Below, one piece after another: positions 1 to 64,000 of a stretch of 64,000 nucleotides of DNA. Origin of the DNA: Podarcis melisellensis. Its lineage: Eukaryota. A model generated the notes under the pieces. It was not told the DNA's origin. It saw nothing but the letters and a program-made list of their open reading frames with translations, and did not search any database. Position 1 is the stretch's first letter. Each line of letters opens with the position of its first letter. The DNA lies in assembly GCA_964234715.1 (NCBI GenBank), contig OZ174281.1; one strand, written 5' to 3'. The translations under genes and the position numbers were made by a program.

Positions 1-1385
1 GGAGACTGACTGGATTTAAAGGGTTTCTCTGTTGACAACAGAAGTAACTAGATGCTTTAATGAACAAAGAGTTTATGGGAGAGCCAAGCCACAGCTAAAT
101 TTAAAGAGGGGAAAGAAAAAGAGCTTGGAAAACAATTCTGTGTTCAATCAAAAACCATGCAACCTCTACTCCACCCATAAATGGCTCAAAATAAGTCTTG
201 TGACACATCTCTGTATGGGTAAAAGCCCCAACCACAGCCAATTAAATCTGTAAACTAAACCCAAGGTAAAATGAGTAGCTGATGACCAAGTCTGTGCAGT
301 GCATGGATCTAAAACGAATCCTTCAAAGACTTGCGCACAGATGGATCCACTCTAAATCTAGCACCATTCTTACATGCTGTTTGCAGAAATATGCGCACAA
401 CTTAATCACCTTGTCCCCTTGACCTAGGAGAAAAGAGTTTGTGCTTGGTGATAGAAAATCTGGAATGGCAAAGAATGGTTAAATGGTAATGGAGCTGTGC
501 TTTATGGGACAGATGTTATGGGAAATGACTTCTAACAACATAGAACTGTGTGAAACAGAATCCTAGGTCACATCCAAACCATACATTTAAAGCACATCTA
601 ACACATTTTAAGCACATAGTTTCCACCAAAGAGTCATGGGAAACTGCAGTTAGTTAAGAGCACTGGAAATTGCAGCTCTATGAGGGTGATACTACAGTTC
701 CTAGAATTCTTGGGTGAAGTCATATGCTATATTTACCACCACGTTGTGCTAAATTTTCAAGGGGGTGGGGAACCGTAAGCTGATATACACCACCCCCTTG
801 TCACATAAGTGGTAGTGGGGTGGTAATGAAAATGGGTATATTACAACACAAAAACTACAATGATTTTCCAGCTTAATAGGGTTGCAAATCGATTCCCCCC
901 CCCCCCCAGAAAGAAGATGGAAATGAGTGTTAAAGTTCTGCTAAATTCCACTAGAATTCCAGAAGTGGCCTTTATGTCATGTGAAAGATCACATTACATG
1001 CAAAAATTAATAGGTAAGGAAAGATTCAGACAAGCGGGCAACCCCCCCTAAAGACTGTAGCCCTAATTACAAGTTACTCATATGCATGGAATAGTTATTT
1101 GGAGTGGGGCTGTACTTTTAGCACTGCCCTAGTGTCATCTTTCTTCCACTAACAACCACACATTGCCCATGTTTGTCTAAAGAGAAACTACAATGCACAA
1201 GATCTTGCTTGCGTGTCGGGATTCTGCACTGCATTTTTGAGAAAGAGACACTATCAGTAATGGAGCTTAAGATGGGGCTACGTTCCAAGTAACCACAGTA
1301 GCTTCCTACACAGGGATGGAGCTTACATGTCTATCATCTGCCCTAGCTGCAACAAAACATGTCTTTCCTGCATTGCTCTCTACAG

Positions 1386-1615
1386 CAGGGGTTGGCAACT
1401 TGTGGCCTATGGGCCACAAGCAGCCCATGGGGGTTGATTAAATGGCCCACAAGCCGCCCCCGAACTGGTGCAGTGAGCGGGACTCACTTCCATGGCACCA
1501 GAAATAGTGTCTGCGCCGACACCGGAAATCGCATCTGCGAAGACGCGATCCAGGCCACAGAGCTATCTCCGCGGGAGTGAACCAGCCCAGGCGAGGTAAA
1601 CCTTGCTGACCCCTG
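1386..1615. mobile_element. Non-autonomous hAT (Charlie-like) MITE
   Basis: TIRs CAGGGGTTGGCAA and TTGCTGACCCCTG; perfect 8-bp TSD CTCTACAG at 1378-1385 and 1616-1623. Confidence 0.9.
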
Positions 1616-2316
1616 CTCTACAGCAACCTTCCAACAACTTGACCTCACCCCCCAAGGTACACACCATTGTCTCCAGAGACAGATGGATGTCAACTACATA
1701 TCTATCAAAAGTAAATCCTTCCTTCCTAAGCTTGTCATATAAGAAAAATGCCAGGGTGGAGAGGGTGTGGGAGGGAGAGCTCTTTGTGACTGACAGGCTT
1801 AGCTACTAATCAGAAGGAATTATATTACCAGAACCCTCCAATGATAGTGCTTTGGAGGAGAGTTATGGAAGTAATGTATCACCCTATCTGCTCTGTACTA
1901 TTTACCAGTTCTGCTAGTGCTGCTTGCCTGGAAAATGCTGGACATTCAAGTCCTTTTGTCTCTGTCACTTGGCCACAATCCACTCCTAAGTCAGTTTCTG
2001 CAACCTTTATTGCCAACTGAGCAGAACACACACCTGAAGCTGTTTTCCATTAATCATATCTCCCCAATCATAGCATGTTACACGCATCACTCTGGAATGT
2101 TACATGATGCTTTCCTAGGGACACCCTACCATGTATTTAATTTCCCAGTGCAAACCCGACTGCATCTATCCTCCTGAAATTCTGAAGGTTTCTTCTCGGA
2201 TGTTTGCTGTTTTCATATGGATTGTCCACAAAACAATAGGGGAGATCAAATGGATCAATTTTAACTAAAAAAGGTAAATGTAAAGGACCACTGGGTGGTT
2301 AGGTGCAGTCAAAGGC

Positions 2317-2689
2317 CAGAAGCAGAGGAAGGGGTGTGTGGTGGGGGTGGGCCACCCTGGGTGTCACCACTGGGGTGTGTGTGACAAAATGCTGGGCAGC
2401 ACTCACTGTGGGGCCTGCAGTGCACCTGAGCCACGCGTCTCTCCTGGGAGTGATGTGGTGGCTTGGGTGCCGCAAGCTCTGCGCTGCCCCAAACGGTCTG
2501 CCCACCGCCTCCCCATCAGCTGTAGGGTGGGAGGAGGCAGGCAGACCCCTCGGAGGCCCCGTGGGGCGTTCTGCCCCAGCTCACCCTGCCCCCATGGGCG
2601 GTTGGCCCTCCCTGCAGGTGGTTGGCCCCGCCCCTGGGCGCAGGGCATGCGTACCACCCGAGGCGCCTGATCGGCTTGCTCTGCCACAG
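2317..2689. mobile_element. GC-rich non-autonomous hAT MITE nested in the SINE
   Basis: Degenerate TIRs CAGAAGCAGAG and CTCTGCCACAG; 8-bp TSD TCAAAGGC/TCAAAGGT at 2309-2316 and 2690-2697. Confidence 0.75.
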
Positions 2690-2937
2690 TCAAAGGTGAC
2701 TATGGGATGTGGAGCTCATCTCGCTTTTCAGGCTGAGGGAGCCGGTGTTTGTCCACAGACAGCTTTCTGGGTCATGTGGCCAGCATGACTAAACCGCTTC
2801 TGGCGCAACGTAACACCGTGACAGAAACCAGAGCACACAGAAATGCCATTTACCTTTCTGCCTATTATCTACTTGCACTGGTGTGCTTCTGAATGGCTAG
2901 GATGGCAGAAGTTGGGACAGAGCAATAGGAGCTCACC

Positions 2938-3345
2938 TGTCAGGGAACTGCCATCTAAAGCGCCGGGGGCGCAAAGGCTCACTGAGGTTGAGAGAGGAGT
3001 AGCAGCGGAAGAGGGAACCAGTAGAGGGCGAGCAAGAACTCCAAGGGAAAGTGAGTCGGAGGGATGGCTCAGAGACGCTTCCAGCGAAAACAGTGGGGAG
3101 GTCTCAGGACCTCCTATAGGGACACCCACACCTCGCCGGAAACTGTCACGCCGAGAGGCCAGACGATGTGTTTCCGTTAAAGAGCTTTTATGTTGGAAAC
3201 GATTCCGAAAGCAGCCACTTTCGGATTCTACTAGTGATTGACGCAGCCATGCTGGAGGGGCTCCGTCACAGGCAGAGGTTTGAAAACCTGATCAAACTCT
3301 GAGGGACTTGCATTTTACGCACAAGCAGCTCATCGTCCCATCACA
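2938..3345 (+). repeat. 5' LTR (408 bp)
   Basis: Begins TGTCAGGG, ends CATCACA; matches 8028-8435 except T3167 vs C8257. Confidence 0.97.
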
Positions 3346-3347
3346 GC

Positions 3348-3358
3348 AATCCGAAAGT
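3348..3358 (+). promoter_or_regulatory. Self-priming primer-binding site (AATCCGAAAGT)
   Basis: Lies 2 nt after the 5' LTR; exact reverse complement of LTR 3217-3227 (ACTTTCGGATT); no TGG-starting tRNA PBS present. Confidence 0.85.
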
Positions 3359-3391
3359 CACCGAAAGCCAGCTTGTGCAGGGAGAAGCATC

Positions 3392-4411
3392 ATGAGCAAC
3401 CCAGCCAGAACCGGAGGAGCAGGAGCAGCTGGAGGGGGTCCAAGCCTGGAAGAAAGGTACAGGGCGTTGGAGATCCAGTTGGCGCTGCAAACGGCGAGGC
3501 TTGAGGAGAGGAGGGCTCAGGATGCAGAAAAGGGAAAGGAGAAAACCACCCCGCTCGCCAGAAAGGTGCCAGGATTGGTGCAGAAATTCGGGGGGGATCC
3601 CAGGAACTATCATGCCTTTAGAACAGAGATGCAATACGCTCTAAACTTGCAGTTTGATGACTTCCCCAACGAGGAATCGCGAGTGGCTTTTGTGATTGGC
3701 CATCTCGAATCCGGGGCGAAGGATTGGGTTAGACCCCTGATGGCAGCGAATAATGAGATCCTAAAGGACACGAGGAAGTTTTTTCGTGCCATGGACCTGA
3801 TGTTTTCCAGCGATATTGAGCAGGGGGTGGTGCGAAGGCAGTTAATGGCTTGCCAGCAAGGAAGCAGATCTGTCCGTGAGTACTGGACTGAGTTTACTAT
3901 GCTGATTCATAAATTGGGGTGGGACCTATCGGCGGAGCCCATCCAAATGCTTTTCGAAGAGGGGCTTTCTTCAACCGTCAAAGATGAGCTTTCCCGGGGG
4001 CCCAGGGCGGAGTCTATGGATCAGTTAACCAAATCTGCACTGTGCATAGGAGCGCGCCAGGAGGCGAGGGCTTTGGAAAAGCGGGAAGGGAAAGGAGACC
4101 GTTGGAGGGAGTTCCGCATTCCAGACATTCCAGAGCCACCTTTCCCGCCGGCAGAGCCGATGGAAGTTGGAACAGCGCGGGCGCGCGCAGTTTCAAATCC
4201 CAGTGAAGGGCGGAAGAAGGAGGGAAGGAGCGCCAAGAGATGTTATCTCTGCCAACAGCCAGGGCACTTTGCCAGAGTCTGCCCACAAAGAAAGGAATGG
4301 CAAGGGATGGCAGGAGCTGTTGGGGGAAAGGAAGAGGAAGGCAAGGAGCAAGTAAAAGCCAACGCCTGGCTGCCACCGTCGGGGCACAGCAGCCAGGCCA
4401 AAGAGCAGTGA
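3392..4411 (+). CDS. gag: Gag (339 aa from ATG 3392): coiled-coil N-terminus, retrotransposon capsid domain, CCHC zinc knuckle
   Basis: First ATG after the LTR/PBS (gcatcATGa) lies in the 3308..4411 ORF; capsid-like motifs KFGGDP and CQQGSRSVREY; knuckle CYLCQQPGHFARVC. Confidence 0.93.
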   Translation: MSNPARTGGAGAAGGGPSLEERYRALEIQLALQTARLEERRAQDAEKGKEKTTPLARKVPGLVQKFGGDPRNYHAFRTEMQYALNLQFDDFPNEESRVAFVIGHLESGAKDWVRPLMAANNEILKDTRKFFRAMDLMFSSDIEQGVVRRQLMACQQGSRSVREYWTEFTMLIHKLGWDLSAEPIQMLFEEGLSSTVKDELSRGPRAESMDQLTKSALCIGARQEARALEKREGKGDRWREFRIPDIPEPPFPPAEPMEVGTARARAVSNPSEGRKKEGRSAKRCYLCQQPGHFARVCPQRKEWQGMAGAVGGKEEEGKEQVKANAWLPPSGHSSQAKEQ

Positions 4412-7400
4412 AAGTGCCCATGCCGGAACCTCCCAGACCCGCTTTAGTGATAGAGGTGTTACTAGAACTGCCAAACGGACACCCACTAAAGATCAAGGCG
4501 CTTTTGGATTCAGGCAGCTCCTGTAATTTCATGAGTAAGGAGTTTGCAGCTGAGCACCAGATACAGACCATCCCTTTAAGTAACCCCTTGCAGGTGACTA
4601 CGATTGACGGCAGAGAGCTGTTGGGGGGAGAAGTTAGCCAACAGACTGTCCCGATGATAATGAGGGTGGCAAGGCACACCGAACAGATAGCGTTTAATGT
4701 GGCCATCCTGGGAGGAGCGCCCATCATTTTGGGGATGAGCTGGCTGGCGCTACATGATCCGCTAGTGGGCTGGCATCAGAGGGTGGTCTCCTTTGGGTCA
4801 GCGCATTGCCTAGAACACTGCAAGGAGGGGAAGGTTTCGGGAGGAGACAGAGTCACCCTAGCCGGGATGGAAGTAATGGACAAAGGGAAGGTGCCCCCGC
4901 AATACGCAGATCTGAGCAACGTATTCAGCGAAAGGGAAGCAGACAAACTGCCACCGCATAGACCCTTTGACTGTCAAATCAACCTACTCCCTGGGGCCCA
5001 ACTCCCAGTAGGCAAGCTGTACGCCATGTCAGACAGGGAGATGCAGGAGCTGAGGGAGTTCATTGACAAAAACCTGAAGCGAGGTTTCATCAGAGAGTCC
5101 CGAGCGATGGGGGGCAGCCCAGTGTTTTTTGTGGACAAAAAGAACACAGACAAACCGAGACTGGTGTGTGACTTTAGGGCCCTCAATGCAGTGTCGGAGC
5201 CCCTGGCTTTCCCTATGCCCCGAATTGATGACATTTTGACCAGAGTAAGGAAGGGAAAGATTTTTACAAAGCTGGACCTGCGGGGGGCGTACAATCTGAT
5301 ACGCATAAGGAAGGGAGATGAATGGAAGACCACCATGTTTACCCCTTTGGGAGCCTTTGAATACCTCGTTATGCCCTTCGGTCTACAAGGGGGCTCCGCG
5401 TGTTTTCAAGCTTTTATAAACCACGTTCTGGGACCTTTGCTCTACAAGAATTGTGTGGCCTTTTTAGACGACGTGTTGGTGTATTCGGAAGATGAGGAAC
5501 AGCATGTGAGGGACGTTCGAGAAGTGTTGGGCAGGCTGCAAGCCAACCAGCTGTGGGTGAAACTGGAGAAGTGCCAGTTTCATACCAAGGAGGTGGAATT
5601 CCTGGGGTACCGCTTGTCAGACAAGGGATTGGCCATGGATCCAGGCAAGGTCCAAGCGGTACTGGAATGGAAGACACCGAAGACCAAGAAGGACGTGCAA
5701 AGATTCTTGGGGTTTGGGAACTTTTATCGGAAGTTCATCAAGAACTTTGCCCACTTGACGGCGCCCATCACCGACTGCCTCAGCAGCAAGAAGAAATTTG
5801 TTTGGACGGTAGAGGCGGATCGAGCCTTTGAAGAACTGAAAAGGGCTTTCGCCTCGGAAGAACAACTTCTGCATGTGGATTTACGAAAACCCATGAGAGT
5901 GGAAACTGATGCATCCGACTGGGCGGTAGGGGCGGTCCTTCTTCAACCGGGGAGGAGTGCGTCGGAGTGGAGACCGTGTGCCTTCTTCTCGCGGAAGCTG
6001 AATAAATCCGAGAGGAATTACACGGTGTATGACAGGGAACTACTTGCCATTCACGAAGCATTCCGGAGGTGGAGACATTTATTAATTGGGGCACAACACA
6101 AGGTGCAAGTGTGCACCGACCACAAGAATTTAGAGTATTGGAGAACAGCTCGAGTGCTCAACCAACGACAAGTGAGATGGGCACAGGAATTCTCCAAATT
6201 CAACTTTGAGATTTGTTATGTGCCAGGCCCAGAAAACGTCAGGGCGGACGCGCTCTCACGCAAACCAGAGTATTGGGAAGGGGAGGGGGTGATCGAAGAG
6301 AGACATGTCATCCCTGAGGACCGCTGGGTGTGTGGGGCGGCGCTGGTGGGGCAACGAGAACTGGTAGAGGAAACGGAAAATGATGAATATGCCCAGGATA
6401 AGCTCAGAGGTCTCAGGGGGGAGGGCGAGAGCCCCGGAGGTTTTGAGGAAAGAAATGGGGCATTGTATTACAAAGGGGCACTGTATATACCCGAAGGTGA
6501 ATTGAGGGGGAGAGTACTCAAGCAGTTGCATGATAGCCCCACGGCGGGACATTTTGGACAACACAAGACCATGTGGTTGGTTACCAGGGAATTTTGGTGG
6601 CCTAAGGTGAGGGAAGATGTAAGGGAGTATGTAAGAGGGTGTGACCAATGTCAGCGAGCCAAAGGGGAAAGAAGGGCGCCGGCAGGGTTATTAGAACCAT
6701 TACCCACACCAGAACGGCCTTGGGAAGCGATATCAATAGATTTTATGACGGATCTGCCAAAGTCCAAGGGGAAAACAGCCATCATGGTAGTAGTAGACCT
6801 GTTAACTAAGATGTGCCACTTTGTAGCATGCTCACCTGCAGTCACAGCGGAAGAAACAGCGAAGTTGTTTGTAGAACACATCTTTAGGTTGCACGGGGCT
6901 CCCTTGAGGGTGATCTCAGATCGCGGCAAACAATTTACTTCCAGGTTCTGGAGGAAGCTCATGAGCTTGCTGCACGTGGAAGTCAATTTTTCAACTGCTC
7001 GGCACCCTGAAACCAACGGGCAGGCGGAAAGAGCAAATGGCATTCTTCAACAATATCTGAGGTGTTATGTCAATGACAGAGAGAACGATTGGGTCGAAAA
7101 GTTGGCGTTGGCAGAATTTGCCTACAATAATGCGGAGAATGTGTCCACAGGGATGAGTCCCTTTTTGGCTAATTACGGGTGTCACCCCAGGGCATTTCCA
7201 GGGGAAGGAGGGGAGAGATGGAGCGTCCCAGCGGCTGAACATTTTGTAGAAGAGATGGAAGCGATCCATCATCAGCTCCAGCTCAACTTAGAAAGGGCTA
7301 AGGCACAATATAAGAAGCAGGCAGACAAGAACAGAAGGGAAGGTGAAACCATAAGGGTGGGGGATCAAGTGTGGTTGTCAACCCAAGGGTTGCCGTTCAA

Positions 7401-8331
7401 AGGGGGTTGTAAGAAATTGAGGCCCAGAAGATTGGGACCCTTTGAGGTCATTCAGCAGGTCAACCCGGTAGCTTTCAAACTCCGATTACCCAACCACATG
7501 AAATTGCACCCAGTGTTCCACAGGTCGTTACTGTCACCATACAGGGGGGGACGTGAAGGGGAGTACGTCAGGGGACCAGCCTTGGAAGAGAGGGAACGCC
7601 GCAACCATGTAGCGGAAATCCTCGATTCCAGGTGGAAGGGAAATCAGGTGGAGTATTTGGTGGCGTGGGAAGGGGAACCGGAGTCAGAAAACACCTGGGT
7701 GAATGCAGAGGAAGTCAATGACGAGGTTTTAACAGAAACGTTCCACCAAAGGTTCCCGAGGAAACCTCAGCCGATAGCAAGGTTTAGGAGGGAGTATTTC
7801 GGCACCACCGATGAGGAAGAGGAAATGGAAGGGTTCGCGGAGTCGGAGTTGGAAGAGGGAGTGGACTCCGATGACGAAGATTACCGAGAGAGTAGGAACA
7901 GCAACAAGTGGAGGGAAGTGTTCGCGACGTCGGAAGACGAAGGAGGTTCTTTCAGGGGTTTTACCTCCTCACCGCCAGTAGGGGAGGAGATGGGAGGGGG
8001 TGAAGGGGGCCCTGGAGGGGAGGTGGATGTCAGGGAACTGCCATCTAAAGCGCCGGGGGCGCAAAGGCTCACTGAGGTTGAGAGAGGAGTAGCAGCGGAA
8101 GAGGGAACCAGTAGAGGGCGAGCAAGAACTCCAAGGGAAAGTGAGTCGGAGGGATGGCTCAGAGACGCTTCCAGCGAAAACAGTGGGGAGGTCTCAGGAC
8201 CTCCTATAGGGACACCCACACCTCGCCGGAAACTGTCACGCCGAGAGGCCAGACGACGTGTTTCCGTTAAAGAGCTTTTATGTTGGAAACGATTCCGAAA
8301 GCAGCCACTTTCGGATTCTACTAGTGATTGA
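4240..8331 (+). CDS. pol: Pol polyprotein (protease, RT, RNase H, integrase, chromodomain, long acidic/basic tail) in the -1 frame relative to gag; true start probably by frameshift near 4357
   Basis: PR ALLDSGS; RT VCDFRALN, KLDLRGAY, MPFGL, FLDD; RNase H TDAS, RELLAI, TDHKNL, ADALSR; IN H..H..CDQC, SIDF, SDRG, NGQAE; GPF motif; chromodomain ILDSRWKGNQVEYLVAWEG..ENTW; no internal stops. Confidence 0.96.
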   Translation: MLSLPTARALCQSLPTKKGMARDGRSCWGKGRGRQGASKSQRLAATVGAQQPGQRAVKVPMPEPPRPALVIEVLLELPNGHPLKIKALLDSGSSCNFMSKEFAAEHQIQTIPLSNPLQVTTIDGRELLGGEVSQQTVPMIMRVARHTEQIAFNVAILGGAPIILGMSWLALHDPLVGWHQRVVSFGSAHCLEHCKEGKVSGGDRVTLAGMEVMDKGKVPPQYADLSNVFSEREADKLPPHRPFDCQINLLPGAQLPVGKLYAMSDREMQELREFIDKNLKRGFIRESRAMGGSPVFFVDKKNTDKPRLVCDFRALNAVSEPLAFPMPRIDDILTRVRKGKIFTKLDLRGAYNLIRIRKGDEWKTTMFTPLGAFEYLVMPFGLQGGSACFQAFINHVLGPLLYKNCVAFLDDVLVYSEDEEQHVRDVREVLGRLQANQLWVKLEKCQFHTKEVEFLGYRLSDKGLAMDPGKVQAVLEWKTPKTKKDVQRFLGFGNFYRKFIKNFAHLTAPITDCLSSKKKFVWTVEADRAFEELKRAFASEEQLLHVDLRKPMRVETDASDWAVGAVLLQPGRSASEWRPCAFFSRKLNKSERNYTVYDRELLAIHEAFRRWRHLLIGAQHKVQVCTDHKNLEYWRTARVLNQRQVRWAQEFSKFNFEICYVPGPENVRADALSRKPEYWEGEGVIEERHVIPEDRWVCGAALVGQRELVEETENDEYAQDKLRGLRGEGESPGGFEERNGALYYKGALYIPEGELRGRVLKQLHDSPTAGHFGQHKTMWLVTREFWWPKVREDVREYVRGCDQCQRAKGERRAPAGLLEPLPTPERPWEAISIDFMTDLPKSKGKTAIMVVVDLLTKMCHFVACSPAVTAEETAKLFVEHIFRLHGAPLRVISDRGKQFTSRFWRKLMSLLHVEVNFSTARHPETNGQAERANGILQQYLRCYVNDRENDWVEKLALAEFAYNNAENVSTGMSPFLANYGCHPRAFPGEGGERWSVPAAEHFVEEMEAIHHQLQLNLERAKAQYKKQADKNRREGETIRVGDQVWLSTQGLPFKGGCKKLRPRRLGPFEVIQQVNPVAFKLRLPNHMKLHPVFHRSLLSPYRGGREGEYVRGPALEERERRNHVAEILDSRWKGNQVEYLVAWEGEPESENTWVNAEEVNDEVLTETFHQRFPRKPQPIARFRREYFGTTDEEEEMEGFAESELEEGVDSDDEDYRESRNSNKWREVFATSEDEGGSFRGFTSSPPVGEEMGGGEGGPGGEVDVRELPSKAPGAQRLTEVERGVAAEEGTSRGRARTPRESESEGWLRDASSENSGEVSGPPIGTPTPRRKLSRREARRRVSVKELLCWKRFRKQPLSDSTSD
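4364..4419 (+). promoter_or_regulatory. Predicted H-type RNA pseudoknot (-1 frameshift stimulator)
   Basis: Stem 1 GCCTGGCTGC (4364-4373) pairs with GCAGCCAGGC (4389-4398), 10 bp perfect; stem 2 GGGCAC (4382-4387) pairs with GTGCCC (4414-4419); located at the gag/pol overlap. Confidence 0.75.
8014..8027 (+). promoter_or_regulatory. Polypurine tract
   Basis: GGAGGGGAGGTGGA immediately 5' of the 3' LTR. Confidence 0.85.
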
Positions 8332-8435
8332 CGCAGCCATGCTGGAGGGGCTCCGTCACAGGCAGAGGTTTGAAAACCTGATCAAACTCTGAGGGACTTG
8401 CATTTTACGCACAAGCAGCTCATCGTCCCATCACA
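8028..8435 (+). repeat. 3' LTR (408 bp); first 304 nt overlap the pol ORF
   Basis: Direct repeat of 2938-3345; followed by TSD TCACC. Confidence 0.97.
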
Positions 8436-9156
8436 TCACCCCATCGTGCGGATTCGAACCACGATTATTCTACCAAAATTTGGCTGTGTCCATCTTCTTT
8501 GAAGGGGCTACAGTGCTTGCAAACTTTATCTAATTGCCCTTACAAAAATATTTTCGTTTTGTTAATAATTTACTTTATTGTGTAAGCAGCCCTGGTGTTG
8601 GTATTGATGAAGGTTAGGATACAGAAAGGACTATCAGTTCTACTAGGCATGATGGCTATTTCAAACTCCACTGTTGGGAGGAGTCATGCCTCTGTGTACT
8701 ATTTGCTGGGAATCACAAATGAGGTGTGTGCTGTTGCATTCCTATAGGCAGGATGCTGGACCAGACTGGTCTTTGGCCTGATACAGCTCTTACATAATTA
8801 TTCCAATCAGCTGTTTGGTACAGAGCACCACCATCCATTTTGAACAGGTCTCTGTGCGTACACTGATGCTGCAGTTGGATTAGAGGAAACTTAACAACAC
8901 ATGTAGCACTTGGTTCCATATTCCTCTAAAGATGCATGTGACCCATGGCTTAATCGGGGCATGGACAGTTTTCATTTGTTGTCTTTCATATAATTTACAT
9001 TTCTTTTTGCAAAGATTGAAGATTGCACTCTCAACAGCTCACATGCACTGAGTAAGATTTCTTCACTGGGAGGATTTCCTGAGTGTCATTACCATTTCTG
9101 CCTTCTCAGCAATCACAGAGAATCACATCTATCATTTTCTTTGTTCCTAGTGAAAG

Positions 9157-9157
<1 letters not shown>

Positions 9158-9196
<39 letters not shown>

Positions 9197-9220
9197 CTCT
9201 CCCTCTCTCCCCCTCTCCCT
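9158..9220. repeat. (CT)n microsatellite / pyrimidine tract
   Basis: Direct reading. Confidence 0.9.
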
Positions 9221-9593
9221 CACACACAAAAACAAACAATAACATACAGATGCCTTCAAATTATCACAGGCTTTTCTTATTTTAAAATCCTACGCTATTG
9301 CCATTTATATTTTTGATGCAACTTCTTTGTACATGTCAGGTGGGACTGTGTCTGATAGAAAGTGTAATTGCTTTCTCTATTCTTCAGCTTCTGTTTCAAA
9401 GAGTCTTTTAAAAAGAGAATATGTGTTGCATATTGGTCCTTGACATCTTGTAATTTTAACCCAAAAGACCCTTTCAAGCAAGCTCCTTGCATAGCGTTCA
9501 TTATTGCCTTCATTTTCAATCAGATTTTTCAGGGGATTAACTAAATCTTTCTAAAGATACCTATCGCTGTAGGTGTATGCATGTGTGCTTGTC

Positions 9594-9620
9594 GTGTGTG
9601 TGTGTGTGTGTGTGTGTGTG
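9594..9620. repeat. (TG)n microsatellite
   Basis: Direct reading. Confidence 0.9.
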
Positions 9621-12600
9621 GCTGGGGGAGAGAGCAAGCAAGATTCATCTTTAAAGGAACATAGTCCACTTGAAGATCACATTTCTCCTTGGAACGTATA
9701 AATCCAATATCACTAAAGACTTACTGACATTTTATGCTTACATTAAGTATTCAGGCAATAGTAACCACAGATCTGTATAGGGAACACTGCACCATAGTGA
9801 TTAGATTTACCTGACGTCCTCCCACAACCTAAAGCAAGCAAACGTCTAAAGAAGGTTGTGCAAAGTTATTGGGGAAGATTCTTTCTAACTATCATTTATA
9901 GGCGCTATCGTTTACTTTGTTGTCTTAACGGTAGCTCGTTGTCAATCTTGGCTTGTTCACAACAATTATTTTTGAATGCACACCTTTAGGACCAAACTAT
10001 GCATTGCAGACTTGGAATGGGAAACTGTCTTTTCTTAGCAAAAGCAATCATAGGGACTCACCCATCCTAATCTGTACTGGGGTTGCAGTCCGTGGGGAAG
10101 TGGCTTCTCCCTTTCTTCCATGCTGTTTTCCTGCTGAGCATTTACCCAAAGTAGCACCCCCCCATAAGTAGGCCTATTGTGTAACCTTCCACTGCAGTGT
10201 ACATTACAATCCATGTCTGGGTCTACACAGCTATTTTTCTTACAGAAAGCAAATGGCCCATTGCAAGCATGTGATTTGGCCCTTACTGGAATCTGCTGTT
10301 TCCTTTTAGTTGCTCTCATTCTGGTCTGGAGAGGAGTGAAGGTTTTTATCCATATGGTGTGTTTTGACAACATGTTCATAGACCAAAAAGGTGTCACAGA
10401 GCCCCTAGCAAAGTCTGGTACTGTTATGGCATGACAAAACGCATGGGTAAAAAGCTTTATATCAGGTAAGGCTATCAACTTCCTTCATCCTAGCAGTCTA
10501 ATTACTAAAGTAAAGATTGTTCATTTTTACACCCCTCCCCACAGAATGTATATATTTTTTTATTAAAAAACTTAACTTGAAGCAGCATCAGTACATTAAA
10601 TAAGTAGGTGGAGGTTGAACTTTTCCTGCTCCAACTCCTACTGTTTTCCATCTCCACTCCTGTTAACTTCAGCCATATCTGCACTACATCTGCACACTCC
10701 CCATGACATATGTGAAAAAAATCCTGGGATCTATAGTTGGCTTAGGGGTGCTGGGAATTGTAGCTCTGGGTGAGGTAAATTACAGTTTCCTAGATTCTTT
10801 ATGTTCCCACTGTGTAGTAATAATAAATGGCTGAATTCTGGGAAGAAATCTAGTACATGCTGCTATTCCCATATATCCAACAAGAGTTGGACTCTGGATA
10901 ATCTTATGGATCCACAAGCCACCTCAGAAGATGTTGTTGTGCAATCTCTGAAGTTTCCTTTCAAATTCAGGTCAGCTTATCATCCTGAACATTGGCATAT
11001 CTAATAATATGAAAGACACTTAGTAGTTGTATCTAGCAGCCAGGATATCAGTATGATAGTCACTTCTTATAGCACTGTCATTGGTGGTGGAAACAAAGTG
11101 GTAGAATCCTGAAACAATATGATGCTGGGTGTGAAACAAAGCATTACTCCATGCTTTGTCTTTGAGTTTGGTTGCAATTATTGCGGATGTTCCTCTTTGT
11201 AGGCCGAGTCCTGGTGTTACAGCTTTGTGGGCCCAGGAGAAACACCACTTACTGTTTCAACGGCGGCAGCAACTGCAGCATTTGATTGGATCCTTAGTCT
11301 AAGATAGGGGTTGGAATGGACTCCCACCCCCTTCTCCAGGTTCAAATTTCAGGATACTCTAGTAGGGGAATCCGGGGGGAAGGTTTCTGCCTGAAGGCCC
11401 AGACGAGGGCTAACAGGCCATAGAACTGCTCACATGGCAATCTGGCAGGATCATCCTATTTGACTTGTGTCATGGGGGATCCTTAACCCAGGAATGACCC
11501 TAAATAAGTAATCAGCCAGCGATCAGGTTGGTTGATCCAGGATACATACCAGATGCCTATGCCAAAGCCTACTGACAACTGTAATCAATGTTTTTATCCC
11601 AAGCTGTTGTCCTGTTCTTTTTGTTGCTTTGTGCCTCCTGACGTCACCCCTGGTGGCTTTGGGTTCACTGTTGCTGGGCCCACAATGTGTTTTGCTAGTC
11701 ATCACTAAATGCCATGGACACTACAGTAGATGGCTGTGGGTGGAAAATTCAGTCTATTTCTGGTCTGTCTCTCTATTGCAGGTGTTGATTAAGAAGTCTG
11801 TTCCATCCCGTTTTCCTACATTAACCCACTTTTTTAAAAAATCGACAGAATTTGCATTTAAATACAAATTTGGATATATTTTCTTACAAAATTCACATTT
11901 CTACACCCTTTTTTTTTTTTAAAAAAAGCATTTCTAAATGTATTTTAAATGCAGTCCAGAAGAAGTGCAGATCAGGTCAGAATGTATCAGAATCCACAAA
12001 GTTTAACTTCCTCAAGCATCCTTACCTGGGTGACACACAACCTCATTCCAGACAACACAGCAAAGGCCCCAGTGGCTGAGGAAATAATTGAATTTTCCCA
12101 GCAACGAGGTACTGCTGTTTGCAACATCACCCAAAACAGATGCACTTCATTGATGGAAGCCATCAAGATCCTAAGCAACTAATTACCAACAATATTTGTT
12201 ACACTATAAACAGATCATTTGGAAAGAGACTTAAAGAAATTGTGGATGTAGAAGAGTGCTTCTCTTCCGGCATTTTAATCACCACAGAGATTCGCCGATT
12301 TTTGCCCCATAATAATCCTGCTGAATACAAAGCCTTCCCTGGGGAAGGTAGCAGATATGCATGATAATATAGCAGCTGACCCCCCTCCACCTTAGAGCTA
12401 GATTGCAGGTTATATACTCAGATGGTTGCACTGGGACGCAGAGAGCTACGCTGCTCATTCAAGAGCTCTAAGAGGCATTGTGCCTCAGGCAGATGCAATA
12501 CCTCCTGGAGCTATCTAACGCATGGGGGAAGTGTACTTGCTGTGCCATCCTTTAAAAGGTTGCAATATGTGTTCCGCTCTGCTACAGAAAAACAATTCTG

Positions 12601-13140
12601 CCGTTTAGATGCAAAAAGAGCTGAACGCACTCTTTTGGAGCTGTGCTTCGTTTGGAGTGTCTCACACCCACCAGAGAGTGCAAAGATTGTGAAAATGCTT
12701 CAGCTTGTTGAGTGACTCCAGAGGCAGCCGCTTGTCTTGACCCTGTTTTCTTTTTTGCAAGGTACACACAGCCACTGTCATTAGCACAGATTTCTTTCCT
12801 TCAGTGTGTCAGCGCATGCTTTCCCCCCAAGTCGAAGACTTAGGGTAGCCAACACGAGTTGGAGGTGCAGCGAATATGTAGGCAAAGAAAATAAGCTTTT
12901 TACTTTAGTTTGCACCTTTTTATTCTTGCAGCTAATTTCCTTCACGTTCTGCTGTAGCCTTTCCCCACATTTATTCCAATTTATCTGTATTTATTCCATG
13001 TGCCTCATAGCACCATCCTTCATCCAATTATTATTATTGTTAAAAAAGAAACTTGCTTTCTTCTAAGCCTAAGTACATTTATCACATATTTAGCTTTTTC
13101 ATCCTCATAACAACCCTGTGAGGTAGTCATAGACTGTTTT

Positions 13141-13804
13141 CAGGGCCGGATTTAGGCTTGATGAGGCCCTAAGCTACTAAAGGTCATGGGGCCCTTTATA
13201 TGTCCAGCTGTCCTTTGTCAACAACAAATTGCCGCTGTTTTTTGTGTTGAATATATGCTATGTGGTAATTTATGGACCTAATAGGTATCTAAACCCATTT
13301 GCATATGCAGAATGTAGGTACCCTATACAGTGGTACCTCGGGTTACAGACACTTCAGGTTACAGACTCCGCTAGCCCAGAAATAGTACCTCGGGTTAAGA
13401 ACTTTGCTTCAGGATGAGCACAGAAATCGTGCAGCGGTGGCGGCGCAGCAGCAGCAGTGGGAGGCCCCATTAGCTAAAGTGGTACCTCAGGTTAAAAATA
13501 GTTTCAGGTTAAGAACGGACCTCCAGAACAAAATATGTTCTTAACCCAAGGTACCACAGTATATAGAAATGAGCAAACCAGTGATATTTTAGGGAGCAGG
13601 CTAGCAGGCAGGGCCCATTACTTACATCATAGGAGCCTACACAACACAAAACACTATTGCTGTATGAAGACTTTATTTTATTTCTTTTTATCTTATATTT
13701 TGGAAATGTACATCCAGTTTTTTCCTTTAATTTTTTTGAGGGTCCTCAAGAAGAGTGAGGCCCTAAGCTATAGCTTGTTTAGCTTATACGTAAATCCGGC
13801 ATTG
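13141..13804. mobile_element. Non-autonomous hAT-like element containing a nested Tc1/mariner MITE
   Basis: TIRs CAGGGCCGGATTTA and TAAATCCGGCATTG; subterminal TGAGGCCCTAAGCTA repeated near both ends; TSD degraded. Confidence 0.72.
13328..13559. mobile_element. Tc1/mariner (Tigger/pogo-like) MITE
   Basis: TIRs CAGTGGTACCTCGGGTTA and TAACCCAAGGTACCACAG; TA on both flanks; same family as 21032 and 27358. Confidence 0.88.
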
Positions 13805-14039
13805 ATTTTTTTTGAGCAGTGTCATGGGAATGCCCACAGGATTTTTTTCATGGCACAGACAATGTAAATACTCCTAACAAATAAATAGGCAAACATAGCA
13901 AACATCCGAGAATGGGGTCTACAGTTTCTGGTACATCTGGTAACTGAGTGATGGCAAGGCCGGGCAAGAATATGAAATGAGCCTCTCAGTCAAAGTACTG
14001 GAAGTTTGGGTCCCTAGTAGGTATTTGGGTCCCTAGTAG

Positions 14040-14395
14040 GGGATGCGGGTGGCTCTGTGGGTAAAACTTCAGCGCCTAGGACTTGCCAATAGCATGGTCG
14101 GTGGTTCGAATCCCCGCGGCAGGGTGCTCTCCCGTCGTTTGGTCCCAGCGCCTGCCAACCTAGCAGTTCGAAAGCACCCCCGGGTGCAAGTAGATAAATA
14201 GGGACCGCTTACCAGCGGGAAGGTAAACGGCATTCCGGGTGCTGCGCTGGCTCGCCAGATGCAGCTTGTCACGCTGGCCACGTGACCTGGAAGTGTCTGC
14301 AGACAGCGCTGGCTCCCGGCCTCTTAAGTGAGATGAGCGCACAACCCTAGAGTCGGACACGACTGGCCCGTACGGGCAGGGGTACCTTTACCTTT
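14040..14395 (+). mobile_element. Full-length Sauria SINE
   Basis: tRNA-like head with B-box GGTTCGAATCC; BovB-like 3' part ending TACCTTTACCTTT; TSD TAGTAGGTATT at 14015-14025 and 14396-14406. Confidence 0.92.
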
Positions 14396-17300
14396 TAGTA
14401 GGTATTACCCAACATAGTCATCTTTATAGGAGAAAAAGCATGCACCTTGTTCCAGAGCTAGCTAGTAACCTAGCTAGTCAGATGAGTTCTGAGACAGTGT
14501 CTCTGAGTTCTGAGACATGTTTATTACATTGTAAATAGGAACCAAAATTTAGGGATGTTTCATTATGAAGGAGGAAGAAGGTCCATTGTCCAATGTGACT
14601 GGGCTGCAATTTAACTTCGGAAAGGGTCTCTGCCTGGAAGTGGAAATGAATAGGTGTGGTACAATTCACATGTGTGTCCAGTAGGCTGAAAGTTTTGCAG
14701 TTTTCTCCAACAGCCCTGAAAATAAAAACAAGAATTTTCAGACCGGTAAAGACAAACCTCAGTCTACTCTCCTGCTATAAAGCACCTCTAAATTGCAGGT
14801 GAAGTGACTGGGCTGGTGGTGACATTCCCCTTGATACACCTGGGCAGAGAAAATGTGGTCAGAGTAACCATGCAATTGGCCTGGCCATATGGTTCCTATA
14901 TTCAAATGTTTAGAGAAACCCATGGGAAGAAGCCAAGGCATCATTGCTGCTGCCAGGTGAAAGTAAATTGGGCTTGAGATGCCTTGATGCCATGTGTCAC
15001 TGTGGTCTATTGACTGCAACAAACATTAAAATGTACTTCAGGTGAGGTTTGCAAAAGCCAGTTTTGCTTGTTTTGGTGTCCCCTCCCTGCCTTAAACACT
15101 GATGAAGCTGTTCGTTTCCCTTCTTCAGACTTTCAATCTATGAGCTCCCTTTGTCCCTTCCTCTTCTTTCGCAGATTGCAGATGAGTTCAGATACTCCTT
15201 CTCCCTGACTGAACACTGAGTGGCAGAAGATGCTCTTAGCGCTTCTTTGGCCTCCCCTGTGCAGGAATGTGGAGTCTCTGCTGGGATCATACAATAACTA
15301 ATTACATATTCTCACTGTGTACAGCGCAGGCTTTCTAAACAAGAAATGATCCTCTTCCTTCATTGCAAATGCAAGTAACCTCACAGGGTTGTTGTGAAGA
15401 TTAAAATTGTGAGGGTTATGCATCCCCCTTGAGCTCTTTGGAGGAAAAGTGAGAGATGAATGTAGTAATAAACAAACAACAACAACGACACATTTAAACG
15501 CTTGACACGAACATCAGAATTCTACCACTATATCCCCTCAAAAAAATTAAGATTAAAAAAAATGCCTGAATGAAAACTCCTTCCCCATCTTTCCTCCATA
15601 TGTAATGGAGAGAGCAACTGTGCCTGATGTGCTACAGAAAAGCTTTTGACAATGACCGCATTTGTGGGTCTTATAAGTTTAATATGGAGGGGAAATCATG
15701 TAAGTTGTGTTTGTTTTTGAAATAACACACAATAGATTACATCAACACTTTGTGGACCAAATATAGCCGTTAAATGCACACGAGAAATTTATAATGAGAG
15801 GAAGAAAAGAAACAGATAGATGGATAATTTTATGAGTTTCATGAACGGTCTGTGGTTAGTGATGACTAGGAAGATCCAGGGGTTGTGCTATGCAGAAAGA
15901 ATGTATTTATTGGACACAGGGAAATCTGGAAAAATTTAGAGCGAAAATGTGGAGGGGTTTATTGATTCTGCCTATGGCACTGGTTTGCCTGTAAAACAAG
16001 TCATGGTTTGTTTCCTAGCACAGAAAGGTTTTGCTGTGGAAGGAAAACTAGGATGGATTATTTCCTGACAGAAACACTGATCTCACTTCATGTCTGTTCA
16101 GGAAAGGAAATTCAGTGTTGACTTCATCCTGGCTCCACCCATATCCAGAGGAAGGGGAGTGCTTTGGCCCTGGTAAAGGGGGCAGAGTATATGAGAAGCA
16201 GTATATGCAAGGCCTCAGTCATTTTTCGTCTTATGGTTCCCTGCTGGGGACTAGGAAGACTCAGATTACTGCACCCCATGGAATTCTCTCTGCCCCCATA
16301 GGAGTTGTCAATGTACATGTTTAGTTGCCAACTCAAGCTGGAAGCATTTCAGTTATTTCAGGAAGCCGACACATGGTTGGCATAATATCAGCCCTAAGTC
16401 TGTCAAAAAAGAGGTGCCACCCACCCACTGGATGACCCCCATTCACTCCTAGTTGTTTCCACCTGGGCATCCAAATACATCACTGCATTTAGGAGTTTGA
16501 TGAAGTTCCAAACCTGAGGGAGAAAAGCATGCAATGAACTTAAGAACTCAAGAATCTCCCTACTGGATCAGACCAAAGGCCCAATTAGTCCAGCATCCTG
16601 TTCTTACAGTGATCATCTTGATGCTTATGGGAAGTCCATAAGCAGGATCTAAGCTTGTGAATCCCAGCAACTTCTGTTCATAATGCCTCTGGTTCTGGAG
16701 GTAGTACATCACCATCGTGGCTGGTAGCTACTGATAACCATATCCTTCACAAGTTTCCTAACTTTTGTCCATGCAACTCCCCATTGTTCTCTGAACCAAT
16801 GATATTCCCCAGTCACATTCCAAACAATGCTATCATTTCCTGGGTTTATTCAGGAGATTGACGTGGGAGATCATGCTTCTTAATGGTGGTGAGTGAAGGA
16901 CACTCTGGATATGTTTGGAAGCACTCGCTTACTTAGTTTTAAGTGACTAGAGAGGAGGAGACAGAAGTTGTTCAGCTGGAATCTGCACATGTTCTGAGAC
17001 ACTCCCTTTATGACTACTCAGCTTATTTCTTCTTTCTGCTTATGAATCTCACTAACTGAACTTGGGCAAAGCACTAATTGCATTCCTCTAAATGATAAGA
17101 TAGTGCCCATTTCTATAATACAGTGTCCCACCGCCTGATGTTCTCCAGATGTTTTGGACCACAACTCCCATTGTCTCTGACCTTTGGCCCTGCTGCCTAG
17201 AGCTGGAGTTCAACATCTGGGGAGCACAAGATTGGTGAAAGCTGGTCCAATAACATCTATTTATGTTGCTCTGTCATTGGTGGCTTGTCTTGTTGTCATC

Positions 17301-17713
17301 TGGAACCATCTGTTTGCATGTCCTCTTAGTCACTGCTCTCAGCTGATAAGAACACAGGAGGCACCTGCTGGATCAGTCGAAAGGTCCATCTTGTCTACAA
17401 TCGTATTTCTCATAGTGACCAGCCAGATACTTCCACATACAGGACACGAAGGCAATAGCATGGAGGCTCCATCTAGTCATTGCCACACAAGATGATATGG
17501 TTGTAATGCACAGTGGTAGCTTGTAACTCATCAGAGTCTGCACTGTGTTGGCCCCCACCGTTGTCTGCCACATCATGGTAGGAGTGGCTAGTGCAGTGGG
17601 GCAGTGCCGGACACCACCCTCCTGATAGTGGCATTGGTGATTACTTGGATGGGGTGGTATGGCAGGGGCCACATGACAATGGTGGGTGGCACAATGGACA
17701 TGACTCTTACGCT

Positions 17714-18074
17714 AAAAAAGGTAAAAGGCAAAGGACCCCTGACAGTTAAGTCCAGTCACAGATGACTCTGGGGTTGTGGTGCTCATCTCGCTTTACAGGC
17801 CGAGGCAGCTGGCCTTTGTCCACAGACAGTTTTTCCAGGTCATGTGGCCAGCATGACTAAGCTGCTTCTGGTGCAATGGAACACTAAAACCAGAGCAGCG
17901 CATGGAAACGCCATCTACCTTCCCACCGGAGTGGTATCTATTTATCTACTTGCACTTTTTGGTGTGCTTTCGAACTGCTACGTTGGCAGGAGCTGGGACC
18001 GAGCAACGGGAGCTCATCCCGTCACGGTGATTCGAACCGCTGACCTTCTGATCGGCAAGCCCAAGAGGCTCAGT
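17714..18074 (-). mobile_element. Sauria SINE (slightly 5'-truncated)
   Basis: Tail complement AAAGGTAAAAGG; body collinear with the other copies; GATTCGAACC. Confidence 0.9.
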
Positions 18075-19341
18075 AGTATAAATCAGAGGTTTATCCACAC
18101 ATATCTCTCCATCCAGGCAAACAAGGGATATCAAAGAGGTGGGCGGGGTGAAGGAATTGAACATAGTGCTATGACACTCATTCCGTCAGCTCAAGCATTT
18201 CCACGTCACAGACAGCACAACCTCCCCTCTCCTGTGCGCTGTTCTGAGAGGTCCCAATGACCTCCTCAGAGCCAATTTTGAGGGTGCAGGATGTAGAAAG
18301 GGGCTGGAAGCCCTGTTGAGCTAACAGAGGTCCTTGTTCAGGCTTCTCCTAGTGGGACTCATTAGCCAAATCTCACACATCATCACAGCTCAAGGACTGA
18401 TGTGACCATTGCAAAACAGTAAGAAATATATTTGTAATAGCATTTAATATGTTTCATTGGAATTTAATTGGAATTTAACACCCATTGACAATGCGAATAT
18501 ATAATATTGAGGGATATTGCTGATTTTCTGAATGTGCGCACGTATTAAAAACCATTCCACCAAAGCAGTAGTACGATTGGCCAGTACAAAGCTCAACATT
18601 TTCAACCCTTGCATATTCTGACATCTTTATTTCACATTTGGCACTCCAGGTAAAAATGAAATAGAATGAAAAGCTAATGTAGCAACAGGCCTTGTACAAA
18701 AGTATAGCTCTCCACTGAGTAGCCTCTGCTTTACCAACATTCAATCAAATTCTCATTTAAGAGTGGGGTTCTTGTTTTTTTGATGTGCCTATTGTACAGA
18801 AAAGAGGGAGAGACAGAGAGAGAAAGAAAGAAAGAGGGGGGGGGAATCAGGATGTAAGCTGCGTTTGGTCATGGGTAGCAAGTCGATGCAGGGCTTTTCC
18901 TCTCTCCCCCAGAACAAAATGAAACATTCCTTTTATTTACTAAACTTGATGCATTTTCCAAAACACAGGGATTATTTTTTTTTAAAAAAATAAGTTATGT
19001 GGCGTGGATCCAGCCAGGAAACCTGTTTTACTGATGGGGTCTTTGCTTATCCTGTGTTCCTGTCATCAGTCTGACCTTGCTGCTTTTCCACAGTGCCATT
19101 ATACCCTGGGTGCTGGCTTATTTTCATACAGCAGCCCCCAACTACTTGATCCCACTTCATCTACTTCACGGACACAGACATTTGTTGGGCTTATTAGCTC
19201 AGCAGGGGCCTTATCATATTTTGTATCGGAGGCTGCTGGAGATGTCAAAAGATGGAAATGCCGTGTAGCTTTTTATCCTCCCTCCTTGCACTTTCTCCTC
19301 CAGCCCCACAGCACATTTGGATTCAATGCTCTGCTGCCACT

Positions 19342-19497
19342 NNNNNNNNNNNNNNNNNNNNNNNNNNNNNNNNNNNNNNNNNNNNNNNNNNNNNNNNNNN
19401 NNNNNNNNNNNNNNNNNNNNNNNNNNNNNNNNNNNNNNNNNNNNNNNNNNNNNNNNNNNNNNNNNNNNNNNNNNNNNNNNNNNNNNNNNNNNNNNNN
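19342..19497. other. Assembly gap (156 N)
   Basis: Run of N. Confidence 1.
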
Positions 19498-21031
19498 CAA
19501 TCCCTTCCCCACCCCCACCTCCGCCAACACTAGAATCAGTGTGCTTCGCTTGACCTTGACCAACATATGCACCCAGGGAACACTAATGAATTTGGGCCAA
19601 TTCATCTTGGAACTCCAAATTTAATCAAGCTGACATGCCAGGGAAAGCAGACTGTAATTAACTCCTAGCATTTTAGGCAATCTGTAAAATTCATAAACTT
19701 AGCTCGATCTGTGTTTGTGTTATTAAACATTATGTTTGTTTGCTTTAACAGCATACCAGGTTAGGAGTCGCAGGATCCTTACAATTAAAAACGGCATTTC
19801 TCCCCCCCTGAAATAAAGGATGAAATGCTTTTAAAAATAAAAATAAAAACAACGCGAGGAATCTGTGCTGCTGCCAATAATGCGAGCACTGTGATCTCCT
19901 GTTACTGAGCAGAAAAATTAAACATAGCCAATTAGCTCATTCCTGCAAAAAAGAAAAGAAAGGAAAAAGGAAATTTAAAAGGGGGGGGGGAGCTATCCAA
20001 TCATTTTATGCAGTGTTTTTGATATAAATGAATGCCTAGAAAATAAATACAGAGATTGTCCCCGTTGGATTGTTTTCATTTTAAAAAGATACATTAAAAA
20101 AAATAAACATCCAACAACATACAAGGGATCTCAGCAATAAAAGAAAGTTTAAGCTTTCTGTAGTTTTTGCATAACAATATTGGATGTTGTGCTCATGCTT
20201 ACTGATCATTATCTCACAAATTCTATGAATTTTAGATAAAGATTGGTACCCTTTCCCGTGAAATGCTGCACAAATGAAAGGAGGCCACGCTAGCTGCCCT
20301 CAGGGACAAAAAATGATGCTCAGTGAAATCTTGACAACATGCACAAAACAAAAACAATATACGCAAAACAAAAACAAAGACCTGGTCGTCTCTGATGCTG
20401 CTGCTACTGAAGTCCCTGTGGTTTGTAGGATTCCCTTATAGTCTCTTGTGGTCACCAAAACTACCCCCAGGGCAGGACCTCAAATCCTAAAGCCTTCGCA
20501 CTCTCTCTTTTTTATACATATATAAAGAAACATGTAGGTCCCCTGTGGCCACTTGAAGAGATGGGAGGACATGATTTGGGCCAAAGACATTAAAAGCGAC
20601 CTTTTTGTGCAGGTTTCATACGAAAGGGGAAATTGTGCTGGGTTAGAATGGAAATAGAATTAAATGGTTGAAAGTTTTAGCAATTTTATTGAATACATTT
20701 TTTTATTCAAAATAATGCCTAATGTGATGCATTATTGTATGCTGTTTTCGCTAATTTTTCTGTACATGTTGTCTGGATGGAGAACTTAATTGCAAAATTC
20801 AGATAAAATGTGAATTCTGAAAGATGACCTCCTGCAGATACTGTCATATTGGTTACATTTACCAGAATAACACTTTCTCAGCAACAAGCCTGGAGAATAC
20901 AGCATTCAGTAAGACAGCATTCACCAACCTGGTCCTTTCAGTCATCCCAAATTATCAAATTATCAGGGAGGATGGGTGTTGTCATCCAGAACGTTGTGGG
21001 GGGCGGGGCACCAGGTTGGGGAAAGCTAGTA

Positions 21032-21578
21032 CAGTGGTAAAGGTAAAGGTAAAGGAACCCCTGACCATTAGGTCTAGCTATGGCCAACTCTGGGGTTGCA
21101 GCACTCATCTCGCTTTATTGGCCGAGGGAGCCGGCGTACAGCTTCAGGGTCATGTGGCCAGCATGACTAAGCCGCTTCTGGCGAACCAGAGCAGCACACG
21201 GAAACGCTGTTTCCCTTCCCGCTGGAGCGGTACCTATTTATCTACTTGCACTTTGATGTGCTTTCGAACTGCTAGGTTGGCAGGAGCAGGGACCGAGCAA
21301 CGGGAGCTCACCCCGTTGCGGGGATTCGAACTGCGACCTTCTGATCGGCAAATCCTGGGCTCTGTGGTTTAACCCACAATTTGTTCCGGAGGTCCGTTTT
21401 TAACCTGAAACTGTCCTTAACCTGAAGCACCACTTTAGCTAATGGGGCCTTGTGCTGTCGCTGTGCCACCAGAGCACGATTTCTGTTCTCTTCCTGAAGC
21501 AAAGTTCTTAACCCGAGGTACTATTTCTGGGTTAGCGGACTATGTAACCTGAAGCATATGTAACCCGAGGTACCACTG
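21032..21578. mobile_element. Tc1/mariner MITE interrupted near its left TIR by a Sauria SINE
   Basis: TA-CAGTGGTA at left; body resumes at 21379 and ends CCCGAGGTACCACTG-TA; collinear with 27358-27586. Confidence 0.82.
21040..21378 (-). mobile_element. Sauria SINE
   Basis: (AAGGTA)n tail complement; conserved body; GGATTCGAAC. Confidence 0.92.
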
Positions 21579-22384
21579 TATAAGAAAAGAGCCAATTTGC
21601 ATATTCCTCCAAGTGTAGATCTAAGGTATGACAGTTGGAGTGAGGCAGCACCTCCTGCACTCAAAGTTGACTCACCAATCATTTACTCAATTTCTCACAT
21701 CTGTGCACTGAGCATAGACATCTGCAAAGGGGCATCTATACATGAGCAGCTGCTCACTGTTAGGTGTTCTGTGCCATGATGATGTGTGGAGGATCATATG
21801 ACTAGGACTTAGAAAAACTACCTATATACGTTTAGGGTACTATATAATATTAAGAACAACTTATTCTGCCTTGTTGCCTTCTGCTATTCACAGGTTTATT
21901 CATAAAGGAATTGTTGATATGCTGAAGTTATGTTATGTTAATCTCATAGATGTGACCCAGGCTCGCTCTCTTTGCTGCATCTTGAGAGATAAACAGATGT
22001 GATGGGAAGAGGGAACGCAAACAAGGAATCCTACGTAAGCACTGCTAATTATGTGCTGTGCATTTTAATAGATGCAAAAGGCTCTTCACATATATTATTT
22101 ATTAAAGATATTTATGCCCTAATGACCAGTAAAAGCTAGCAAAGTGCAACTGGATGGTTGATGACCGGAAACATGAATCTTTTGCTTAGAGAAAGCAATC
22201 TCTTTGCCACCATTATATGTGCAATGATGTGGCTGAGGATTAAAAAAACAACTAAAAACTTCAAAGCTCGTGAAGTTTCCCTTCTGTCCTTGCCCCCCAG
22301 ATCAGTTATGATGTGGTAATAGCAACAAAGCCCCTTCACAATGAAAATATTATGTTCATAGTTGGGCTGCCAGATAGGGGTTTT

Positions 22385-22440
22385 CATAGAATTGTAGAGT
22401 TGGAAGGGACCACGAGGGTCATTTAGTCCAACCCCCTGAA
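22385..22440 (-). mobile_element. CR1 LINE 3' end fragment
   Basis: CATAGAATTGTAGAGTTGGAAGGGACC resembles the complement of the CR1 3' terminus; related to 63143-63210. Confidence 0.65.
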
Positions 22441-23303
22441 AAACAGGAATATTTTGCCCAACATGGGGCCTGAACCCACAACCCTGAGATTAAGTGTCTC
22501 ATGCTCATTTTTGAGAAATGTACGGCTGATTCACACAAGCATGTGCATGAGTTGATTTCTTATCAACTGATCAGTCAACACAGAACAGGCAAAATGTTGT
22601 GTTCTTCGAAGTAACACCTGATTAAAACAAAACTTGTATCTTTGGTGTTAGATCTGTGATGATTCCGCCCACTTCTTGTTGCAATAATCAAGTGATGAAT
22701 ATGCCTGTGTGAATTACCCCATCAGCACAGCATCTTTCAGACTGGCTCATAAGGTTTCAGTCCCTGCCTAGCAGACCTGGATGAAGTAGCAGCTTTGTTG
22801 CTCTGTATCTTTTATTGGAACTCCTTTAAATTCAAACAGTATAAAGGCTGCTCTGCAATGCCCCTTCTTCAACGAAGGACCAAGTAAGTGAACAATAATT
22901 GATGCAGTCATGTTATGGGTGCAAGATTCTGCACATAGATAGATACTTGTAGATTTCAATAGAGCCCTGCTCCTTTATCCCTGGTAAAGACAGTACACCA
23001 GGGCAGCCCAGGGGATGGAAGATCTGTGTGTATCTCCCACATACACACCCATAACGTCTCCTTGCTTTCAGTCAAATTATGTGAGCTCTAGTGCTAGAGT
23101 TCCCAGTTTTCTGGGTTTGGCCTGGACAGGAGCATTCAAAATATAATTTGGCATCTCTGGTCTGAAATGGTACAGTTTAACCCGGGCTGTACCACATGTT
23201 ACTTCTACATGTTTAAATATGCTTCAGACACCACAAGATGAGGGCAGGTTTGGATGACTCTAGTTCTGAGTCCATGTACTGAAGTACATGCTGGCACCTT
23301 ACC

Positions 23304-23871
23304 TGTCAGTGTGGGAGTCAGCAGGAGCATGGTGGTCTCTCCCCCCACCACAACCTAGCGTCAAGTGTAGGGCTCACTAATTGTCAAGTGGCAGAGGAGC
23401 CAACCTCCACAGCACGTTGCCAGAAACAGAAAAGACAATGAAAAGTCCTTGCCATCTTCTTTTTATTCAATATTTACAGAGAGAGGCTTGTGAATGCAGC
23501 CTTTTGGAATAATGGCGTTGTCCCAACTAAATCTCCATGCTTCTTCTCTCCCACTTCAACAGCATTGCTCCCCTTTACAGTGGCCGCTTAAGGCCATCTG
23601 TCTCCAAGCCCTTTGCTCTCCTACTTTTCAGGCTCGCCGGGTTCTGAGAGATGGTGGGTCTGGAATGCTTTCTAGTGACAACATGTCAGCCAGCTGCTGC
23701 TCTGGCTCTGCCTCCTCCTCCTCTCCCATTATTTCCCAACTTTCCCCCTCATCTTTCTCTAAGCTGTGACTTCCCTCAAACCCCTGTTGTAATTCTGAAC
23801 TGTCTTTTTCTCTGGAAGGGTCAGGCTGAGGAGACAGTCTCCAACACTCCTCCTCTGCCCGGTCCCTGACA
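23304..23871 (-). mobile_element. Probable solo LTR of a second Gypsy family
   Basis: Minus strand starts TGTCAGGGAC, like the Gypsy LTR TGTCAGGGAA, and ends CTGACA; AATAAA on the minus strand near 23462-23467; no clean TSD. Confidence 0.68.
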
Positions 23872-25922
23872 CTAATCCTAAACTGGTAGGAGCTGGGTTC
23901 ACACAAACCCCTCCATACACTTGAAGAACACACAAAGGGAACACACAGTCTAGTCCCATCTACTGCTACTGTAGGGTGACCTAGCCCTGTCCATCACTAC
24001 CCCCCCCAAAGTCTCTGCATTCAGCTGGCGCTAGAAGGAGTTCAGTGCATTTACAAAAGTACACAGGCAGAACTCCTCCAGATGCAGAGGGACTCTGCCC
24101 AGCACATATAACTCCTTCCAACATCTGTTGAATGCATAGACAGTAGAAAAGCGGCAGCAGTGGGTGGAACTAGACTGCATGGCCCTGCGATCATCTCCCT
24201 GCCTTCTTTAGACTCAAGGATGGCTTCATGTGAACCCCTTAGTTAATTTGGAGTGCATGCTTCAAGTGCCACTCTTCAAGGACCTCTGTCAATAGTTAGC
24301 TGCTTTCATGACAAAGTCTTGATATAGAGCAGAGTGCTATGGAAAGCCTGTTAAAACAAACTAGTTAAGGACCTTTCAGTGGCAAACGGTTGGCCCTAGT
24401 CTCTAGGTGCTAATATTATGTGATGGCTTATGCATATTGGAGGGCATACCCAAAGAAGGAATATGGTGCTTGAAGGTAAAACAGTATAATACTTGATTAA
24501 TATTATGAAGAAATCACAACACATATTGTTTTACGAAACAAGTGCAGTGCTGGTTGATAAAAATCTTGTGCCACTAATGAAAGTAACCAATATAAAATTA
24601 TCACTGGACACAAAAGATCACATTTCTATATGGAATAAATGCATGGTTGAAAAGCAGAGTAGAGTAATTTGTGGTGATGCGGGCAGAATGGTTAATTTTG
24701 TGAGGACATTTTGGATGATTCTATTGGATGAAGTTCTGATGAAATTGTCTAGGTCCCCTCATCTCTGCATATATTGCGTATCTAAAGCAGGAATTTATGG
24801 CCTTGCACTCAGGTTCCTAACCTTTAGAGACATTTAATGAATTCCGATGACTTAATATCCTTCCAGTAGGTTTGAAATTGTTGTGGCGTGAAAACAATAA
24901 CCATAGGCATACAGGCATTTTGTTATTATATGACTTGCCTCTAATTTCACGGAAGTCATCAGCCATCTTGGCAGTTATGTATAGAGCTTAACTCTCTCCC
25001 ACTTAAATTGAGCATTGGCTGCACCGTGTCCACTATTAATTATTCAGATCTATTACCCTCGTTGGCCTGTTCCAGGCTTATACAGGATTTGCCTTTCTTT
25101 TCTAAGAGGTGAGATAATGGTCATCCCAAGTAAGCTCCCCTCCACCACCCCAATAACATATCCTTAGTGTTTACATTTTATCCCATCCGATGCCCATACT
25201 ATTTTAAACATGATATGTGGTTTGCTAGTAGTTTGCAATTCTCATACCTCATTGCATAAATTAATGAACCAGCCTGCACCTCATTACTCTCTGAGTTAAG
25301 CATAATTGCCACTTGAAATATCGTGAAGTGATAGTTTCCATTCTGTCCAGTCCATTGTTTTTATCAAACAGAGAGGCTTGTTGAGAATTGCACTTTGACA
25401 TTTTCTTTGGGATAGCATGCTGATTCAAGGACAGCGATATCAACATTAACAAATCAGAGTAGTCATCTTTTTGAGAAAACAAATGATAATTTTCTTCAAC
25501 GTGGGCTCAAGTTAGATATTGGAACTCATTAGCTTTAGAGCTTCACTGCATCTCTTCACTTTGCCATTGTTCTCTATTTTGTAACTTTCACAGATTTATT
25601 TCATGTCTGAATTTACTACCATGTAGGGGAGACAACGGCTGCATTTCAGGCATTATTGTAACTTAGAAATTCCATGCGGAGGGGGTCCTTCAGAGAGCTC
25701 TTTGTCTATGTCCACTGTCTGAGGCAGGGAATCTCTAGTATTCATGGATGCTCCTGCACAAAGCAGAACCCTGGAAAATCAGAGTTCCATATTCCATGGA
25801 TAGCCTTCACAAGTAGAAGGCTGCTCCCTGCGTCAGACATTTTCCCTTTGGCTCAGGAAGGGCAATGGGGACAGGGATGGCAGAGTGGAGCTGATGTGCT
25901 CATCCCCGTGACTCCCCACCAC

Positions 25923-26107
25923 CAGAGGTGGATTTAGGGCAGTGTGACCAGTTCACCTGCACAGGGTGCTAAGCTGAGGGGGGAATTGTAGAGCACTGCA
26001 ACTTTGATGTAGTGCATGTACAGAACAGAAGGCAAGAGACAGGGGGCACTGAAATTTGACCTCGCACAGGGCACTGCTGAACTTTGAAAGACCAAAGTCT
26101 GCCCCTG
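25923..26107. mobile_element. Degraded hAT-like MITE
   Basis: Imperfect TIRs CAGAGGTGGATTT and AAGTCTGCCCCTG; no clear TSD. Confidence 0.5.
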
Positions 26108-27357
26108 CTTTCACATGTACAATGTCCAGATTTCAATTATGCCAAAATCGGTAAAATGTACACTCACTCCATTGACTCTCATGGGCATGGAGGAGCTGTT
26201 CATAATCAGGAGCTTCCTTATTGCCTTCAATGATAGAGGATCACTCACATGAAAATCGGAATATGCAGCCATGAATTGTTCCTCAGTACTGAAAAAACAT
26301 AGGGCATCCTGACGGGAGCTCTATGAGTAGACTGGAGCCCAGCAATATTTCTTATGGTTCTTGTGAATAGAGGTTTCCCATTAGTGGTAGTGGAGGAAGA
26401 CCAAATCAATGGACACAAAATAATGTATCCCAATCCAGCAAGGGCTACACAGAGGCAGGTTCCACATAGGCATCTCTTGTAGGGCTGAAAACCACATGAA
26501 CAACCTCATTTCATGCATGTAGTTATTGACTGCATCCAGATTCTCTGTGTGTGGTCTCTGTCATTCAATTAGCAACCATGGCCACAGCCCCAATCCGGAA
26601 GATCAGTGCAAACTGGAAGATCACTGCACACTACATGGATCACTGTTTCAGAAACCTGAATCTTAAGCAGGTGATTGGTGCTTTCGGAACCATAGCATAT
26701 ATTTCAATCAACGCTACTGAGGATTTCCCCCTTATTTATGTATTTATTCTTACATTTATATCCTCCCCCCACCCCAAAATCGAGATGGCTTAAGGGCAGT
26801 ATCTCATTCAGGCACTGACCATACCTAGACCTGTATGGTTGCTGCATCATGTGCCTTTAGACCAAGAATCTGGAATATTTGGCCTTCCAGATTCCATCTC
26901 CCATAAGCCATAGCCAACATGGCCATTGGTCAAGAATGATGGGAGTTGTAGTCCAGCAACACTTGGAGTGCCACAGGTTCCTCACCATTGCTTTAGACAT
27001 TGAAACTATGATTTTGTTAACTTTCCTCTCCTTCCTTAGTTCTATAACTGGAATTAGACTTAATAATCATGACAGTCTTTCTGTTGCACTGCCAGTATGC
27101 AAAGGGCTTTACATGGTCCATTTATGTTTCTGTAAGTTGACCCCCATGGCCAGACATTTTGTGAGCTTCATGACCAAGCAAGTGCTTGGACCCGGGTGCA
27201 TCACAGCAAGCAAAGCCAACTGTCTTCAACTTAAGACTGAATTGCATCAAATTGTATTGTAAACCTGGGTCCTAATTCACTTGCAGGAAGGTTACACAAG
27301 TCTGCTCTTTACTGAGTCTTCATTCTGACAACACTGAGACAAGTTCTTTCCAGTGTA

Positions 27358-27586
27358 CAGTGGTACCTCAGGTTAAGTACTTAATTCGTTCCGGAGGTCC
27401 GTTCTTAACCTTAAACTGTTCTTAACATGAAGCACCACTTTAGCTAATGGAGCCACGCCGCTGGAGCACAATTTCTGTTCTCATCCTGAAGCAAACTTCA
27501 TAACCCGAGGTACTATTTCTGGGTTAGCGGAGTCTCTAACCTGAAGCATATGTAACCTGAAGCGTATGTAACCCGAGGTACCACTT
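27358..27586. mobile_element. Tc1/mariner (Tigger-like) MITE
   Basis: TIRs CAGTGGTACCTCAGGTTA and TAACCCGAGGTACCACTT; TA flanks. Confidence 0.88.
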
Positions 27587-28149
27587 TATTTTCTGTTTGC
27601 TTTCCTTCTTGCAAAAAGTCTGATCTTTGGGGGAAAATTGTTTTATTGTGCAAGACCTCCAAATCAACTTTAATTGTGTAACCTGAATTTGCTGGTATGT
27701 GACTGAATCTCACCCCAAAACAGTGATAGTCTAGAAGCACTCTTGCCTGTGGTTTGAGCTGTATGGCTATTTTTTTTTATTTATCTCTGTGGTGTTTTTT
27801 TTTTTAATGTAACTCTATTGAGCACAAGTGGCAATGCCATTGTTAGCCATGACTCCACTTTTGTGGCTAGCGTCCATAGTTGCATTGTGATTTTACTGTT
27901 CCCACTCATTCAGTTTCACATATGGTATATTTTGATGGAATTAACTCTGGTCGGCAAGGATTCTACACTGCAAAGGGCACACATCATCAGCAGTTCATAA
28001 TGTTGATTCAATACTAAAAAGGCCTTAAACACATACACTGACTATTTCTGCCCAAGGTTAAATATAAATTTATACTACCAAGGCATTATACTGACTTCCT
28101 TATTTGAAACAAGGGAATGCATTCTTTTTCTTTCTTACATGTGGACACA

Positions 28150-28156
28150 TGTGTGT

Positions 28157-28197
<41 letters not shown>
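28150..28197. repeat. (TG)/(CA)n microsatellite
   Basis: Direct reading. Confidence 0.9.
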
Positions 28198-28201
<4 letters not shown>

Positions 28202-29519
28202 TAGATATATGGTATGCTGCAGAAAGTGCTTTTGGACAGGAGGAAAAAAAAATCAGAGTTGAAATTATACTGCCATATAGCCTTTATGTGAGCTCTTCTC
28301 ATTATATATTTATTGTTTCTTCACTATCAAAAATGATCATTATCATTGCTGTTTTCACCTGCCTTTCAAAACCAAATGCCTGTTATCTTTTCTTTGCTTC
28401 ACCCAGATACATTCTATGGTGCATGCAGTTAAACATAAAATGATAAAATGTTTCTATGGACAGACTATTTTTCAAGGAAACCTCCCTTTCCCCATTCTTT
28501 CTGCAGGAGAGCAGCTCAAACCTTCCTTTTCCGTTTCTGCAAGAGGATCAGCAAAGCGTTTTTTCAACAGTCCATGCCAGGTCTACTTGTGAATCAGCCT
28601 GGTGAGTTTAATGCTTCATTTATGAGGGGATGGGTGCATCTAAATGCCTCTTTCCCTAAAGAACTTTCATTGCTAGCAAGTTGGTGCCAGAATCCCAAGA
28701 CATAGAACCAACCAAAGCATTCAAATTCACCTTGGATGTACATCGCTTACATGCAAGGCCTACTTGTGTGAACAGTAAAATATTAGGGAAGTTCTCCCAG
28801 GGGAGAATGCAGTGGTACTAGTTTTTATTGATGGGGTGCAACAAGGAGGCAGAAGTTTTGAACTCAAAAGCTCTGATGCTACCATATCTTCTGCGAGCAA
28901 ACTTCTCTGACATGTGCAATGATGCTTGTGCCTGTGGATAAGAAACTGCCTTCCAGTGCCTTTAATTCAGTCAGATTGGTTCATTTAGTTCAGTATAGGC
29001 GGTGAGCATTTTGCGCAGGATTTTCATTCCTGGCCCCTGCATACATAAGTCCACTCTGCTCTGCCTCAGTCTGCCTCATTCCCCCCATTCTGCCCTCTTC
29101 TAGGGTCCCAAAGTACCCTTGCAGCAGCAGCAGTCGCATATCAGTTGGACGCACGCAAAATGGGCACAGCAGGTATTGCATTCTGTTACCTGACAGTGGC
29201 TCTCCAGAGCTTCAAGCAAGGGTTTCAACTAATTCTACCTGGAGATCACAGAGATTCAACATGCAAAACATGTACTCTACCCAGAAACACCATGGTGCAT
29301 CTGCATCAGCATAACCCGACGCCTTCATCTGCCCCAGCAGCAACAAAACACATCTCTCCCATATCAGTCTCTACAGCCACAGCAGGCCCTGGAGCCTCAC
29401 ACTCTTCCATTGTCTCTCGGGACAAATGGATGCCAACAAACCCCTGAGCTCCAGCCCTTCTCCTTTACTGTTTATCCATATATCCCTTGACTGAAGAAAA
29501 AACAATGAAAACATGAAAG

Positions 29520-30420
29520 TGGTTTTATTAAAAGAATCAGACAATGAAAATACTAGTAAAAACCGTGGAAAGCAACTATTAAAAAAATTATTGAAATCAA
29601 CAATATGCTAAAAAAAAAAATTAAAAAAACATCGTCAACAATGTCTGGGTAGGCATGCCTAATTTTTAAAAAAGAGTTTTTTAGCAAGTGTCAAAAAGCG
29701 TACAGTTAAGGCTGGTGTCGATAGGAAAGGAGTTCTGAAGTATGGGTGCTGCCGAGCATTCTTGCAAATGTGGATCGAGCATTACATGGCATCTGTAACA
29801 GTGCCATTTGGCAGACTGAAGTGATATTGCAGGTAAGCCGGTCCCAAGTTGTTAAGGGCTTTATATACTAAGAGCAGGGTCATCTTTACCCAGGAGTGCA
29901 AGGGGTGCAGGACACCCAGGTGCCGAATTCTGGGGGGCGCCCGGCGCCCACCGCTGAAGCTGCCAAAGCTCTTAACTGTTATGAAATAATAAATAATGTT
30001 GATCAAGCTAGAAAAACAACATACATATATACCTAGGTATTACCAAAATGTATACCTACTGTTTCACTAAAGGACTTTTGACTTTGTGCACTCATTTACC
30101 AAAGACGCGGCACTTGTCATTCACAACAGAGGCACTTGTCAGACTCAACGATGGCGCTTGTCATTCTCAACAGCGCCGTGCACATGAACTTAACTAAATT
30201 TGGGGGCGCTGGGCGGATCTTTGCACCCTGGCGGCGCATATGCTAAAGAGGGCCCTGACTAAGAGAAACATATTGAACTTGGTCCAGTAGCAAATTGGCA
30301 ACCAGTGCAGGTCTCTGAGCAGAGGAGTTATATGCTGGCGGGGTCAGCTGCTGTCAGCAATCATGCTGCAGCATTCTGCAGCTTCCGTATCACAGAGCAC
30401 ATTACAGTAATCCCATCGTG
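29520..30420 (-). mobile_element. Degraded L2-like LINE 3' fragment
   Basis: Minus-strand peptide VYKALNNLGPAYL is typical of the L2 ORF2 C-terminus; boundaries approximate. Confidence 0.6.
29875..30257. mobile_element. hAT MITE nested in the L2 fragment
   Basis: TIRs CAGGGTCATCTTTA and TAAAGAGGGCCCTG; perfect 8-bp TSD ACTAAGAG at 29867-29874 and 30258-30265; three internal GGCACTTGTCA-like tandem units. Confidence 0.88.
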
Positions 30421-33400
30421 AAGTATGAATATTTGTGCATATTGGAATCAACTGATAAAATACAATTCAGCCCTCCTCCCACCATTGCACTTCCTCTTGT
30501 TAGATTTATCTCGCATGGCCTAGTGATTTGGAGACTTGTGCTCTTCAGCAGCTCCCACTCATTTAGGGAAGACTTGCGGCAGCCCTATTGGTAGTCATAA
30601 ATCTATAGGGCACCCTTTTAGGATGAGAGATGTTAAAAACTCTGCATTTCTTACCCTAGCTTTGCATATAAAAAAAAAAGGAAGGAAGGCAGGGGGGGAA
30701 ATCCACACTTTTTTTTAAAAAAGTGTCTAAATATTATCTTTTCACCATATTGAATGAAATCTGGAGTTAAACAAAATACAGGTGCTTTTTGTAGCAGGGC
30801 GCCCACGTCTGACATGCAGTTCTTGGCGTCGAGGGTTAAATTTAAATCTACATTGCCTGGTTACCAATCTCTGCAGTTGCACCCAGGCAGGACTAGGAAA
30901 GATTGATGATTGTGATTGTGAGATTAATCCTGTAATGTTTACAAGACTCCTGAGCTGAAACCTGGTTGGTCATATCATGCTACCCAGAGAAGGCTGCTTG
31001 GCTTGCCAGGGTAATTTCTTCTGATGCAGTAAATAACTAGGCATAATGAAAATACTCTGATGTATTCTACCGGCTGATTGATGCTCTGCATGTGATATGG
31101 CACAAGCAGTGCACTTCCTATCACAAATTTACATATACAAACCAGTCGAAGAAGCAGGATAATGTCAGCATCCCCCAGAAGCCCTGGGATGCTACACAAT
31201 TTTATAGCAGTTATGAATTACTGTTGACCTTTCTGGCCTCTTCCACCAGTGTGTTAGATGAAAGCGTATTGAAAGTCATTAGTCTGAAGCAGTCATTCTT
31301 TACATAATTATGGCTATTTGCGTGGGAGCAGATAGTGTTTCTTTTTATTGTTAAAAAATTAGCATTAAAGAAATCAGTCCTGCAAATCTATAGTAAATCT
31401 GTTACTCTAAACACACGTTTTAATAAAAGAAAGGCAACATAGTGCTTTTGACTTCTCCGCAGCACAGACATGGATGTTTCTGAAATTAGGTGAAATCAAA
31501 TCGTGGGCTGGCTGGCTTGTTTGGCACCTCATGGTTCAAAGAGAGAAAGTAACAAACAGCCAAACTATGAGGCAACCGTTTAAGCAGAATGTACTTGCTG
31601 GCGTTTTCAAGTCTAAAAGAACAAGGGACTCTCTTTCCGTGGTTAAATGTCTTCCCAAGAACAAATATGGGTGAAAGCTTTTGAAATCCTATAGATGCAT
31701 TGTTAAAAAAACACACACCCCACCACTATCTTTCATACTAAACATGTGAATAATCAGGCTTTCAGAACATCACTAGAACACAGCACCTTATTATCATTTG
31801 CATTTTAATGTCCTTAAAATTATTACACAAAAGGAAATGTTTTTGATACATTACAGCATTTCTTCTAAATGTGTGATTATGTTAATGGGTTTTCAATCAG
31901 TATCCTAGTCTGACACCATAAGAAAATTTATGCAAAGTTCATACCCTGTCAGGGCCTTTAATCAGGACCATTTATTAGACCCCTGCTTTCTTTGATGGTT
32001 GCTTCTCTCTTTATTAAATATACTGACTTGGCCATCTGAAGAAAAGGACAATAAAAGGTTACTGGGGATGAAAGCACGGATGCTATTTGCTCATGTTTCC
32101 TTTACAGACACGTCTTCAATAATTAAGGAAGGGCTTTCTTTGGCCTTTTAGGCGTTTGAAGTGCATATCAAACATAACACTTAGTTCTTGTTTTTATGGA
32201 ATGTTTAATGCCCAGAATTAGTCTTAAGCACAAGAAGATGGCTAACTTGGAAATGCTGGCTGAGTGTTTTCAAGGGACAGCTTTTACAGAAAATCATAAG
32301 GCTGCTTTGTCGAAAGGCACCATACTTTCTCAGAGGGGGCAAGGAAGGAAGACAGGGAAAGAGGTTTAAAGTATTCCAATAAAACACTCCTCATTTCTTT
32401 CCTCCTTTGACCCTTCTTGCCATTTAGTTTGTCCTTTTTAGGGACCCTCCTGCAGAACTATCTCTATTTGCTTACTTACTGCTATATATTAAAGCCAGTG
32501 CTTTTGACTGAGAAAGACGCCATATCGGAAAGGGTTTCTTTTTGCCGCGAACTTATTTGTTGTTTTCAACACTTCATTAATATACTGCAGAAGAAGAACT
32601 AAACAGCACCTTTTCTCTCTCTCTCTCCTCCCCCCCCCACCCCACAGCGCGGATTACCTGCAGAGAAAAACACACCACAAACTGAAGATCTAGCTAAGTG
32701 GTATTGACAACCTGGGGTTTGGATACAAATTCAATATGAGAAAACAAACGTACTTCAATGAAATACAAATAAACAACAAATTCTGTTTTAACATGTCTAA
32801 ATAGGTTGTGGGTGAGTGACAGGCTTAGGTCTCATAGGAAAGCCATTAGTTGAGCATTTGATAGGAAAACATTTGATTTGAATGTGAGTTGCACTTCCCC
32901 TCAGGGGGTGATCTGAGTGGTATACTGGGGATTCATAGGCGCCCTTTTCACTCTAAAATGCCTGCTGGGCTCTATCATGGTAAATGAAATTTGTAGGTTC
33001 TCCTAATACTAACAAGTATCTAACGATATCATTTATTTAGAACTCATGCTAATTATCTTGGGCCACTGATGTTCATTTTCTCATTCTGCCAAAAATATAT
33101 TAAAAAGTTTTAATAATGAGCACCTGGGTCAATCCTATGTCCAGTCCTGCTCTTCAAATATTGCTTCATTAGTTTAATTATCAATTTTTATTTTTATGAA
33201 AAAAAGAGAGAGAATTCATTATATTTCCCCACAAGCAATTGGCAAAGAGGAGACGAAACAACAAAACTGGCCAGCTAACATTGCCACAAGAAATTAACTG
33301 TATCAACAGTGACCTAATCTAGAAAGTAAAGTTTCTTGGACACTAATTGGAATAGTTATCTGAAATATTGATTCATATGCTGATTTACTATATATGCAAC

Positions 33401-33659
33401 AAACTTTTTATTAGCAGTGATAATGACACATTTATACAGCATTTTTGTGTGACTATGAATTCCACTTTTTTCCCCAAGAGTTGTAGCAATTTATAATGAG
33501 GTATGCATTTTTCTCCAGGATTAATTACTTTTAAAAAACACACACAGCTGCACATGAGGCTTCTAACTGAAGGATGCTTATTATGAAGTCCTAATTTAGG
33601 TGTTGGTCTTTGTGCAAGTATGAAGGCCCAAACTTCTGTTCATTTGTTAAAGTTTATTT

Positions 33660-33677
33660 GTTTATTTATACCACCTC

Positions 33678-33726
<49 letters not shown>

Positions 33727-34470
33727 ATTTCTATACTGCCCTTTATCTGAGAATCACAGAGCAGTTTACAATATAAAAGCACAAAAATACGTACCATAAA
33801 GGTAAAGGTAAAGGTACCCCTGCCCGTACGGGCCAGTCTTGACAGACTCTGGGGTTGTGCGCCCATCTCACTTAAGAGGCCAGGGGCCAGTGCTGTCCGG
33901 AGACACTTCCGGGTCACATGGCCAGCGTGACAAAGCTGCATCTGGCGAGCCAGAGCCGCACACGGAAATGCTGTTTACCTTCCCGCTGGTAAGCGGTCCC
34001 TATTTATCTACTTGCATCCAGAGGTGCTTTCGAACTGCTAGGTTGGCAGGCGCTGGGACCGAGCAGCGGGAGCGCACCCCACCGCAGGGATTCGAACCGC
34101 CGACCTTTCGATCGGCAAGTCCTAGGCACTGAGGCTTTAACCCACAGTGCCACCTGCGTCCCATATAAACAGTTTACAATAGAAAAGCACAAAAATACGT
34201 ACCATAGTAATGAACAAAAACAATACCCCCCAGTTTTAGAGGCCATAGATTTGTTAATTAGCCAAAGGCCTGGGAGAAGAGGAATGTTTTTGCTTGGCGC
34301 CTAAAGATATCTAACAAAGGCTCCAGGCAAGTCTCCCTGGGGAGAGCATTCCACAAGTGGGGAGCCACCACAGAAAAGGCCCGTTCTCACGTTGCCACCC
34401 TCTCGACCTCTCGTGCAGAAGGCACACAAAGAAGGGCCTCAGATGATGATCCCAGGGTCCGGGTCATGGA
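33660..34470 (-). mobile_element. L2-like LINE 3' end with (ATT)n tail (33678-33725), interrupted by a SINE
   Basis: (TTA)n followed by AAATTTCTATAC; similar to the tail at 52892-52995. Confidence 0.6.
33799..34162 (-). mobile_element. Full-length Sauria SINE, same subfamily as the 14040 copy
   Basis: Shares diagnostic GTACCCCTGCCCGTACGGGCCAGTC; flanked by a 37-bp direct repeat. Confidence 0.93.
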
Positions 34471-37400
34471 GAGGCAGTTCTTAAAAAGTCTCAGTAAACT
34501 TTTTTTAAAAACCCACAATATCATAACTGGAGAGTTAAACATCTCACAACAACCAGGTGAGGTAGGTTAGGCTGAGACATGGTGACAGACCATGATCAGG
34601 CTCAGTGGGGTAACAAACCAGGATCTTCCCTATCCTTGTCTCAATGTATACATTTGAAATGTTGGATATTCAAAGCTGGGCTTACAGGATCCGACCTGCT
34701 ATGGCTTCCTCCTGCATTAACCCTACTGAAATGAATGGAAGGTAAGCGAAACAACAGATGCTCTTGCATAGTTGCCAAATATTTCAAAGTGAAAGACTTC
34801 CTGGTGGATCGTGTCCTTAAAATAAGTAAGAGCAGGCAAAAAGAAAAAAAGGAGGGGGAAGGAGTTAAATGTTCAGTACTGGTGTTTTGCATTGACCAAT
34901 GCCTTCTGTTGGAGGGGGGGGACACACACTGCTGAGTATAACGTAGGTAAACTAAGCCTTCATTATTGGTATTCCACTTAACTGTATACATGTGTTTCTG
35001 GACTGTCTCATTAGTGCTAAGAATCAGCTTATCTGTCTTGCTGTTGATCTACAAAAGAAGCAGGCATGCTAAATACACCCAGTAATGCCTCCTAGTTTGT
35101 AACAGAGAATGCATACTGCATATGTAAGAGGACCTCATCTCATAATACAATACGTTATTATTAAGTAATAATGGTAATTCATGTGCTTCTTCTTTAAAAA
35201 AAACAACAAAAAAAACCACCCTCCAATTTTTATATGGCTAAATAGCAACAGTATTTTTCCTCCTTTTCCTCACTAATACTCCGGGAAAGCAAAATAACCG
35301 AGCAAGCTAGCAAATAAAACCATCTCTACTCCCCTTGGTATGGAAAGCAGAAGGATACAGGAGTCATATAAAATAGATCTTTTATAGCACGAAACCGTAA
35401 ATTATGTTGATCAGCTGCCTGTATAAGGTGTAAGGGTGTTTAATAGGCATAAGGTGATTTCTGAGCCTATATAAATATGTATGCTATATAAGGTGTAATG
35501 TAAATATACATCTGTAGTTTTATATATTGCCCATGCACGCGCACACACAGCCTGCATATATTAGGCATAGCCGAGGAAAAGGCAAACAATATAGATGAAA
35601 ATCAGCCTCTGTAAAAGGCAGCAACCCCATGATTCCATCTGAGCCAATCACTTAACATATTATTCATAATGCTAGTCTGCTCCCATCATACTCGTCCTGT
35701 CAGTAGCATCCTTCTTCATTTTCTCTTGCTTCTCAGTTCCAAGAAAGTGGAACCACTGTATCATTTACTGTCCACGACCCAAGCTGCTGATTTAAGGGCT
35801 TGGGTTTTGGGTTAATTTCCCCCCTCCCTCTCCTCTCCTTCCCAGAGTATTGTTCTCTGATATCTGGGGTGGCGTGGGGGTGGGCTCTTGAGAAACAATT
35901 TCACAGAACACAATGGAAGACCCGCGTCTCCCATGGAATTGTATTAAATATATATGTTTTAAATAATTTAAATCCTTTTCCTCCCCTTCAAAATTACCCA
36001 ATATTTAAACCAAGAAAATCTTAAAAGATAGGACATATGTCAGAGGAGGTTCACCCCGCCCTTTCAAATCCCTAAAGAAATCTTAATAAGAACACGCACA
36101 CACACACACATATTTATTGTACGTTTTGAAGAGTGTGTCATTATTTGCCTTAATGAGTTCTAGGCACAAAACCCTGCATTATTTTTTCAGGACTCTAGTG
36201 TTCTTGCTGCTATTATTATTATTTACAGTGGACAATGATGGCCTTCTGTCTTAAAACTTAATCACTGCTGCCTATTAAATTTGGGTTTCATATGTTGCTG
36301 GAGGTAGAACTGATTATCATAGTGAATGAAATACTTGTTTGGCGTATTCCCAGAGGGCAAAAAGCCATTCTTCAAGGTGATGCATCTCATTTGAGGAATA
36401 CATTAACAATTGAAGGCAGTTAAAAATACATGTGAACTCCCAGTGAGGCAAACCTGAGGTTGACCATATATATTTACTGACCGGCTCCTGCCTCATTCAG
36501 AGAAGAAAACTGTGATATGGAAGGCTGGTTTCTGCATCGTATGAGACCTTAATTTACAACTCTAATGTGGCAAGGAGTTCAGAGCTGCTTAGAAAATATT
36601 TAGGATTTAACGCTCTGTATGGGTTTCAGATGACTTTTGTGTCTTCGAAGGTTAAAGGGAAAAAGTATGAGCAAAGATAAGGCTCAACAGCATTAAAGGT
36701 CAAGTTTGCGATTGAAATTAGCTTCTCATTTCAAGGTTGCAGGACAAAATAGAAAGAATAAGACAGATGCAGCTCCCAAGCCATATGGAAAAAAGTTTTA
36801 TTTTTTTCCCCAGGAAAGAAATATAGCAAGGCCCTACTTGAAATCAATTGTTATTCATAGGAAAGGCCAGGTCACAGTATGATTATATTATCTGGATTAA
36901 CACTCTCAGCACAGGCCAAAGAAGCTGAGAGAATATCCTATTTGAGGATGGATGTAGACAAACATTCTTGTCAACGTCATGTTTGTTGATCTTAACATGC
37001 TCCCCGCCCACCGCCCCCGCTTTTCTGGAATTATTATCATTATTATTTTCTAGTATCTAGTGTTTCTAGTATCTAACCTTATTTCTAAGAAGAGCTGAAG
37101 GAAAGTAGATTTCTGAGGGTTCACATGATCTACATTAGTGTACATTTGAATGCCTATGTTGCATATAGAAAACAGCTGAATAATAAAAACATTAAAAAAA
37201 CCTGATTAAAAGGTAGTCCATTACTTCTGTCTACTTTTTCCCCATCACAGTCAGCTGTGTTTCGTAGACTGTAGCTGCGTGGTGAGTATTGTTATAACAC
37301 ATTTCACCTCATTTGACAAGAAGTAAGCTATTTTGAATTAGAAACACGGAAAACAAATAAACTGATGGTGATGGAAAACAGGGGGGAAACAGCATGGGAA

Positions 37401-38307
37401 TATACATGGTATAGGAAAACAGTGAAACAAAGTCTATAAAATGGTGTACTATAGGGCAGGGTGATGGATGTGTATGTGAAGCACTAATTGCAACACTTGT
37501 GTGTGCGTGTGACACTCACACTGCCACTTTCCACATTGCTGTTGTGACAGGAAGGGGCATATTACTTGCAGGAAAGGATCTTGTTTCCAAGGCCCTTGGA
37601 ATGCTCAGAAAGTGTGACATCTCCACTAACATTTCCAGCCTTGATGGAAGAGAGGTGAATTTTGCAAACCAGATGATGCACAGGAAGCATTCAGAATGTG
37701 CATTCAGCTGCCTGTCCCCAATCCACCTATATTCTAGTGAATCTGGAATGTGAGCCCATCCGCAGCACCGGTTAGCCTAGGGTCTAGGGACAGCACGTCC
37801 CGTTTTGCCACTTGAAACAAAATGGGAAGTGCTGCCCTGCTGTGCTGTGCTGGCCGCTCCACTGCCTCATCTGCTAGCCCACCGCCACCTCACCCATGCC
37901 TGCCAGTGCCACTTCTGTGCCACCTTTACCACTGGCCAACATCTCACCAGATTTCAGCAAGATTTTGCCAGAAATCTGCACCAATGCCAGCAACACCATG
38001 GGGCACCTGCAGGGCTTCTCTTATTCAGGGGCTTCTAGCATCTCAGGCAGCTGCTTCACTCTGCCTCGTGGATCCTGCTAGGGTCCAATCATGCACTCTG
38101 CTGGTACTGCACTGTATCATGATGGTCACTTGTACCATTATTGGGAATATACATTTTTTAATTCGATCCAGGAGTTGTCGCAGCACACATAATACTTTGC
38201 TAGGGCACCCCGCTGCCTTTTTGTTGTTGTTGCTTGGCACTGATATGGTACTCAGGTCTGCATAGCTAGATGATGTCTTTGCATTGAATTGAAATGGTGG
38301 TGTTGGC

Positions 38308-38510
38308 AAGAAGAAGAAGAAGAAGAGTTTGGATTTGATATCCCGCTTTATCACTACCCGAAGGAGTCTCAAAGCGGCTAACAATCTCCTTTCCCCTCCT
38401 CCCCCACAACATACACTCTGTGAGGTGAGTGAGGCTGAAAGACTTCAGAGAAGTGTGACAAGCCCAAGGTCACCCAGCAGCTGCATGTGGAGGAGTGGAG
38501 ACTCGAACCC
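38308..38510 (-). mobile_element. CORE/MIR-like tRNA SINE with (CTT)n tail (Squam3-like), partial
   Basis: (AAG)n followed by MIR-core-like GTGAGGT..GCCCAAGGTCACCCAGC and B-box complement ACTCGAACCC. Confidence 0.65.
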
Positions 38511-41500
38511 ATTATTATTTCTACTCAGCTGTAAAACACAGAGGGTGGCCATAGGCAAATCTAATCCTCGCTTGCATGGCTAAACTGTGGATCAATAGGG
38601 ATTTTCAAGCTTTTTCGTACAAATGCTTAATAATGATAACAACAATTCTGGTGCAAACCTGAATTTTTTGTTTTAAGAGTAAAATTGCACGTGGCAGAAA
38701 ATATGCTTCCTACAACACTTGATCTAGGAATGACTCGAAAAAGACACATTCCTGCCAACATCTTCAAAGCTGCCATGTACTCAAAGAGGTTTACAACTTC
38801 CAGTTGATTTCCCTAGTGTACTTTGTAATGTTCTACAATAACATTTGTTCTGGGAACACAACGCCCATTCCAAGCGTTAGGTTTGTAAGTCCAGTTTTTG
38901 TAGTGTCTGTCAATACTTTGTCAGCTATATAGTTCACTGGGGTAAAAAGAAGAAGAGCTGCACTGACTTCTGTATTCAGGTGAAATACAGTTAAGGAAGA
39001 AGCTTAGGGATTGGAGCGAGCAATAATGACATCACTCCGGTATGCTTCGGGAAGGAGAAGGAGAGGCCTGCCTATTGGAGGGAACGTTATGACATCACAC
39101 GGACTCATAAGAGGGACTAAACTCCTGTCTCCTTAATTTTTTATGTAAAAAGGAGTCACAAAAGTGTGTGGGGTGGGGAAGTGGAGTGAGAATTTGAATC
39201 AAGGCAGTGGTGAAGTGGGAGGTGCATATTAAATCTTTTCCAGGGTGATCTTCCTAATGAAAATAGTTCCCCTCCTCTCCACTGCTGCTTTTTAACCTGT
39301 TATCTAACCCGTTTTTACCCTGTATTTATGAGCTTTCCCTAATTGGCCAATATCAGCTTTGAAAAGGCAATTCCACTGAGAAACAGGGCTGGAGAGGAAA
39401 AGGACAACTCCCAACACCATGGCCCCAGTCTGAATCAGATCCCCACCCCACCAATCCTTTGTATAAATGTTTGTGGGTTCCCAGCATTTCTTTTGGTTTG
39501 TCACCAACAGTCAGAAGGGAAGAAGAAAGACAGGCAACACTTCAAAAACTTATAGGCTGCCAGGCTGAGTAGACAGCACAGGACAGGACTATATGGATTA
39601 ATGGCCAGATTCAGTATAAACACAGCTCCATATGTTAAACAAACTCATCTCTTTGGTTTAGATTTAAAAGCAAGGGGAAACTTCAGGGCCATTTCGAGGA
39701 ATAATTTTGTACCAAGAAAACAATTTCCAAGTCCAAAATATAAGCATGTAGCACTGCTTTGGAAATTCACCACCATGTTTAATTCCTGCCCCATTCCTTT
39801 GAAAGATGCATGAACAGTGACAGAGAAAGAATTTTGCCCAGTTTTGGGAGTGTGCTGCCACTATATGGCCATAGGCGATGGTTTGTTTATGGGAATGTTT
39901 CCTGAAAACAAATGGTATCCTGTTAAGATAGTTTAGCATCCCAAAAGTTAAGAGATGTAGGGGAACTACAGTTGCCAAAGAAACAAGGGAACATACAGTT
40001 TTACACCAAACGCTTTCTGAAGGGCAAGGATAGACAACATGGTGCTCTCTAGATGTGACTGTGCTACTGTTTCCATCATCTGTGGCCATTGTCCATGCAA
40101 GCCAAGCCTGATGGGAGCTGTAGTCTATGTACATCTGAAGGACACTACATTAGCTACACCAAAGTAGGGTTTCTTTCCAGACTTCTTCATTTCTAAAATG
40201 CATACATATTGTCATCATATAGAACAGTTAGAATTGTGTTCTTCCAGCTGTGAACTGGAAATAACTTATTCTCCATGAAAATGACCTCCTAGAGAGAGCC
40301 ATTGTTATGGAACCCATCACGACAGTGGTCCCTGCTGTGATGAAGATCAGCTGGATTGTATCTAGTGTATATGAACAGTGGCCAAATAGTCAACAGGATG
40401 TCCCCACTTTGGCCACAATCCATGGAGGCACAACACTTTCCATGCACACACCTGATTCCCTTTCAGATTTTAGTCAAGTTCCAACCTGTTGGAAGGCAGT
40501 TAACTTACAGTTTATTTGTGTTCCTATCGTATTCAATAAATCTCCCCAGGATTTAGTTTGCTCTTACCTTCACATGACCTCAGAATTGCACAGTGTTGAC
40601 ATTTTTGGATATCAAATGCACGTCTGGCTTGAGTATCTATTGTCAAACACTTCCCAATTTACTGTATTTAAACACATCTTTTAAGGTGAGTAGTAACACA
40701 TTTCCATGTCTTAGTTGTATGGAATGTATTTTTCTGTTTAGCTGAGCCACCTGGGTTTCATATATATCAAACTGATTCTCAGGAACACACACACACTTCC
40801 CCCTGTCCAGTAAAGGGTCACTTTCCAGACTATCAGGTTCTGGACACAGGGAGCTGGTTGCCAGTTCAATCAAGCCTGAGGCAGGTGCATAGTCAGAAAA
40901 CAAACACAAAACCCGGCAAGTTTGGGAGGCATTGTGTAGTCAGAACCATATAAGAACTGACTTCCAGAGCAAAAATGAGGTAATGGGAGGAAGCACTTAG
41001 GGAGTGTTATAAGAACATAAAAAGAGTCCACTGGATCAGGCCAGTGGCTTAACTAGTCCAGCATCCTATTCTCACAGTGGTCAACCATATGCCTTTTAAA
41101 GTGTTCGTGCCTTCTTTGCAAACACTCAATGAGTGAACCTTTTACATTCTGGAGGAAATAGAAATGTTCTGTTCGCATACACATATAATTATCTTAGTTT
41201 GACACACACACACAACTTTCCTATTTCTTATTGTCAGTAACTCCTGTGATGAGCAGGCAGATAAGATGCTGCTGGCAGCTGGTCTGTTTCTGCATCCACT
41301 GCCTCTCCTCTTGACTGCTACACCATGTTGATGATATATGATTGTACATAAAGCACATGTGATAATAGCCAATCAGGGAAGGATACATCATGATGCATGA
41401 CATCATCCACTCATGCCACATTCCCAAGGTGAACTTTGGTGAAAAAAAATGCACAAAAATCCAAAGATACTTCAAAAGCTCGTAACAGATAACTTTTGTA

Positions 41501-44500
41501 CTAGTTCATATCGTCGGATTTGTAACTTGGCACACATACTTCCACTCATGATGTGGTCAGGTCACCCACAACTACTTATTTCCTCTCTTCCAAGCTAGGG
41601 GACAGCTTTTCTTTCTCTAATAAACACTCTGTTATGGCCATAAATAAAAAGCATATCCATATTTTTCCAGTTATATCTCTATAAAGTGCTTGCTATGCTG
41701 TATTTAAACAGTATGCCTCATCCTAAGCTTGTAATTATGGACAATAGTTTTCTTATGTCTTCAGCTGTCACCAGCAGAATTTCACAAAGCTTCATAATCA
41801 GGCTTGCGTTGAGCAATAAGTAGGACATACCTTCTGTGTGCCAGTGGCAACATTCCTTCTTCAACAAGGAGAAATACTTTTCTCCTGCATCTTTCATTGT
41901 TACTTGTCAAAAAGTTATTCTCTGGATGAAGAACAGCTAATGATGAATTTGAGAATGAAGTGCCATTGCCAAACCTCAGAATTCAGAAATCCTGCTTTGA
42001 CCTCATGAAAATATGAAACTGTCTGAACGGTTGTGAGTTTAGGAAATAACAAATTGTAGCATTTTATTTCCCATACCGTTTTTAAGCTGGGGACATTTAT
42101 CATGAGACTCATGATAAATCACAAATCTTGGCAACGCTGAAAAGGAAGACAGAAGCTCTTCAGAACATTTGGTTCTCCTTATATAAATTAGTATCACACT
42201 CCATTAGAAAGCTTTAGTAAGATGCACATTTATGTAAAACTTACATAAATTGAATGGATTAACCAAGCAATTAAAACGTATCCCATCAATCAGCTAAGTT
42301 GGTCTTCACTGTGTGGGTCATTTGGTGTTTTTAAAGATGGGCTCTTGGTTTGAACCCGCCCTCCCGAGCACGCTCAGTGTCTTTTGATGGGCCGCTTCTC
42401 TGCCAGTTCAACTTGGCAGGCCAATTTGCCTATGGTGGCAGCATCCCAACCAGTGCTGGGCGGCTGTGCCTAGCAACCCCTTTTTATTTTCTGCTGTATT
42501 GCACAATGGCTAAGAGGTCTTGAATGTGTCAAAAATTAGGCATGGCATGGAAAAAGTGGATAGAGAAATTTTTGTTCCTCTGCAACTCTAGAACCCAGGG
42601 AGCTGAATTCAAAGTAGCGCTAAGCAGCTCTTTGTCAGAGTGTAATGACTGGTGCTTGTGCAACTAGGCTCCCCCCCCAAAAAAAAACACTTCTGGGGAC
42701 TCCCCTAACTTTCTGGAACAGATTTGGGAATGGCGCAAGGGGAAGAAGAGGGGTGCAAGTGGAAGTTGTTCTGCTTCTGCAGTTGTTTAGTTGAGTACTG
42801 ATCAGGCACCCAATGAACCTGAGTATTGGGAGGTTTGGTACAGACAAAAATAAATAAAACAGATAAATGGATATATGTGTGCCAGGGATAAATATATGCA
42901 GGCACAAAACACATATGAGCACCTCAAAGCTCCTGGGAAGGAGGGTGGGATACAAAGATGAGAAATGACTAAGTCGTTTTGAGTGGTCACTTCTCACAAC
43001 CCCATCTCTTTTCTTCTCTAGCTCCTCTACCAGTGGATTTTCTATTTGTAGCGGCTCCTTCCCAGCACTAGCACCTTAAGCAGCACTGGTTTCTCCTTTG
43101 CACTTTGGTATGCCCTATCAGGTTTGGGACACTGAACAGTCCCTTCAGGACTGAATTTAGTCAAGCGCCACTAGCCAAGTTGACATCAACAGCAGCTAGG
43201 TGCTTCTTAGGAAGAGTACAAGAACATGGCACTCATTGACATTGCCTTCTTTGTGGTGGTGCCTCCCATTTGATATGCCCTCTGTGTATTCAAGGGCCAA
43301 GTGAAAACCCACCAGTTCACTCAGGCTTTTGATGCTCACTAGCTGTAACCGGATAGCAGTTACATAGTATGGTATTTAGTGTGCAGCACTACAGTAAAAA
43401 TTGTGATTGAACTAGGGAGGACTGGGAACTTCGCTCACCCCAAACCCTTGAGAGCTGTTGCCAGTCAGTGCAGACAATATTGAGCTAAATGAGTCAATAC
43501 TGACCATGGACCATTGAGAACATAGGCAGCTTCCTGTGTTCTCAATTAATATTTTTTTGGTCTCCAGCGAGTTTATTCTTGTTTAAAGTGATTATAGTGC
43601 AAGTCTACAAGATATCATGCAGTTTTGTGTTCTATAACCTTCCCAAGCTGTGTGTGAAATGTATTATTTCTGCCTTTGAAAGCTTCATGTATCTCTGCTT
43701 TTTCGCTTAGATCCATTTTAACTTTGCCCCATACACTCTCATATTTCATTACCAGCTCAAGGAAAAGTGTCTTACAGAGCTTTCTTTGTCTGATATAGGT
43801 GGGTTTTGCTTTCTGCCCTTCACCTGCCAGATGGATCAGCAGGTGATTTTTGCCTTTTTTAAAAGGTGAGAGCTGCTATGCCTTCTTACTTCTTCCTGTA
43901 ACAAAAAAAAAAAAGAAAACGATTTATATATGCATCAGAGCTACTTGCACATGCTTCTTAAGTTTCTGGCATCCCTCATTTTGAGGGACTTCTTATATTT
44001 GTTTCCTTCTCTGCTCACAGGACACCTGCTGATATTTCTCAGTCTCTTTACAGTAAGTGACACCTGAGCGTTGTATCCCAAACCAACTTTCCTTTTTGCA
44101 TCTCCAGCCAACTCCAGCCTCCAAGGTATCTGGCCCCTGGCAGCTCTACCAGAAATTAGTCAATATAAGATAGGCAGAGAGTTAGAGTGAATTGCTCTCA
44201 GAAGTGATTAGAGGTAGACATATTATACAGTTTAATATATCAGTTGTCCTTGGGTTTTGTATGAAACAACCAAGGTGTATCTAAGCAAATTGCGTTCTCC
44301 AGCTTTGCTGCTCTTGCTGCTAAGTGCTGCTGACTTTATCATAGAGCAGTAATGGAGAACTGTGGGGAATTTCCATCAGTTCTAGCCAGCAAGGTTAGCG
44401 ACCAGGGAATGGTAGTCCTCAACATCTTAAGAGGCACAGGTTCCCCATCTTTGTCATAGAGCCTGAGCTAGACTGGAGATTAGAGTAGCCACCAAGGTAA

Positions 44501-47500
44501 TTTTTTCTTAAAGGCTGCCCCAGTGTTAAATAACATAGGGGCTATATCAAAATTTCCAATTCTTTCCTTAAATCATTTCAAGACATTGTTTTTGCTTATC
44601 AATAGTTTTAGGGTCATTCTTTTCTGCCGTAAGTTTCTGAAGTGCTTCCAACATTAATTACAAATAGACCTTTACTGTCTACTGATGAAGTCTCTTGCTG
44701 TGTTAACAGAATGCAGGAAGATAATCTTTTAGATCAGGTAATTTAGTGGTTTAGCCTTCACTGAATTCCATTCACCCAACAGTCGTGTGTGATTTTTATT
44801 TCGGGCATTTCTCCTTTAAGTTGGCTTTGTTTTGACAGTTTGCTGTCTATAGATTCAGCGGTGTTGTGAGTGACCATTGTAAATGCTGACAGCTCCCTTT
44901 CCAATATGTTTCTTTTCCTTTCTTTTTAAACAGCATTGCCTCTAGTCACATAATAACTTTTCATTTGTCATTTCAATTAAGTGAAGTTTCCACTATCCTC
45001 TGACTTTATTTAAAAGTCTAGTAAACAACCCATATGCCCCACTGATCCAATACAAGACCTGACATATTTGTGAAGCTTGCTGCCAAATTCACAGGCACAC
45101 ATGCAGAACTAGGGTGGAACATTATGATTATTAACAACAATAATAATGTTTCCTTGTAGGGGGGGGGGGAAACTACACAATTGTAAAATGTTTTCATGCC
45201 AAACAAGCTAAAGTATTGCGCTCTTTTAATTTTGGGGTGGAGAACTTCCAGGGCTCTCTATCTGGCCCTCAGGCCTCTTCCTAGGCCACACCCCTCTCAC
45301 TAGGCTGCACTCTCTTACCAGAGTATTTTTGCAGGGCTCGAATATGTCCGTGAACTGTATCATTGCCTCTTGCTTACCTGGATAGATGTGTGTGTTTTTG
45401 TGTGCTGTAGGAACTCTGGTTTTTGCTGTAAGAGCCACATCCATTGCTCCACCCACTTTTTGGCCTCTGGTACCACCTACCATTGGTATGAACCTTGGAA
45501 AGTTGCTCCTTTTATAACTACACCACAGACAGTAACTTGTCTTTTGAAGCTAAATCAAATCCCAAGGCCAGCCATGGATATGGGAAAATCCAGGTTGAAA
45601 TCCCTAATCAGTCATAAAGCTGATTTCTTGGGCAAATCTCTTCAGTTTTACCTACCTGACAGGGTTGTTGAGAGGCTAAAATGCTGGCCTGAGCCCCTTG
45701 GAGAAAGGTTGGCATAGAAAAGGCAGCTGAGGGAACAGTCCTTTGGTTCCTTGGATGGTGTCCATACCATCCAAGGGACCATAGGGTATTGTGAACCTCC
45801 CTCCCTGTGGATGTGTCCACCATGACCTGGCTCTGGTCTTGGATTGTTAGGTTGATCAAACCTAGAGATAGTGAGTTGCTTAAGGTTCTTCACTGATCTT
45901 CACAGCTGTGCAATGTTTTCACCTGGATTTTCAACACCCAAACCCATTAGTCCAGCTATCACTGTTCTAAAGTTAGTGTGGATGTACACATATCAAAGCT
46001 CTTTATTTGGAATCAAGGGATTTTGAGGAGTTTTGCTTTAATCAGCTAGGGACCTGTGCACCTTTGAGATTCTCACCTACTTTAAGTAGCATTTGGATCA
46101 AAGAAGGGTGCCCAATCTGAACTCCAGTGCCCAGAAGCTTTGATTAAGGGATTCTCTTTCAGAAGTAACTCAAAGCTTTTGGTGTGGACTGCCATTAATC
46201 CCTAACAACTAAAAAGACAAGGGATTATATGAACTCTCTAACAGATTACATCCAACATTTGTATATTCCAGGCTTATACATATTTATTCAAATTGCAGAG
46301 CTATAAGATGGCCATCTGGGCTAATGAAATATTTTTGCAAGCTAACGTTTAGCACAATTTTATGCAAGGCTGGTGTATTCTGTGTTTTCCTCGCTTTGGA
46401 AATGTGCTGTTACCCTCCCAGACTTACTGAGGTTGAATAGGCTTGTAAAGAGGTGACATTAATTTTGTAGTAGCTGTGATAATTAACTTCCACTTGCCCC
46501 CCCTTCCGCCCCCTCTCTCTTCATGCTAACAGTTGTTTGAAGTTCAGCAATTCCCCTCCCATCTTCTTGCTGTTTTTTCAGGTGAGCTCAGATAAAACAT
46601 CCCTATTGCATATATAGTAGATTTTGAACCTGGTTATAAAGACATGTAAAAGTGACCCTGCTAGCAACTCTGTTGCTCATGCTGAGGTTTAAACACTGGA
46701 ATTGGTTTCCCAGCGGATTTTCACTTTCACAAGTACTTAATGCAGCTTTAGGTGTCCCCAGGGCAGTCTGAACTGGCCACCGAATATCTTTTTTAAGGGG
46801 AGTGAACAATGGCTTAGTTCCACCACTGCTGAAAGTCAAGATTCATGTATTTCCTCTCAACGTTTAGTGTTCCTGGAGGCACTCAGGACTGTCGCATTAG
46901 TGAATGAGGCTGTTTTTATCCATCCCAAGGCTAGGTACAGTGTAGGTGAGGGCAATCCAAGCTTCCCCATGGTGCTTTGTCAAAGCTTGTTAACCCTAAA
47001 CTGAGCCGATTACTACTCTGGAGTATGATTACAATTGTAATTTCAAGCCTATTTAAAAAAAGCAGAGCCTTTTAGCTGGCAGAGGGCTTTGATTACAGGA
47101 AACACAGCATAACTTTTATTTTGAAAGGATTGTCAATCCAGGACTATGGAACTGCCATTTTTGTTTTGTTTTATGATAGGCATATTTCTATCTGAGGAGT
47201 ATTTACTGCGTGAATAAAACAAAACTAATTTTGCTCTCAAATAGTCTCAGATTGGAATTCTGAGGACCAATCTAGCCTTTCTGTGGTTTACCTCCTGAGT
47301 CTACTAACCAAACATAACAGAATGTTATGTATTTACACAATGTCTTTTTGGGGCCTAAGAATACCACACCTCCAAATTCTATAATTTTTAATTTGAGGAT
47401 ACCCCTGTGCTGCAGTGAAACTTCTCTGCTTTTATCAACACTCTCTTGGCTTCTATTTAGATGTGTGCTCCTTGATGAGTAGCTTCTAAATTTACTTCAG

Positions 47501-47661
47501 CTTTTACTTTACCTGAAATCCCATGGACAGAAATTTGGCCGGAACTTCAGAGTTGGTAAAGTGTTATGTTTTGCTTGTGCTAATCTAAGGTGCGGAAATT
47601 GCTATTTATGAGGACTTCATCCCTGGAACATTATCTGCCTTTCCTAATCCAGCCACCACAA

Positions 47662-47790
47662 CAAGAACATAAGAAGAGCCTACTGGATCAGGCCAATGGT
47701 CCATCTAGTTCAGCATCTTGTTTTCACAGTGGTCACCAGTATGCCTGTAGGAATCCTACAAGTAGGACTCAAGCACAAGAGCACTCTTCC
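47662..47790 (-). mobile_element. Squamate retroposon 3' end fragment (related copies near 16540, 17345, 41010; opposite orientation near 8750)
   Basis: Recurrent AAGAACATAAGAAGAGCC..CTGGATCAGGCCAA..CTAGTCCAGCATC-like motif seen several times in the window. Confidence 0.6.
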
Positions 47791-50700
47791 CTCTAGGGAA
47801 AACAAAACACATTAGCTAATATTCCAGAAGTTTTACTTCCACATGCTTCTTCATCACATGTCTCAGCTTGTTTTACACTTCAAACGTAACCAAATTTGTT
47901 ATACTGAAATTTGTGCTAGTCTCATTTTTTTGTAAACATGTGATTTACTACGTTGGCTTACTAGAAAATACAGTAAAATATCATTGCTTGGAATTTTAAA
48001 AGCAGCACTATAAAAAACACAAATCTGAAATACTGGGAAGAAAAACAACATGCATCCATTTGTAGTATATAGACCACTTCTTCTGCATTATATTTACATT
48101 TCAAACAAGAACACAATCAAGGGAACACCCCTTCTGCATCATCTCCATCTAAGTTAGATACGGTGAACCTCAGACCTGATCACTGCATGCTTCGCACAGA
48201 GAGCACATCAGATAGGAGCTTCCAGATAAATCACACACTACCTGTATGTATCTTCAAAAGTAATTTGACTCATTTGAGTTAAGCCAAAGCCCTTCACACA
48301 GGGAGACTTCACATTTACTTCTCAGAAGGTTGTCACACCCAAAAGATCCCCACAGTGCTTATCAACTGTTCATACAAAGCAAGGCTAGCCAAAGTGGTAT
48401 CTTCAATGTGTTGTTGGACTACAGTTCCCATCAGCCTCAGCTTGTGTAGTCAATGGTTAAGATAAGACCAACAGGATGTTACTCCTGCTACACTGAATTG
48501 CTGATCCCCCATATCCGATGATACTGCATAATAGCTGCAGATTCAGTAAATAATGAAGAGGGATTTCTGGGTACTACCCATTATTCCCACTGAAGAAAAT
48601 AAAGAAGCAGCTGCTCATATGGGCCTCTATGTGCACAAGTGACCAAATCTCACAGAATTTATTTGAATAGAAAGGATTGTAAACAGCACCTTGGACAAAT
48701 GAACTTTCCTCCCAACCCAGTCTTGATAATTGTCTATGACCTTTTTAAAGAAATAAAAAAAAAAATCAATGCTATATTTTTATATAGACCACAAAAATCT
48801 GCATATCTACAGAGTCCTATATTTCATTAAATATTCAAATGGCTCTGCAATATTTAAACAAAATCCATAGGCTAATTTCATTATTGCCACAGGCAGAATA
48901 TTGTATTACCTGAAAAGTGCTCAATAAGATTGATTTGTGTTTTACCTTCTGTAACACAGAGTCTCGACTGACCACTTGCCAAGCCAGGTTGCAAGAGTCT
49001 TTGAAAACCACAAACTGTGCTGCTGTCTGTACAAGACATTGCCCGGAATACTCCGGCTGTGCTTTGAAACCTTGCAAAATATCAATGACCGCTCCAGATC
49101 CAATAACTACCCAGGCAGAGGTCCTTTACTGAAGATCTTTTGAAGTAGCTATTAGTACAAATCAAAGGTTTAGTGTGTTCTTATCTATTTCCCCCTCTTT
49201 CCTCCTGGCCCATCTCGAATATTCATAAATGATCCGCACACATTTGCAGCCAGTTATCAATCCCCTGATAAACCTTGAACTGCTATAATTTAATCCCTTC
49301 CGCAATTCTTTATGAACCCCATCAATGCCATTCATAATTAATGAAATTGCAGGATGGGTTCCTGGATGAACTAAAGTTTTTTGCCCTCACGGCGGATCGA
49401 TGATTCTGACCATGTCTGTTTCATTATTGACAGCATCTGCCCACATTTACTCTTATAATTAAGTTATAGTTCAACTCTTAACTTTTCACAAGTGTTTGAA
49501 ATGGCTGTATGGTGTTCTTAATTTCAGTTGCTGTTTCATCTCGCTCAGTGGGTGCCTATTTTATTGTTAAAGGTCATACTCATTTGTCTGCTCCAACAAA
49601 GGCAGTCCTTAAAGTTGGCTGCGGTTTTGACAGACAGTGGGCCCTATAAGTGATGGCCTTAAGGACAGACCTGGCACTGCGAGACAGTCACCACAGCAAG
49701 GGAAATAACAGATAACAAATCATGCCACTATTTTTCCTCCTGGCGTGATTGACGACATCACAGCGGGTATAACTTTTCAGTGTCTTCAGATTAAAACCCC
49801 CTCAAACAAATGAGTTCTTAAAATACTGTCCAGGGGCGTCAAAGTCAGCGGCTGGACCCAAAAGCATTTTTTTTTTTAAAAAAAAGGTTTTATATTAAGA
49901 AGAAAGCCAAAGCCAAAGTGCATAATTCAAGACTATGGAGTGCAATTATTTAATTGTCACAGATCTTCTGGTGCATGGATGGATGGAGAAGCTCTTGAAT
50001 GATAAGTCACTTGATAATGATGGGACCCATGTGAGGCAACATGTTTAGAGAAACAAGCATTTGCCATCAAAAACCATGCAGCTCAGTCACTAATAGCAAA
50101 ATAGTAAATTTATGTTTTGTCAGGAAATAGTAAAATGTGGACACTTAGGGTTTGGGGAATTTTTTTTGTATAATGGGAGCATCATTTTTATAAACATTTT
50201 TTTTTGTCACTGCTGGGCAAATATAGATAAAAAGAGATAAAGGCAAACTTTCAGACACCCAGTTCAGAAAGGTGCATTTGAATATAAGGCATAGAATAAA
50301 TCCCAGCTGTTGTCAGTAGCAAGACATTCTCTTTGCCAGCATAGAGATGCAGAGCATTATTGTAAGCATATCCAAAAATTACAGTATAAATGGGAACCTT
50401 CAATTTCCTGCCCATTATTGTTAGCAAATGCTTGCCCTGTAAGTATATAATAGTTGTACTTCTCTAAATATATGAAATTTGCTCTCTGCCTGGCTTTATC
50501 TTTTTAAGCCTGATTTTGTTTTTTAAAAGAAGCTTCCCTAGTCACAAAATAGACCTGTGTATTTGCCGTGAACATTTTGGCTTGAAAGCATATTCAGCAT
50601 GTACAAGATGTCCTACTTATACGGATAATTCTTGTATGCTTGCATAATTGTAAACGTAGAAAACTCACAAATATGCATACTCAGGCTTCCATCCTATGCT

Positions 50701-52524
50701 CACTTAACACTTCATTAAACTAGTGAAAGTGTGTGTGTGTGTTTAGCATAAAGGAGCACTGTCTTGTGATTTAAAACCTAGTGTTTCTGTTGAGAAAATT
50801 AAGAGTGGGGATCCTTTAAACAGATATGTAGCCATTCACTCATATTTGTCAGTAGGGTGGTGACTTACACATCTCCCAAAAAGAGGACACAATAATATTG
50901 GGTTATTAGACTACTTCACTAGTTTATACACTGAGCATCAACATTGTTCATGCCCTCTAATAGCAAACTCCATCGACAAGATACAAAATGAAGCAACCCA
51001 AGAATAAAGTTATGGTGTGGTAGTCAACTACGTTTTTCTCAGAGTAGACCTATTCAAATCAATGCACCTAACCTAGCCTGCAATTTTGTACCAATTTACC
51101 TAGGGGTAAGCCCCTTTGGGACATATTTCTGAGTGGACATGCATAGAGTTGCATTGTTGGCATGTTCATTAATTTCAATGGATCTCCTCTGAGTACAACT
51201 TAGTTGAATACCACTCATGATATCTATATGCTTAGGCATGTAGATGTATAAACAGTGAAAATTAGAGGAGGAAAGTAAAGGGGGGGAATTCCCTAAACAA
51301 CCCAGTGAGGGCTGAACATGCTCAATTATCTCTAGGAATCATGGAAGGAATGCTGAGTATTAATAGGAAAGGGAAAATGGAACAGGGGTTGGGAGAACTG
51401 GCCTCCTTGAATACCAATCAGTCTATATAGCATTCTGGACAAGGGCACAGCAAAGTGTCTAGAATTCTGAAGAACAGCACTCCCCTAAAAGGATGGGACT
51501 ATACTGCAACATTTTGTCTCTATGATGTTGAATAGGTAAGAGGTGGAGAAGGGTGAATTTTGGTGTCATACAATGTGCCAATGAAATTTGAGACACCAAG
51601 GTCTGCCACTGTCCTACTATTACTATAAAGCTATGTTTTGGCAGTGGAGTTCCGCTCCGTTGTGAGGTATTTGTGCTAGAGTGGATCAATCTGGTGGGGA
51701 GGGTCTTTGGGACAGATAACCCTCAAAGCTCTGTGTTTGGGCTAGATGGACTTTAATTCATTTCAACTCTGTAATTTAGAAATCCACGATTCTACAATTA
51801 TTATTATTTAATTCTTTTTACAGCAATTCCATGCCCATGTCCCGAAACAAAGAGCTCTGTCTTTTTCTTGTAATATTAGAATGCCAATAAAGTATAAATG
51901 AATTGAATTGAAAGTGACTTACATTTCAATGAAAGGTATTGTGGCTGGGAAGAAAACATTCCAAGCATCAATTAAGTCTGTTGAATGAGAACATTGTCTT
52001 CTTCCGTTTTACTGAGACACAGGGAAGTGTCCCACTTTAAAGTCTTCATATATTACTATTAACCATTTCTCTGGTACTTTTAACATGCCAAGCTCTCCAC
52101 AATCCTCATCCTGTTCATCCTCACAACAATTCTCTGTGTTGGCTCACTAGTATTCAATGCATTTTTTAAAAAAAAAACCTAGAAGAAATTTTGCAATCTT
52201 ACAATTTCAAGACAGGTAGCTGCATTAGCAAAGTTAATCTCTTGCAGCAAAAGCAACAAAGAGTCAAATTTACAACTTCATAAGAATTCATGGACTCAAG
52301 CAGACCTCGCCAGATGCAAAGTAGCTTCCCCCTCTGATAATTACATGGAAAAATGAACAGGATCCTTGAGCAAGGGGAAGGCATTCCTACACATGCAGGA
52401 AAGGAGGGGTCCTTGGGTTCTTCTTGCAGTTTGCCAATTCTCACCCCCAGCTGCAACGCCTGAAGCACACCCCACGGCATTTTGTAGGGCTTCCCAGGCT
52501 CAGGCATAACTTTCTCTCTCTCTT

Positions 52525-52541
52525 TGTGTGTGTGTGTGCAC

Positions 52542-52572
<31 letters not shown>

Positions 52573-52602
52573 CGCACACACACACACACACACACATGTG
52601 TG
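52525..52602. repeat. Alternating purine-pyrimidine compound microsatellite with a perfect 54-bp palindrome
   Basis: (TG)11(CG)5(CA)11 at 52543-52596. Confidence 0.92.
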
Positions 52603-52743
52603 CTGGTCCAAGGAGCTACAGTGGGAAGGAGAATGAAGAAAAGTACTGCAGCATAACTTCTCTCATAGTTTCCTGCATCTTTCTCATTAATACCTATGTT
52701 GCAATCTTCTCAGCATCAGGCTTATTCTTACTGACCAAGTCAG

Positions 52744-52788
52744 TATGGTATGGTATGGTATGGTATGGTATGGTATGGTATGGTATGG
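52744..52788. repeat. (TATGG)n pentanucleotide microsatellite
   Basis: Direct reading. Confidence 0.9.
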
Positions 52789-52811
52789 CATGGCAAAGTA
52801 TTATTAATATA

Positions 52812-52891
52812 CAGGGTGAGTCCTTTAAAAGAGGCCCTGTGGATACAGAGTACACATGTTTCACGGGGCCTCTTTTAAAAGACTCACCCTG
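52812..52891. mobile_element. 80-bp hairpin Tc1/mariner MITE
   Basis: About 30-bp near-perfect TIRs CAGGGTGAGTCCTTTAAAAGAGGCCCTGTG and CACGGGGCCTCTTTTAAAAGACTCACCCTG; TA flanks. Confidence 0.85.
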
Positions 52892-53124
52892 TATTATTTA
52901 TTAAATTTCTATACCCCCCTTCACTCAAGGATTACAGAGTGGTTTCCAATATAAAAACACAAAATACACACCATAGTAACAAGCAAAAACAATAGCTCAC
53001 ACTATTGTAATTTTAGTTGTTTTAAAGATGTCTACCTGTTGCTTTATTATTGTATTTGTATAATGAAAAATTGCTTGCACATGGTTCTGAAATCCTAAAC
53101 AGAGTGATGGTGGTATGTAAGTGT

Positions 53125-53127
<3 letters not shown>

Positions 53128-53164
<37 letters not shown>
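53128..53164. repeat. (CA)n microsatellite
   Basis: Direct reading. Confidence 0.9.
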
Positions 53165-53165
<1 letters not shown>

Positions 53166-56100
53166 CGCAACACATTGTAGCCCTGCTGTTGTGCAGTGTT
53201 CTGAAGTTTGTGACTGGGCCACAACTCAAATGCCCCCTGAAAATTTGCCTAATGTGAAATTGCCTAGTCTGATTTTGGCTTTTGTCCTCAAGGAAAATAT
53301 CTGAGGAAACCAACATCATTTCATCAAGGCTAGTAAAAATTATCCATGACCCACCCCTTCTTAAAGTGGACCTAATACAAGGTCATCTATTCAGGTGAAT
53401 ATTGAAGATAAATGTCCCTTTGTTGCTACCTTTTCCCTTCAGAAAGGCAAAGTGAATCGGTCTGGTGTCTGAATTGTGTGAGACACTGTAGTAATATCCC
53501 TCCTATTTTATGGTTATATTTAGTGAGATGACATTTATGGCAGTGAACAAGATTCGAAACATGGGACGAGTCCATCATGTTTTTTTTTATTCTTATTACA
53601 AATATACATATTAATTTCTATCATACCATGAAGTTATACAATTACAATATAATGCTTCCAAAGTATATATGACTGTATGTTTCCATGAGGCAGTTCAAAC
53701 CATACCTCTCTACTATTTCCACTGTGAGGATGGCACTGAATTTGACATGATGTTTGTCAGCCGCCTCTCTGTCATTTATGACACTTGCAAATCTCATCAA
53801 CATTTCCATGCAATTCTCTTTGATTGTTCCTTATTTTTGAGTCCAATAATTTATAAGTATTTCTTTGTAGCTAACAACAACCTGTGGGTGTGTAACTCAA
53901 ATGATCCTCATTTATTGTGATGCTGGAGCCACATTCTCAATACTGCTGTGGATTCCTGTTGTGTCCAGCAGTTGACTGATGGGTAAATAACCTTACTCTA
54001 GTCCAAGGAAGAAAGGGGAGACAAAAATACAATAGTAATACCTGGCTGAGTAAGGTCTACATCAAAATAGTAGAAATTTGATAAAACAGGATTTGGCATA
54101 AAACCCTGATTATAGGTCAGGAATGGAGGACCTGTAGCCCTCAATATGTTGTTGGATTCCAAATCCATACAGCCCTAACCAGCATGGTCAATGGTCAGGG
54201 GTGATAGGAATTGGAGTCCAACAACATTTGCTAACAATACTTGGAGGGCCAGAGCTTGAATTTTAGGTTCATGAACTTTAATTTCATTGAACATAGTAAT
54301 TTAAATACAATCTAAATACAAATACTTTGCAGGTAAGGGTGTCAATTCTATAGAAATCAAAACATTAAATACATGGCTGCTTCACACACACACACACACA
54401 CACATACACAATTGCTTTGGAGTTAGTACATTTCCATACTTATCATAGGGACACCAAATATAGATCTCTTTTGGAGTGCTGCAAAAAAATCTGTTCTTGC
54501 AAAATTGTAATCTCATACAATTTATGGTAATTTCCCATAAATTACATGGACATATTGGAAGCTTGTTAATAATTAAAAATCTTTTACTTCTTTTTTCCAA
54601 CTCTCAAATAAGTGTTAGAGTAAATAGTTTCCAGCCTTCCTGTGACATGATGTCTAAACAATACAGGCATCACAAAATAAATCATTTATGAAAAATATTT
54701 ATTTAAAGAGCTGTAATTTACCTTGCATTTACCATATGCCATTCATCCAAGTATCAATATAAAATATTCATTAAAGAAACTCATTAAAACAAACTTCCAT
54801 ACAATGGGGTGACAGGCCAACAAAAAGCATCAATCATAGAAAGGCTTTAAGTTTTTATTAGCGCACCGAAGATACACTAATATTTCAAAGCAGAAAATCA
54901 TGAATATGGCTGCTGCAGCCCCAGGATGACCAAAAGGGCACAATGGAAAAATATGATAAAGGTATAACAAAGATGGGGGCGAGATTTTCTTCATTTGTTT
55001 TCATTAAGCTGAAGGAATCCATGACAGCAAACCCAAATCTATTTTATTAATGATGAATAAACCTGATGTAATAATTAATGGGAAATCTATAGCTAATCTT
55101 AGAGGAAGAAGAATAACCAGGCATGTAATGATGTTTAAGTCCGGCATAGCAGAACTTTCTGCAGCTGTCTCTAGCTGCAGGTAATATAAGCAGAGCAATC
55201 AGCTGTGAACATCAACAGCTCCAGACTGTCGGGATGATACTAAGCACCAAAACATAGCAATCTTTCTAAAATGCAGGCGGTGTGTGATCCCTAACATTTT
55301 CCTCCACGGCTTTAGCTCAGACTACTTTAGAGCACACGGATGAGCATCTGGAATATTTTGAAAACTTTTAATATCCTTGGTTGAAACTTCCTAGGCTCTG
55401 TGAAATTTCTTTGAAGTAAACACACATTCAAACTCCTGATCTGAATTCACAAACTGTGACATGAATATTATAGGATTCACATAAGAAAGGCTGCAGCTCT
55501 TCATATGTAGTCTTTTTTTTTTCACTTATTCATTAGGAAGTTCTGTTAAATATCCACTTCACATAGGCTGCAATTCTATTAGACTGTTGATCTGTGATTA
55601 AATGTTCTAATAAAATTAACTGGCTTTACTGCAAACGGAACATCTGGAGCTATGTTTAATTTTATGTCAAACATATACAGGAAACACCTGTCTAGGTGAA
55701 GTAATTTTTTAAAAATGACATTAATCCATCTGTTGTGGAAATGTATGTCACAGTTGTCACATTAAAAAAGGCAATATCAACAAACACAGAAACCCTAAAT
55801 TGGCTCGGAACGTACACTTTCTAAAATTAACAAAAAATTCATTTATCCAAATGTTAGCATGTCAGTCTCATTTTATCCTGAATAAGATCCCTTTCTTCTC
55901 TTTAGACTGAGAACGTCTTTCAAATATGGTACTGTAAAACTTCCAGATGTGAAATAAGGCCACATAATTACAAGATTAAAGCTCTGAGGTGATTCTTTAC
56001 CTGTACTAAAGTAATATTCTTAAACAGTCATAAAATAAATCAAGAATCATACATGAGAAAAAGTAGAGACCAATGGGAGTAAGTAAGATAACAATAGCTA

Positions 56101-57714
56101 TAAAAGAAACTTTAAAATGCTTTTAGAAAATATTACAATGTGCTGTCAGGGCCAGGCCTACCACTATGCAGAATGAAACAGCTGTGCCAGTCAGCTCATT
56201 TTGGGTATCATAAAAGGACAGCAAATTGTTATTTAATTCATTATTGTTGGGGGGTTTTGCTGCAAAGATTGAGAGAGGTATTTGTATCTCAGGTGCCAAA
56301 ATAACTTTGTGTGTTTTTGAAACTATGTGCCTCATTGACTGGGGTGTGTGCAAGCTGCCATTGACTTTTCCAATGCAAGCTGCAAAGTGTATTGTGTTAA
56401 ATGTTGCCCTGATGGTGTTATACAGAATGTAAGGAAGGCAGAGGATAACCCACATTCCTGGATATTGTGTTAGTATGATTAGGAAAGGACTTATTATTAT
56501 ATTTTAAAGAAAATGCTACAAAGGATTTCAGCAAAGAATACTATCTAGTCTTTAGTATCATCAATCTGGAGGATGATAATGTTTCAAAAAAATAATTAAT
56601 TTGTCCAACAGTTTTCACATTAGCAAAACAAACAAACAAAACATTATGATGAGTAAATTGGGCCTGTATATTAAGGTGGTGTCTGTGTATGGAGATGGAT
56701 GGATTGCAAAGTCCTTCTCAGTAGATGACTGGCCACCGTGTGTAAAATGTTTTGCTCTCATTACAAAATAAAGGTGTACCATCAACAGGGACTCCACTAG
56801 GTTGGGGATTGGAACTGCCCTTGGTGCACTCAGTGTCTGATAAGGGCCAGTTTTCTCCTTTTTTCAGCTATGCTTAAAATTTCAGCACTCTTCATTTGTG
56901 TCATAGAGAGTCACTGAGAACCAAGTCCTTAATAATCCTTCCCTGGTTCTGTTTCCTAGGCCTAGTTTTTACAAACAGCAAATACAGGACTAAAATTGTT
57001 TCTAGATTATATCACTTTAGACACAGGGTGGCGGCTCATTGATTGAATGATCCTCTGCATCCAAAAATAAATAACCAAACAAAACCCAACACAAAGAAAA
57101 TGAGATGTTACAGGTAAAAGGTTTCTGACTAAAATACTAGAGGTTTACTCTAGGTTTCTGACTAAAATACCAGAGTTCTACAAGCAGATAATCCATCCCC
57201 TTCCCGATGCAGAATCATTTCAGTCATATGAGCCTCTCCCCTTGCCTGGTTGAAGCAGTATAATCCACCAACAGGTTTCCCCCCTCACACACTTTTCTCT
57301 TGCTTTTGAAACTAGGCCACAGCACCTTAGAAGCCCTCTTCAGAAGTAATCACATGAGGTAGAGCCATGGGGACAAGCATGCTAGCTCTCCGCCAAGGTT
57401 GGGAGGGCAACCTTCTGAAGTGGAGAACACCGAGGGGTTCTAAAATATACACTGTTTCTCTCTCTGACATTAATTTTAGGATAAATGTACTGAAAATGTT
57501 ACATGTTTAACTTATGCTGAAGAAACAAGGTGTCTGAATTATATTCATGGTTATTTTGAAAGTTCTGGAAAAAAATCTTGTTTATTTTTTGTTATTCATT
57601 TTATAATAAAAATAATTTTAGAAAAGAAAAGAAACACATACACATACACAGAGAGAGCCTATATTAAAAGGTTCACCCTATAAGTTGTGGTTATGGTTCT
57701 CCCTCACATGATTA

Positions 57715-58526
57715 CTGTATTTTTCACTCCATAAGACGCACCTGACCATAAGATGCACCTAGTTTTTAGAGGAGGAAAACAGAGGAAAAATATTCTGAAC
57801 AAAACAGTGGATGTATGATTTTTGTGGTTCATGATATGTGATTTGACGGTGAGTTTGGGGTAGCCAAATGCAAAAATCCTGACGATTCATGTGGATCCGT
57901 ACTTTGTGACCACGTTTTTGTGCCATTGCAGCCCCATGAAACAGCGGGCGCGTGATTTTTTTGGTGCAGGCTGTAGCCATGGACATGCTATGTGATCTGA
58001 TGGTGAATTTGGGGTGACCCAATGCAAAAATCCTGAGGATCCATGTGCTTTTACCTCCCCCCTCCCAGGCAGCCTACTTTATCTCTAGAGTCCCTTATCT
58101 CCCTCCCCATCACTTGCCGATCAGCTGCTCAGCGGCTTTGTTTCAACACCCCCTTCCCTCTTGTTTGCTTTAGTGTCTTTTCCTCAGGGTTTTTTTGCTC
58201 CTCCTTTTCTTCTAATTTCTCTCCTCGTTGCTTGTTTTAGTATTCCTGTCTCCTCTCCTTGCAAGTTCGCTGTCTTTACCTCCCACTTCCCAGGCAGCCT
58301 CCTTTATCACTAGAGTTCCTTATCTCCCCTCCTGATCGCTTGCCAATCAGCTGCTCAGCGCCTTTGTTTCATCACCCCCTTACCTCTTTCTAAAAAAAAG
58401 CATGATCTGCTTTTTGCCCCTAGGCAATTCGGCTCCAGCGACCAGGCATTTGCTCCATAAGACGCACAGACATTTCCCTTACTTTTTAGGAGGAAAAAAG
58501 TGCATCTTATGGAGCGAAAAATACAG
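57715..58526. mobile_element. Non-autonomous Tc1/mariner-superfamily (pogo/Tc2-like) element
   Basis: TIRs CTGTATTTTTCACTCCATAAGACGCAC and GTGCATCTTATGGAGCGAAAAATACAG; TA on the left, CA on the right; internal duplications. Confidence 0.82.
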
Positions 58527-60298
58527 CACTTTACTCAGACTGTTAATGCCTCAAAAGGGCTAACATGTTGAGTTTTAAAGAATGTGATAAAGAGAATATG
58601 AAGAAATGGCTAGAGAGAAAAACATTGTTTGGAATATTAATTCTTTTTCTTTTTTAAAAAAGAGTTTTCTAAATGCAAAAGAGAGAATGAGGCTGGTAGA
58701 ATTGATTTTACTCTGCCACCTCACCCATTGTCAAAGTATGTATAAGGAGAATAAAATTGTAGTCCTGTGTTACTTAAAAGTGCATTGACCCTTCTACATA
58801 AGCCAGCCTTACAAAAGGTGAATATTAAGTCTAAAGTAGCAATGAATAAACTAATCTGGGGTTGCATATCTTAAATTTGTTTTGCCAAATTTCATTTCCA
58901 GCTGCAATATTCAGGATAACAATTCAGTAAAGTTTGATAGATAGGTAAATAGCTAGCTAGGTATACCTGCGTTCATTTGTTGTTAAGGGCCCCTCAGCGA
59001 ATGGCTATCCAGTTGACAGAACTAGAAGAAAATGTATTGGGGACTCTCAGCTTAGAAAAAAGTCATTCACCCATCCATATCACCAGGGTACTGCAAAAAT
59101 TGTGAAGGAAACAAACACACACTGTCAAATCCATTTTGTGTTCAGTGGCTGCCAAGTTGTCTAAAATGAAATTTAGAGGTGGCTTTGGAGATTCTTCCTT
59201 GGGCAAAACAGCTGAAGAATTTCAAGGAAAATCAAAAGAGTTTCAATAGGATTAGCTGAATTTCTCAGGGTGATTCCTCACCTCTGCAAAGTAGTCCCCA
59301 GGTTTTACTAAAGTGAAATTTTGTGCTTAACATGCCTGTTGTGGCTCAGGTGAAAATATGAAGGATTTCTGAGGGAAGTAAAAATAGTTTTGACAGCAGT
59401 GGTGAAATTTCTCATGAGGCTTCCAAGCATCCCATCACGTAAACAAATACAAATGGGGATGAAACAAATCTCACCCACTGCAATATGCATGCAAAGCCTT
59501 CCTGAAAGCATTTCAGGAACAGCTTGTTTGCCTATGGACCTGAAGGCTGCTAGGCTTTGCAAGGGACAAGTGGAAAGTCAATCTGTGAACATCAAAGCAG
59601 TCAGGACTACAATAAATGCTGGACTTCCACAAGAGAGCAAAAGAGTTTATGGCCTCAGCACAAAATAACCTTGCTAAAGCACAGGAACAGCGGAAGGATG
59701 GTGTGATTGACAAGCTATGGCTTAGACATATGAGGTGGGGCAAAGGGTCGTGATCCCAATCCCAGTTTGGCAGGAAGACTGTAAACAGACTAAGAGGGAC
59801 CATTTGACAGCATTAGATAGGTCAACAACACCATCTTCCTCGCAAAGCTTCCAGGCAGAAAGTGGAGACACCGGCTCTACAATTCAAACACAAGCAAGCT
59901 GTAGTAGGAAGTGGCAGAAAAGCTCCTCACAATCTGTCAGGAGTTAGAGCTCTTACTGGCTTTGCCCAAGGAAGGCAAACATAATAATTGGCAAAAAGGG
60001 AAGACTTTTCTCACGGCAGGTTACCTTTACACAGGATGGGTCGTCAGATGACAGGGGTACACAGTTCAGCCACTGATGTGTTTGCAGGCAGGGCAGGACT
60101 CAGCTTAACAAGAGTCTCAAGTGAAGTTTGACATGACGGAGTAAAGGGTGAAATATGCATCCACTATCAAAGATCAATAATCCTAGATTTCCTTGCACAA
60201 CAGATGTTAAGAATGCAAGAACCACCATACAGAGTCAGTGAGCAACCCATCTAAACATATTGAGTGCATATCTTTTTAACCAGTGTTGAATTTATATA

Positions 60299-60551
60299 CA
60301 GTGGTACCTCGCAAGACGAATGCCTCGTAAGATGAAAAACTCGCAAGACGAAAGAGTTTTTCGTTTTTTGAGTTGCTTCGCAAGACGAATTTCCCTATGG
60401 GCTTGCTTTGCAAGACGAAAACGTCTTGCAAATTTGTTTCCTTTTTCTTTTTCAATGCATTCCAATGGGAATCCGTGCTTCGCAAGACAAAAAATTCGCA
60501 AGACAAAAAAACTCGCAGAATGAAATAATTTCGTCTTGCGAGGTACCACTG
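60299..60551. mobile_element. Tc1/mariner (Tigger-like) MITE with iterated internal motif
   Basis: Perfect 22-bp TIRs CAGTGGTACCTCGCAAGACGAA; TA flanks. Confidence 0.92.
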
Positions 60552-63142
60552 TACTCCATATCAGTTAAATTTTAGTTTTGTGTTACTTTACTATTAAAAG
60601 AGCACACCCATTTCTTGGTGTGCTTTTAACAGCCTCCCCAACCTTTTTGTCAATCTAAGACTTAGAGTCTAAGTTTTGGATGGTAGAAGGAAATTTGCAA
60701 AATCTGTTTTTAAGGCTCCTTAAGGGAATTTGGCAGACCAACAGGCCTTCCAAGCTTTGAAACCAAAGTGACCTTGTAGTTTGCCTAACCAAATTTGGAG
60801 AAGCTACATGATTTGCACAACCCTTTTATAAACTCTCTGTTAGGCTGACCCTCACTCCATGTGACTCAAAAAGCCCTGCCATAGCCTCACTCCCAGCTGT
60901 GACTTGAACTGGTGGAGGGGTTACAGCAAGTATCTAACCTGAGCTCTGCTGGTTTAGAAACTTAACTGGGCTCAGTCAGACAAGCTTAGAGTTTGTATTG
61001 GGCTCTTGGTCCCAATGTATAGGAGATTTCATTGAACTGTGCCTTGTGGGTGAGCTCAAACAACCAGTTTCTTGGGGGCCTTACAACCTGTCTTCAGGAG
61101 GCTTTTGTACAGCTTTGCCTGAGCTGCAGCTAGCTCTCTTCTGGGGCAATTTGCTTTGTTGTTCCAAAGGAAAATTTACCTCACACAGAAATACAAATTC
61201 CAACCCAAAAGTAAAAACATACACAAATTCAGCTAGGTTCTTACTTTAGCACTTCTGGGTATCATCAAGAGATACAAAGTACACCAGAAAACAAGAGAGA
61301 AGAGGAATGAGGAAAAAGATTTTATAGGAACATGAAGTCCATGGGAGCTGACTAGTCTTTCACTATTCCCTTCCTGTGCTTTTTCTTCATAAACCCCCTT
61401 CTCCTGGAACAGATCATCAGCCTTCAAGGCAGGGACTGTATCAGGTTGCTGCCTTTAGCATTTATTTAGTTTGGGTACTAACCACCCACTGAAGACAAAT
61501 ATTGATTTCCATGTGTTGACTAGGCACACACCTAACTCTGCATGAGATCAGGCTTAAATTGTTCATGCTCTTGCAGGAATTCAAAGGAAATGTAATTAGC
61601 TACTTGAAAGGCCGTGGATCAGCAAGTGGGCAGAGAAGCTGGACGTTTCTTGGTGAACTGTCCAGACAGTTTCAACGGACACTTCAAAGTACCAATGCAA
61701 ATGATCAAGTGTGACAATTGTCAAACAACAGGTTTATCATCTCTGGCTTGGACTACTCATGTAACAAAACAAAGTGGTAGAACAGTGAGGTAATAGAATG
61801 GATTGTACTACTTGGGGCTACAGGATTTTGGGTATACTATTTTTAATGCTCTACTGCATTAATATCCTGCCCCCACCCAAAAATACCCTTGCTTGCTATG
61901 TTGGCTTTCTCTTTGTAGGAAATTGTTAACAAAGGAGAACATTAGAAAGTGATTCCCCATCTGCAGTGGTACAGTCTCTTCTACAACTTCACTGGGTTCA
62001 ATGTTTAGACAAGGTCTGAGACCCTTGCCACAGAATCTTTAGATACTATGCTCATGTATTTTATTTTTTTAAAAAAAGTCTGCCCATAATATTAGGGTAA
62101 TAGTTTCTGGCAGCCAGATATAACAAAATGATTTGTTAGAGAATACTCCTGTCTATAGAAATATGGGCAAGTCCCTTAATTATAGCTTTCATAGCTACTA
62201 GCCACACCTAAGCCGAAATCTAATTATTGACTTGCTTTCGTGTAGCAAGTTAGACTAAACATGCCAGATTTCCGTTTAGTAATAATAAAAAAATCTTAAG
62301 CAAAGTCATCCTCATCCATCTAAGCAGTACTAAAATCCCGATCTTTCTCTTGAAATGAGTGTTGTAACAGAAGAGGGCTATGGTCTTTGGCCTCTGCATC
62401 GCCCCAAGGGCTCTTAGAATGGTTATAAGATCTGTCATTCTCTTCCTAAGCATTTTTGCTCCCAGAGTCCTTATCTGCTTACACAATATCTTGATTTCAG
62501 CCAATTTGGAAGGGCTCCTAAGGCTGCATCCTTTAGCCAGAGTGCAGCTAAGTACTGTAATCCTTTCTACTAGTTTAGATTTTCTAGGATTTTCAACTAT
62601 AAAGGCTGCTGCTTTAACGTAACTTGGCCCAAAATAGGAATCCTTAACACAGGCTTTTCAAGATAAGATGCCTGCTACTTTCCTCATACAAGAAAATTCA
62701 ACCACATCTCAGGTCCCTGTCTTTTAAGAGGGGCTATCACCATGGATCTGAGAAGCATTCTACAGAGCCCAGATTTTTTCTTCTTTAAACCCTATGATGG
62801 GCAGCAAAACTAAGGTTTGGTAAGTGCAGAAAGGCTCTTGGTCCCACTCATAATATTAAATCAGCACCTTCAAGCATGTGATACACATATCTGTCTTCCA
62901 TTCCTTAGTCACATATTTTTTAAACCTCCTTGCTCTCCCCTAGACTCGGGGAAGACCTTGAGGTTCCTAGGTTCCTCTTATCTTGTCAGGGACTCAAGGC
63001 TGTTAAGAAAGTCAGTGGAGCCTGGTAGGTTTCCAGCACAGGCTCCAAGTGGTACGGACTCCCTTGGAAGCTGGTGGACTCCCCTTCATTTGAGGTTTTT
63101 AAGCAGACACTGGATGGCCACCTGTCATGGATGCTTTAGTTA

Positions 63143-63210
63143 AGATTCCTGTATTGCAGGGGTTTGGACCCTTAGGATCCCTTCCAACTCTAAAATTCTA
63201 TGATTCTATG
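63143..63210 (+). mobile_element. CR1 LINE 3' end
   Basis: CCCTTCCAACTCTAAA followed by (ATTCTATG)2, the CR1 octamer terminus. Confidence 0.75.
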
Positions 63211-63764
63211 GTTTATCTTTGTGATGATGCAATTTTCGCATACGAAAGCTGATGGCAGTAGTTTAGAAGTTAAATCAAAGAACTAGTAAATCGCTTATTA
63301 GGTTGCATTCCTTCTGAAGGAACAGTTTTTGTAATGTGTGTGTATGTGTGTGGTATTATTATGTTTTTATATATATTTGAAGCTGCCCAGAGTGGCTGGG
63401 GCGACCCAGTAAGATGGGCGTGGTACTACTACTGCTACTAATAATAATTCCTGCACCTGAATTTGCTGCTGGAATATTGGCAGAGTTATGCTATCCAGAT
63501 CCTCTATTTGATCAGGACCTTGCTTCCATGTGTCCATGCCTTGGAAAATTCACCTGAGGGAATTTCACATCTGGAGTATCGCCTGAGAAAAGGCCTTGTC
63601 ACGTGTTCCCACCAACTGAACCTCATTTGGTGGAGGGGCATAAAACAGGAACATTTAAATAACACAGAGCTCTCACATTCTGTGTTTCTGAAGGGACTCT
63701 TCTTCCATATATTCTCTGTGCACTGAGAATATATGTGCTCATGAAATATTACTCATAAGATCTA

Positions 63765-63945
63765 ATAGGTGTAACTAAGTGGTAGAACACATGCTTTACA
63801 TGCAAAATGTCCCAGGTTCAAGCTCCACTAGGTAGGAGAGGGGGCAAAAATTCTGTCTAAGCACCTGGAGAGCAGCAGCTACTCTGTTGACAATGCAGAG
63901 CTAGATGGACCAATGGTCTGATATGGTATAAAGCAGTTTCCTATC
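63765..63945 (+). mobile_element. Degraded tRNA-derived SINE
   Basis: A-box-like TAACTAAGTGGTAGA; B-box-like GGTTCAAGC; 3' part similar to 43440-43545. Confidence 0.55.
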
Positions 63946-63952
63946 TAGAGCA

Positions 63953-64000
63953 AGAGCTGGACCATAAAGAAGGCTGATCGCCGAAGAATTGATGCTTTTG
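63953..64000 (+). mobile_element. BovB/RTE LINE fragment, 5'-truncated and continuing beyond the window
   Basis: Encodes SWTIKKADRRRIDAF, matching the BovB RT C-terminal motif as I recall it (ESWTIKKAE.RRIDAF). Confidence 0.8.

What the first reader, a model, noticed from the sequence alone, without database searches (positions are those of the whole stretch)
7792..7962. Integrase tail carries two candidate LEDGF-IBD/TND-binding motifs: a possible undescribed host-tethering system
Seen: just after the chromodomain, Pol reads REYFGTTDEEEEMEGFAESEL (about 7789-7851) and WREVFATSEDEGGSFRGF (7909-7962). Each is a Phe, then an acidic S/T linker with CK2-type sites, then [FM]xGF. Established: this layout defines the motifs by which JPO2/CDCA7L (two tandem copies), MLL1, PogZ and IWS1 bind the LEDGF/p75 integrase-binding domain and related TFIIS N-terminal domains. 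HIV IN uses LEDGF, and MLV and Ty5 integrases use short C-terminal motifs to bind host tethers. Inference: this Gypsy may mimic the host motif to integrate into transcribed chromatin. I know of no description of this in a chromovirus, but I could not search for one.
Basis: partly seen in the sequence, partly recalled or inferred. Interest (0 to 1): 0.9.

Follow-up and report, generated by a model that had tools for sequence, protein, structure and literature searches.

The report
Host-like tether motifs in lizard Gypsy integrase
A young, intact Gypsy-type retrotransposon of a wall-lizard-like genome has two short motifs in the disordered tail of its integrase that match the pattern host proteins use to dock onto the chromatin readers LEDGF/HRP2. 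The motifs are conserved across old lineages of this element, so they may steer integration into transcribed chromatin, but no binding has been tested.

Summary
Pol aa 1181-1199 (7780-7836) and 1223-1241 (7906-7962) each read aromatic-x-x-Phi-F, then an 8-9-residue D/E/S/T linker, then [M/F]xGF. They lie in a disordered tail just after the chromodomain of a full-length Ty3/Gypsy chromovirus (2938-8435; 408-bp LTRs with 1 mismatch; TSD TCACC).

Among about 195 related Pols, only four lineages carry this tail: the window family, P0046, P0045 and P0049. All four keep F + 8-9 residues + FxGF, while the flanks differ. Against P0046, synonymous sites are saturated (pS about 0.8). Even so, the motif segments change as slowly as the chromodomain (pN 0.19-0.25 against 0.185), and the spacer between them changes twice as fast (0.45). 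Shuffled tails give the pattern in 0.2% of trials or fewer.

The same clade has lost the chromodomain aromatic cage, which all 14 aligned outgroups keep, and those outgroups have short tails.

The layout meets every sequence-level criterion published for LEDGF/HRP2-type TND-interacting motifs. I found no paper describing this. Verdict: a real, selected short linear motif (about 0.9), and a LEDGF/HRP2 tether mimic at about 0.45.

The parts
2933..2937 (+). Target-site duplication TCACC, 5' copy
   Evidence: Read. The same 5 bases flank the 3' LTR at 8436-8440.
2938..3345 (+). 5' LTR, 408 bp, TG...CA ends
   Evidence: Direct repeat: 99.76% identical to 8028-8435 (1 mismatch).
3392..4411 (+). gag (capsid plus CCHC zinc knuckle)
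   Evidence: translation. Pfam Retrotrans_gag, Ty3_capsid and zf-CCHC.
4240..8331 (+). pol ORF, 1363 aa: protease, RT, RNase H, integrase (H2C2, rve, SH3_Tf2-1), chromodomain, 192-aa tail
7609..7752 (+). Chromodomain (aa 1124-1171) with a degenerate aromatic cage (N, W, E where relatives have Y/F/W, W, Y/F)
   Evidence: Pfam PF00385, E 7.8e-9. Alignment with 14 outgroup chromoviruses.
7780..7836 (+). Motif copy a, aa 1181-1199: RFRREYF, then GTTDEEEE, then MEGF. CK2-type sites at T1189 and T1190.
   Evidence: Kept in P0001-3 ([ML]EGF) and as canonical FVGF in P0046. AF2 helix at aa 1178-1186. pN 0.19 with pS saturated.
7837..7905 (+). Acidic spacer between the two copies (aa 1200-1222), fast-evolving and prone to indels
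   Evidence: pN 0.45 against P0046. 8-aa in-frame deletion in P0003.
7906..7962 (+). Motif copy b, aa 1223-1241: KWREVF, then ATSEDEGGS, then FRGF. CK2-type sites at T1230 and S1231.
   Evidence: FxGF and the upstream W-x-x-Phi-F are kept in P0001-3, P0046 (FRGF) and P0045 (FLGF); the equivalent in P0049 is FQGF. pN 0.25.
8014..8027 (+). Polypurine tract, lying inside the coding tail
   Evidence: Purine run abutting the 3' LTR. Lower pS (0.49) in aa 1242-1262 indicates nucleotide-level constraint here.
8028..8435 (+). 3' LTR. Its first 304 bases (8028-8331) encode the last 101 residues and the stop codon of Pol: an acidic part, then a basic part ending in LLCWKRF.
   Evidence: Among copies, 10 synonymous and 4 non-synonymous differences.
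8436..8440 (+). Target-site duplication TCACC, 3' copy

Best explanation
The disordered tail after the chromodomain carries two copies, related by internal duplication, of a bipartite short linear motif. Each copy has a short amphipathic helix ending in Phe, an 8-9-residue acidic and phosphorylatable linker, and FxGF. This is the layout of the TND-interacting motifs (TIM/IBM) through which JPO2, MLL1, POGZ, IWS1 and others dock onto the TFIIS-N-terminal-type domain (the 'integrase-binding domain') of the H3K36me2/3 readers LEDGF/PSIP1 and HRP2/HDGFL2. The proposed mechanism is as follows. The helix Phe and the FxGF fill the two hydrophobic pockets of the host domain. The acidic linker, possibly phosphorylated by CK2, lies on the basic patch. 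The two copies add avidity. The intasome is thereby tethered to transcribed chromatin. This would replace the methyl-lysine reading that the chromodomain of this clade appears to have lost. Shown here: the motif exists, lies in a disordered region, is under protein-level purifying selection, keeps its spacing, and co-occurs with cage loss. Inferred only: the partner, the phosphorylation, and the effect on integration sites.
For: The motif is present and unlikely by chance. Only four lineages among about 195 relatives have the long tail, and all keep [W/F]-x-x-Phi-F + 8-9 D/E/S/T + FxGF while the flanks differ. Window against L001: pS 0.76-0.90 (saturated); pN is 0.19 for copy a, 0.25 for copy b, 0.45 for the spacer and 0.185 for the chromodomain. 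Against L002, copy b has pN 0.36, the spacer 0.58 and the chromodomain 0.34. Among the 40 best-supported differences between copies in four runs, the pre-LTR tail has 7 synonymous and 8 non-synonymous, and none falls on F1187, G1198, F1199, F1228, F1238, G1240 or F1241. M1196L keeps a hydrophobic residue. AF2 gives pLDDT below 50 for nearly all of the tail and a helix at aa 1178-1186. The published TIM definition is matched feature by feature, and FxGF is reported as essential for, and particular to, LEDGF/HRP2 partners (PMC9987994). FxGF docking onto the LEDGF-type domain is conserved as far as Drosophila JASPer-JIL-1 (bioRxiv 10.1101/624023). The clade has lost 2 of 3 cage aromatics, or all 3 in P0049, whereas 14 outgroups keep all three and have short tails.
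Against: No binding test of any kind was done. No host LEDGF/HRP2 sequence could be obtained. Copy a reads [M/L]EGF in the window family, and I know of no characterised partner with that substitution. P0049 has an S/T-rich linker with no acidic residues and no CK2 sites. P0045 keeps only one good copy. AF2 predicts no helix for copy b. Profile and sequence searches of the PDB with the motif found no LEDGF-partner peptides, though such short motifs are below HMMER's reach. Cage loss and tail gain occur together in a single clade, so they count as one evolutionary event. The chromatin context of this insertion could not be determined.
Confidence: 0.45

Rival explanations
1. It is a real, selected bipartite motif, but the partner is something else. 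Candidates are a different TND (IWS1, TFIIS, Elongin A, PPP1R10, MED26), another reader of acidic-aromatic peptides (for example the TFIIH p62 PH domain or Mediator, as for acidic activation domains), or a histone surface (H2A-H2B or H3-H4), as for acidic-aromatic chaperone motifs.
For: The conservation and selection data show that a function exists, not which partner. The region can also be read as four xExF-small-x-S/T-acidic repeats, which resembles generic acidic-aromatic interaction modules. Many TIMs bind several TNDs.
Against: The invariant Gly-Phe of FxGF and the fixed 8-9-residue spacing are more specific than a generic acidic-aromatic patch requires. According to the review, FxGF is optional for other TNDs but essential for LEDGF/HRP2.
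Confidence: 0.3
2. The tail acts within the element itself. It could be an acidic autoregulatory or DNA-mimicking segment that folds back on the basic LTR-encoded C-terminus, the integrase core or the cage-less chromodomain, or it could control nuclear import, stability or multimerisation. On this view the Phe residues are intramolecular contacts.
For: The tail is acidic and then strongly basic. Both parts are under purifying selection. Long disordered integrase C-termini with regulatory roles are known, for example in Ty1 (PMC8487063, listed).
Against: AF2 of the chromodomain plus tail places the motifs in no confident contact with the chromodomain or the basic end; pLDDT is below 50 for nearly all of the tail. 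Nothing in this model explains the specific FxGF and spacing.
Confidence: 0.15
3. The conservation reflects nucleic-acid signals (PPT, LTR end, U3 promoter, RNA structure), or the tail is a neutral read-through with no protein function.
For: The tail overlaps the PPT and 304 bases of U3. The segment aa 1242-1262 next to the PPT and LTR end shows reduced pS (0.49), so cis constraint does act there.
Against: In the motif segments, synonymous sites are saturated (pS 0.83-0.90) while pN is 0.19-0.25. Indels are in frame. Third-position changes dominate among copies. This is protein-level selection, not nucleotide-level.
Confidence: 0.04

Closest known systems
Cellular LEDGF/HRP2-type TND-interacting motifs (IBMs) of JPO2/CDCA7L, MLL1/KMT2A, POGZ, IWS1, MED1, CDC7-ASK, DPF3a
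   Same: A disordered region containing a short helix ending in Phe, an 8-16-residue acidic/G/S/T linker with CK2-type sites, and FxGF. The motif comes in tandem copies, as in JPO2 (definition from PMC9987994).
   Different: Here it sits in a retrotransposon integrase, not a host transcription factor. Copy a is [M/L]EGF in the window family. One lineage (P0049) has a non-acidic S/T linker. Binding is untested.
Lentiviral integrase - LEDGF/p75
   Same: If the reading is right, the host tether and the outcome (integration in transcribed, H3K36me-marked chromatin) are the same.
   Different: HIV-1 integrase binds the IBD through a folded dimer interface of its catalytic core, not through a disordered host-like motif (PMC10854676). 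The route here would be convergent mimicry of the cellular partners.
Short C-terminal tether motifs of other integrases: MLV IN tail - BET ET domain; Ty5 IN targeting domain - Sir4; Ty1 IN - AC40
   Same: A short peptide in a disordered integrase C-terminus recruits a chromatin or transcription factor that sets the target site. In Ty5, phosphorylation controls binding. (Own knowledge; reviews PMC5053271 and PMC7459421 are listed.)
   Different: The motif chemistry and the predicted partner differ. None of these uses an F-acidic-FxGF pattern.
Canonical chromoviruses (Ty3/Gypsy with a group I chromodomain, e.g. Tf1, MAGGY)
   Same: Same Pol architecture, ending in integrase SH3 plus chromodomain.
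   Different: The aromatic cage is degenerate, and a 140-215-aa tail with the motifs follows. The 14 aligned outgroups keep the cage and end about 10-40 residues after the chromodomain.
Drosophila JIL-1 - JASPer (dP75)
   Same: An FxGF-containing peptide (DFxGFDE) in a Pro/Glu/aromatic-rich disordered segment binds the LEDGF-type domain. This shows the docking mode is ancient in animals.
   Different: It is a host kinase, not a mobile element.

Membership tests
LEDGF/HRP2-type TND-interacting motif (TIM / IBD-binding motif) | Lies in an intrinsically disordered region | tested here: met
   In the AF2 model of the chromodomain plus tail, nearly all of the tail has pLDDT below 50, while the chromodomain scores 60-76.
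LEDGF/HRP2-type TND-interacting motif (TIM / IBD-binding motif) | Short alpha-helix with a conserved Phe/Val/Leu/Ile anchor upstream of the linker | tested here: inconclusive
   A helix is predicted at aa 1178-1186, just before F1187 (copy a), but none for copy b (low confidence, 4-sequence alignment). The pattern [W/F]-x-x-Phi-F is conserved in all lineages.
LEDGF/HRP2-type TND-interacting motif (TIM / IBD-binding motif) | Flexible acidic linker of 8-16 residues rich in D/E/G/S/T | tested here: met
   The linker is 8 residues (GTTDEEEE) in copy a and 9 (ATSEDEGGS) in copy b. It is 8-9 residues in P0046, P0045 and P0049, although the P0049 linker is S/T-rich with no acidic residues.
LEDGF/HRP2-type TND-interacting motif (TIM / IBD-binding motif) | FxGF | tested here: met
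   FRGF in copy b. FVGF and FRGF in P0046, FLGF in P0045, FQGF in P0049. Copy a of the window family is [M/L]EGF, a partial match.
LEDGF/HRP2-type TND-interacting motif (TIM / IBD-binding motif) | CK2 phosphorylation of the linker raises affinity | not testable with these tools
   Only the S/T-x-x-D/E consensus can be read. It is present at T1189, T1190, T1230 and S1231 and in P0046. It is weak in P0045 and absent in P0049.
LEDGF/HRP2-type TND-interacting motif (TIM / IBD-binding motif) | Direct, Phe-dependent binding to the TND/IBD of PSIP1 or HDGFL2 | not testable with these tools
Chromovirus (Ty3/Gypsy, Metaviridae, chromodomain-bearing) | PR-RT-RNaseH-IN order with a chromodomain at the integrase C-terminus, between LTRs with a TSD | tested here: met
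   Pfam domains. LTRs and 5-bp TSD.
Chromovirus (Ty3/Gypsy, Metaviridae, chromodomain-bearing) | Group I chromodomain with three aromatic cage residues (methyl-lysine reader) | tested here: not met
   The window has N, W, E. P0046 has H, W, E; P0045 has N, W, E; P0049 has N, R, T. All 14 outgroups have aromatic, W, Y/F.

The most novel reading that the evidence does not exclude
One lineage of vertebrate chromoviruses gave up methyl-lysine reading by its chromodomain. It evolved, by internal duplication in a new disordered tail, host-mimicking TND-interacting motifs that hijack LEDGF/HRP2. An LTR retrotransposon would thus have arrived independently at the lentiviral tether, by the route the host's own transcription factors use, and would integrate into transcribed gene bodies.
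Probability: 0.4. Interest if true: 0.85.

Novelty: new variant of a known kind. Interest (0 to 1): 0.72.

Why it matters
Integrase-host tethers decide where retroelements land, and only a few are known at the level of the motif: HIV-LEDGF, MLV-BET, Ty1-AC40, Ty3-TFIIIB, Ty5-Sir4 and Tf1-Sap1. A chromovirus using a host-type TIM would be the first case of a retrotransposon mimicking the cellular LEDGF/HRP2 partners. It would show convergence with lentiviruses on the same hub. It would also offer a natural example of a switch between tethers, from a cage-bearing chromodomain to a tail motif. The family is young and very abundant in several lizard genomes. The prediction can therefore be tested directly from insertion-site maps and with two synthetic peptides, without mobilising the element.

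Tried and rejected
1. PDB sequence searches with the tail, the P0046 tail and a 25-column motif profile gave only chance hits (MHC class I, papillomavirus E1) or none. No LEDGF-partner peptide was recovered. This is uninformative for a motif this short.
2. The ESM Atlas feature search of the pre-LTR tail gave no usable hit.
3. The search for homologous proteins with the tail region of the window Pol found only three Podarcis muralis proteins. With the P0045 tail it found only P0045 itself. The look-up of encoding contigs has no record for P0003.
4. The source organisms of P0045 (ENA ERZ27260045) and P0046 (Logan ERR14657319) could not be identified.
5. Pfam on the five longest flanking ORFs gave no family, so I cannot say whether this copy sits in a gene.
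6. blastn of the element against the window found no second copy. The diverged solo LTR noted by the scan at 23560-23871 is below that threshold and was not pursued.
7. Three papers that define the motif (Tesina 2015, Sharma 2018, Cermakova 2021) are not held. The definition was taken from the 2023 review instead.
8. Complex prediction was not used. The likeliest partner, a host PSIP1/HDGFL2 TND, has no in-session reference.
9. Considered and rejected: an MLV-type ET-binding motif, which is basic/hydrophobic rather than acidic; a FFAT motif, whose positions 4-5 do not fit; and nucleoporin FG repeats, which have a different pattern. All three rejections rest on my own knowledge.

Full report
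**What is at the coordinates**

The finding lies in the Pol ORF (4240-8331, 1363 aa) of a complete Ty3/Gypsy element.
- The 408-bp LTRs are at 2938-3345 and 8028-8435. They differ at one base and have TG...CA ends.
- A 5-bp target-site duplication, TCACC, lies at 2933-2937 and 8436-8440.
- Pfam finds protease, RT, RNase H, integrase (H2C2, rve, SH3_Tf2-1) and a chromodomain at aa 1124-1171. gag carries capsid and CCHC domains.
- Pol continues for 192 residues past the chromodomain. It reads through the polypurine tract (about 8014-8027) and 304 bases into the 3' LTR.
- Both ORFs are intact and the LTRs are nearly identical, so this is a very young insertion.

**The observation**

- Copy a is aa 1181-1199 (7780-7836): RFRREYF, then GTTDEEEE, then MEGF.
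- Copy b is aa 1223-1241 (7906-7962): KWREVF, then ATSEDEGGS, then FRGF.
- S/T-x-x-D/E (CK2-type) sites are at T1189, T1190, T1230 and S1231.

Chance is a poor explanation.
- A six-frame scan of the window finds an acidic stretch followed by [FML]xGF only here.
- Composition-preserving shuffles of the tail give F-x(8,9)-FxGF in 0.17% of trials, and two loose copies in 0.01%.
- In about 208,000 residues of fetched Gypsy Pols, the strict pattern occurs only in this clade's tails, plus two non-acidic chance hits.
- The RT thumb motif FLGF at aa 489 is unrelated.

DNA alignment of the two copies aligns MEGFAESE with REVFATSE. The region therefore arose by internal duplication of an xExF-small-x-S/T-acidic unit. 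It can be read either as four such units or as two bipartite motifs.

**Conservation**

The closest proteins are three Podarcis muralis 'Gypsy retrotransposon integrase-like' entries, 68-84% identical in the tail. They keep both copies. P0003 does so despite an 8-aa in-frame deletion in the spacer and a 15-aa insertion further on.

A search of 1.84 billion representatives with Pol aa 750-1363 found only three further clusters with a long tail among the best 150:
- P0046 (67% identity; Logan contig L001)
- P0045 (57%; ENA contig L002)
- P0049/P0193/P0194 (53%; a second P. muralis family)

Their tails read as follows:
- P0046: EEQF-ATTDEEEED-FVGF and EAVF-ESTDDDSSS-FRGF
- P0045: KTVF-ESDENEDTD-FLGF, with the first copy degenerate
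- P0049: DWLF-TPTLSAST-FQGF

The flanks are unalignable between these lineages. The aromatic-x-x-Phi-F, the 8-9-residue spacing and FxGF persist. None of the other roughly 185 relatives has anything comparable after the chromodomain.

**Selection**

Nei-Gojobori counts of the window against L001 show saturated synonymous sites (pS 0.76-0.90). The non-synonymous values are:

| Region | pN vs L001 | pN vs L002 |
|---|---|---|
| Integrase C-terminal region | 0.116 | 0.226 |
| Chromodomain | 0.185 | 0.34 |
| Copy a | 0.19 | 0.566 |
| Spacer | 0.45 | 0.58 |
| Copy b | 0.25 | 0.36 |
| LTR-encoded part | 0.30 | 0.521 |

The motif segments are therefore as constrained as the chromodomain, and the constraint is on the protein. 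As an internal control, the segment abutting the PPT and LTR end (aa 1242-1262) shows reduced pS (0.49), as expected for a cis-acting signal.

The stretch is held in runs of seven coded organisms. Contigs of four runs from four of these were laid on 7400-8436, and the family is extremely abundant in two of the four. The 40 best-supported differences split as follows:
- Integrase/chromodomain: 9 synonymous, 2 non-synonymous.
- Pre-LTR tail: 7 synonymous, 8 non-synonymous.
- LTR-encoded tail: 10 synonymous, 4 non-synonymous.

None of the non-synonymous changes touches F1187, G1198, F1199, F1228, F1238, G1240 or F1241. M1196L keeps a hydrophobic residue, and G1198 changes only synonymously.

**Structure**

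AF2 of the chromodomain plus tail used a shallow alignment of only 4 sequences. It gives a moderately confident chromodomain (pLDDT 60-76) and a tail with pLDDT below 50 for nearly all residues. One short helix is predicted at aa 1178-1186, immediately before F1187. No helix is predicted for copy b. The motifs make no confident contact with the folded part.

**The chromodomain**

Following a note from the scan (s1-494228), I aligned the chromodomain with 14 outgroup chromoviruses.
- All outgroups keep the three cage aromatics (Y/F/W, W, Y/F). They end about 10-40 residues after the domain.
- The tail-bearing clade has N/H, W, E. P0003 keeps Y at the first position, and P0049 has N, R, T.
- The tails of this clade are 143-214 aa long.

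Loss of the methyl-lysine cage and gain of the motif-bearing tail coincide. This is one clade, hence one event, so it is suggestive only.

**Comparison with what is known**

The 2023 review of the TFIIS N-terminal domain (PMC9987994) defines TIMs by three features:
- an obligate alpha-helix anchoring F/V/L/I in pocket 1;
- an 8-16-residue acidic linker rich in G/S/T and phosphorylated by CK2;
- FxGF filling pocket 2.

FxGF is optional in general, but present and essential in all known LEDGF and HRP2 partners. JPO2 and others carry two copies. PMC10854676 describes the upstream part as having helical propensity and a conserved Phe. The same FxGF docking operates in Drosophila JIL-1-JASPer.

The tail motifs meet every sequence-level criterion. 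Three caveats apply: copy a is [M/L]EGF in the window family, P0049 has a non-acidic linker, and the helix for copy b is not predicted.

Six full-text searches found no paper connecting FxGF or TIMs with an LTR-retrotransposon integrase. In the review, 'viral mimicry' refers only to lentiviral integrase, which binds through a folded interface.

**Mechanism and odds**

I take it as close to established (about 0.9) that this is a functional, selected, bipartite short linear motif.

The most likely mechanism (0.45) is mimicry of host TIMs to dock the intasome on the TND of PSIP1/HDGFL2. That would tether it to H3K36me-marked transcribed chromatin, with two copies for avidity and possible CK2 control. 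It would substitute for the lost chromodomain reading.

The rivals are:
- another partner for the same peptide, such as other TNDs, readers of acidic-aromatic peptides, or histones (0.3);
- an intramolecular or regulatory role (0.15);
- cis-acting or neutral causes (0.04, largely excluded).

**Limits**

- The organisms behind P0045 and P0046 are unknown.
- Protein databases contain few vertebrate TE ORFs, so the clade's true breadth is unknown.
- The alignment tools print majority lines for the short tail alignments.
- Whether this copy lies in a gene could not be determined.

Noticed in passing
window 8028-8331: The last 101 residues of Pol are encoded inside the 3' LTR (U3). Among family copies this part shows 10 synonymous and 4 non-synonymous differences. 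Its basic end (...LLCWKR[FR]...) is kept in P0046 and P0045, so U3 is under protein-coding constraint as well as acting as a promoter.
   Followed up: partly
window 7609-7752: The chromodomain has lost the first and third aromatic cage residues (N and E in place of Y and Y/F). A second Podarcis family (P0049) has lost all three, while all 14 aligned outgroup chromoviruses keep them. This resembles the plant 'group II' state (own knowledge).
   Followed up: yes
window 7984-8045; L001: The peptide GGEGGPGGEVDVRELPS spans the PPT and the first bases of the LTR (TGTCAGGGAACTGCC). It is nearly identical in P0046, and pS is reduced there (0.49). Here cis-acting signals constrain the coding sequence.
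   Followed up: partly
window 7962-7977: Right after copy b the tail reads F-T-S-S-P-P. This resembles the Ty5 integrase targeting domain LDSSPP, recalled from memory. It is conserved as [TAN]SS[PQ]P in the P. muralis relatives but not in P0045, and is probably coincidence.
   Followed up: no
window 3346-3380: No obvious tRNA-complementary primer-binding site (no TGG...) follows the 5' LTR. The scan has a separate note proposing self-priming (s1-494172).
   Followed up: no
L001 vs window 6960-8328: Synonymous differences between the window element and P0046's contig exceed the 0.75 saturation level (pS up to 0.90) at 67% amino-acid identity. This suggests different codon or base composition, possibly a different host lineage.
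   Followed up: no
P0004: A P. muralis protein annotated as 'vomeronasal type-2 receptor 26-like' contains integrase and RNase H domains of this family (83-85% identity). It is probably a gene model that swallowed an intronic insertion, and so is one anecdotal case of a copy within a gene.
   Followed up: no
window 9160-9230: A (CT)n microsatellite merges into a degenerate C/T-rich tract downstream of the element.
   Followed up: no
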